From positions 496,001 through 560,000 of the forward strand of contig CAJFCJ010000006.1 of NCBI GenBank assembly GCA_904063045.1: a DNA stretch of 64,000 nucleotides, given 5' to 3'. The DNA comes from Dimorphilus gyrociliatus. Its lineage: Eukaryota > Animalia > Annelida. Below the pieces are notes generated by a model that worked only from the letters and a program-made list of their open reading frames with translations, was not told the origin of the DNA and searched no databases. Position numbers and translations under genes: made by a program. This document shows, piece by piece, positions 1 to 64,000 of this stretch. Position 1 is the first letter of the stretch. Each line of letters begins with the position of its first letter.

Positions 1-396
1 ATGGTCAATCCTTGTAAATATTTTCTATATCAATATACATCCGTTTTAATTAATTAGTTGTTCTAATTTTTCTTTATTAGATCGCATAGATGTTGTTAAT
101 CGTAAACAAGTGCATCGACTGCAAGGTGTCTATTTACAGAGTTTATACAAATATCTGCTAACTTTTAGACCAAGTTTGTAATTAAAGCTTTCACAAAATA
201 CTTAAATCTTAAATCGTCTTTTGAAATAGATACCTACGAAAATCAGCTAGAAGCGATGGTTCGAACAATTCCAGATTTATCCAGCATAAATGAGCACCAT
301 GCGAAGTCATTGAACAGTATGATGCCAGGTGCGAATATGTCACAAAATTTACCTGACCTGCATACAGAAGTTTACCAATCGAAGGATTTTTGTTAA
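1..396 (+). CDS. Nuclear receptor, C-terminal end of ligand-binding domain (5'-partial; probably NR1-type)
   Basis: Hand-spliced exons <1-13, 81-173, 230-396 with GT-AG introns of 67 and 56 nt give ...MVNPYRIDVVNRKQVHRLQGVYLQSLYKYLLTFRPNTYENQLEAMVRTIPDLSSINEHHAKSLNSMMPGANMSQNLPDLHTEVYQSKDFC*. This matches LBD helices 9-12 (P-D/Y-R, V..LQ..Y, PDL..IN..H, LP.L..EV AF-2). Not in the ORF track. Confidence 0.75.
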
Positions 397-1403
397 ATTT
401 TTATTGTATATTGAGATTCATGTGCCATTTTTTTCCTATATCTATACATGCCATGTTTCGGAAATTTCTGGGCAAACCTGCATGACATTTGTCCGGTGAA
501 TGTGCTTAAAAACAACTGTTTCATTGTTATCTCTAAGATGTTTACGCTTATCTTTTCACTGCTAGAACACATTTTGGCTAATTTTTTATGAGCGTTCATA
601 AATATTTTGACAACAGATGACGCTAGCGCGAAGACAAAGATTATCAAAGTTTTTTTTGTAGTTGTATATTTTTTTGTAGGGTATATTAATCAGCGAAAAA
701 TGCCATTTTTAAATATGTACTAAAATTATAAATTAAGCTTGTTTGAATACGTTAAATTGAATACTTGTATACATCTTTGTACGTATATGTGTATACAAAA
801 ATATTTAATCAAATGTGCCATGCTGTGCCTTTTTTAACGTTGTGGATATGAAAAGAACTAATACATAAAATTTATCTAACTTACCTAAATTTTCTCTAAG
901 AGTCTTCAGGCTTTTAGATATCGTTTTGTGTCTTAAAGATGAGGCCTAGTTACTTCTGGCCTTTTGGCCACGTCAAACTTCTCAGTAGTAGGCCTAACTT
1001 CTTCAAGCCCGATTCAGTTGAAAAGCAAAAATTGATTAGGAACATAGCTCATTAGCATAGTTAGCAGTATATCGAGTTGCGTTGAATGGCTAGTTTGCAT
1101 AATTGATTATATGCTAATTTACCGCGTGAACAGTGAACAGTGACGTATTTTTTGGCATAAAAGCTACGAATTCTTGTCACTTGCTCATTAAAGGTTTCGA
1201 TTACAAGCGAGCAATTATATATTTTTTGAGGTAGGTAAATTGTCCTCTTAAGTTTTACTTGTTTTTTTCCATTATATAACAAGAGATTCCAGAGTATTAA
1301 AAAGTATTATATTAAAATTTGTTTTAAAATCTCTCAGATATTCCCAAGATACTTTTTGGAAGCAATTCAGGGTTTCGTATCATCAATTTCGTTATTAACA
1401 GAA

Positions 1404-2288
1404 ATGGATTATCTACCACTTTGGTCAAGTTTGGAGCTAGAGAAGAGCACTCTCTCTAGCATTAATTCATGTGGAGAGGAAACGGACAATTCTAGTCTTC
1501 CAGAATCACCAACAACTTCAGATATATTCGACTTGGATACGGATTCTTTGATAAAAAGTTTGTTTGAAGAAGGAGATGATATGAAATGTGACGATATTAA
1601 AACCGAACCTGATGAAATTGACAACTGTAATTCAGTTGGCGAGGACTTTGTTGTTCTAGGCGTAGACATAAAAAATTTGTTGCATGTTGAGCCTTTTACA
1701 ACAGATGTGAGCGCCTTTACTCCAGATCCGATTGCTTGTCATCAACAACCCCAGTATCATACTACATCGTATCAAATGTATCACAACCATGAGCCACTAA
1801 TTCAGAGTTATTATCCACCACCATCAGTTGCTCCTCAACCTCAACCTCCTCTACCCCCGCCGCCTCCTCCTCCTGCTCCTCCTCAACAGCAGCAGCAAGA
1901 CTTAATCCAATATCACAGCCCAATCAAGAATACAGACGATAAAGTTCACCCATGCCCTTACATTGGTTGTGGAAGAGTTTACAGTAAATCGTCTCACTTG
2001 AAAGCTCACTTAAGACGACATACAGGTAATTTAAATGTCAACAATTTTTTTTATAAATAGCTTAAACAATGATAACAATTTTCAGGAGAAAAGCCTTTTC
2101 CATGCAATTGGCCTGGATGCGGTTGGCGATTTTCTCGCTCGGACGAATTGGCAAGGCATAAAAGATCGCATTCTGGTATCAAACCATATCCTTGCACGCT
2201 TTGTGAAAAAAAATTCAGCAGGTCGGATCACTTGTCCAAGCACCTAAAAGTTCACAAGAAGCGTATGATGTGTGCCTCTTCTTCTTGA
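1404..2288 (+). CDS. KLF15: Kruppel-like factor, KLF15-like
   Basis: Exons 1404-2025 and 2086-2288. Acidic N-terminus and polyproline/Gln tract, then three C2H2 fingers: [81 protein letters not shown]. The RRH-TG, RSHSG(I/V)KPY and CEKKF pattern is typical of KLF15. An upstream exon is possible (ttaacag just before the ATG). Confidence 0.88.
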
Positions 2289-2762
2289 TCATGTTTTTGC
2301 TAATAAAAACTTTTTGTGATTTTTATACAAAGCAGTTAAAAAATTGATTATAGTTGTTGCCTGATATTCTGGGCTGTTGTGTTGTTTAATTTATTTAGTT
2401 TCTCTTAGATTGTTCTCTTTACTTTTGTTGATTCTAATTCGAATGTTATTCGTTATAATCGAAAATACATGCAGTGTTTGATTGCACAGTCCAACCGTAA
2501 TTTGAAACTACACATTTGTTTGCTATTTATATTTTTGGGTTGTATGCCAGAAATTTACATCATATTACATTATTTACAAATAGTGAATTTTCTTGAGCCC
2601 CTAAAATATCAACAAAAAAAAAACAGATACAGAAATAATGGCAATTTAACAATTATTAAGTAGTTTTTTTATCTCTCTTATCACTCAATAAACAGATTCG
2701 CTTTATCAGTCTATTGTTTCATCGTAGATCAACAATGGTACGTCTTATCAAATATATTACAG

Positions 2763-4227
2763 TTAAACAAATTTATATTTTTGTTTTCTATAGCAGCTGC
2801 GTGATAAGATGACTTCTTGAAATCTCTCTGATTTTCTTAAGCTATTTTTAACTTGTTCATTGCAAAATTTTCTAAAAAACTTTTCACGGACATATGTGCC
2901 ACATTATGTATATAGTTTTATAGGTTTTCCCATTTTATAAAGTGTTAAACAGAATCATTTGCAAGGTATTAACAAAAGTATACGAGATACCTTTTCAATT
3001 TTAAATGTAACTAATAGAAAAGAAAATTTTGGTAGCTGATTTAGTAGGTAGATATAGCAGTTTAAGCAATTTACACAAACTTCAATTACAGACGTAAGCC
3101 TGATAAACAGTACATTTCATAAGAATAGCATAAATTGTAAAGACAATAGGAAGATTAAATTATTAAGTAAAAGTATTTAAGGTATTCGAAATTAGAGTAA
3201 TCATGAGCTTAATTCGTGCTTACTGCGTGAAGAGCCACGATAACAAGCTTAAGTATTCAGAACGACCTCTAAATATCGAATGACAAGCAAATGAAAGGGA
3301 ATTGCGCTCATTATTTGGAAATAGACTAGATGACAAACATTTTCGAAATTTAAATATGTAATCTGTTTTGCTATCACTACTTCTGCTATTTTAAAAATAA
3401 CTTATTAAAATAAATAAGTTAGTTGTTCTGGATTACAGTTTAGGCCAAACTTAACTACGACCATTCTTCAGTCGTAAATTGACAGAACTTGACTGAGATC
3501 GTTCTGTAAGTAGTTTGAGTTAAATATTTAAATCACAGGGAGGGTGAAGGAAAATTCTTAATACTTTTAATGTGTCCCATTCTGACCCCAAGAAACAGAA
3601 GTATTTATAAATGAGGCTTATCTAATCATAATACATTTAAGAGGTGTCAATATTGACCAATTATGGCTGGTGCAGCAGATAAGAAGCAATCATTGATTGT
3701 TGATATGACGAATTGAGATAAAATATATCAAATATAGATTACTGAATTCTGAAGCAGCATCATTGAAACACACCCTAAGATGCGTTGATAAGATTTTTCC
3801 TTAGAAGTTCGAGGCACCGTTTTATGGGAGTTAAAGTTCACCTTGAGCAATTTTCTGAAAACATGGCTGATTGGAGTAGATAAGCTATCGTATTGTGAAA
3901 ATGTATAAATTCTTCAACTGGAAAGTTGGCTAGTACATTTCTGGTGAACAACTATATAATAATTTAAAATATCTTACCAATTATTATCAAAAATTTTCTA
4001 ATTGTACTTCTATATGTGAAGCATTCAAGCATGATATGAATTGGTAAAAGATTCGTCACTCACCCAGATACTATGAAACTTTAGAAAATCTTTATAAAAG
4101 ACGAAAGTTATGCTTTGTGAAAGTATCCAACTTCGTTCAGGCTATAAAAAAAACATTTTTTATAAAATCAAATTTTTCAAAATACCGCCATAAACAATAC
4201 ATCCGTATCCGTTTTGTAAGACGCCAT
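2763..4227 (-). CDS. Candidate unannotated multi-exon gene of unknown function (model incomplete)
   Basis: Strong minus-strand donors GTGAGT (4063), GTAAGA (3977) and GTAAGC (3223) with matching acceptors. Open exons at 4227-4201 (MASYKTDTD), 4141-4064 (PERSWILSQ...FHSIW), 3385-3224 (162 nt, RSSDSKTDYIFKFRKCLSSSLFPNNE...GRSEYLSLLSWLFT) and a possible last exon ending KQKYKFV*. I could not join all pieces into one frame. Confidence 0.4.
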
Positions 4228-4237
4228 TAAAATAAAC

Positions 4238-5842
4238 ATGGCGGATGAAACAAATTTCACCGAAGATTTTATTCACACCAACGCACAAATGGAACAGCAA
4301 CCTCTCCAGCAATCGATCGAACAGAATGCCGGTGGGGATGGTGTTAGTGTAATAAGTATGGCTAGACCTGAAGATGATGCCCGAAAAATTTTCGTGGGAG
4401 GATTAAGTTGGGATACCACAACTAGTATATATCTAATATTTAATATGAGTAAAACAACTGAATTATATCTCTTTTCACATAAACAGAAGAACTAAAAGAT
4501 TACTTTTCCCAATTTGGAAAAGTAGAGGAAGCTCTTATCAAACAAGACCCTATTACAGGACGATCTCGAGGGTTCGGATTCGTATTGTTTGAAAAGGAAC
4601 ATGCTGTTCCACCAGCAACCGTAATACATTTAAATTAAACTAATTAAAATATAAAGACTTTACCGTCTTCTTTTTACGTTTTAAAGGATACGTGCCGTGA
4701 GCATAGTATTTTGGGAAAACACATCGATCCTAAACCTGCTAAATCCAAAGATAAAAAAGATCCTATAACTAAGATTTTCGTGGGTGGTCTAGATCCTGAA
4801 TTAACCCAAGAGCAAGTCAAGGAATTCTTCGAAAAGTTTGGAAAAGTGGAACAAATAGATCTGCCTCATGATAAAACAACTAATAAACGCCGAGCCTTCG
4901 CTTTTGTTTCATTTGAATCAGAGGCTGCCGTTGATGCAGCTACTGCCACCCCAAAGATTAATATACATGGCAAAGATGTGAGTTTTTTTTTAGTTTCCTT
5001 AGACTTAATGTCATTCGTGAATGGGTTTTCTTAGATATAATCGTTCAAATTTTTATTATAAAATATTAACATTTTTTTAAAAAAAATTTTAGTTAATTTT
5101 TACAGATAAAAAAATATCGTTGTGTAAAGGTGCTGTTAAAAAATGTAAAGGAAAGCTGTTGGTTCGATAAAAAAAAATTTAGAAACGTGATTATTAGGCG
5201 TCGAGCAGCATATTAATTGTTTGTTTTTTAATTTTACAGCAGACCTACAGCAACATGTGTAGCAGTTGTTGTTTGTCAGTGTGAGGTTGGTGAAACACGG
5301 CAGGGATCAAATTCGGCCTTTAAATTGTCTTAGTCCTATAAAGTTTATTGTAAAAAACGTAAAAGGCACTTTTTGTAATTTTTCGGCTAGGTCGATGTTA
5401 AAAAAGCTACACCGCACCACCAACAAGCCGCCTATCGAGGAGGACGAGGCGGTATGCGAGGGCGTGGAGTAGTTAGAGGTTATGCTTCTAATAACTGGAA
5501 TGACTGGAATCAGGGAAATTATGGTTATGACTATAATCAGGGAGGCAATTATCCTGGGTGGTATGATTACAGTCAACAAGGTTATGGTGGAGGTTTTCCT
5601 AGCGATTATTCTTCTTATGGTGGCTACGGTAATCAAGGATGGGGTGGAGGGTATGATCAGTCAAGTGGTAAGCATACTTTAGCTTATTTAAGTATGTAAA
5701 ATAGACTGCAGAGACAGTCGCTGTTTGGTCACCAACTAATATACTTTCAGGAGCAAAATACCACCAAACAATCACAGCTCCGACCAAAAACGGCGACTGT
5801 GGCCCAAGGCCATCGCAGCATCATTCATACGGTCAACCGTAG
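4238..5842 (+). CDS. hnRNP A/B-D family (squid/Hrp40-like): two RRMs plus Gly/Tyr-rich tail
   Basis: Exons 4238-4424, 4487-4620, 4687-4977, 5391-5667, 5751-5842. RNP2 motifs KIFVGGLSW and [11 protein letters not shown]1 motifs RGFGFVLF and [17 protein letters not shown] boxes and a YGGYG/QGWGG low-complexity tail. Confidence 0.92.
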
Positions 5843-5997
5843 ACTCTTTTTTACATAAAGTCTTTGCAGGACAACAACATCAACGACAATGGACTACCCG
5901 TTCGTGAAAATAGAAGCCAAAATGATTTTTTTGTTGTTGAAAGGAGATTGTAATATATTTAATAAATAAAAAATAGCTGGATGTTACTTCTATACTT

Positions 5998-8900
5998 TTA
6001 AAAATTTTCTGATGGATACTGTACTGGTCTGAAAGGACTTACCAGTTTTCTATCACCGGCCGAATACGGTCGAGCAATTTTTGAGACTGGAGTATGACGA
6101 TTGACTGGAGTAGAAATGCGACGTTCATTTGATCTTCGTTCTCGCTTCTCTTTTGCTTTGTTACCTTCAAGTTTGCGTATAAACAATTCTTTTTCTGTGG
6201 ACATTCATCTGTCAGCGATTATTTAGATCTGAAATACAATAATACCTTCACTTTCTAACGGACATTGGGGGAGTAAAGCACGTTGAATTAAGACATTAAG
6301 GGCCGTTTCAATCATATTCTTATCTACATTTCTGCTAATATAGGGAACAAAAGTTTTATTCCACGTAGAGACAAGCCATTCTGATGTAGACCATATCGCT
6401 CCTGGCTCGATATCTGCTAAAAAGAATTTTGTTGGGCCAAACTGTACATTTTCTAACCCAAGTCTCTTTGTAGCATTATTCAAGTTTTGATATACACTAA
6501 TTATCCAAGAAGCACAAATCCAAGTTTTCATATTGAACGTCTTAAGTAACTTTTTGTTCCAAAACCTACTAACAATGGAGAAAAGTGGTTCTTCACTCGG
6601 TTGTAGAAAAAAAGTTTGTAGATTATGTTTGATAGAAGGAAAGATATTCTTGTATCTAAACAAAAAATTGTAAAGTTTTTGCTGTCCAAAATCTATGGGT
6701 TACCAACCGAAATATATCAAATGATATTATAAAATAGCAAGTTGGAGGCATAAAATACTCAGCTGCCTCTTGCTCAGTTAATTTCAGTCGAACACAGTTT
6801 TCTGATCCTCTTTTGTATAGGAAGTGACTAATGGCAGAGAACACGTTAGCACAAGCCGAATTATCAGCACTAAATACAATAATCCGATGGCTTCTCTCGT
6901 TCAATCGCTTGGAATTACGTTCAATTAATGCTCCTTTACAAAATAAATTTATAGCACTAATTTAAATATAGAGTATAAGATTTGTAAACCAGAACTTACC
7001 TGTAGAAATTAGTTGCAAATATATTTCATTCTCATTATTATTAGTATCTGATATAAAATGTATTTGGACAGCTGAGGTTCTATGCAATCTAGCTTGGAAA
7101 ACAAGGGCAATTTTCTGACAACAAAACTTTTTACCAGAGTTTTTCGAAGATATTAATATCAAGTGCTTCTTTTTCTCGAGCTGTTTTGTAGAAACTTGTA
7201 GAAAGAATATCACACTTGAAGTAAAAAAAATACCTTGGAAAGCCATTCATCAACAACTCGTATAGGCATCAAAGTGGCATATGACAAGGTAAAACTACTT
7301 CCTTCTTCAAGTTGAACTGTGAGTATTGGTACCTCATTTGTACCTAATATATCAGAAAGTCGAACTCTAACTTCAGATGAAGTGCTTTTTGAAAATTTGG
7401 TAGAGCCTGAAAAACTTGCATTTTGACTTATTGAATATTAACTATAATCACACACCTATTGAACAATATTTGATAGCATGAGCTGTCAAGTCCAACGAAT
7501 TTTCCACAGTTTCTATATGATTTATATACCGTAACCAAATATCTTCTGCCTTTCTGAATAATTGAGACAATATTAACAAATCTCCAAGATATATCTTACA
7601 GATGTCATCTTTAGTTTGGCAATATGAAACTTGAACGAGTACAGTCCGAAATAATTTATTAACTGTAAAATTTTATAAAATTTAAAATTCTACAAAATTA
7701 AAGGTAAAAATAATAATAACGTTACTTACAGTTTAACACATACTGCTTATTGTTCTCGCTAGCAATCGAATACAAGGACTGATCTTCACGAATCTTATAT
7801 AAATCTAAATACATGTTTTCTAATATCTTTGTTAACCATTTCTGTTGGCGAATTCAAAAGTACATAATGTTTAAATAATGATAGCTCCTTACAGTTTCGT
7901 TACTACGAGCAGCAATTTCTGCCACGGAAGCTGAATGCTCATCCTTAATAAATAATGCGTGAGAACCTCGAATACTTGAGGAAATACATAAAATTATATT
8001 TTCAAAAGCCTCAAATGAGTTACTTTCTATAGCTAAGTGAAGTGGAGTTTTCTTTTGCTATTTAAAAAGCAAATTTAATTCTCTATGTAATCATTTGTGA
8101 TTTACATGCCTTATTTTGGCAGAATATTAAGTCAATAGATTTTTCTAAAAGCAATTTGCAGGCTTTGGGATGGTTTCTGGAGGCAGAAAAATGTAAGGCT
8201 GAGTTTTCATCATTGGTAAGCACATCGATACTTTCAGGACTTCTTTCTAGCAGTACTCTTAGACATTCTGTAAAAAATATGTTATTTAAAGCTCTTTCCT
8301 AAATATTTAAATACCTGTATGACCATATATGGAGGCAAAATGCAATGGACCTAGGTTACAATCAAGAAATGATTCACTAACATCGATATCAGAGTTATTC
8401 AAAATCATATGGAGGTCTCCAAGTGATCCGTTGATGAGCGCAGATTTCAGAGCTGCAGCATCTTCCGAAATATTTATGTCTGTTAAGAATTATTCTAATC
8501 TGAAGACATTGTCTTGTTTTATGTAAGACACAAAATTAGCAATATTAAAATATGTAAAAAATGTATTGAGAAAAATTTTCAAACAGAGAAGCATTCTAGG
8601 CATTACCTGTGTGCTTCTATGTACTGTACAATTATTTTTAACAATTTTCAACAATACCTGTGAGGCGATTTAGTCAGAGAGGGACGTCATATTATTACAA
8701 ATAAATGTACTGTATTATTGAGATGAAGAGAAAATATATTAGCGAATAGAAGGTGCAAAGCGGCAAGTTGAAGAGTGGTGCCCAATACCAGGATTTATTA
8801 AAATCAAAAAGCAAGACACAAAGAAGAAGCTTAACTTAATACTAATGATATTACCTTGTAAAGAACCGTATGTTTTTTGAAAGTCTTGAATATTTTGATC

Positions 8901-10911
8901 CAAAAATGACAGATCTGATTGCATGCCGCTTTCTCTTTCATTCGCCTGCCATAAAAAATTCAGCATACGTTAAACGATTGGCGGAAAAAAAGATATTCAC
9001 ATTATTCAGTAGGCTAACCATCAAGTCAAGTGACAAATAGACGTTCCTACACTTTCATTACGCCTCACACTGTACAATTCTTAAACACTATAAATAAACA
9101 AAAACTAAGATAAATTTAACGTGAGCAAAACTTATTGAACTTATGCACATGACGAATACAAAAATTATAAGATTCTGAATTATTATCTATGAACATAAAA
9201 GTAAAAACATTGGCCGAATTCCACTTAAAAAAAAAGCGTCATGGACGTTGAAAACTACCAACCTAAAAATGAGACTAGACAAAGCAGACCTTTCTACCAA
9301 AAAGTAGAAGTTAGTACCGAATCGATATGAATAAATGAAAACATTTACATTTTGACTGCGCAATAAGAGAATTACTACGTATTTAACACACCTGCGGCCC
9401 GTTTTTTGTCTCTCTCTTTGAATTTTCTGCAGTTTGATATCGATCAGAAGGAGACTGAAAAGTCCTTATGGGTGCATTTCTTCCCACTGGTTTATTTGGC
9501 GGAACTGGAGGTGGCTGAGTTGATAACGTACTTGTTCTCACCGGTGGAACTGGTTTTTTTCCTTTATTAACTGGAGATAGACTTGCTTGATTGCTCGATA
9601 TAGCCGAAGCAAAAGCTTGAGGTCGTGGTGCAATATTTTGCATTGTAGTATTGGCACGATTTTGTGCAAAATCTGCAGTTGGTTTCGAACTAATTGGAGA
9701 ACGGTTTGACGAATTGATACTATCTTGAGGAGAAAGTCTTCTCCGCTCTGCTGGAGGCGTTTGTGGAGGTGTAGGCCTGTTAGAACTGACCTTGATAGGC
9801 AGTTTTGATGAGATTACATTTGAGGTTGATGTTTGGCTGTTGACAAGTACACTTTTCAATTGTTCAATTTCGCTTTGTAAATTTTTCGAACGATTTTCCT
9901 CTCTTTCGATTCGAGCACGTAATTGCAGTCGTTCCTCGTGCCATGAAGAACTTAAAGATGTTGATTCAGAGCCGCCAACTAAATAGTTATCTTCTGCTAA
10001 TCGAGCTACGGCTTCCATCAACTGCTTCCGTTCTTTTAGTAAGAGTAAAGCAACATGCTTGTTCTTTTCCGCTTTCGTGTTGGTTTCTGATAACATAGTG
10101 TTTAACTTTCGAACCTCTTTTTCCAAACGATGAGATTTGGATTTTTCAAATTCAAGCTATTTATAGAATTGGGATCATTACTTTTGAACGTTGCACTCTA
10201 GTATTATAGTCACCTCATTTTTTAAACGTTCCCGTTCTTTTTCTAACAAGTATGTAACATCATCACCCTGGGCGGTGTCTTGTGCATGCTTTCGCTTTTC
10301 ATCTTCCAACTCGGCACATACCTAATACATGAACACTTATAAACCTGTGAGATGTAGAAAAAATATATACCTTATGATATCGCTTTTCAACTGATTTCAA
10401 TTGCTCTCTCATTTTGAACTGAGCTTTTTTCTGTGTTTCAATTAAATTATCCAACTGCTTCATTTGACTTTGATACATTCCATCGACAGCTGCTCGCTCC
10501 TCATTAGCAGGACTAGCGTCTTTTTGAGCAGTATGATCTCTTTGTAAGGCAAGCAAAGGATCTTCCAATCCGAAACGTCCATACTTTGCTTGATGAACTA
10601 AATTGCGAGTTTTTTCCGCCTTAATAAATGTAAACAGTTATTTTTTAAATAGATCTTTTTTAATATGTACCTTTAATGCTGCAATTGTTATATCCCTTCC
10701 TTGTAATTCACCTTCCAGATAGCTCAGCAGACGCAATAAATCAGTTTTATTCAATTCCATTTGAGGACGTCTCTGCAAAATCCTTATTAGAAATATCACA
10801 AAACACACCTGAAATACAAGATACCTTCATCGTTGTAGATGATAATCGGTCGATCGGTTCAAAACTATCGCAATGCTCTGGGTTTTGATCATCTTGTGCA
10901 TCATCCGCCAT
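5998..10911 (-). CDS. CTTNBP2: Cortactin-binding protein 2 (long form: coiled-coil, Pro-rich, ankyrin, NAV/unc-53-like C-terminus)
   Basis: Start MADDAQDD at 10911. ELNKTDLLRLLSYLEGELQGRDITIAALK, EDPLLALQRD and KNKHVALLLLKERKQL match the CortBP2 domain. These are followed by a Pro-rich region (PPVPPNKP), ankyrin repeats (LGPLHFASIYGHT), a degenerate P-loop (SKNSGKK) and GPTKFFL...WLVSTWNKTFVPY. Confidence 0.88.
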
Positions 10912-11340
10912 TTTGGTATAAACACAATTAAGCTATCAATTTCCGAAAATCTATGAAAAGCAATGCTGTCTAATAATCCTCATCCGGAGCATATTTCGTT
11001 TTATCAAATGATTACAATTATAACAAAGAAATAAATAGAATAAAATTAGCGTGTTAAGGATGTCTTTTTCTTTCCGTAAATAAGTTTTGGACATGCGCAC
11101 TGAGGGTGGACAGCATGCGCTCTTCGGAATCATTTCTTTGTGAGCGATATATCACGAAACTTCTCCTATATGCCGATTAAGAAAATATAGCATCGAATTG
11201 TAGTTTCTATAATAAAGAGCCAAATCATCACAGCCGAAGAATAAAATATTACATCAAATTTATTACAAATAAAAAACATTATTTATTTTTCTAAAGAACA
11301 AATTTCATTTTTTTTCTCTTTATTCGGTTAATAAGAAGTT

Positions 11341-13605
11341 ATGATTGTTGTTATTCAGCCAGGTTCTACCTATTTGCGGATAGGAAGGTACATAAACCAA
11401 TAACGTTGTTTTAATTCATTATCCTTTGCAATTATCCAGATCATCAGATCATTCTCCCTTAATGATACACCATTGCATTGCTCGAAGACATAAGAAAGTT
11501 TCTCAAAAAAAGGAATATTTCAACTATTATAGGGAATCAGTGACGGTTTGGTTTTAAATTTATTTTTTCAACTATTTAAGGTTAGTTGTTTTATTCGTAG
11601 GATAAAGAAAATACCCTACAAGATAAGGAAAGAGGAATAGCATATGCTGAAAGTTTACTGGCCTCCAAATACATGAGTAATAATTCGTATCGACAACCAA
11701 CGTCAATAAAAAAACATACCAGTGCCAATCAAAATGAAGAAGTTTGTGAGATATCTTCTCAGAAATCCTCTTTAACTGATTCATGTTTTGATAAGGAGCC
11801 TGAATATATTGTTGGTTCTGAGGCTTTACTGTTATCTGTAAGTATATTGGCTATTATTAGTTGGCGTTTTGGTTAAGATTTTTCTTGAAAAAGCCGGATG
11901 CTCCATATAACATACATTGGCCGGTCAAATGTGGACGATTAAATCTTCATAGCAAAGTAAATGGGGGTATTACGGGCGTACAATCTGATTTGACAGATAT
12001 TTGGAAATGGGTCCTGGAAAATCCGATGAAACTAACGCCTGAAGAAAGACGAAAGAGTCGGGTTGTTGTTGTTGTACCTGACATATTTGAAAGAATTTAC
12101 ATATCAACTATAGTGGGTATTTTGTTGGATCAGCTGGAGTTCACTGAAGTATTTCTGCACCAGGAAGCAGTTTGCTCAGCTCTGGGTGTGGGAGTTATAT
12201 CGGCATGCGTCATTGATATGGGTGATCAGAAAACAAGCATCACTTGTGTTGATGATGGTATAGCCTTAAGAAATTCGAGGTTGATTAGAAACTAAACATC
12301 GAAGATACAATATTAATAAAACTTTTTTCGCATTGATAGGCTAACTTTAGAAGTTGGAGGATCAGATATTTCTTTAATTTGGCATTGGCTCTTAAGAAAG
12401 TTAGGTCTGCCTTGGGATCAGTTTGATTGGAGACGCTACGATCATTTTTTACAATTGCAATCATGGAAAGAGCAGTTTTGCACTCTTGATCTGGTTGTTA
12501 TAGTATTTGTTTGCCCTCAAAAATTATATATGTTTTTGTTATTATAATTAATAGGATGATCATGGATCACATCTTCAGCATTTACACCTTAATCTACCTA
12601 ATACACGCCTGAAGAAGTTTCATTTGTTGGTAAGTTTGTCGACGAAGCGTATTTTAAGCAAAAAAGATATCTGTTGTTGTAATATAGATGGGAGACGAAC
12701 GCCTATTGGCACCAATGGCAGTCTTTTCCCCGAGTCTGTTTTCTAAATCAAGTCACAATATAAGAATTCCTTCTAAATTACCATCGAATTGTTCTGATGA
12801 TCCATTCGACGATGTTTTCGTCCAGCAATCTCAAATCAGGGGTCCTGGAGCTGGATCAGAAAATGTTGGTTATTATTAACTAATCATCAAAACAGTCGTT
12901 TAGAAATTGGCTATTGCAGACTAAGAAAGCAAAAAAGAAAATGAATACTGAGGAAGATTTAGTCGAAACTCACCATGCCGACGATGAAGATTCTTGTGAC
13001 GTTGTTGACACTCAATCTGTGCACTCTTTTGAAGTGGGAAATTCCAATTTGGCAGCAGTTTCCATGCGTGAGTATTTTTATGTTTCAACAAGAATTCACT
13101 TCTACATTTTTACAGCTGTTGCAATGAGTGGTCAAAGTGGTCCTGGACGACCGCCTAAACCAAAAATCACAGATGACTATGATCCAATCACCCTGACGGA
13201 TTTTCCTTCTTTACCCCAAGCTATTGCTCTTTGTATAGGCAAATGTGGTAAGGTACGACTTATCCGAAAATTCAAGTCTTAGAAGCTTTTCTTTCAGAAA
13301 CTGAAGAGCTACGGCGTAAAATGTGGTCAAATATTGTTTTAGTTGGAGGAGGTCTACTTTTTCCAGGTGCTTCCAATTTCTTACAGCAGTCATTATGGCC
13401 CTTACTGCCAGCTCATCTACAGCTTCAACCCGATTCTCTTGAAGTTCTCTCTCACCCAAAGGATGTTGATGCTAGACTTGTTGCATGGAAGGCTGCAACA
13501 GTTTTGTGCTGTTTAGACTCTGCTCAGGAGTTATGGATCTCAAGGACGGAGTGGCAGGACTTCGGTACCCGAATTATCAGAGAAAGAGTACCATTTGTTT
13601 GGTAA
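11341..13605 (+). CDS. ACTR8: Actin-related protein 8 (INO80 subunit); exact start uncertain
   Basis: IVVIQPGSTYLRIGR, YNIHWPVKCGRLN, FLHQEAVCSALGVG, CVIDMGDQKTSITCVDDG and a C-terminus ending LWISRTEWQDFGTRIIRERVPFVW*. About 9 short GT-AG introns restore the frame. Confidence 0.92.
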
Positions 13606-14062
13606 AGTTCTAGAAAGTACTAGTTTTAAATGTATATATCTGTTTATTGATATGTTTAAAAGAAATAAAACTATTTTTTGTTACATATCAAATTTCATTT
13701 TCATCTAATTATGAACTAGCGAATGAGTTGTTCAGTAGGGTGAACAACACTTTCAATTTTTTACATATGAGTTCAAAATGTGACTGTTTTTGCATATTTT
13801 CTTTGGTTACCAGTATAATCATTAATTAAAATGACAATCGTTTATCTTAAGTCTCTATACCATTTTATAGACAGCCAAGTTTCGTCTAAATTTGCTGTCA
13901 TCACAGTATAAAGTTTTTTTTTCTAAGGTCTTTAAAGAAAAATCCTGGGACTAAATTTGTTAAATTCGAAACAGGTCATGCAAAAGTGTAATTTTGACTT
14001 GATGATAACTTAGATTAAGTATGATAAAAATATTTTATTTGATATTTATTTTTTACAGCATA

Positions 14063-17000
14063 TTATATTAAAATAGAGTCAAAATTTTGACCATTACAGT
14101 TTCGTTCTCTGCATCCTAGTTCGTCGATTTCATTCAACTGTCTTCTGCAAATTTTACATACCTTGCTTTTAGAGCATGGGACTATTTCTCTCCATATCTG
14201 TAATAATTCAGACACCTGTTTTAGTCATATTATACGTCTATCTTATCCGACAAGATAATTTGCATGATTATAAATATTTTACAATTATCATCTTCAATAA
14301 TCATGACGAACATATTGGATCTAGCAATTTCTTACTTCTATAGAACCCTTGTTTATATATTCAATAAAGTAATTCTATTCATAGAGAAGCATATAAAGCA
14401 TGGAAAATTGTTCACGGTCAATTATGATAATATTTTAAAATCTTGCAATGCGGCTGAGCAATTTGAAACATATGACCCAATTATGATGGAAGGTTTGGAT
14501 AAATGCCTTCCTGCTTTAGCTGATAACAACGATCTAAGACCAATGGGACGTATTTTACACTGCTATAGAATACAAGCTGCCCTAAAATCAAGAGCCTCGA
14601 TTAGAAAATATCTATCGCTTAATCCTGAAATAAACTCTGAACCAGTTAATCGACCTGTTTTCATTATTGGTTTACCCAGGACTGGAACTACTCATTTGTT
14701 TAACTTATTATCACAAGATAGAAGGTTTAAAGCACCCCTAACATGGGAAATGAATTTCCCAGTCCCGCCGCCTTTAGGTAACGAAAGTTCACAAGACTCT
14801 CGAGTTAAAGCTACTAAGAGTATGTTTGGTAAGTTGAATAATAATTAATTCTATCAGACTATTCCATATACCGTTTTTATTTACTGTACAGAGACTCTGG
14901 TAAAAATTTATCCCTCAATCAAATATACTCATGATTTGCAAGCATTATCACCAGAGGAAGATGTTTGGATATTAGAGCGCTGCGGAATTTTCTCAGAATT
15001 TGAGTATTATTTTAATAATACCGAAGAATATTCGAATTGGTACAAGTATATGGATGAAGCTAAAATGATCGCAAGGTATCACTACTACAAACAAGAGTTA
15101 CAATGCATCGGAAAAAATTATGATATGAAACAAAGACATTGGTTGATTAAATGCAGATTGCATCTCTTTTGGCTTAGATCACTGCTGAAAGTGTTTCCAG
15201 ATGCTGTTCTAGTTTGGACTCATAGGCCTTTACAAAAATGTGTCCCATCTTATTGTTCTTTAGAGTATATTTTTTCTGAAGTTCAACAGATAGACCTACC
15301 AAATATGGAAGCATATAGAAAAAGAGTGTGCAAGCATTTATCGGATCTTGCGAATGAAGGCAAGTTTAATTCTTAAAAGTAATATGGTTAATTATTTTCT
15401 CTAAATTAAGGTACTATCGTAAGAAACAAACTCGAAAAAGAGCTAGGAAAGAAAGCTTCTCCATTTTACGACATTCAATTCAATGATTTGTGCAGAAACC
15501 CCCAGAGAGTTTTAGAAGATTTTTACAACTATCTAGGTTGGGATATCAGCAAAGAACTTCAAAAAAAGTTTGATAGCTATTTACAAAACAACCCAAAGGA
15601 TAAGCATGGAGTTCATAATTACTCTATGCAGGAGTTTGGCATAGATGAAAAGATGTTGACAGAGGAATTTAGTAACTACATGGATTACCATAAAAAACTT
15701 TTCTAAATATTATTCTTAGAAATAAATTCTTACACTACCTGTTTTAAAACGTCTACAAATTCATCCATCATTTCTTTTGTATGATGAGGTGTTGGCGCTA
15801 CTCGTAATAGTTCTTTCCCACGGGCCACCGTTGGGTAATTAATTGGCTGCACATAGATATTATTACGATCGAGCAGAGTGTGACCAATCTTCATTGCCAA
15901 CTGAGCATCACCTACCTAATGAGCAATTTTTTACTGGTTAAAACTATTTCCGTACTAATTAAGTAACACCTACATGAATAGGTATAATGTGACTTGGGCA
16001 TGGTACAACAGGAATATCACTCTTAATAAGCTTTTGCCTCAAGTATTTGACATTTTGCTGATGACGTAAACGAAGCAGTCTTCCTTCACAGCTTTTCAAA
16101 ATCCTCACTGATGTTAATGCCCCAGATAGGACAGTAGGAGGCAACGAAGTTGTAAATATAAATCCAGCCGCATAGCTTCTTATAAAGTCAATCAAGGTAG
16201 AATTTCCAGCAACATACCCACCCATGTTTCCAAATGCTTTACCTAGAAGCATAAAATTTTTAACGCAACAAACTATGAAATATTTTCTAACAATACCTAG
16301 TGTGCCAGATATTATATCTATTTTATCAGTAATACCATCGCGATCTGATATTCCGCCTCCTTTTTTACCATACAGTCCTACGGCGTGAACCTCATCGACG
16401 AATGTTAAGGCGTTATACTTTTTCGCTAAGTCGCATAATTGTTCGGCTTTACATACGGCACCTGTGTATATAAGATTAGTCACAATCCATTAGAAAATAT
16501 TTTTTTAAACTTTAGAATATTCTATTTTTACCTGTCATAGAGTGAACTGTTTCGAATGCTACTATTTTCGGCTCTGAAGGATCTGTTTGTCTAAGTAATT
16601 CTTCCAAATGATCAGGATCATTGTGTCGAAATATGGTTTTCTTTGCGTTACTATGTCGTATTCCTTCTATCATGGAAGCATGATTTCCGGCATCGGAAAA
16701 TATATGACAATCTGGGAGCAAAGTTTAAAGCAGATGCAATTTAATTACAAGGAATTTTATGTTAAGTACTTGGTAATAATTTTCCGAGAGTACACAATGT
16801 CGAATGATTGGCTACGTAACATGAAGTAAACAATAAAGAGCTTTCTTTTCCATGTAAATCTGCTAATTCGGTTTCTAATTCTTCGTGTGTAGTGGAATTT
16901 CCCGAGATATTCCTCGTGCCTCCAGATCCGGCACCTTGTTCCATTAATGCAGTTCTATCAAAAAGTGTGTATAATGACAACAGATGCAACTAACTGATTT

Positions 17001-17738
17001 TGAACGTACTTACAAAACTGATTTCTGAACGGATGGATGCCAACTCATACCTAAATAGTCATTGCTACACCACACAGATACTTCCTTATGACCAACCTTT
17101 TCATCAACTTCAGCTGATGGAAAGCTGGATCCTTTACGATTAATTTTCCTAAATATACGATATGAATGGTCTTGTTTTTTTTTCTCAATTTGTTCGCGAA
17201 AAAAATGATTGTAAGTGAATTGCTCTTCTGCCAATTCATCATGACCTATAAATATATAAACTCATACATTTGTCATTCAACTGGCTATTGTTGCCAAATA
17301 CCTCTAAGTTTTGGCTCGACTTGGCTGGAAAAGTGTCTTTTAACGGCATTGTAAATTGGTGTGTGCTTATTTGAACTTGTTTTCAGTTTTTTTTGACAAT
17401 CGTCGTTCTTTTTCGCTATTAATGAGTTGTGTGTACTAAAGTGATATTTATGTCGTTTAAATATATTACTTACCTTTTAGAACATAGTTCGCAGCTGCTG
17501 TTAGCTGAATTACGTCACTCATGGATTCCTTTGAAAGAAGCTTTTTTGACAGAAAAGGGCACTTGGATAGTGCCCGACTTATCTCTTTACCTTTACCTAT
17601 ATCCTCTACTGATTGTTCCCAAACAGAATATTTGCTTATTACGTGGGACATAACTGGACAACGTAGAATATTTCCAGAACTAGCTTGAATTTGTCCTACA
17701 TTCAATTTCGTTAAGAAAGGGCACTTTAGTACGTTCAT
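14063..17738 (-). CDS. ALAS: 5-aminolevulinate synthase (mitochondrial, PLP-dependent)
   Basis: Start MNVLKCPF at 17738 with three CP heme-regulatory motifs (KCPF, RCPV, KCPF). Core motifs [54 protein letters not shown]. The core ends ...EFVDVLKQ at a CAG|GTAGTG donor (15739/15738). A terminal exon at 14197-14063 reads [44 protein letters not shown], followed by two AATAAA signals (14045-14050, 14034-14039). Confidence 0.9.
14264..15706 (+). CDS. Sulfotransferase family 3 (bacterial/mycobacterial Stf-like), nested antisense in ALAS last intron
   Basis: Exons 14264 (or 14303)-14828, 14892-15359 and 15411-15706; intron 2 is GC-AG. 5'-PSB motif [29 protein letters not shown] 3'-PB motif, and a C-terminal [13 protein letters not shown]. 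Confidence 0.88.
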
Positions 17739-18530
17739 TTTCCCGTTCGTTGATTCTGTTGCGGCAAGATAAACTAATAGTATATATGAAATCGAAAAAA
17801 CCTGGTTTATCATGCGCATGTAATAATTTACATATCACCAAAAATATTAACATTCTATCTTAACTGATAGAAGTGAAATTTTCTGGAGGTTAATCTTATG
17901 TAAAGTGTAGAATAGAAACTGCTAGTCCATGACAGTTATCGTAAAGGAGGAACTTGGAGGAAAACGTAAATTGAAAACTTACAATCAAAAGGATTTTTTC
18001 ATAGGAAGTTAGAAAACACAGAAATGAAGAATAATCAAAATATGTGCTCCTCTCTCAGAGCGACAAGGTCAAGGCGAAGTCGATATATCGGACTATGCAG
18101 ATCAGGTAACCAGTTCAATTTTTTTATATGCATCGACTATAGATGGCGTGTCTTAAGCCAAACAAGTAGGCTTAACGTTTAAAGTTGGTGGCGCCGAGTT
18201 TTTATTGGCCCACTAACCCATTTCGACCTCCTTGTACCGGTTTCTTTTTCACGCTAGTTGTCGTATAGAGCACTCCTGATAATCGACTTATATTTAAATA
18301 ATTGTCGAAAAGTTGTTTTATCGTAAACTACGCGAATAACCGACCTGTTTCCTATGTAAGTCTTGGTTTTGTATTAATATCTGGGAAACACATCCAGATG
18401 CGTATATCATACACGCCTAGCGTTCTGCGCTAGTCTTCTACATGTTACGCTTTTAACTGTTCGCTTTCTCCTTTCAGATAAAATTCGAATGCGAGGTATC
18501 AGGTAGCGGTAATAGAACAAAGATAAAGTA

Positions 18531-21500
18531 ATGAATGCTTGGATTTTAGGATCCTGCCTAATACTATTCCATTGTAAGTACTTTTATTTGCAATTTTAGC
18601 GTAATATTTTATATGCTATTTTATTAAAATATTTAACAATCTTATTCCTAAAGTGTGATAGATGTTCGTAAGATTCTTTTCTTTGAATTAATCATTATTG
18701 TAGGCTTGATATTCCTTAAACTTTTTATCCATCTGCACTGGACCACCAATAGAGATATCAAGCTACATAAAAGCATCATAGGCCTATAAGAGTTTTTACG
18801 GCTTGGTCAAAGGTGATAGGGTTGTGTTTGTTCGCGCCTTTGCCGTATCGGCGTCGAGATAAATTAAGATAAAAAGGGAGAGTGAATTTTTTGTTTACGG
18901 TCAAAAGGCTATTGCACGATATTATCAAAATTTTATAATAATTATAATTTGCGCTTTTAAAATTTGGAAAAAGGTTTTAAAGCAACTTGTTTGAATTTTG
19001 CTTTAGATGCCTTGTGCATACAAGATCGAAGCTACACTTACTCGGACAGACCATCCTATTCTAATGAAGCACAATGCACAGATAAATTTTGTCGTTTACG
19101 TTCTGGTAATCTTATGATTGGAAGAACGAGTCCAAAATACTTGCGAGCATCTTCGACTTGCGGTACAAATGGAACGAGAAGTTCGTACTGCGTTATTCTT
19201 AACAAAAGATGTGGTAATTTAGAAGAGAATTCTAAACGATGTTACCTTTGTGAAAACAATGCGCACAACATTTCAAATGTCTTGAAATCAAATTATGAAT
19301 ACGAAAGGCGAAGAAAAAGAGATACTGAAGCAGCATGCGAACCGACTTACGCTACTTGGTGGCAAAGTGAAAACGGTATCCATAACGTATGGATACAGTT
19401 TGATCTACACGCAGAATTTTACTTGTCCCATATTACGATTTTGTTTAAAACTTTTCTGCCCGCCGCCATGTTGATTGAAAGAAGACGTGGACCTCCCGAT
19501 TCTTGGAACGTGCTCAGATATTACGCAGAGGACTGCAAATCGAGTTTTCCTGGAGTTTCAACAAAACTTCCCTCGAAAGTTGAAGATATAGTGTGCCATA
19601 ATAAATACTCGAAATCAATTTATCGCCCTTCCTACTTAGGGCAGTTTCAATTTCGACCTTTTCCGCCTTATTCAAACCCTTCTGAGTTGGAAATAGACAC
19701 ATTTGAATATCAAGATTACCTTCGATTTAACAGTCTGCGCATCAATTTTACGAAGTTGCACACCTTTGGAGATGAGTTATTAGCCAAGAGAAATGAAATT
19801 CTAAACAAATATTATTATGCAATATATGAATTAAGCGTCTATGGAATGTGTTCTTGTTATGGTCATGCTGATAAATGTCAGCTGGGAAAAATTGATGTGG
19901 ATGATTACCAAGTTGCGGCTAACAAAGAAGAAGGAGTAGTTTATTCCGTTTGTAATTGCTTGCATAACACTGATGGTAAAAATTGCGAAAAGTGTAAACC
20001 TCTTTACAACGATTTACAATGGGAGCCAGCTATCAGTAAAGTCTTCGAATGTCAAAGTAATTTAATACTTTATAAATTGTTTTTATATAGAACTATTATA
20101 TATAAACCTTCATTGTATAAATACAGAATGCGAATGCCACGGACATGCAGACTCTTGCAAATTCACACCAGAAATTTATGCTGAAAATATGGCAAAGTAC
20201 AATAAAAGTTCAGGTGGAAGCTGTAACTGTTACAAAAATTATACTGGAAATAATTGTCACATGTGCAGTTTGGGTTTCTATTTTCAATACGAATATCCAG
20301 ATGATTTCAGACGCCACGATGCATGTGTTGAATGTAACTGTGGAACAGGTAGTCGAGTAATTGACGCTCCTCGTGGTGGAGATCAAACTGATGTTATACA
20401 ATATGTTTGTCAACATCAAACTGAGCGAGACAGTCAAGGAAACATCCTGAAGAGAGCAGGGCAGTGCGAATGTAAAGAAAATGTTGAGGGTTATCATTGT
20501 GACATTTGCAAAGACGGGTTTTGGAATCTCACACTTGACAATCCTTTGGGATGTGAAAGTAAAAACGCTTCTTTAGTCACAAAAAAGATATTATAGTTCT
20601 GATATTTTGTAACTTTAACAGAGTGCACTTGCGCAAAAGAGGGGACGATTGAAAATAAGGGATGCAATAAAGTTACCGGAAAATGTGAATGTAAGCGTAA
20701 TGTTATTGGTAAAAATTGTGATCAGTGCAAAGTAAGAATTTTAATGAATGCTTAGAGGATATTTATTATTTTAAACTTATTTAGGAAAACACATACGGTC
20801 TCTCTGATAGAGAAGATGGATGTGCCGAATGTGACTGTCACTCCGGCGGTGCCAGAGAAGCAGGTTGTGATGTAAATACTGGTCAATGTAACTGTAGACC
20901 AAATATGGCTAATCGGACTTGTGGCGTTCCTAAATCTGCCTATTATGTGCCGAACATGGACTCTATTTTAATAGAAGCTGAAGTTTCCGTTATAGTAAGA
21001 AAAAAAGTTATATGATATCATTCCTAATTTAAAAATCAATAGGATCCTACTCCAAATACACCAATTGAAGAAATATATGACCTGGCTGGAATTCCTTCGA
21101 CAGGCAATGGTTTCATAGAGTTTCCGTATGGAGAAGAAATAAAATTTAATTACACACATAAGAAGCCGGACGGTCATTTTTTCATTGCCCTACGTCATTC
21201 TTATTTGCCTGTATGACTATCAACTTTTACTTATCACCTTGAAATTCTATTTCTAAATAGCATTACACTTTCAGAGATATTCGAATTTTGAAATAGATGT
21301 TAGAGTCGATGCTCATCAGCCTCAAAATAAATTTTGTAGTGAAAAAATTCAAACATCTCGACTGAAAGTAGAAGTAGATCAAGTATATACATTGGGACAT
21401 TCCGATAAATGCTTTGAACAATGGAAAAATTATACGATAACGCTTGGTCCTATTTACGAAAATGAATTCTACCTCGATTCAGTTCGTTAGACTGACCTTA

Positions 21501-24500
21501 TGATAAAATCAAATTTCACTTAATGTTGTCTTTTAGGTTATACTCTTTCCAAATATCGAAAAAGTGGACATCTTGGAATCAAAAAAGTATCCAGCTGGGA
21601 CACTCCAACGTCGTTTCTTTTATCATCACTGTGAGAGTCCGATTTTGGATTTAAGATACAGACAACAAGACAAATTAAGTGAAGATTGCTCAGATATGGC
21701 ATATATTATTATGGCTGTTGCTAATGATGGAGCTGATCGTAATTATTTAATTTCATAACTCAGGTCACAATTTCATTTTGTTCCGTTTAGCTTGCAACTG
21801 TGACAGCGAAGGAATAAATAAAACAAGTGAGTGCGAAAAACTGGGAGGAGATTGCACTTGCAAGAAGAATGTAGAAGGGACGAAATGTGATAGGTGCAAA
21901 AAAGGATATTTCAACCTCGCCCATCCTAACGGATGCCAGTGTTAGTTTCTTTTATTTCTAATTTTTATTTTCTTTATATTGAACCGAAATACACAGCATG
22001 TGATTGCCACGCTGAGGGAGCAACGGGAATTTCGTGTACTAGAAATGGAGATTGCATGTGCGACAAAGAAAAAAACATTACCGGTCAAAAGTGTGATCGC
22101 TGTATTGTGAGTTAGTTCATTTTTCAAGCTAATGATTTAAATTGTTTTATACCTCAGACACTTCACTACCGTTTCCCATTTTGTGATCCATGTGAATGCA
22201 ATAACATGGCTGATACCTGTAATAATCAAACAGGTGAGTGTCACTGTAAAAGTCATACAACTGGATGGAATTGTGATAAATGCGAAAAAAACTATTACAA
22301 CTCGTTGAAACCTTTGGGAAAAGTTAGGTGTGAAGCATGCAAATGTCCTGGAACACCTGACTCTCTTTCATACTTTGCTAGTGGTTGTGAGTTCTTGCCA
22401 AATCTGGGAAGAGCCAAATGTTTTTGCGATATTGGCTATGCTGGGTACGCCTGCGATGAATGCGCAAACGGTTATTATGGTAGACCAAAGTTTGGGGAGA
22501 AATGTAAAAAATGTGAATGCCACAATAACGTTGATCCTGACAGTGAAAAGATATGCGATAAGGAGAATGGAACTTGTTTTGATTGTTTATATCACACAAC
22601 GGGCAAAAATTGTGAACTTTGTAAGAATGGTTATTATCCTAACAATAAACTGCTCGATGGATATAATGATATGCCACCGTGTCTAGGTAATGAATTTAAA
22701 AATCAATTGATAAATTACTTCAAATCGTATAATATTAAAAACTTAACATTTTGAACAGATTGTAAGTGCAATTCTTTTGGAACAATCAAGAGAGATGAAA
22801 ATAATTGTGTCAATGATTATTCGGGGCAGTGTCGCTGTTTACCAAATGTGGTAGGGCGCGCATGTGACAAATGCGTAGATGATAAACATTGGAACTTCTA
22901 TAGTGGTTTGGGTTGTAAACCATGCGATTGTGACATAAAAGGGTCGCTGGATCCATTCTGTTATTCCGATTCAGATTTTAGCGGTCAGTGTAAATGCAAA
23001 ATTGGTCGAGGTGGAAGAAAATGTGATGAATGTGAGAATGATTATTACGGCGATCCTGAAGCTGATAACTGTCAAGGTAAAGACCTCATTCTTAATGTTA
23101 ATAGACTCTTAAAGCATTTTTTTTTTATAGAATGTAATTGCAATCCTTATGGAACTGAATACTCCGAAAGAAATATGCTTCAGCCCTGTAATAAAACCAC
23201 AGGACAGTGCAACTGCACTACAGGAATAACTGGTTTGAAGTGTGATATGTGTGCTAGAGGTACTAAAGGCAAAGCTCCTGCTTGTGAACCATGCGGAGAA
23301 TGTTTTGATAATTGGGATAGAATAATCAATGAACTAGCTGATAAAACAGATAACTTAATAAAAAATGCGACAAGTATAAAAACAGACGGAACTTCCGGTG
23401 CATTTAAAACAGAATTCAAGTATATGGATGATGTTCTTTCGAAAATACGAAAAATCATTAACAGTAACAATTTTACAAGAGAAGATTACGTGAAGAAACT
23501 TGCAATGGCCAAATCTATAAAGTCTGTTACATAAATTGTTTTATGCCTTCAATTAATATATTTAATATATCTTAATTTTTAGCGATTCTCTTCAATCCGT
23601 CGAGAAAACGTTTGAGAATTTGATGAAAAAAGTCGTTCCTCGAGAATTAGATCTAAAATCCTTGGAGCATGATAATTCAGAAACATTGCAATTATTTGAC
23701 AAATTACAAGCAAATGATACTAAGTTAAACAAGGAAGCTCAGAATTTACAGGACAAAGTAGTTAAAGGTGATTAAAGATTCACATAGAATTCGTGAATTA
23801 ACTAGAAAATTCTTCAATTAAGGTGCTGAAAAGAGTACGAAAGAAAGCTTAGAGAAAGTCAGACAAGCCAAAGAATTTTTGAAAGCAGCAAATGTTACAA
23901 GAAGATTAATAATTGAAGAAATTGATGAAGCTAGATTCAACATTCGATCTGGATCAGTAAGAATAATTTTAAAATATTTGATTTAGCTTTAAACTAAAAA
24001 TGATATTACATTTTAGGTTCATTTTGATGAAAAAGTTGCTAAGAACAAAGAAAGAATAGAAAAGCTATATCAAGATGTTTCACTTCAAGAAAATGACTTC
24101 TCAAATATCAACAGACTTGTAAGCTTAATTGTTTTCCACTGAAACAAGCTGTATATATATAAAACATTTGGTATTTTTATAGATATGCGGAGTTCAAGTG
24201 AAGGACTGTCACAAAACGTGTGGTGGTATAGGATGTAAGAAATGTGGAATTGAAGTTTCCTGTGCAAACAGCACTCTAGAGATCACCAATAGGGCTACAA
24301 TGTCAATTGAAAAATTTCACAAGACTGCTCAAGAAAAACGTGGTTCAATTAAAGATGCATTTAGTAAAACTGAAAAGAAAAAAAATAGCATGAACAATTG
24401 GCTAAATCAAATTGATAATCTGGCAGAGAGTATACATGATTTTATGAATACTACCAAATCGACACTAATTGATGTAAATGAGGTTTTAAACTATGCAAAG

Positions 24501-25447
24501 TTCGTAAAAGAAAGTAATCATAATCAGGATGATTTACGAATCGTATTAGATCAAATTTTAAGCATGTCTCATGTTTCGAATCTTAATGACGTAAAAAATT
24601 TATCGGAAGCCATAACGAAAATTGCGTCTAGCTTAAAGAATATAACTAAAATCATAGAAGAAACTGAGTCGAAGAAAAAAAAAGCAAACGATCTTCTAAA
24701 TAAAGCTAAGCTTGCAAGGTAAGGTAGTACTTTTAAGGGTATGAATAGTTTGCTAACAAATTTTTTAATAGTAATTTAGCTAAAGTTGTTCTCAAAAAAG
24801 TTGAAGATATTGAGCGTAACTTGAACATATCAACGAACTTAACATCCGTCATTGATGATATTATAGCTAAAAACAAGAAAGCATCAAAGAAAGGAAATTC
24901 AACCTTTTTCAATGTAAGCATCTCAATATACCTCTTAAATTATAAGTTAATTTAAAACTTTCAGATTACAAAACGCATGGGTAAAATAACAGAGAAATTG
25001 AACAAAGTGCGAGCCACAGCTCAAATCGTTCGTTCAAATCTAGACAAGCAGTCTGAAAATAATGCAATGAATCAAGAAACTTTGGACAGGTCCAACAGCA
25101 GTATTACTGACTCAACCGCTCGTCTTAAGAAAATGGACATTCGCTCGCTGGAAGCAAGGGGTGAGAAAATTAAAATAACTTATAATAAGACACTGGAGAC
25201 GAAGAAAAGTCAATGGACTAGGCTTAAAAAACTCTTGGCCCAGTCACAGAAACTGCTCGAAGAAATGGAAGAATTACCAGGCAAAATGGTCATGATGAAT
25301 ACTGAATCTATACAATTAAAAATGAAATTAACAGAAAAAATCAAAGTTTTAGAGGACAACTTGCAGAAAGTTATTGTACTACAAGCAGAGTTCCGCATCA
25401 TAAATCAAAAACATAGTCAGGCTCTTTCTGATGCCCAGGGAAAGTAG
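18531..25447 (+). CDS. LAMB1: Laminin subunit beta
   Basis: Signal-peptide exon 18531-18573, then from 19007 an LN domain (GNLMIGR, TWWQSENG, FKTFLPAAMLIERR, YYYAIYEL..G.CSCYGHA), LE repeats, an LF domain, more LE repeats, CEPCGECFDNWD and a long coiled coil. The stop is at 25447, or at 25530 if a 50-nt intron 25444-25493 is spliced (giving GKLVFLRCFSYSI*). Confidence 0.92.
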
Positions 25448-25666
25448 ACTTATTGTTTGTTCATTATGTAGTTCCGTGTTCAATGTTCCGTAGATTAGTA
25501 TTTCTTCGATGCTTTTCATACAGTATATAGCGATTAAGTGTTCGTGTATGCACATGTGTGAATGATCAAATAAACAAAAGTCGTTCTTATTTGTAAATCT
25601 GGAGTCTTTTGCCTACGGCACGATCTCTTAAAATTCTTCGTAGATATCTTTATTTTTCAAATTTCA

Positions 25667-26887
25667 ATGAATCGAAAAGAAGAAGCCATAATTCAGAGAA
25701 AAAGGGCTGTTGAAGAAGCCCGGAAAGAACGAATTTTTAATGCCAAGACCAGGTTAATTGGAATCGATGCGACAGCTCTTGAAGAGCAAGCAAGGGAGCG
25801 CAGACGGATGATGAAAGAGGAAGAAAGAAGGAGTGACATGTTTGACCGAGATAGAGTCAAAGCAGATTTGTTATCTTTGGAATATGAAAGAAGGCAAAAA
25901 GAGGAAAAGAGAAGATTAGAGCAAGACCTGAATCGATTTCGGTTTACCTAACGTTAAATTAAAAAATAATGAAATTATTCAATTTTTTTAATAGATTTGA
26001 AGAACAAGGGAAGATCAGGCAGCGGGAATGGGATCTTAATGATCCTTTAGCTCTGCAAAGACAACTTCCTATACGTTGTGGAGATACTGACCCAAGATTA
26101 GGTCCTTCTTCGCTACAAGTCTTTGGAGGGGAAGATTTACGAGGTAGCTTTTTTTATTTTTCAAATTAGACATTTAAGAACCAAACTTTTAATAGCAAAG
26201 GAACGAAAACGGCTTCAGCAGGACCAGATGAGAAATTGGAGTCTTGAACAGCAAAATTTGAAGCGCGATTCTAAACAAATTGAAGAAGAGGCTAACACTT
26301 ACTATCAAAATCTTCGGAAAATGGAGGATTATCGGTGGACGGAGTTGAACAGACTTCTTGACGAGGCAAAATATGCAAACAACAAAGCTCAAAGTGAATA
26401 TAACATGAATTTGGCTATTTGTCGTGCTAAGAACAAGATGGAAGAAAAAACTCGGGACGAAACGGATAAAATGACAGAAATTATGAATAATTTGAATGGT
26501 GACCTTTTAACCGAGAATCCTGCGCAGGCTATCAGCTATGGTCCAAGGAAGGTTATACCAGATCGATGGAAAGGATTGCAGGATGAACAACGAGCTTCAA
26601 TTAAGTACGACTTAATAGAACAAATGAGAAAAAAACAATTAGAAACAGGAGAGCTTAAAGAAATCGATAAAGCATGGGAAGCAGTTACGTTGAAGAATAT
26701 GAATGACGGGCTACTGAAGGAACGCGAAAATGAACGTCTTGAAGCTGAAATGAAACGCAAGTTAGCTGAAGAAAACTTATCCTTAGCAAAGGAGCAGAGT
26801 CAGCGAAACGAATATTTAGAGCATTGTGTCTATACAAATCCAATAGGGAATGAATATTTCAGTAATTTTAACACCACAACCCGTTAA
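25667..26887 (+). CDS. RIBC2: RIB43A domain coiled-coil protein (axonemal microtubule inner protein)
   Basis: RKERIFNAKTRLIGID, REWDLNDPLAL, DPRLGPSSLQVFGGED, DLLTENPAQA...DRWKG and YFSNFNTTTR*. Two short introns. Confidence 0.9.
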
Positions 26888-27302
26888 ATTATGTTTGTGA
26901 TTGTGATATGGAAAATATTTATTTTCGAAATAAATCCTATCAAACTCTTCAGTGTTTGAGTACAGAAAAACCTTAACAACCGCCTAGTGGCGCTGTGAAC
27001 GCGAAATAATATTAAACATAAGATTATTTGTTGTATTAAAGTTTACGGTAACAACTTGTATTTCAAGTTTTGTTTATAAGATTAAAGTGATGTGCCTTTG
27101 TTCATTAGAAGTCATTAAATATCTAAATATGTCAACTGTTATATTTTGATATATTGCTAATTCTGTGTTCTTGAACTTATTTCATGTTCTTTATGTACTT
27201 TTTCAGATGAAAACATTGTGAACGCTAGCTAAGTTAAATTAAATTTTTTCCTGTACCTGCCAAATATCACTTTTGTGCCAATCACATGCTTGAACTCCCG
27301 AA

Positions 27303-30300
27303 ATGGGCCGAACAACAAAACCAAATAATCAAACAACATTTGAAGGTAAATTAGAGGAGGAAGAAGACTTGCAAAGTTCAAAGGGAGGTAGAAATAATGG
27401 AACTAGAGAAGTAATATATGAATCAAAAAGAAAAAAGAAGGAAAAATACCCTCCTGGTACTCACGAAGCCACTTTTTCTGTCGTTATATCTATGTCAATA
27501 CCCTCCAGTAATTATTATATTGACGATTACAACAGAATAATTAATTTCATTGATTCATTATTTAGATACTGAGGAAACAGTAACCGGTACTATCGAAAGC
27601 TCAAAAAAAAAGCATTCGAATATAATTGATTCGCCTAAAGCTCAGAATTATTATCACATTGAATATGGAATGCTACCAGGGGAAGAGGAAATATTGAAAA
27701 CAGATATTGTGTCTTTCGGACCCGCTGCTAAATTTTATGCGGAAAAGCAAGAATCCCGAGTTCTAAAAACGTTCCAATCAGGAAATTGTTCTTGGATTGC
27801 TTGGACTCAAAAGTTAGTATCAATGTACTTAGTTCTTCGGAAATGTTTATTTAACAATAAAAAAATTACAGCCACACTATACCTATGACTGAACAGAATG
27901 TGGATAAGCTACATAATCATATACTTGAGCTGCGTCTATGGAATCAAAAAGATAAATGCTCTTATAAAGCCAAGTTTGATAGGCCGAAAGCTTTCAAACT
28001 ACCAAAAGGTATATCAAGTTCAATTTTTGATGCGTGTCTTGCAAAACACAAAAATTGAAGAACCTCAAAGGATAATTGCAATGTTTTTCACAAAAATAGT
28101 TTATTGATTAGCACTATAGTGTAATTTCTTTCTTCAGGTGAGGATGACTTAAATACTGGAGTAGGAGGATTGGTGTTAAATCAGATCAAAAGTTTCGTTG
28201 ATATGGGACCGAAAAAATTATATTTGCATAAAGATCTTCCAAACATTTATAATACATCGGATTCGAATAAGAAAAGTAAATATTTTTACATTTTATTTAC
28301 GAAATTTGAAAAGTATTTTAGCAGTTGTACAAGAATATTGTATTCGATATGATCATGGATTTTCTCTATTTTAGTTTATTAAGTAAATGGAAAAAACAGA
28401 AACACAAATATCACAATACCTGTAACATAAAAATATTTTTATTTAAAATGGCGTTGCAAATTAACTATGTATGCTATCAATTTGGGGATGGCAAAAACGT
28501 TATCGCTCCTCAAACTTAAAGTTCATGTTTAGGCTATTAATTTTATTTTAAAAAGTTGTTAAATGATGAATTCATGATTAGGTGAAGACTAAGGCTAGGG
28601 TTAGGCTCAAATATTCAGAATATAACTTTACTAACTTTGGTTTAGGGTAAACGGGGGCGATTCTTCTCATACCCCTGTTCAACTCTGCTTGGTCATAGTT
28701 CTTAAATACTGTTTTTTATACCCAGTTATATCGCTTAAACAACAATTACCAATAAGTGACCTGTCTGAAAACAAAATTGACAACATAAAGTATGCCACTT
28801 CATCGGAAAATATCGGTAAAATAATTTCTCTCGAGATTTATTTGTAATAAAATGCCTCTTCTATATAAGAAAACGCACCAGCCAGCAGGATTCAATCAGC
28901 TAAGAAATCTCGCAATTCTAGGGCAAGCATTCATACTCCATCAAGAGATGTTGGATCTACAGAGGACGGAGGTCCTTTAAGGTAATTATGAGGATTATGG
29001 AAGAGACTTGCATATATTTGCTATGTTGTATAGGATATATGAAAATTTGCGTCAATTGGCCAATGGAATGCCTTCAGAAGATGACGACCTAGAGGAACTT
29101 ATAAGCCTGGGTGGGGGAACTTCTGCAGATCTTGCAACATCTAAACGTCGACAGTCTATTAACAGCAGGCAGTCAAAGTCTCAAATGAAAGCAAAGGTGA
29201 AGAAAAAATTTGATGTCGAAGAAGTAGAACGTATAAAGAAGCAGGGCGTTGCATGTATACCGATAAATATGGCTGAGTTTTTTGCTCGTTCGTTTTATTG
29301 TGATAGTAAAAGTTATTTTGTTAACATTTCGTTAATTTCTTCTTTAGCTGGAACTACTTGTGTGACAAAAAGACTATCGTCAAACGTGCCGGGAATAGAA
29401 GATTTTTTCATTACAATTAAATTGACAACTCCAATATTATCAGATGAGCAGATTGATTTTTATAACCCATTATCTATAAAAATTCATTGTGCTACTAATA
29501 TGCCAAATGAGCCATACGACTATGATATTCTCAGGGAAATATGCGAACCAGCGTTTATTGAGTGTCAATTTCTCAACAGTGACATTCACAGGAGTGACGG
29601 AGTTCTGCAAGACCAGGGTATATACTGGGATGATACTTTTGTTGTTCTATTGGGTAAGATAGATCCCAGTAAAGTACGAGAATTTCTCCTAGGACCCCAC
29701 TTTGAAATAAAAATTCATGATAGAGATAAAAAAATAGACGGAATAAGTAAAGTAAAAAAACCGGCTTTATTTGGAGCTGAAATTGAAGACGAAAAAATTT
29801 CTAATGTGGGAGTGGTTTCTTGTAAGCTTCGCCAAAATTGTCACAGATTATTTTTATTTGCATTATTTTCTTTAGCTAAAAGAACTTTGTACAATGCGTT
29901 TGATGCTAACAAAAAACCTTGGGACCCATATGGGATATCACGATTTGACCTGTCAGGACTCTTATTGGGTCAAAAAATAATATATCTGCATTCTCCAATT
30001 TTACCTTGTAAAATTCCCGATGTGCTAGGAAAGGAGATGAAAGACAATGCTTTGCTTGGAATTAGAGGAGCCGTAGATGGACCAGGTGCAATACGATTAA
30101 ATATATTGTAAAGTTTAATATTATTAATTAATTAAATAATGTTATAAACTTTTAGAAATAGGACCAATGCAACAAGCAGATTATATGGGATCTGGAGCTG
30201 AATTAAAAATAAGAGTAGAAGTAGCGAAGGTTTTGGTTGGAGAGGATGAGATAAACAAAAGGACAGATAGAAAAATTTCATCAGCGGTAGTGTATAAATC

Positions 30301-32953
30301 TAATTACCCTTTAAAAAATGTCAATTTTGAACAAAAAAATATATATTTAAAATTGCCTTTTAGGTCTCTTTTCGTTATAAAGATATTTTAAAAATTGTAA
30401 GTGATAGACCGAATATGTTAACTTTCAAATGATTTAATTTATAAAAGCCAGTAATAATAAATTCATTCTTGGAAGTCTAACAGCTGTTTTTTTCAAATTA
30501 AAAATACTCTTTATAAAGTTTTTGTTTTCTTACTGATCTAACTGACACCAGTGTTAAATTACACTTAAATTTTGATAAACTACTATTTGAAAATTATAAA
30601 TTTGTACAGTGTCCCTTTAATCGCCTGATATATGTGGTTGATACACAACAACAAAATTTTCTCCGACGTTTGCTTGATAAAATTTCTAATATAAATGCTG
30701 AAGCTCTGGGTTTAGCAAATCTGGATGAAAATGCTGTTAGAGCCATTCTGTCAACTTTTAAGCTGTCAACGTTTGTGTTTTTTTCATATTCTCTTATAAT
30801 TAATGTTACATTTAAAAATTTCTCTGCAGTGAGCAGCAGCAATCCCCCTCTTTAGATATTATAACTGGTTGTCAAATAATAGATAAAACTACAAATATAC
30901 TTATTTTGGAGGGTTTGGCTGATAGAGGTTTGGCAGAGCTATGGGCTCATTTACCTCAAGAAGCTGATTCGAGCACCAAAATTCTATACAATTCTGACAC
31001 AAGATTTACTGAACGACTCTATGGAAAATTGGATGTTGATATCGTCAAGATTAAAGTAAAATACATCTTTTACAGATATATAAATAAATTTTAATACAAA
31101 ACCGATTAACAGCTGCATGAACCATTAGATTTAATTATTCAACAACCCCTCTTTTATGTTCGGGATATGGTTCCAAAGGATTGTTTTGAAGCCTTAACGA
31201 AACTAAAAGACATTCTAAATTGTAGTAAAATAAGACAGATATGTAAAAATGATCTATGGCCCACAGCCAATATGATAATTGTACTAAGTAAAGAGTTTGG
31301 AGTACCTTTAACGAAAGACGAACTGAAAGGTAAAATATTGTAAATAAGTTACAACTTGTAAAATTTTATTCATTTCAGACCTCCAGGAAAATGAAGAAGA
31401 GAAAAAGCAATTAAATGATAACACTAGAGGAACAATAACTAGATCATCTCGAGCTCGAACTCCTCGTACGCCTCTAGATAATGCGAATCCTGAATTTGTC
31501 AATCAGCTTTCTCGCAGAACAGTCTCTCCGAACTCAAGGAATTTTCTGGCTGAACATAAAAAAACTTTGAGAGAAATTAGTCGCTTAAACGCTGAAGAAC
31601 GCTCAAAAACAGCACCTTCAAAATTTTTTGTTTCAAATTATCCAGTTCATAATTACAGCAGTCACACATTTAATCAGATTGAATTAGCAAAAGAGCAAAT
31701 TAGAGACATGATACAATCGGTATAGTTTAATGATTAAAGTCTTAATTTAACTAATTTACTATTAACATTTTAAAAGGATTACTTAAAGAGATATTATTCA
31801 TATTGTCCTGATTATCACATAAGTGGCACATTCTTTCCTAAAGATTTTGATGACGAATATAGGTTAGTGTTCTCTCTAGTTGGAAAGAGATTGGAAATTA
31901 TTATTTTGTTCTAGGAAAGACAGTGTCCCCAAAAAGTATCTTTGGAAAACTCAAGAAGGTTGGCGTTATCCAGGAAAACAACATATGGTTCAAGCTAATC
32001 AACATCCTTTAAAACCCGACGATGCCCGAGCTGCGGAGCTAAAAAAGGTACCATTTCTTTAAACGTGTATTATTTGATGACTTCAGAGCTATCTTTATTA
32101 GGAATGGGAAGAAAATTCTCTTCATACAAATAAATTCGTTCCACCAGTTGCTCAGAGAGAAGCATTCTCGTGGTGTCATCGTGCTTATGACTTTAATTTG
32201 TGGCAAAAGGCTGTTCCAATAGATCAAGGAGTCCCATCCATTCATCCAGCAGGCATAACTGCCCAAGAAGATAAGATAAAGGCCACAACTTTGGAAAAAC
32301 AAAAATGGAAAGAAAAACTTGTAACCGAAACTGAACAAATGAAATTCCATCGAAAAAACTGCAAAACAGAGATGACAATGTGTGGCTCCAAGTCTTCAAA
32401 TCAAATAGATAAGCTCAATGGACTTCTTAAAGACGAAGCTAAAAAAGTAGCCTTACAAGGAAGGATGGCGAAAATATGTTCAATACCTCCCTTTCAAGTT
32501 GTTGCACAGCCATCTGTCGACACCCAAGCAAGAGAGATGGACAAAGCTATAGCTCCCGCGATTGATAATGAATTTGAGGATTTCAACATAGGATTTTCTC
32601 CTGGTGAACGAGGGAAGTCGCTGACTGTAGACTTCATTTCAAGGCACGATTACGATAGGCACAATTTTCCTTTCGCTGATGATTTCAAGTAAGTTGATAT
32701 GCTACAATGATAATAACTTATTCTCTCTCAAATTCTTAGACCTCGGGTAAATCATAAATCTAAAATCTACAAGAAAATACCTAAACCTTTAAGTAATGAA
32801 GAATATTCGAATAATTTGTACCAATTAACGCCAGATTTGGAGGAAAGGTTAAAACTGCTGCCGAAACCTCTTGAGGTACCCAGCATCGAAGAACTAAAAG
32901 AGTTTTATAACAAATTAGGCAATGAGGGCTGCTTTCTTCCACCCATTAGCTAG
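27303..32953 (+). CDS. CFAP92: Cilia- and flagella-associated protein 92-like (DUF4550/KIAA1257 family)
   Basis: YYHIEYGMLP...KTDIV...SWIAW, HILELRLWNQKDK, NPLSIKIHCATNMP, IKIHDRD and PYGISRFDLSGLLLG. Many short GT-AG introns. The last exon ends GCFLPPIS* at 32953. Some internal exon boundaries near 28300-29000 are uncertain. Confidence 0.8.
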
Positions 32954-33287
32954 CTTAAGTAAAAAAACGTGCAGTATTATCAATATATAAAATATATATT
33001 TGTCAAAAAATAATATATGACCTCGTAGACAACAAAATTAACTCTTGACTATTATGTGAAATTGTATCAATATATCAGATTTTATTTCCTAAGTAAATAA
33101 GTTACAATTCTACAGTATATATGATTTATGTACTCTATTTAAAATAGCTTGTGATAAGTAGAATTGAAGACTGAAAAAGATATTTGTCATAATTTGAAAA
33201 AATTGTTTGTGAAATTACTTTCGTAGTATTCGTTTAATGTAGCTCCCAGAAGTCGAATAACAGCAAGAAAATAGTGAAAAGTTTAGT

Positions 33288-34376
33288 TTAGAGTAATTCA
33301 TTAGGTTTCTGCTTCCTCACACAAGCACTTATCAAACAATTTTTCAATATGTCTGATTTAGTAAAATGATATTTTATGGATGGGTTTTCTGACAATTTCG
33401 TTAAGCACTCCTTTGAGAGTAAATCATAACGAATCTTCGACAGAATATTTTCCACAATTATCCTTGACAACTTCTTAGTTTTAAACTGTAGAGTTAACCA
33501 ATAAAGAGCTAGTTTTAACAACTCCTCTTCATTCAGGGGTGTATTTGTCGAAGAAAGCATAAGGGCAAAAACATCACTTGGTAGAGATCGGAGTTGAGAA
33601 TTAAGTAATTTCTTGTTTTGCAATTGCATCCCAAATCTAGTCATGAGATTTTGTGCAGCTATAGACTTTAGGGGATATTCGGTATATTTTATTATGTTTA
33701 TGATGTCGTTGTCCAATAGATAATTATTACTCGGAATATTAGTAAATTTTTCAGTCACTTTGCAGTCATTTTTAACTTGATTTTCTAAAAACTTTAGCCA
33801 AAACTGAAGACAAAGGGATTTCAAGCTGGGTATGAGATAGTAGTCTGCAAGACAGTAATAGACCCAAACGTTTCTTTTATTTAGTCGTAAATCGGATCCA
33901 TAAAGGTAGAGAATTATGTTTTCAAAATAGTTTAAGCTGTTGGGTAAAGGAAGATGAACTTCTGTCGATTCTCTTGTTTTCCATCTCGATGATAAGCAGC
34001 AATGAAAAAAATCACTCTTGCTTCTCAAAATAATTGAATGAACATATAGAACTCGTTGATTATTTGAATTCGTACACGAGACAACAAGCGTCAAATCTCG
34101 TCCGTCTGTTGAAGATAAATTTAATTGGAAATCATCAATAATTTGCCGTTCAGAAACAAAGTCTTCGCCACTATCATCATACTTAATAGAAACTATTTCC
34201 TTTTCTACAAAATCCATAAGTGAATCCGAGACTGGGAGATTACAATTGGTAGAACTTCCTCTTTTCTTATTGTTTTTCGCAGTAAAACAACAGGGCTTAT
34301 CACTTTCCAGTCGACAAATTGAATGTTCTACGTCTAGAGCGCCTTTACTTTCTTTGCAAAAGTTATCCATCGTCAT
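33288..34376 (-). CDS. BTB/POZ-BACK domain protein, intronless
   Basis: Single 362-aa ORF with DLTLVV...YVHSIILRSKSDFF...W, F..IILYLYG..L, A.YY.I..L...C (BTB) and L.ST.....EEELLKLALYW...ILSKIRYDLL (BACK). Confidence 0.82.
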   Translation of the reverse strand: MTMDNFCKESKGALDVEHSICRLESDKPCCFTAKNNKKRGSSTNCNLPVSDSLMDFVEKEIVSIKYDDSGEDFVSERQIIDDFQLNLSSTDGRDLTLVVSCTNSNNQRVLYVHSIILRSKSDFFHCCLSSRWKTRESTEVHLPLPNSLNYFENIILYLYGSDLRLNKRNVWVYYCLADYYLIPSLKSLCLQFWLKFLENQVKNDCKVTEKFTNIPSNNYLLDNDIINIIKYTEYPLKSIAAQNLMTRFGMQLQNKKLLNSQLRSLPSDVFALMLSSTNTPLNEEELLKLALYWLTLQFKTKKLSRIIVENILSKIRYDLLSKECLTKLSENPSIKYHFTKSDILKNCLISACVRKQKPNELL

Positions 34377-35776
34377 GTAAGTGAACGGTAACTCTCAAAT
34401 TGTTGTTACACGAGGCTAGAATCACTAATAAATGCAAAAAAGAGCTTCCAACATTTCGTGAATATTTATTATGTTAAAAGAATATTAATTTAAATAGTGT
34501 AGCCTCAGGCAAGCCGTTCTGAGAAATATCCCAGAAACAAAAAGCTATTGATAAAAACAGGCTTGAATAATACATATAATGCATCCTGGATGTTTTTGAA
34601 TTATAATCAATATATCCGAGAAGTAGATAGGTGGCGTATTCGATCACGTGATTCTTATATCATGTTTATTTTATCCAGCGTCATTTACTCAAATAGTTTT
34701 ATAAATACGTAAAAACATTGTAATGTCTAGTTAATTTAGATTGTTAATTTTTGTACATGATACTCAAATGGTGGATTAATAAGGAATTGATATAGAGGAG
34801 AATTAACATTGGCCATAGCAGTATTATCTTAAACATAGGCCTTTGAAATATATTGTTTAGGCTCTAGGAAATAGAATATTGCTTTTAAACAGTTCTTCCT
34901 GGAGGTGTAAAGACTATACAAGAGTTCTTTTCTGAAAGAATTACTAAGTGAAACGTGAAATTCACTATTTCCCAAAACTGTCATCATAAAAATGATAAAA
35001 AATATCACTTCTATTCTATTAATTTGGTAATACAGAAAACCCTTATTCATTAATGTTTAGCATAAAAAGTCTTAATAGCTTCTTTATGATATCATTTAAC
35101 ATTAGGATATCCTCTGAGAAAATGAGAATATACGACCTACGTATATCAGCTAAAAAAAAGTGCGTATCAGAGCCGTCAGTAATGCTTTAAAAGAATCTTG
35201 CTGATAACTCCAATAAATTTAAGTCTTTTAGTCATCTGACCTTGCATAACTATTAACCTTTTTATAATCTACTGGGAGACAATATAATTTATATTTTGAA
35301 GATTAATTAACTCAACAAATTTCTTGTTTCATTATACAACTTCCTTTTATAATTTCGTATCTTTGATTCCTCCGCCAGAGGTCGTTGTAAACCAAAACGG
35401 GTATATAATATCGAAAACATACTGTCAGGTACGTACCGCATATTGAACTATTTCTAAATGATTCCCCCATCGTTTAAAACACTGGACTCTGTATCTGGTG
35501 GAAAGAAGTCAGAGAAGGGTCTTTATGAAAATCCATCAGTTTTATTGTTGTTACGATAAATAAACCGCCGTATTAAGCGAATGATAGTCTCAGCTTATCC
35601 CCGTTCACTTCGCATTTATTGCTCTAATATAGCTAGCGAATGGAATGTTGAGCTTCACCAAGAAAACAATTAGTCATGAATTACTAAAATTTCACATAAA
35701 CATTATTTTTAAATAGTATTATCAAATTTATTTCATTGATCGATTGTTGAATTGTAGAGGACGATGAGAAAATATC

Positions 35777-36901
35777 ATGTCCAACATTCGGATAGTATCA
35801 AATAATACACCGGGTACATGTGTCGATTGTAGTCCATGTGCATACGATGAAGAGAGTAATCAAGTTTGTGAAACATGCTCCCGAATTTGCAGTGGAACGT
35901 TAAAAATACGATTATCCAAAGTATGGGATACTGAGCTGCTGTCAGTACTTCTTGATGATATGGATAATATCTCAGAATCATCAACCGAAAGTCTACAGCG
36001 TCGAACTAAAATACGAGATATCTTCTCAGAATGGCTGTTCAATCATGACATGATAGAATGCACTGATGAGACTGAATTTGTATTTGAGGAAAATAACGAC
36101 GAAATTGATTCTGCATATCACACAGCAGAGAGCAATCCAACAAGTCACGGCAAATTTTCTCCTAATTTTCCTAAAGAAGATTTAAAGCAACAGATTGATT
36201 CCTTCAATGGAAATTCTTACGGTCTGTCTATGAGTATAGATGAAAATGGTCATGGGTATAATGGTCAGATACGTATTCATCTGAATCTTTATCGTCCAGT
36301 GAAAATGGCTGTTCAATGTCAAGACGCGATTCTTAATAATCCAGAGAGTGAAGATGACGAACCTAACATGTGCACAGTCAAAACCTCCGCCTTTCAGATT
36401 CCTCAAAATAGCAGTCAGGTTATTCATATCGCTAATACCACCAACACTAATGAGGCTGTAAGAAAATTTTTAGAAAAATTCAGCATTATTGATAATCCAT
36501 GTAAATTTTCTTTATATGAAAGTGTTGACAAAGGAGAAGGCCATGGTATTGCTTAATTTTTTTTAACCAAATGTCAAAATTAACGTTTGAAACTTTCAGC
36601 ATCTATAAGACGAGTTTTGGATGATGAATATCCTCTTTCAATATGTTTGGGTTGGTCGGCTCAAGGGTTAAACACTAGAAGTTTCGTACTGAGAGAAAAT
36701 GATTCTAATGAAATTCAATGGGATGCTTTCTCCATACCAGAGCTACAGGCTTTCTTAAAAATTCTACAACGAGAAGAAGATGAACTACAAGAGCGAATTA
36801 AACGAAAATATGCAACAAGACGTGAAACTTTGAGACAACACATTGGTAATATTAAACAGCAACAATTTGCAAATGACAAAAGAACGCCCGTTTTTGTATA
36901 G
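35777..36901 (+). CDS. Ras association domain family protein (RASSF1/3/5-like) with SARAH domain
   Basis: Exons 35777-36547 and 36600-36901. RA domain GYNGQIRIHLNLYRPV...KFLEKFSIIDNPCKFSLYE and RRVLDDEYPL. SARAH domain EIQWDAFSIPELQAFLKILQREE. The N-terminus is Cys-rich. Confidence 0.88.
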
Positions 36902-37288
36902 GATCAGTACTATCGATCATGACTAGTAAGCTTTTAAACAGAGATTGCTTAGAGAATTTACATTTATAAATATTTTTTATTTCCTTAATTATATCATATG
37001 TCATTGTATTGATATTATAATTAAATTTATAAGTCAAAATTAAAAAAATTATTTGCCGTTAGATGGCACTTACGTTGTTAAATAAGTAAGAAAATAATTC
37101 TGATAAAAGAGAAAAGTATTTAAACAAATATACAAACTTTTAGCTGTAAGTCATAAATTATTTTTTAATAAAATTTACTAGACAAGATATTTGCATTTAC
37201 TTTTTTTTGACAAAGTAAATATTAGACATTTATATAAACGGAATTTGAGCTGATAGAATAGTATGGGATAGAAAGAAAATTTTGCTTC

Positions 37289-37552
37289 ATGAAAAATGTC
37301 GGGTCTGACAAAAGGCGCACAAGAGGTCAATTTTGTCAGAGCAATCAGATAAGAGAGCTTGTTGATAAATGTTCTCTGGCATATAGCCACAGGTCTAAAT
37401 TGAAGAGAAAACGAAAGATTGCAGCAAGAATAAAATTATTTTCTAAAATGACTGCAAATGAAATTTTAAGGCATGTGATTAAAAGGGGACCATTCGAAAG
37501 TAAAAATTTAGAAGAATTTAACCGCCAAAATACCAAACATTTGTCAGGGTAA
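37289..37552 (+). CDS. Hypothetical small basic protein (possible orphan gene)
   Basis: ATG-initiated 87-codon A-rich ORF with KLKRKRK, and a possible GG|GTAAAC donor at its end into a GC-rich segment. No recognisable family. Confidence 0.25.
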   Translation: MKNVGSDKRRTRGQFCQSNQIRELVDKCSLAYSHRSKLKRKRKIAARIKLFSKMTANEILRHVIKRGPFESKNLEEFNRQNTKHLSG

Positions 37553-38905
37553 ACCCTGCGTTAACACGTACACAATAGAAAATAATATAAAAAGGGTTCG
37601 AGGCGACGCTATGGTACACGTGGCTCCGCCTGTTGTCCCAATCGCCGCCAGTATGAAGACGAACAGCGACCAGCACGAGAGGTGATGGAAAAATTATGCT
37701 ACGTCGTTCTGTACCTAGCAGGTATTTGATTAATTTTAAAAGCTAATATACTTCAGATAAATAACATGGATAATATATAAAATTACATATTCCGAAGAAT
37801 ATATTCAATTGGATTTAAATAAGTGTTACAATTTAATCTTACATGTACCACGAAATTTATTTATAAAGATGTATTGCTTTTTAAACGTTTTATTGTATGA
37901 ATGTATATTTCTATTGTTCATGATTTTACCATGTGGATTTAATCTTTTTCTTGGTAATTATTATGTTATAAAGAATAGTTATCCTAACAATATCGCATCA
38001 CATCCACACGTAATATACAGTATATTATTTGGAAATATCGGTTTCACACGAATCAGGAAAAGAAAATAATAAATATTTCTTATATAAGACCAAACTCGAA
38101 TAAAATACTTTTCAGTAACATTATCAAATCTCTAAAAATTGTGATTAACTTAAATTATTCTTTTTTATTAGTTCTCTTAGAAAAAGCGTCAGTATAAAAT
38201 AACCCAACTCTGGCAATTGATTTTCTTCTGGCAAATCAAACAAACTATCTTCCTTTTCACGACTTTATCTAAAATAAAGGAATTACTTTGCTAAGATTTA
38301 GAAAATAATCAATTACTATAATATGTCTTCGAAAACCGTTGCTTTACTAGTTAATTCTTGTCTGCCCTGTATAATCGATTTATGATCTCAAAGGCCGATT
38401 TTACTGACCTATTTATACTTTTATTCTGTTTACAAAAGCCAATTTTATGTACTAACCGAACGATGATTTACGTTGCCATGCAATCTAAGCGAATAAGCGT
38501 CAGTAAGAGCGAAAAAAGGCGAACAAATACTTCTATAATGAGAATGCATAATACGAGAATATAGGACACAGTATTGATTCACAGAGCGTTACAACATCAC
38601 TTTCTACTTTTTCTCTCAATTTTAAACCTGTCAATTAAACTGGGTATATGATTGCATAATACAAAATCAATCTACCAAACAATTAACTGACTGAACTGAC
38701 ATCTCCTATAGTTACCCACGGCGCAATCATCACTATTGATTTCTAAATCATTATATAACTAATTGTGACTGTTTGTGAAATACAAATCAAAATAGATATT
38801 TTGATCGGCCTATAATGAAAGCACGCTCGCCGGTCAAGACTAATGTAGGTGGCGCTGGTAGGGGTCATAAATTGCTGTTCGTTCAGTTAATGGCCCTCAT
38901 CCGCC

Positions 38906-41900
38906 ATGTTTCTCACAACCCTTTTCTTTATTCGAGCAGTTTTCTCTCAAACAACGGAATCTACCGACAACCTTTTCTTTGATCCATCTCCAGTTGACAT
39001 CACTGTTAGGGACGGTGAATCAGCACTCTTCCACTGTGACACAAACTCAAACGACGATATAATTCTCTATTGGCAGACAGAAAATGGAAAGAAGATAAAG
39101 AATACAAGCCGTTATTTTATTAAAGGAAGAGGAAATCTGTTTTTCAAGCGAGTAGACAGACATGGCTGGCCAGATAAAACGTCCTTCATTTGCATTTGCT
39201 ATCATGAGTCGGGACAGATTCGATCCTCAGTTGTTCGGCTTGATATACAATGTAAGTTCGACATCTGCCTTATCTATACCTACTAATCGCTGTCGTAAAT
39301 CTGTCGGTTTCTATAGTGGAGTGTACAATATAAAAAAATTCTGGGGTATTTCTGAGTTTCGAGGAAAAAAACTCAACTAGATAGGGTTATTTTGTATTCA
39401 CTTATATATATGCAAGTATTTATGTAAAAAAGTTACGTTTGATTACGAAAACGACTAAAGCAGATTGGGACTTTTACCAACTAAGATTTATGATAAATAT
39501 CTTACAGTTTTATTGTTAGTGTGTTAACGGTCGAGGTGAAACGTTATCAATATCCTCAAATTTCGACATGCCCTAGAATTTTCTTGGTTATGCAATATAT
39601 TTGACCTTTGAACTTTCCGACCTACTTGATAATTAACCAGGGAACGCGCGTCGTTCCTTGTGATTGATTACTCATCAAGCTGCATGAAAGTTATTCATCA
39701 TGGAGGTAATGAAAACTTGTTCTTTAACAGGGATATCTGATAATGCTGATGTTCAACTAGTTCACCCAAAACAAGAATCTACGATACGAAGAGGCTCAAA
39801 CGTTATTTTGAACTGTTCAGCTGAAGGGAATCCGAAACCGGATATAACGTGGATTAAAAATGGTAAAAGGTAAGACGTGCAAAAAAACAAGCGAAATCGA
39901 AAACCAACGCAAAGTGTAATCTAATATATAAAAGCAATAGCAATTTAGGCCTGTTTATAATTTGCTGGCGTCCAGTTGAATGCTTTCGATTTTCCAGATC
40001 CTTTCGTTCCCTTCTTTGTAAAATGTGCTTACGAATGCTTGTTCTTTCTGAATCGCGCAACTAACTGGAAATCCTTCGCAGCTGAACATTCTTAGTACTT
40101 TTCCTTCCATATTTCTAACTTCTATTTTCTTTTGCTTATGCTGGATCATTACTAAACTATCTGGCGTTGCTAGCAGTCCAGTCGGCATTCCATCGCATGC
40201 TATGTTTCTAATAATGGAGCCTGTTTCTTCATAAACAATTATCTTTGAAGTGTTGAAATGACAAACGAAAATTTCATTATTTTTGGTAGATAAGCCACAA
40301 AAAGACCCAGATGATTTAGGTTTTTGCTTCCAGAGTTCTTTAGATATTTTTAAATCGAAGCAAATCAGTGTGTTTGTTTTTAGCAAAATTAGCTTTTCAT
40401 CATTTTGAAATAAGTTTATATACTCGATTTGCTTTTTCTTGATCACAACTGATTGGAAATTTTCCAATACATTGAGAGCAATAACTTTACTATTTGTAAA
40501 GTCATAAAAGTAAAATACTTTTCCATCCGATGTTGGAACAATACACTGAATAACAATATCTAATTTTAATGTACATGATCTGAGGTGTCCTTCAAAGCTA
40601 TACTTGTTTAGATATGATGGTCCTTTATTATTGTTTTTTATCTCTAAGACGAACAGATAATCATGGTCAATATAGAGATTTTGTATATAGCAACTTCCCT
40701 CATTAGGAATACCAACAAGAATTCCTCTCGGAACATTTCTTGTTGCTGTAACAGTTTTCTGTTCTGAAGCATTTTTTACAGGAGAATTTTGACCAACTGT
40801 TTTCTTCGTTGACTTCTCCTGTGATATTGACTTGATATTGGTCTTTGAAATTTTTGTGTTGCCAATGTGTAATTCAGATTTGGATGTACCTTGAGCACAT
40901 TTAGATCGTTCTATATCTATCTTAATTAAAACATTTCCCCATTGGCCAATATCATCTTCATGACATTTTCTATTCTTCTCTTTTACCAAACGTGCTGCTC
41001 GTTTGAGTGATAAGTTAATTTGCTCCTCTACTGACGGCAAAAGGGAAAAAACAGCTACAGACACAGATTTTTTAATATCATCCAAAAGTACTTCTTTTTC
41101 TCTTAAAATTTTTACTGCTTCGTCTTTAATAGCTTTTCTTTGATTTTCTATGCTATTTGACAGTTCTAAGTAATAGCTATTTAAGTCTTTTAGTAGATTA
41201 TCTCTTTCGTCCAGTATAGTCTTCTGGTATAGCTCTGCTTTATGCTTGCAATCTATTTGAAACTTTTTGACGTGATTAATTACATCTTCTCTATCATCCA
41301 ATTTATGATCTTCATGCCTTTGAATACAATGAATACAAACTAATTCGTAGAAGCAATCCCGACAAACCATTTTCAAAATATTGGATCCGTGTTGATGACA
41401 TGTTAGCAAATCGTCTTGATTTAAATTTATTGCCCCAGAGAAAGAATAATATGGAGTTATTTCTAAAATTCCTTTCTCTGGCCAAGCTATGAGCTTCTGA
41501 CAATTTTCCACAGGACACTTGTATGTTCCATTGACAAGGTTTCCTTTTTGACTCGCTTGATCGCTTTCTAGACAAGTTGCACAAAATGTGTGTAAACAGG
41601 ACAGTTTTCTCCCCAGTCCATCTCGAAGTTGCTGTTTACACTGCAAACATTTTCCTTTTTGGAAAAATTCTAAATTGGAGCAAAGGGAAGAAAGGGATGA
41701 AACTGATGTGCTATATGCGTTGTCAAAGAACATAACTAATAGTGAAGACAATCGAATCTTAAGGCGTGGCAGATTACAAAAATTTAATGGACATTTATTA
41801 GATTTGTGGAGGTTTTCACCAATTATTATGTAACTAAGTGTACTTGACATGAAAATGTTTGGTACTATACTGTATATGTAAATCGCAAGAAATACGCTGT

Positions 41901-44900
41901 TAGCCAAGACGAGTATAAATAAACAGACGGAAATAAAGTGCAGCCATTTCACCATCAAATCAATATAACGTACTGCACGATAAACAGACAATATGTAGAG
42001 TATGTGCACCACAAAAATAATCCCAAAAATAAAGAAAAAACACTTTCCTGTTTCCAATTCACTTAGCATTCTCCGATATCAATACTAATTTTCCAGGCTG
42101 TCAAATGCACAACTGTATAATTGTTATTGTAGGATTCTATCGAATGGAACAAGCTTGCAGTTAACTGGCGTAAGTGGGGCGCAAAATGGCGTGTACTCCT
42201 GCTTGGCCCGTAATACGGTGGGAATTGCTGAAGCCTTAGATGTTTTCATATTGAATGTTAAAGGTATGGATGGTCATATATCAAAATGTATATGTTATTA
42301 GATAGCACTAATAAGATGTTTGCTATATTATCATTGTTTAGAAATGTTTGCTCTTATATTAATATTAGCTTTTCTTTTCTTCAGATGAAGCATATTCTTC
42401 TCTGAGAGAGGATTCTTTTACGCATGTTTTGATTGCACGAAGGACTAGAACAGTTTTTTTTCATTGCAAATTTGATAATCGAGATATTGAGATCTACTGG
42501 AAAGACTCGAGAGGAAAGAGAATAGAAAGCAAAGGACGGTAAGTGTTGACCCTTTCAGGAGAGCGGTGAACTCTCTGCAGGGGAGCAAAATTTACGCCTG
42601 AACAATTTCCGCAGCTATTTGGTATTTCCCAATGGAAGTATGGCAATTTCTGGAGCGAGAGGATCGGATGAAGGGTATTACACATGTGTTGGGAACTCTC
42701 AATTCAAGAAAGAAGCGGTTTTTACGAGCAATCTCAAAATTGCCTGTGAGTAAAAAGAAATAAAAAATCGAATAGTAGTTGATTCGACGAATTGAGGCGT
42801 GAATAAGCGCATGAATAGAATCGAATATTGACACTTAAGCGATTTGACAGAGCTATTTCAAGAGCACAGCTGCGTGCGATAGCGCTATAATTTAGAATTA
42901 CATCATTAATGATATGCAAATCAGCTCGCGTTTATTCTACAGATATACGACCGCTCTCGGAACGTCTTATTTTTCCTCCACCCGACAAAGATCGTTTTAT
43001 CTTGGTGAAAAATGGCGAGAAATTAACAATAGAATGTCGACTACCACAGAGTCTTCCTAAAGCAAAACTAAGGTAATCTATCTCATCAATCATTTTTCTA
43101 GCAGCGAACTGTACGAAAGCACAGCGAATAAAAGGTGCTATCTATTTAGTTAGTAGGGCGACCGCAACAACTGGAAACGTGCAGTGTTGCTGTAGGCACC
43201 TCTCATCAACCGTCTAATGATCTCTGCTTTGGCAGGTGCATTCCAGATTTTTCCTGCACGTCGATAAGATAAAGAATGACTTTAACATGCATTTCGGTTT
43301 TTCTAGGCTTTCACGAAAATCTACTGACGGCGTGCACTATCTAAAAACAGAAAAGACAAATTATGGAATCAAAATTTTCTGGAGAAAAGCAGCAGACGAG
43401 GCAGTCTCCGGGGAATACAACTGTGAAGCAGAAAATGAAGCAGGAAAAAGAAACTACTCTTTTTTCGTTTATGTTATTTGTAAGTGTAAAGTATTAATAA
43501 AAGAATATTTGATAGTTGTATTTTTTACCAGCTAAGCCTCAATTTAAGAAGTCCACACCCATTAGCCAAAGAGTTAAAGAGGGAGAAAATGTCACATTTC
43601 GATGTATTCTACTTAAAGGTTTAAACCCAACAACAAAATTAGCATGGATGAAAGATGATGTTGAAATAAATACTCTGGACACTAGGTTTAAAGTCAATTC
43701 TGGACGTGGAGAGTTATTTATTCGAGATGTACAAGAATATGATGCTGGTAGCTATTCCTGTAAAGCAACAACTAAAAGCAAATTCTTTCAAGCCGTTCAG
43801 TCAGATAATGCTAATTTAAAAGTTATTATTAAGCTCAAATTCATTCCATCATTTAAAGATATATATTATCTTGAACGTTCTTCATATTCGAGTATTGATT
43901 GTAAAGTCAAAGGATCCGCCATACCGACAGTAATATGGAGAAAGTCGGATAACTCTAAGCTTCCTTTACATGTATATCAGAAAGGAGATAAGTTGATATT
44001 TAACAAAACAGAGCAGTCACATTCTGGAAATTATACTTGCATAAGTCGACTAAAGAATGAGAAAATAGAGAAAACAATTAATATAACAATAGTTATGAAG
44101 CCAAAATTCAGTATCCTGCCAATCAATACAACTGTTAAAATCGGATCTCCTGTCATGCTCCACTGCGTTGCTGTTGGAGATCCTCCGCCTAAAGTTCATT
44201 GGGTTCATGAGTTTAATAAAGATTTAATGAAGAATTCTCGTTTTGAATTAAAAGGGAATGGTACACTTTCAATTTCAACAACATATATGCAAGACGCAGG
44301 AAAATATACTTGTTGGGCTGGAAACACTGGTGGACTTTCTCATGCAATTGTTTACCTTCATGTATCATCAGAAGACGAAAACAGCAGAGCAAGTAAATTT
44401 TCGATGATGAAGACAATTATTATTGCTGTCTGCTCAGCAGTAGCTTATTTAGCGGTTGTTATTGGCCTTACTGTTTATTGTTCTTTAAGATTAGTCAAAA
44501 GACGAAATGCCAGTAAATTGCCAGAAGATAAGCAAGATGGAGCCGAATGTACTGAATTGATAGAAAAACCTAATAATGTTCACTCAATACAAACAGTTGG
44601 GTCCATAATCAAAAGTGATTTAAACGACAGTAGATCACATGCTTCATCTCATCAAAGTCAGTCTACGGCTACAACATCTGGCTATTCAAAGTTACTATTA
44701 CGACACAATTTACAAACTATAGGTTTACTGGGTAAATCAACATTTGGTGAAGTTCTATTGGCGAAATCTAGGACTCAAGATTACTCTGACACCTTAGTAG
44801 TAGTGAAATCCTTATTATCATCCGACGAATATCACGGACAAATGTTTCGGTCTGAGATTGAACTTTTTAGTCGTGTGTCTCATGACAATGTATCCAAAAT

Positions 44901-45519
44901 TCTTGCTGTTTCAAAGGACACGGAACCTCACTTTTTTATAATGCAGTATTTAGAGTGGGGTATGTTAAGTGCATATTTAGTTGCGTTAAGAAGAGATTCA
45001 ACTTCTACAACTAGTCCTTTAACTTATGGCCAACAGCTTGCTATGTGTCATCAAGTTTCTTTGGGTTTGGAACATATTGCTTCCCTGAGAATGGTTCACG
45101 GGGACGTTGCTGCGAGAAATATTTTATTATCTCCCTCTCTCCGTCTGAAAGTTAGCACGATTGCATTAAGTAGAGACGCACACGCTCAAGATTATTATAT
45201 CATACGAGAAAAACCAGTGCCAATTCGCTGGATGGCGCCAGAGGGTCTTACTCCCGCTGAACTATCTACTAAAAGTGACGTTTTTTCATTCGGTGTCTTT
45301 GTATGGGAAGTTTTTACCCTCGGACTCATCCCGCATACGCACCTTGCAAATGAAGAGGTCCTTCAAGCCCTGGAAGCTGGTACATTAATACTCGATCCAT
45401 TGCAACATTGTCCGCTGTCGACTGTAATTGAAAGATGTACGATGCATCAACCAGTTCTTCGACCATCCTTTTCTGAAATTTCTTCGATATTGGCTGATAT
45501 GACTAAAGATTGCCATTAA
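38906..45519 (+). CDS. PTK7: Inactive tyrosine-protein kinase 7 / off-track (7 Ig domains, TM, pseudokinase)
   Basis: Exons 38906-39251, 39731-39869, 42133-42263, 42385-42538, 42615-42745, ~42942-43073, ~43307-43479 and ~43532-45519. TM segment TIIIAVCSAVAYLAVVIGLTVYC. The kinase has HGDVAARN and STIALSRD in place of HRD and DFG, plus VVVK, PIRWMAPE and RPSFSEI. Confidence 0.92.
39955..42069 (-). CDS. TRIM-like E3 ligase (RING, B-box2, coiled-coil, beta-propeller), intronless, nested antisense in PTK7 intron 2
   Basis: 704-aa ORF. RING: CLQC...CLHTFCATC...CPVENC. B-box: CHQH...CRDC...CIHC..HEDH. Then a coiled coil and C-terminal short beta-strand repeats (NHL/propeller-like). The start is either 42069 or Met at 41733. 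Confidence 0.85.
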   Translation of the reverse strand: MLSELETGKCFFFIFGIIFVVHILYILSVYRAVRYIDLMVKWLHFISVCLFILVLANSVFLAIYIYSIVPNIFMSSTLSYIIIGENLHKSNKCPLNFCNLPRLKIRLSSLLVMFFDNAYSTSVSSLSSLCSNLEFFQKGKCLQCKQQLRDGLGRKLSCLHTFCATCLESDQASQKGNLVNGTYKCPVENCQKLIAWPEKGILEITPYYSFSGAINLNQDDLLTCHQHGSNILKMVCRDCFYELVCIHCIQRHEDHKLDDREDVINHVKKFQIDCKHKAELYQKTILDERDNLLKDLNSYYLELSNSIENQRKAIKDEAVKILREKEVLLDDIKKSVSVAVFSLLPSVEEQINLSLKRAARLVKEKNRKCHEDDIGQWGNVLIKIDIERSKCAQGTSKSELHIGNTKISKTNIKSISQEKSTKKTVGQNSPVKNASEQKTVTATRNVPRGILVGIPNEGSCYIQNLYIDHDYLFVLEIKNNNKGPSYLNKYSFEGHLRSCTLKLDIVIQCIVPTSDGKVFYFYDFTNSKVIALNVLENFQSVVIKKKQIEYINLFQNDEKLILLKTNTLICFDLKISKELWKQKPKSSGSFCGLSTKNNEIFVCHFNTSKIIVYEETGSIIRNIACDGMPTGLLATPDSLVMIQHKQKKIEVRNMEGKVLRMFSCEGFPVSCAIQKEQAFVSTFYKEGNERIWKIESIQLDASKL

Positions 45520-45724
45520 ATTTTTTGTTTACGTTTTAACTGATTTCTCTACTTTTAAGCATTTAGGCAGAGTAAGGGTAAATTTTTCTGATGGTTCTAG
45601 TTCAATATTAAGTGTTAAATTATTGGCCTTAAAAACTTGCATAATTTTTACTCTATAGATTTATTTATTATTCTTAATAAGATGATTATTAATAAACTTT
45701 TGATATTGTCTTTACAAACCTTTA

Positions 45725-46493
45725 GCGCCATCTTTCGTTTCAATTTAAGTTTTCTCTAATAATATAGAAATAGTTCTTTAAATTACCATACATCATATAA
45801 GGAAGGTTCATACTTCATACAAAGATGGTTCATATTCCATATTGGTTCTCTGTATAATCATTCAAATCTTAGTTATTAGATATTTAGTTGAAATATCCGA
45901 TAGATGGCGTGATAGTTAAAGTATGAAATATCCGAAAGATGGCGTGAATATTTAAGTATGAAATATAATATCCAAATGTGACTTTTTTTAATTAAATGTA
46001 TATCTTTTGGTGTATGTAATATGTTTTAACTTTTTCTGATACCCTAAATACAAATCAATCTTCTTTATTGGATGGAGTTGTTCGAACGAACTTATTAAGA
46101 TTAATTAATACCTAATAGTTTCTCTAAATATAAAATTTCCTAATTCATATGTATTTTAGCGAAAAGGTTAGCAAAGTTTTGAACAGTCCAACGTTCTCTG
46201 TAAAAATTAATAATTTTATTGTAGAAAGTTGAAAAAAATAAGCATCGCATTAAAGAGATAATCGTGTCGATCGAAATTAGCCCGCAGGTTACGGTAGTTA
46301 AAAATCAATGATGCTTAGCTGTAATCGAACGTAAATCAATGAAAACCGGATTCATTAAAAATCTCATATAAGATTGGAATTTTCTTCAAATTACAGAAGA
46401 ATTGATAGACCTGATTGACCAAAATTAAGTGAATTTGAATGCTACCAGTTGAAGTATGACAACTTTTAATTCATAGACTCCCACAGATGGCGT
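45725..46493. promoter_or_regulatory. Cluster of CTCF/YY1-like AGATGGCG[C/T] motifs (candidate boundary element)
   Basis: GCGCCATCT at 45725-45733 (minus strand) and AGATGGCGT at 45902, 45937 and 46485 (plus strand). The last is in the context CCCACAGATGGCGT. Confidence 0.5.
45889..45966. repeat. 35-bp tandem duplication (~2.3 copies)
   Basis: tgaaatatccgatagatggcgtgatagttaaagta / tgaaatatccgaaagatggcgtgaatatttaagta / tgaaatat, with units starting at 45889, 45924 and 45959. Confidence 0.85.
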
Positions 46494-49400
46494 TGCTAGT
46501 TTATTTTTAAAAAATGACATAAATGAAATTAATTTTTTATGCGGTTTTCTTAGAAGGGATATATTGCACTTCCAAATTGTGATAATTAGTTGAGGTTAAC
46601 ACAGGGACATTTTAATGAGCAACACATGTTATTATGTTGTAAGAAATGGCAGCTTTTAAGAGGACAAATTAAAATTGAAATAAAACAGCAGATGACTGCT
46701 AAAATACATTGCAATAATGCGATTATTATATGGCTAAAACGACGATACAAGATGGTGATTTGAAAGAGAAAACATAATAATTTTCTACACAGCTGCTCTT
46801 ATAGCGATGAAACATGTCGCATGTATAAACGAGAAGTTTTCAAAGTGCATGTATACGAAGCGTACGTAAAGAAAAAAAGAGGAAAGTAAACAGAGCGAGC
46901 AATTAAACGGGTCGAGGAGGTTCTGCGGGAGATGAAAGTAAAGGCAAATGCGGACACAGTATGACACAGTCACGTATTAACATAACATCTCACTTAATGT
47001 CTCCTTCAACCCTAATTAAAGAACGTTTGTGATGTGGAACTTTTGGCTAGCGGCTATGAAATAGACTCCTTCGTCTAGCCGGCGCTTGAGGTTATTCGGC
47101 TCTTTTCTGAATAATTGGTGAGGATTAGAGTTTAAAGCTGATATGTAGTTGTGGGAATAGAATTGTGTAATAGTCGAAAGTCGGTTGTATATGCGAATGT
47201 ATATACAGGACACGTAGACACGTACATTCAGTCGTTTGACATCAAAGACTCGCATGTGGTCCGACTGATCAGCATTCATCACGTCCTCATCAAAAGTAAT
47301 ACGGTTTGGGTGGTTTTAAAAAAAAGGCGCGTATATGGCTGAAACCGTTAGAAGGCAGGCCACTGTATCTAATGTGCTGGCGCCCTGCTGGTGTCGTTCG
47401 CCTTTCATCTTTTTTTCGGCTTTCCATTATACATGCTACACATATTGTATAAGAAACTTGACTGTGTCATTTATATTTATGTGTATATTTTTACTTTAGG
47501 TAAACATGAATCTTTTTTATTTCATTCTTTTTTGTAGCTGTCCGCTATAGTTACGCGTATCATCAGTCTCTGGAAGATATATGATTCTTATCGTTTAAAT
47601 TCTTGCGCTTTTTAAGTTCACCGGGCCGTTTGAATATATAATACCCCCAAAGAGATGCTTTGCGGGAGGTGATTTTTTCATACTCCTATCTCATTCGACA
47701 ATTTTCTATGAGCGAGACTAATTGTTGATTTATTGAGCAAAATATTTTTTATACCTTTAAAATACGGTTAAAAGCAACGTGCATGTTAGCATCTGCAGAT
47801 ATTTCAATGCAAATAAATGTATTATGCATATTCTACATGGGTGGCTTGATTTATCTGATCAACTATGTTTTTTGACCGTTTGCATTTGGGTCCTTTGGCG
47901 ACAATGTCAGTTTCTCTGTAAACAAACTAGGTGCACTTAAGTACTTCTTAACTAATCCGTTTGCCGCTGATTCTTTTACCTTATTACATAGGCTTAAAAT
48001 AGGACAGAAAGGAAAAATGTGAGCAGGAAGTGTAGGACGCGTAAGATTGTGAGAAATTGAATGAAGCTGGCGGGCAAATCAGGTAAATGTCAACAAACGG
48101 TGTCGTTCGAGTAATCTGCCAATGTCAGTCAAATTCGTTCCACAATTCACTTTTCTTATTCATTATCACATCCTTCCGAACCTTAAATTAAATATTGTAT
48201 TTTATGGGACTAAATTAACAAAAAATGAAAGAATGTGTAGGTCACCCTATATATTTAGTTAATTACACGAACCCAGCATTGAGCGAAAGTATTTGTTGTT
48301 GGCGGTCAGAAAATTAGGTGTTTAATAAGTGGTTATTGTGCATGAATATATTCGTAAACTAGGTATAGTATACCTATTTTGGTGCGAGTGGAGAAGCAGC
48401 TGTCTAATTGCCGACATTACTAATGAGTCTACTCAGGAATGCCGTGCGACGTTACAAGTATGCAGTTATCGCGACGTTCTGGGCGTTGAATTCCATTTTG
48501 ATAGGCGCGCGTGTAGAAGAGCAGGTGGAAATATATGAAAAATATATTAAAAAGACTCAAACCTCCAACGTTGTAGGTATATGTGTGCATAGCCGTTCGA
48601 GTGTATACGGTATAGAGGTTATACGGTGTCAGATGTTCAAAGATGTTCTCTTGTTTGTGTGATCTTCCCACAGTTCTTTTTCACTAGCCTATTGACGTAG
48701 TGAATTTGCTAGTGTTGACATTGACTGTACAGCGTTTCTCGGCTTTTTTTAACGGTTCCCAGCAATAGGGAATGTCAAGTAGTGCGAAAAAGACACTTGG
48801 AAAGTGGCGCCCTCCAGCAATTCACGAAAACGAGAAAGCGAAGCAAAACAATGTTCACTTTGCTGCAAGGATACACTTTAGAGATTCTACCCCAGGCTAG
48901 ACCGTTTAGTACATAAGTACATTGTCCAGTTTATATATGTATAGACGCACCTGCACACATATATACAAAAAAGAATGCGCTCAATTAGCGTGAAATTGAC
49001 TTGCACGAAAGTTTCATGTTTTAACTGCCGATTTTGTCTTGTGTGCTTATTTCCGTTATTTATACTACTCTGTATATACAATGTATACCTTGGTTGCGTC
49101 AAACGGCTCGAAAATGCGTGTCAATATTTACGAATTACGCCAAATAAAATTTATGCAGTACAAGCTAGTTTATAGAAAGAAGGGAAAAAGTATAAAGTAG
49201 GGCTTACGTAATTTCCATCACTTATCTAAATAATTCCCGTGTCATATTTGTTTCAAAAATATATGCCAAATCGACGAAAGTTACAGAACAGCTTTATAAT
49301 ATAAAAATAAGACGTACGTGTTCTATCTTATTTTCTTCTGTAGCCAGATTGAGAACAATCTTGTGTAAAAAAATTGAGGTCTATGGTAAATAGAAATTAA

Positions 49401-52400
49401 AGAGTTGATGCCTAAAGAGTTGATCATGTTCGATTTATTTCGTATTGTATCATAGATATAAAGATATTCCCAGGACGGCCTATTTTTATAGAGTTTTTGA
49501 AGAGGATCGCCTCACCTCGCCAGACTAATTACAACGTGTTTCATGAATAAGACAGGAAACTGTTCGAGGAGGCGCCCTTCCGTCTTTACGTCTTTGGTTT
49601 TTGTAAATCGTTGAAAGGCGACGTGCCGTTCAAGCAAACGAAATTTTTTTAGCTACCGCCTTCAAATAGTACCGCCTCAATTCTCTCTTTGCATGCTCTT
49701 CGAGCGATGACGGACTTATCGTTGGCGACATTTGCTTTGCGGTAGACTCATTTATTCTACTATTCTTTTTTATTATACAATAGACACAGTGTGAGGTCTT
49801 GGAATATTTCACACATCGTCAGGCTGACGATCGTATACAATGCTTTATTGTCCGTAATCTCCATTAAGCACAAGGTTTGAGGGTAAAAGGGAGGAGATTT
49901 CAATAAGAGGATGAAAGTATAAATATACTGAACATATATAAATGACGAATACATTTGTATTGTTTATATACAACTGAGTAAGATTCTTCTCTCGTTTAGT
50001 ACTTGTGTTTAAATGGGCAAAATTAAATATCTTATCATTTAGCTGGAAAATAGAGTAACAGTAGTAAAGTTGAGGATTGTTTCATTTCAGACATCAGTGT
50101 ATAACGTAACCTAACGTACTTTTTTTTTTTATACCAAACCCCTTTGTTTTCAGAACTAGCTGTTGTTCACAAACTCAGTGACGGTTAGAAACGGTAGTGC
50201 CCGCACGCGCTAAGCAGGTTGCGCAACGACGTCGGCTGAGATTACGTAAGAGTCAGTAAGCGGCTTTTGAAACAAACTACATGCGTTATATTCGCGATTG
50301 CGGAGCGTTAAGAAGACTGGCAGATGCGATGAGCGAAGACTGTCAAACCGCATCTTCTCGGGCTTCATTCAATCTCATCATGACGATTGCTCGTTTGTCT
50401 GTTTTAGGTGGAAGAGGAAACTGTGTAAACATCTTGTAACTATATGAGAAACCTAAATGACGCAATCCACGGCTTAACGGTGATCTAATCTAACTTCACA
50501 CGAAATCGGCGGCGTTTTGACAATGTTGCTGATGTAATGGTGATGTATTGGCTCGTACCGATCACGCAATCTTCGCTTACTCGATACGTCGACACTGTTT
50601 TCATTTTATATCTCTACCTACTGGTGCGGCACATCAAAAGGCCCCATTGATTATCGCCGAATAAAAGCAGGAAACGTTGCTGTTTGGCGTCGCGGTTCAA
50701 TATGAACTTTTTTCTGTATATCGTGCATGCATCGTGCGTATACCTCCGTGTTGTATATACACTCCGTATTCCAATTTCCGAGAAGAGCACGTGATTCGCT
50801 TCAAAACGGAAACGTTCGGTCCGAGTCACGTGATTGTGTTTTAATGACGTGAATGGTTAATTTCTTGCTCATCAATAGTTTTTTGTGGCGTCGCTCGAAC
50901 GAACTCAGCGGGGCGTCAAGACGTCTGCGTTCAGGTGAAACGTCTATTTACTCCGCTCGACGTGGCGGTCGGATCAATTTTCAATTATGACTTGTCAAGA
51001 AACATGAAGTTTGTCATTGTCGAGGTGTGTTCTCGGGTCATTGCAATCGAGATAAGGAGATGTATGTAATCGTGTTGGCATAAGTCAGACGGCACCTGTT
51101 TCTAGCACTCTCTTCGTTTCAGAAGGTTAAAGTACAGATTAATAGACCCTATCCTTTTAAACCATCAACGTGTCTCTTCGCCTACGAATACGCTCTGTCC
51201 AATATCTCAATGTATACATCATGATCCTATCTGGGTCTCATTGGTGCTAATGTTTCGATATCACGTCGTTTCCTTATCAGTGTCCTCACACACCTGCACC
51301 ATCCCGCATGTCCTTAGTATTGGTATTAAGCAAAGGGCTATATGGGAAACTTTACTAGTTCACTTATTCTCTTTAGATGAGGAAAGCTGACGTCTTTATT
51401 CATTCCTCAATGACAGTTTGATGATGACGAAGTACAGACATTGCGGTGTAAACGGCAATTGATCTGCTCAATGCAAGTTAGCAATTGTCTATACCTTATC
51501 TCTAAAATTTCGTTTGAAAGTTTCTCCCAATCGACTAATTGCATTATTTCAATGCGATTGTCGCAAATTTGAACTGATTCCTGCAAATTACTGCGTACAG
51601 TGGACTAGTCACGCTATGGACAAGAAGAAATCTGCATGCATCATTGCTTCGTTTTATTGCTTCGCGGAACTTTCGTACTCATATATTTAATTCTTTGAAA
51701 TGGTATATTATATGACCATAAGTAACATAAGCCTAAATTAAGACAAAAGCGAGACAGGTGCGAGCGTCCCACACGCAACTAACTAACATATGCCATCTGT
51801 TGACAGTCTAGTCATCAAAGTGAGGAGGTGAAGAGCTTCGTACACATTGCTGTCTGATAGCTAAGCTCATCAGCGTTAGATAAGAGAAAGACGGTTGGTC
51901 AAATAAGGCGGCTGGTAAAGTTGGCTTCCATCAACTAAAACCTTATCGGGTCAGAAGCTTCTCCTCTTAGGCAAAGTGCTTTAATTTAAGCAAGGAAATT
52001 TTCAACGTTTGTCACCTCTTATCGCGTCCGCTCGTAAATGCGTTGCGTATCTGGTTGCGCGTTTGGTAAAGGAAGTTTAAAGTTTTCTTTCCTCATATTC
52101 AGATCTAGGGACTTTCAGTGCCTAACACGGGTTCCTGTTCAGTTCAATACAGCGAACCGTAAATGTAAATGACGATCGATTTTCGTGAAGGGCAGAGATG
52201 ACTCGTTTGGATGAGAGTGTTCGGAAATGAGAGATCGATGTATAGACGAATACGAACGACTATATATTCATATTGCGTTTCGTGCTTTCCTTCCGTTTTG
52301 TCGTTTATGAACGATGTTATAGCATTTCCGAATCGTCTATATTGGTGAATTTTTATCATCAATCATACCTTATCGATTAAACGTATAAGTGAAACTATAT

Positions 52401-55036
52401 TCTTATAGACTATTAAGGTCCAACTGTTATAAAGCTGCGGTCTTTTACATGTTTGCTATATATCGCACATAGAGAATAAATATATACGTCTCTCTCTCAG
52501 CTAGACGCCTCGCCCCATCAACTACGACCACAAAGCCAACGTTGCGCGCACATTTGCATCTTATAGACGGCTTTGCGTGACTGCCGCACAATTTTTGTCA
52601 TCGACTTTTCATTGCGAAGCCATATTGAGAACTTTTTCCATCAACTGTCACGTGATCTCTCGAATCTCGTATGGCGGCTGGACATGGTGTATATAGAGAT
52701 AATTTGCCTAAATTACTGACCGTTTTACACTCCCTCAGCATCAATGATGTTCAATCAGGTCGTGAAAGCGTACAATCAGCGATAAATGAGGTAGACTATA
52801 GGCTGACCGCCACCCCAGGGAAGAGGCATTTTCTCAACTAATTCCTTGGCTGCTTTTGACATCACTAATTGTGAAGCGTTAAGAACATTTACTATTTTTT
52901 CCTAAAAATAATTTTGAAAAAAGTTGACGCAGGTGTGCCACAGATTGTTTTCTTAACTCAAGTAGGTACTGTCTATTTTACAATCGAATTACGACAGTTT
53001 CCGTCTTGATGCGCCTCAAAAACGCACACGTGCGTCTGTAATATACGTCGTTGAGTAAACGCTATAAATCCTTTTCTTTCTCCCACCCTTTTATGATTTG
53101 TCGAATACTTGACTAGAGTTGTAGCTTTGTTTTTAACCAACACATTTCCATCTCCCATGGCGTGGAACGCGGTTTGTTATTTTTTTCAATTGTATAAATA
53201 AGCCGTCAGAGATTTTGACGAGAATATAGCGCTATATGGTATTTTGTAATATGTAAATAACACAAGGTGCAGTACGTGTTATATGCATAATTTTAAGGCC
53301 TATTTACATAATTCATCAGAGAATAAGATATATGTATATACAACACTTATCTCCAGTCATCTATAACTGTAAATAATAAAAGTTCTCTAAACGGGGAAAA
53401 TGTCGACGGTCAGCATCGCAAAAAGATTGCATTAGGGGCATTAGCAAAGTGTCAGAATTACAAATTGAATGAATGGAATCAATTGACTTGCGCTCTTCAA
53501 GACTCCCGCTTCATGATAGAAAGTGTCCATTTGCTTTTATTCGATTTCTCTCCGCTTCACTGCCTTTTGTTTTAGCCGTCTGTCGACTGCTCTTTACGAA
53601 ATTGTTGGAATGAGCGAGTGATTTTTGATTTCTTATTGTTTCGTGACCGAAGCGATCTCAGCACAGATGGAGATAAGAGACAGATTTAAGAAAAATTTTG
53701 CCCTAAAGCTTGAAAATGTGACGCCAGTTACAAGGTTTTGAAAAGGATTCTAGTTACAGATTGACCATTCCTTACATCCTGGCTATAGAATTCTATCTCA
53801 GTTGATTAGCATAAGGTCAAAGGTTTGCTTCGTAGCTAGAGGCGGAATGTTGCATGTTCAAGTTGTGTTTTGTTTGCAAAACGTATATACATACGTGTGT
53901 GTATTCGGTATAGGTTTTCGAAGGGATTTAGAATGACTTATTGATGAATTGTTATGAAGACATTTAAAGAAAAGACTGGCGTGCTAAGTGGAAGTGTCAC
54001 TGCATCGTAGATCAAGAAGCAAGCCGCCTCTATACTTCGCCAAGAGCCTGACACAAGTCGCATTCAATGATAGATTTCCCATTGTTGCTTTTTATTGTAC
54101 GTTCTGCATTGAAGTCACCATTCAAGTTAAAAACTGTCTCTGCGTGTATCCGTTTCTGTCCACCATATATCATTGCATAATTACTACGTTTGCCTACTTG
54201 ATCTATAGACAACGATTTCCTGTCTCTCCTTTATACAAGCTCATATAAACTTTACGACTTTCTCTTACTTTCCTTGGGCTTTCAAGTTACTATATAAATT
54301 AAACGCCATATATACACGGTATATAATTAAGGACAAGCTTGTGTTTATATACGCAACGGAGACTGAATCTAGAAATCATTAAGTCAGGAAATGACTGTAA
54401 ATATTGACTATCTATCATTCCTTTGTACTCACCATCTTCCAATATTTACCAGCTATCAGAAAAACACAAAAGATGCACGTCATTTACAGTATGAACTTGC
54501 AGGAGGAAATTCTTATATATCGATTATGTTTTTTAAATAGGGCAAGAGGTTTAAATGGAAAAAGAATTCGAATTTACAGATGTATATAAATAAAATAATT
54601 GAAAAGCAATGACTTTCAAGGTGTCATTAATCATCGAAATGTAATAAAATCACACCTTGGTGCGAGATAATCCGGTGTGTTAGATAGCTTGCCATTGTTG
54701 TAGCGACGCCCGCTGGTGACGCCGCCAAGTTAAACGCGCTGAGTGCATACCATCTATCCTATTATATAATTATGTTCATGTATTATTGGTTAAACGCAGA
54801 AAAATAGTCATCATAAGATGGAAATGGGTAACATTAAAAAATTAATTGAGCTCAATTGAAGAAAAAACGTTAATTCCACTTCAAATGAAAGTTGTCTTAT
54901 CTCCTACTGTAATATTTTTTCTATTACCTAGTTGACGTATTATGCTCCGTGGACTATCTATATATTATATACTGTATTTGAATTAATAATGTCTATAAAT
55001 TGTATAGCGTGAGTAGAGGAATGCGACGCCCGTACT

Positions 55037-58000
55037 TGACGTCAAATTCGAGAGCGTCTCCTGGCGGTGACGTTCAGAAGAACACTCGTCCGAACAAAAA
55101 AAACGTTAAAATTGTAGCGTGACGACTCACGCTCCCTGGCGTTGACGGCGTCGAATATACATGATGGAAAAACGGCAGGTTTATAACAGACGACATATGG
55201 ACGACTTACAAACATTTGACAGTGCAAACTGCGCGTTATCTCTTCTAATCAGCCGGATCAGATAAGAGAAATGAGCGCTCTCAACATGCCTTATCAGTCT
55301 TTCACTACCAATCACTTTGAAATGTTTTCACGAAATTTTCACTAACAGTTCTTCTCCTCTCGTTATAATTTAAAGCATAATCTTTCAATCGAACATGGCC
55401 GTAAGCGTTGCCAATGCTTGGGACACGTGGAGACGCAGTGTGCGTCCGAAGATTACCTCCATTTGAATCGGTCAGCATCTGGTTTCTTATTATAGTTGCT
55501 ACTTGGGCTATAATCTAAAATTCTAAACGATTTAATGAAACGATCGTTTCTATGCGTTTCTATCTGAATGAAGAGCTCTGGGAGTAGATCATAATTTTTC
55601 ATATATAATTATCATTATTTCTATTCACAAAGAAAAACTTTGAAGACGAATGCATGTATACAGAACAACGCAAAGACATTAAAGTGTGTATAAAACACTT
55701 TTCTCTTTCCTAGCTACCCTTTGCTATAATCGTTTCAGTAATAAGAACTATAATTACACGCAATCTTTTCAATACTCGATGTCGTCTTTCTCATATTTAC
55801 ATATCTGAATTTTATCTTTTCGATATTTGAAACTATTCTTTTACAGGAAATTTAATATAAAATATATTTTCTAGAAAGTGAACTTGCGACCTGAGAGACA
55901 TTTTTCCGGATGACAGAGTGGATCCTTTAATCCCGAATGTGGGAAGTCCGTAAGTCCCGAGCGTATCTCACGTCATACTCTCGACTGTCAATAGGTTGAC
56001 GCGTGAACGCTGGTAGCTTAACTTATCACTGTATTACAGGGACACTCTCTTTCATATGCGCGCCGCGAGGGAGTGTGGGCAATTTTGACTCTATGTCATA
56101 TTTCTAATATGAAAAACGGAAGCGAGCGGTCAAGCAGACGTGCTAGGAATGCGAAAGGTGAAAGTTTGTCGTCCGAGAAACGGTCGACATGCGTTGTAAG
56201 GCCAATTATATACGTTCGCACATTATGTACACAACATTAGTCGGCCCGTTGCTTACCTGCGAAATGGCTCATTAATTCCATTCTTATCAGCCGCTGTGCC
56301 GCAATTTTTCATACAAAGCTGTAAAATATGACTAGATCGTGACTAGAGCCTTTAATTCGGAGCATCTGGAATTACTTGGCACCGTTTCTTGTTTGCATCG
56401 TCTTATCTTTACTGATCTGGCGACTGGGTGAGAATATATCAAATATATGACGAATGTATACCGTCACACATTTTATAGAACTTCAATAGGGTTGCTCTGG
56501 TAAATTTAAAAGGGAGGTGCAATTTATGTATATACACATGTATACGCATATTGTATAATCGTCTTACGCAATTTAACAAATTACGTAAAATAAAGTGACG
56601 AGCGGTGGCGATAATGGCGAAATTGATAGAATCTGACGTCAATGAAGCCTGGATTAGAGACGACGGAGACGCTCGCTAGAGCTGTTCTTGCTTCCGCCTT
56701 TGCTGCTGTCAGTGACGTCATTTCCGTCGTTCTTTTAGATTTCTGAGAGCAATTGCCGAATTGCGGTTGTAAACAGTATACGGTATCTGCGACAGAGTAC
56801 AATAAATTCTTTAATATAAGTTAAAGTAAAAAGATGTATGCTCTCTGGGTTTTCTGTGTCTGTAGAGTGCACGCGACCCTTGACGGCCGCTGAATTGTAA
56901 TTTAAAGAGCGCGAGAATATAACGGTAAATAAATTGCGGTTGGATGATGCAGCCAACTGCAAATCAATGACTCCCTGCGGCGGTGCTGTAGCAATTTCGC
57001 CCTCTTAGTCCACTCATCATGGCTTCTGCGAAATATATATATATTATTCTAATAAATATTTTTCTCTTATTTAATAATACCAATTTAAAAAATTATAAAT
57101 GACTTATCATTTCATCGTCTAATAATATCAAAGCTTTTCCATTTATTTGCAGAATTTAATTATAATGTGTAAAACTCACGTATAATACATTTCGTATATG
57201 TTGATGTTTAGAGAGCTAAACAAACAAGCTCAATTTCTTCACTTAGCTCTATACCTGAAAACAGGATGAAAAGAGACGGTTTAAAGACGGTTATAATTAC
57301 GACTAAACGAAGCTCCCCAGCAGAGAGGCAGTAGAGCGTTCCTTCGACCAAGACAGGTGTGCACGTTCAAGCCTCGGGCCCTTTCGACGTTCCCACAGTG
57401 ATAAAATTTTAAATCCATTATTGTTTCCTTCAACTGGAAATGGTATAGATGGAATTTGCTCTTACATATACCAGTATATAATAGATAATACTAAATACAT
57501 AGTCTTTGAAAGTCGTTTAAAAAATGGTGAGCGTTTAGCAGCGTCTCAGAGGAATGCACTTAACGGTTTCCGGGTGCGGCCAGATTGGGGTGATAAGGCG
57601 GTAGGCGTGAAGTTGTCATTATCCTGCACCGTGCGTCCGATGCTGTGATGTCACGCAAGATTCATCGATAACGCTCGTCCTCAGGATCTGAGTCCTTAGA
57701 GAAATTATATATTTTTAGATTTTTACATATGAATACATATAATGTATATGAGATTAAGTGTTAAAGATGCTTGAATTCAGCATATTAAACTTCTAAACTT
57801 AAAAAATTGCATAGCTAATAGAGATTTTAATGCAATAACTGATATTCACTGAGTAGACTAACGACGAACGAGCAATGGTTCACAGCGTCTCAAATGTTAT
57901 TTTGGAAACTGAGACGGCAATTTAGCGTTCTAATGCTCAGATTCGAAGCATGACAAGACGTGGTGGAGGCTTCAATACGCGTATAAATTTACAGACCGTC

Positions 58001-58838
58001 TTTGTTATAAGCAGATTGGGTGAAACGAACATTTTGGAGTTGAGCCAATTAACAAGAAAATGTGGAATGCAGGACTTTTAAATGATAAAGTTCAGAAGTG
58101 TAGAGATAGTATAGATAGATTCATTTTTATAATAACTACCTGTCGCCTAACTGATGTCAGGGGTTAAAAACGGCTACATGACCAGTGAGACGATAAAGAT
58201 GAATCGGATGCGCCTCCTACTGTCACTGTCCACCAATCCTGGTGCATCAGCACTCATCTCGCCCCGCCCACTATTCTGCTAAAATTGCCAGCAACTTTAG
58301 CATCCCTGTCCCAAGCGGTGTGGTGTGGGATACGGGTAAGGTCGTGCCAACTCTCATTTCATCTTTTCTATAAGAGCTGAAATATGACTTTGCATTTAAT
58401 AAATAACTTTTAGTACCCAGACTCCAGCACATGCATTTTCGTCAGAATATACTCGTTGACATTTTACATATATTCTGTTAAACGATCAGCTATGCAAAAC
58501 ACGCTTTTAATTTTTATAAGTAGGTCGTTGAGCAAAAAGTTGTTTGTTATTCATAGATTGTATGTGCTAGTTGATATCAGGTGCCTATCTAACAGAACTT
58601 TCTTCTTGTGACCGGATTTTGAAACTACTCCGTTATAGTTTCTTTTCTTTCTTATCTTGATAGCTAAGTTGGTTGAATAAAGCACAGAGAGATAAGACCG
58701 TGTGAAAAGCTTACCCAGAATGATAAGGTATAAAAACAAACGATGATGATTATGTAATTGCGCGATATACACAGCATTGAAGCACGCGTTAGTGTGTATG
58801 AAAGTTGACATAAACGTCGACTAGCGCCCGTGACGTCA
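55037..58838. promoter_or_regulatory. Four perfect CRE palindromes (TGACGTCA), one as an ETS-CRE composite
   Basis: TGACGTCA at 55037, 56634, 56713 and 58831. The 56713 site reads ACGGAAATGACGTCAC on the minus strand. Confidence 0.55.
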
Positions 58839-60829
58839 TCCAACTTGCACTGCTTCAAAGAGACGCCGGCGGTCGAGTGGACATTGAGGGTGGACTAATG
58901 GAACGCTCTAGACGCCAATTGGGGTTGATGAGTTAGTCAGGTAGAAACATTCGAAATTATGTTTCCGGTTCGGAGGTACTGGACGGTAAACTTTGGCACG
59001 TTCGGACCGTTAGAACTCAATACCGTTCGCTATCTGCTTCGTTTGACAAACAACCTAAATGCTTGACCGATCAGGTAAAGTTTCGGATAAACAGCTGCAG
59101 CATGCTGCGTAATAGTGCGTATCTGCTATCATATAAACATAGCGTATAGCGTGTTTGTTATGCATGTATTGCACTAGCACACTTTTCTTCTCTCTTTTCT
59201 AACAAATATACAGTAAACAAGGTGGCATGTTTTGAGAACAATTTCAAGTGGTAATTGCGAATCGATTCAATCTGAATTCTACCTTGTCATTTGTTTACGC
59301 AGCGACGCGTCTCGAGAGAGTCGACTCGTTTGTATAGTCGCTTCAACCCTTTATAATAATCGCGTCTTAATAGCGACCTAAATTGTATACGAAGAGATCA
59401 TGCCTGTAATCTTCCGTCAATGCAGAGAAGAAGATTGGCTTTGTTTGCTTTTATGCGACGGTCTTGCAGATATACTAAATCTTTTATATTCACATATTAT
59501 TAAAGACAGTGCTTTTAACAGTTATATAGTGTATCGTTTATTTATTTATGAAATTGTACATGTATACATAGCAAATGCCATATGACAGGTGCGGAATAGC
59601 ATCAACACTCACCTATGTAGTTTTAAAGCAACACAATGCCTCATATTCAAGTTTCTACCTCTATTCTGACCTGCCTCTCTAAAAATCTATATACCCCTCA
59701 ACAACTCATTTTTCCTCTTCACCTGTATTTGGGTGTTTGAGTCCGATATTGATACATAAATATTCCCACATCGAATAATTTTAATTTTGATTATTAGGAC
59801 ATAAATGTTCTTCATATTAGTTTGTTGAAAGTATATATATATATACTTATTTCTTTTGTTGTTTATGGTAAGCAAAAAGGAATCGATGTGAATTTAAGCA
59901 GGAAATGGTTTGCTTTGTGAAGCTGACTGAGTGAGACATTAAAACACGTTCGAACACAATTGATAAGTGATCGAAGTCGATTGATGTTACTAAAGACTGC
60001 TCGCGTGATGAGTTGCATTGCCAATTGCTATTGATCGCATTGATTCGTCAACTGCATTTTCCACAATCTCAGCGTCCTTTCAATTCATTTATAATAGAGT
60101 CGTTTTATATATTTGAGGGAGAGGGAGAGGGCTCGTGTCCTGCATATATAATATATATAAAAATAGATTTGAATAGATGCGTATATGGCTCTTGAATGGT
60201 GCGAGGGATATAATGCTCACCACAAAAGGTCTTGTGTAGTATGGAAATTAATAGTTACTGAATATGCACGAGATTTGTTGCGGTGCCATTAAGACTGCTA
60301 TTCGCTCTAATGTACTAAAGTATTTGAGCTTTAACTGAAGTAGAGAAAGGATATATGTTGAGCGAGCCCCCTTTATAAATATCATTTAACAAGGTAAGAT
60401 AACTTCTCTTGAACTTAATAGATATGAGTTACTATAAGCGATTCATAAAACTGTTTTCGCGAGAAACAAATACTTTTAAGCCCTCTAGAAACAGCTGTTT
60501 CAGCCTTTGCGGTGAAATTAAGGCTTTAGACATGAATTAAGATATTGCAAGAGATATATGAATATATAGGCGAAAGCGACAAAACACCTGCTGTCCCGCT
60601 ATACGAGATACGTACGGTAAAGGCATGCATGAAGCAATTAAACTCATTCAGGCACAAAGATTGGATTAAATTCTCCTCTAGACGGCTGAACGTCGTAGTA
60701 GGATTGATATAAAATTGATTTTTTTTCGAGTATAACGTATGCGTATACGCTCGTTTATACATTTACAACATATGCGCGACCTACTTGGAAGCCGTTAGAA
60801 GACGGACGAATCGCGCGTAAAGATCGGTC

Positions 60830-61154
60830 CACAGAGGGCGCGGTAGTTAGGCAGTAGCATCGCTGTAGTTGGAAGCATCTTACTGGTCAGTTGTCAGCTC
60901 TAGAACCTCCCCTTGGTATTATGTTACTAGGCAACAGCGTCATCAGCGATCTCTTATTGGCTGCCTAAGTATGATTGACGGACAAAGGCGGAGCGTGATG
61001 CGACTGTTGAGGCGTCTTTGAGTCTTCACTGTTTGCTTTCGTTCATTTGCGCAGTTTGCTTTCGGAGCTGTGTCAGATCGCTTGCATTTCGAACTAGCGC
61101 GAGTATTTCAAACTTGAATTTGTTGTCTCAGCTGCTTGTCGGACGCTTTTCAAG
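60830..61154 (+). promoter_or_regulatory. Candidate promoter and non-coding first exon of a gene continuing beyond the window
   Basis: CTCF-like CCACAGAGGGCGC (core at 60833) and a CG-rich segment ending at an AAG|GTAGGT donor (61154/61155), followed by T-rich intron-like sequence. Confidence 0.3.
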
Positions 61155-62339
61155 GTAGGTGTCTTTTGTCATCGGTTTTTGTCTGAGTTAGTTCATTACA
61201 CGTTTTTCTTAAACTGAAATTCATTCCTGTTAATTCCTTCGGTTTTATTTGACTTTTGGTTATTGGTAGTTTATGTTAAGATTAAGATAAATTAAGTATT
61301 ATTGTAAACTGTCAGCTGTTTGTACGTATTTAGCGATGCGAAGTCGATATTTTTCCATACTTTTCGACCCTGTTATGTAATGTCTTTCATATGGTCATTG
61401 TTAGGAGTAGCCTTTAACAGTTTGTACTTTGGGTCAGAAACTCATATGCCACATAGCTGCTGTTCCATTATCGCACTAGTCGTTGAGCTGGTCACTCGGC
61501 ACGCTCTCATTATCGCCCAATGTTGCCTTTGTCTTCGACAATGCTTCTTTTACAGTGGGGTTCTGCTGACACGTCGTCTGACGTAACGGATAGTGGAAAA
61601 TCCGCATATAAAATGTCTTAAAAGCCTAAAAGAAAACCCGCATAGCGGGCGAAAGGTGAAGACCTTCATTTCCATCATTGAAATCGCTACTACTCGGGTA
61701 TGAATTGAGGCATAGAATCCTCTTTATATAGTCATTCGTATTTCTGTATGAGGTTTTTAAGCTGCGAGTATTTTGTCGATATGTTGGTTAAAATATTGAA
61801 AATAGTTCCTTCTTCACTCTAAACACAAAATCATGAAACTAACCAGAAAAAAGGCTAGAATTCCATATTTCTCATATAAGCGTAAGCGTAAAGATGTTTA
61901 CATCTTTTACTTGATAAATATTATGTATATTATGTAGTGGAAAACTTGTTTATAATATAAGCTATCTATTTTCAATTGCTAATCATCTTCTATCGTTTAT
62001 GATTTTACCGAAACTTACACGTGTATATGTAGCATTCTATAAGCTTACGACGAACTTTATGTAGCATTCCCCTACAAGCAAAGATTTGTAAAAGTGTGCT
62101 TATGTAGGTATTGTGTATTTTAATACATATGGGGCCACTTAAGAAAAGTATAGTACATAATTGATGACTGGCAAGATTTCTAAATCTTCTATTTCGCCAT
62201 TCTCAAAAGAAATATATGTATTAATTCCAACAGATTTCTTCAGTCATATCGTTTGAGGATTTACATTCCCGTCTCATATACGGGATCTTGCCGATTTCTG
62301 ATACATATACACGTCGTAGTCAAACGTCAATATATAGAG

Positions 62340-62344
<5 letters not shown>

Positions 62345-62376
<32 letters not shown>
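62345..62376. repeat. (AT)16 microsatellite
   Basis: Uninterrupted AT dinucleotide run. Confidence 0.95.
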
Positions 62377-62381
<5 letters not shown>

Positions 62382-64000
62382 CACCTTCTCAGGTAAGTCT
62401 TATCTGATTTGACGGCTTCGTTGATTTACGATAGTTACATCAAACAATCGACGACGATACCGTCCACACGTCGACGCCATTAAATACTCGTCTCACCAAC
62501 TAATGACCGCTACTGACCGACCGTTTACGATATGTTCTAAATCGTTAACGGCGTGGCGGCCATATGGATGCTGTGTTTTCACGTTTCCGGTCGCTTCTAC
62601 TTTCATCTTTTCTAACGTAGCAGTAACTTAAAATCTAAAAGCCAGAATCGATGACGAATCGATTTCTCTAGTCTCTAAGAACTCATCGCAATCAGTCGAA
62701 ATGTAATTGTAGCGTGCCGTTTGAAAACAACTCTCCGAAGATCGCGAATCTTTCGGATTGTCAGACACGCAATGAAATCATCAATATATTCAACGTCTTT
62801 GTTTGTCTCATTGAACGCACTCGATTTACAAGGTAAACGAAAATTAAGACGGCATTAAAACGAGTGAATATCCCATATTGTGTCAAAGGTCGCGTCGTTG
62901 TTTGTTCGGCGTCTCCAGATTGTCAAAAAACGTCTAACGCACCTGGTTCTTGCGCGCCATCTGCCGAGTTTCCGAATCGTTAATTGGACGCCGCCTCTTT
63001 CGCGTGTTGAGCGCACCAATTGCGTAATAGCGGCTTTGTCATCAGGCGTCATCAGCGAAACGTCACGACGTCGAGGTCATGCCCCGGGTATGAATAGAAC
63101 CGATTGTAAGTTAGCCTACAGACCTACGAGAAATTCGAATTTCATTGTAACAAAACGATTGAATACTGTTCAAACATGCGCTAAGGGATAATAAGCACAT
63201 TGAAAAACATCGACTCTCGTGCTTGCGTACGCTTGAATAGTCTGCGATATCGGTAACTTTGATGATGTGCCCCGTAGAATTGTAGCTGGGTCAAGCCGGG
63301 GGAGGGCTTTATTCAACGCTCTTCTCTCCTACGTGCCTTCATAATTCTTAAGTACTTGCGTTATACTGTCGTTATACAGTTATGTTGCATTGCCACCACC
63401 CCCAACGCTGTTTTTGCCATCATAGTTCCTCCTCATAATAGGAAATGCATGCTTGGGAAAAAATCAAAAGATGGTTGTAAATTATTTACAGGCAGTTCAA
63501 CTGTCTTCTTTTTCTAAACGCTTCGTCAGTTTTAACGCTAGCTTTTATAAAATAGTAACGGTATAGAATTGAAAAATATACGACGACGTTCTTCAAACGA
63601 AAACACAACACCTGCTGTTCGTTTATTTGCCTTTAATTAGAAAGAACGTTAAATAGTGGAGTGCTAGAAAAGAGCGTTCAAGCATCTCGTTAGCGAATCT
63701 CCCTGTGAGTGAAAATGACAGTTACAGATTGTAATCACATCAATCATGGCAATTTTAATACTGTAATTTTTCCCTTTCCTTGCCGCCGCGGGTCTCTCAA
63801 ATACTTTTATCGAATATTTCTTTTTCGCGTCGCGTTTATCATTAACGATCCATACGTGTTTTTTGCAACTTGACTTCCTACGGCAATTTCCGTATACTTT
63901 GTCTTATCTCTTATCACCGTGATGCAGCAGGACGAGATAAACAGTACTAGGATGATATAGAACAGACACGATAAGAAATAAATGATATAGCACTTTATTA

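Follow-up and report, generated by a model that had tools for sequence, protein, structure and literature searches.

In metazoans, the heme-synthesis enzyme ALAS carries a C-terminal extension of 35-60 amino acids, which in human ALAS2 derives from exon 11, the site of gain-of-function alleles, and acts as an autoinhibitor (Bailey et al. 2020, PMC7272653). The core of the human enzyme closes with helix alpha14, which ends at L545; a well-behaved core construct ends at residue 545, and the gain-of-function alleles are found from Q548 on (PMC7272653). At the other end of the protein, the metazoan presequence bears three CP motifs (PMC7272653). The extension also contains a CXXC motif that is conserved between ALAS1 and ALAS2 and for which redox sensing has been proposed, not shown (PMC9329541).

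A second body of work concerns genes that lie within an intron of a host gene on the opposite strand, as 2mit does within tim2 of Drosophila (PMC3786989). That a nested gene can provoke intron retention and cryptic polyadenylation in its host is established (Kaer et al. 2011; PMC3192792).

Here, we describe a locus of the annelid Dimorphilus gyrociliatus to which both bodies of work apply, in that the last intron of its ALAS gene houses a sulfotransferase gene. The ALAS tail resembles the human ALAS2 exon 11 extension in following the last core helix with about 40 amino acids, in having a last exon of its own, and in the order of its elements (CxxC, then R-R, then an acidic stretch), and the two proteins also share three Cys-Pro motifs in the presequence. 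The nesting resembles that of 2mit in tim2 in that a single host intron contains the whole coding sequence of the inner gene, on the strand opposite to the host, and, as in known nested pairs generally, the inner gene is equipped with introns and a poly(A) signal of its own and the host is spliced across it. It differs from them in the extreme degree of packing (93.6% of the host intron) and in having inner untranslated regions that reach the host splice sites and probably the last host exon. Kaer et al. 2011 (PMC3192792) described interference with host genes; the ALAS contigs show no effect of the inner gene on its host.

Two genes on opposite strands

The window is the whole 64,000-nt stretch that was analysed (contig CAJFCJ010000006.1, positions 496,001 to 560,000), and coordinates are counted from its first letter. 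RNA evidence comes from assembled contigs of three public runs, X1, X2 and X3; such contigs give no strand, abundance or rare isoforms. The features of the two genes, each with its support in brackets, are as follows.

14034..14062, minus strand: start of the ALAS 3' UTR, with AATAAA at 14050-14045 and 14039-14034 (sequence)
14063..14197, minus strand: terminal ALAS coding exon, 44 codons and stop (X3 joint and alignments)
14198..15738, minus strand: last ALAS intron, 1,541 nt, GT..AG (X3 joint and sequence)
15739..15911, minus strand: penultimate ALAS coding exon, amino acids 472-529 (donor CAG/GTAGTGTA)
14063..17738, minus strand: ALAS coding region (X3 junctions, Pfam and blastp)
17983-18105/18109, minus strand: ALAS 5' UTR exon (X3 contig)
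14172..14263, plus strand: sulfotransferase leader as assembled (X3 record 10, unbroken over 14172-14827)
14264..14828, plus strand: sulfotransferase exon 1, ATG at 14264 (Pfam Sulfotransfer_3, 34.5 bits against a cut-off of 27)
14829..14891, plus strand: sulfotransferase intron 1, 63 nt, GT..AG (joint in X3 record 10)
14892..15359, plus strand: sulfotransferase exon 2 (Pfam Sulfotransfer_3, 43.2 bits against a cut-off of 27)
15360..15410, plus strand: sulfotransferase intron 2, 51 nt, GC..AG (X3 joint 15356/15408)
15411..15706, plus strand: coding part of sulfotransferase exon 3, stop TAA at 15704-15706 (X3 record 10 covers up to 15603)
15721..15726, plus strand: sulfotransferase AATAAA, 12 nt before the ALAS donor (sequence)

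The coding sequence of ALAS runs on the minus strand from 17738 to 14063 in nine coding exons and specifies 573 amino acids, with junctions taken from an X3 contig and set to GT..AG. Four of the exons are matched by the Pfam family Aminotran_1_2, which marks the fold-type I PLP enzyme core, the PLP-lysine region reads SGTLGKAFG, and the presequence contains three Cys-Pro motifs (KCPFL, RCPVM and KCPFL) within its first 65 residues; the Pfam match to Preseq_ALAS is weak, at 19.9 bits against a cut-off of 21. Seven of the introns measure 54-70 nt, one in the 5' UTR measures 227 nt, and the last measures 1,541 nt. The core ends as ...FVDVLKQ at 15739 with the donor AAA CAG/GTAGTG, so that an unspliced message would read through as Q-V-V-stop, with TAA at 15732-15730, only 23 nt from the sulfotransferase stop. 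Across the intron, the acceptor reads ...TTATTACAG/ATATGG, and the distal exon opens at 14197 in phase 0 and closes with a stop codon at 14065-14063, having encoded the conserved Trp as its second residue, a CxxC-R-R motif and an acidic stretch.

Two smaller observations concern other parts of the ALAS transcript. The intron at 16243-16296 is 54 nt long, in frame and free of stop codons, so its retention would add 18 residues beside the PLP-lysine region; it is removed in both X2 and X3. The 5' UTR junction joins 17751 to 17983 with five extra letters (TGATT) in X1, as compared with 17755 to 17983 in X3, a difference that could be due to strain variation or to an alternative donor.

The sulfotransferase gene occupies the plus strand. 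Its three exons form a coding sequence at 14264-15706 that specifies 442 amino acids and belongs to Sulfotransfer_3 (PF13469), and this span lies wholly inside 14198-15738, on the strand opposite to ALAS, and accounts for 93.6% of the 1,541-nt intron. The N-terminus is hydrophobic, and exon 1 encodes a PAPS-loop-like GLPRTGTT. The closest solved relatives, matched by exon 2 with E of about 1e-10, are the PDB entries 2zq5_A and 2z6v_A (each listed as 'putative uncharacterized protein'), which we take to be mycobacterial Stf-type sulfotransferases. The nearest ESM Atlas clusters to exon 2 are all Sulfotransfer_3 as well. The likeness to these PF13469 structures thus consists of two exons above the Pfam cut-off and a P-loop-like GLPRTGTT; the differences are that the gene is eukaryotic, is interrupted by two spliceosomal introns and encodes a hydrophobic N-terminus, and that searches of NCBIfam with the three exons gave no match. 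The product is a clear member of the Sulfotransfer_3 family and a predicted enzyme, probably anchored in a membrane.

The second sulfotransferase intron uses the splice pair GC..AG (GAAG/GCAAGT), as confirmed by the spliced X3 contig. The joint between 15356 and 15408 has four ambiguous letters; GC..AG is obtained at a shift of +3, which restores the reading frame.

These models agree closely with the structural part of an earlier sequence-only reading of the same DNA. Its central claim, that a nested antisense sulfotransferase divides the ALAS gene, is upheld by the gene models and by the 14197/15739 junction in X3. The positions it gave for the end of the core at FVDVLKQ, the CAG/GTAGTG donor, the QVV* stop codon (TAA at 15730-15732) and the 23-nt gap between stops all proved exact. 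The in-phase distal exon at 14197-14063 with two AATAAA signals downstream, and a further AATAAA on the ALAS strand within the intron at 14876-14881, are likewise present in the sequence, and its estimate that the sulfotransferase fills about 94% of the intron matches the measured value.

Both genes are represented by spliced RNA

The junction of greatest interest is the one across the nested gene. A single X3 contig of 7,444 nt (contig 11) contains all eight other ALAS junctions together with the joint 14197/15739, which is CT..AC on the plus strand and hence GT..AG on the strand of ALAS. The junction that the sequence-only reading had proposed is therefore found, in one contig of one run, with 26 letters on the distal side and four more that fit either side, a length below our 31-letter bridging rule. 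We do not regard this short distal side as weak support: contig 11 ends at 14172, exactly where the sulfotransferase contig (X3 record 10) starts, and contigs that share k-1 = 30 letters mark a branch in a k=31 assembly graph, so the short distal side reflects the terminal ALAS exon being shared between the two transcripts. Moreover, a 26-nt exact match at the predicted ALAS acceptor cannot be a chance occurrence. Beyond these letters, the remainder of the distal exon draws its support from its reading frame, stop codon and poly(A) signals rather than from RNA; 14008-14171 has no X3 contig, and coverage gaps there are uninformative.

An alternative acceptor at 14215, which would add VSELLQ, was considered and set aside; the X3 contig uses 14197 instead.

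X3 record 10, at 1,318 nt, is colinear with the window over 14172-14827 and has both plus-strand sulfotransferase introns removed, and so ALAS and the sulfotransferase are both present and spliced in a single run. The X3 ALAS contig, for its part, crosses the donor at 15739 without a graph branch. The sole piece that runs unspliced across this donor is a 155-nt X1 contig (15679-15834) with a depth of 2.2. As a coral metatranscriptome, X1 may include DNA, and the piece could also be pre-mRNA.

Two X3 contigs depart from the sequence of the window, one at 16603 in the middle of an ALAS exon (202 loose letters) and the other at 13905 (132 loose letters). The loose ends have no match within the 64-kb window; they may come from chimeric contigs, from trans-joined RNAs or from outside the window.

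The two transcripts probably overlap in antisense

Intron sequence flanking the sulfotransferase coding region amounts to just 66 nt on one side and 32 nt on the other, and with flanks this short, the sulfotransferase transcript must reach both ALAS splice sites. It probably overlaps both of them. The first 26 nt of the assembled leader (14172-14197) are sequence of the terminal ALAS exon, and if the stretch at 14172-14263 is part of the sulfotransferase mRNA rather than of ALAS pre-mRNA, as we infer, the two transcripts overlap in antisense at this end. At the other end, the position of the poly(A) signal would place the sulfotransferase cleavage site at or just within ALAS exon sequence.

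The distal exon resembles the C-terminal extension of animal ALAS

Relatives were sought with two ALAS exons among 1.84 billion representative proteins, and 107 proteins were recovered at E<=1e-30, including the named ALAS of Trichoplax and Mesocestoides. The closest full-length relative, P0002, is a protein of 606 amino acids from transcript contigs. In blastp, residues 2-567 of the 573 in spliced ALAS align to residues 3-595 of P0002 with 52% identity, and residues 5-565 align to a vertebrate ALAS, P0004; both alignments continue through the distal exon. Within the tail, the Trp is kept, CKIC-RR stands opposite CNFC-RR/HR, and an E..ER stretch follows, with about 37 residues lying beyond the aligned end of the last core helix.

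The distal exon differs from the metazoan ALAS extension in how weakly its sequence is conserved. Among 43 aligned residues of the extension, only 10-11 are identical (about 25%). When seven other extensions were combined into a profile, the distal exon came first among 2003 stop-to-stop segments of the window, yet with E=0.57, which is not significant for the exon alone, and a phmmer search of PDB sequences with the distal ORF of 50 amino acids gave no match at E<=10.

Taken with the X3 junction and the descriptions of the extension in PMC7272653 and PMC9329541, the alignments to P0002 and P0004 support the sequence-only reading in its view that the distal exon corresponds to the metazoan C-terminal extension with its CxxC; its proposal to align this exon to ALAS C-termini is borne out by full-length animal proteins whose alignments pass through it. 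By analogy with human ALAS2, the extension may also be autoinhibitory in D. gyrociliatus. The correct gene model matters here, as an annotation that stopped at QVV* would miss the regulatory C-terminus, and the model extends the CxxC-bearing extension beyond vertebrates to a distant marine invertebrate.

The position of the last intron is not shared with the species compared

In Dimorphilus, the last ALAS intron falls one codon before the conserved Trp. By comparison, the last 117 residues of Trichoplax adhaerens ALAS lie in one exon, and in two further invertebrate loci (L009 and L010) the coding sequence continues past the Trp with no intron; this intron position is thus not common to these species. 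No sulfotransferase was found near ALAS within the locus DNA examined for Trichoplax, L009 and L010. Judging from read-through ORFs in vertebrate-like fragments, the intron of vertebrates appears to sit a few codons upstream of the Dimorphilus position. For the closest ALAS relative, the genomic locus (L002) covers the protein only up to residue 290 of 606, short of the last intron, and the organism from which P0009 derives has an intronless ALAS gene. When metagenome contigs were scanned for relatives of sulfotransferase exon 2, there were matches to 43 patterns, but not one was confirmed.

An intronless ALAS was also encountered at 7602-9407 of L007/L008, on a gene-dense contig. It encodes 601 amino acids, has 60% identity to residues 136-533 of Dimorphilus ALAS, and carries a C-terminal CQLC.

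A nested pair in a compact genome

The data establish how both genes are built from exons, that their spliced RNAs occur together in one run, and that the distal exon is collinear with the C-termini of other ALAS proteins. We consider it likely that the locus is an ordinary pair of host and nested gene in a very compact genome, with the last ALAS intron spliced constitutively and the two genes independent of each other. On this account, ALAS would be transcribed from the minus strand and its last intron removed constitutively, with 15739 joined to 14197. The product would be a 573-aa enzyme of the usual metazoan layout, in which a presequence bearing three Cys-Pro motifs is followed by a PLP-dependent core and then by a CxxC-R-R extension. 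The intron would measure 1,541 nt rather than about 58 nt because it contains the sulfotransferase, an independent three-exon gene on the plus strand that undergoes separate splicing, carries a poly(A) signal of its own and would be functionally independent of ALAS. The overlap at the ALAS splice sites would then reflect how tightly the genes are packed and would not be a device, and the antisense overlaps at ALAS do look like by-products of compaction. In this respect, the nesting is another case of the tight packing that is typical of the Dimorphilus genome, and it is relevant to heme biology only if a coupling between the two genes is real.

Such a coupling is unlikely, and the form of it that fares best would affect abundance rather than isoform. 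The two genes might influence each other through convergent or antisense transcriptional interference, or through a duplex between the leader or 3' end of the sulfotransferase RNA and the last two ALAS exons. The sulfotransferase contig does begin within the terminal ALAS exon (14172-14197), only 12 nt separate the sulfotransferase poly(A) signal from the ALAS donor, and interference between nested and host genes is documented generally (PMC3192792). However, both RNAs were assembled from one run, and the overlap could be incidental, antisense overlaps being common in the D. gyrociliatus genome. We therefore hold a mutual effect on abundance to be improbable.

A more specific proposal came from the sequence-only reading, which suggested that splicing across the nested gene or stopping at QVV* would switch ALAS between a restrained and a de-repressed form. 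Antisense transcription of the sulfotransferase would bias ALAS towards intron retention or early polyadenylation and so towards a product ending in ...LKQVV* without the extension, and heme flux would follow sulfotransferase expression. The layout of the locus lends this some appeal. A stop codon stands three codons past the ALAS donor, poly(A)-like hexamers on the ALAS strand occur within the intron (AATAAA at 14881 and ATTAAA at 15370 and 15016), the need for the sulfotransferase transcript to span both ALAS splice sites offers a physical basis for interference, and one X1 contig is unspliced over the donor; retention and cryptic polyadenylation of host introns induced by nested genes are known (PMC3192792), and human ALAS2 is activated on loss of its extension (PMC7272653). 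The RNA evidence nevertheless gives no support to a switch. X3 contains both genes together with ALAS spliced and no graph branch at the donor, and it has no contig on 15604-15738, while the X1 piece has a depth of only 2.2, comes from a metatranscriptome possibly holding DNA, and could be pre-mRNA. In sequence with 67% A+T, the occurrence of three poly(A)-like hexamers within 1.5 kb is unremarkable.

The claim that the QVV* form would be de-repressed in the manner of human truncations is weakened on structural grounds as well. In the tail alignment, this product would end at the equivalent of residue 538 of human ALAS2, before W540, a position occupied by Trp (or Phe) in nearly all of the retrieved ALAS tails, among them tails from protists and fungi. 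It would lack both the conserved Trp and the end of helix alpha14 and so is not equivalent to the human Q548X and frameshift alleles; since it stops ahead of W540 and L545, whereas the human alleles start at Q548 or later, the analogy is inexact. By comparison with the human core, the short ...LKQVV form may be unstable. The regulatory reading is thus unsupported and structurally less apt than it first appears, and we judge the switch to be very unlikely; even if true, it would be a fresh instance of a known nested-gene mechanism (PMC3192792) and not a new kind. What the locus presents is a structure of a common kind, an antisense gene nested in a host intron, and not a demonstrated regulatory switch.

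Least probable of all, by a little, is that in some cells the sulfotransferase transcript masks the ALAS splice sites or its transcription collides with the ALAS polymerase to yield an LKQVV-ended or intron-terminated enzyme without the extension, in which case heme synthesis would be tuned by a neighbouring gene and not by heme or iron.

Neighbouring genes and further overlaps

Compact arrangement is also seen to either side of the nested pair. The X3 ALAS contig does not stop at ALAS exon 1; its next letters lie at 18482-18511, and the interval at 18106-18477 is a plus-strand GT..AG intron, so that the 5' end of ALAS is also overlapped in antisense, in a head-to-head arrangement. Within 17983-18511 of the window, the plus-strand transcript shares at least one k-mer length with ALAS exon 1. 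It probably belongs to a laminin-like gene, which has a large ORF from near 18964. On the other side, an actin-related-protein-like gene on the plus strand (11861-13605) ends about 460 nt from the ALAS stop codon, and the interval 13606-14263 must therefore hold its 3' end, the ALAS 3' UTR and the sulfotransferase promoter.
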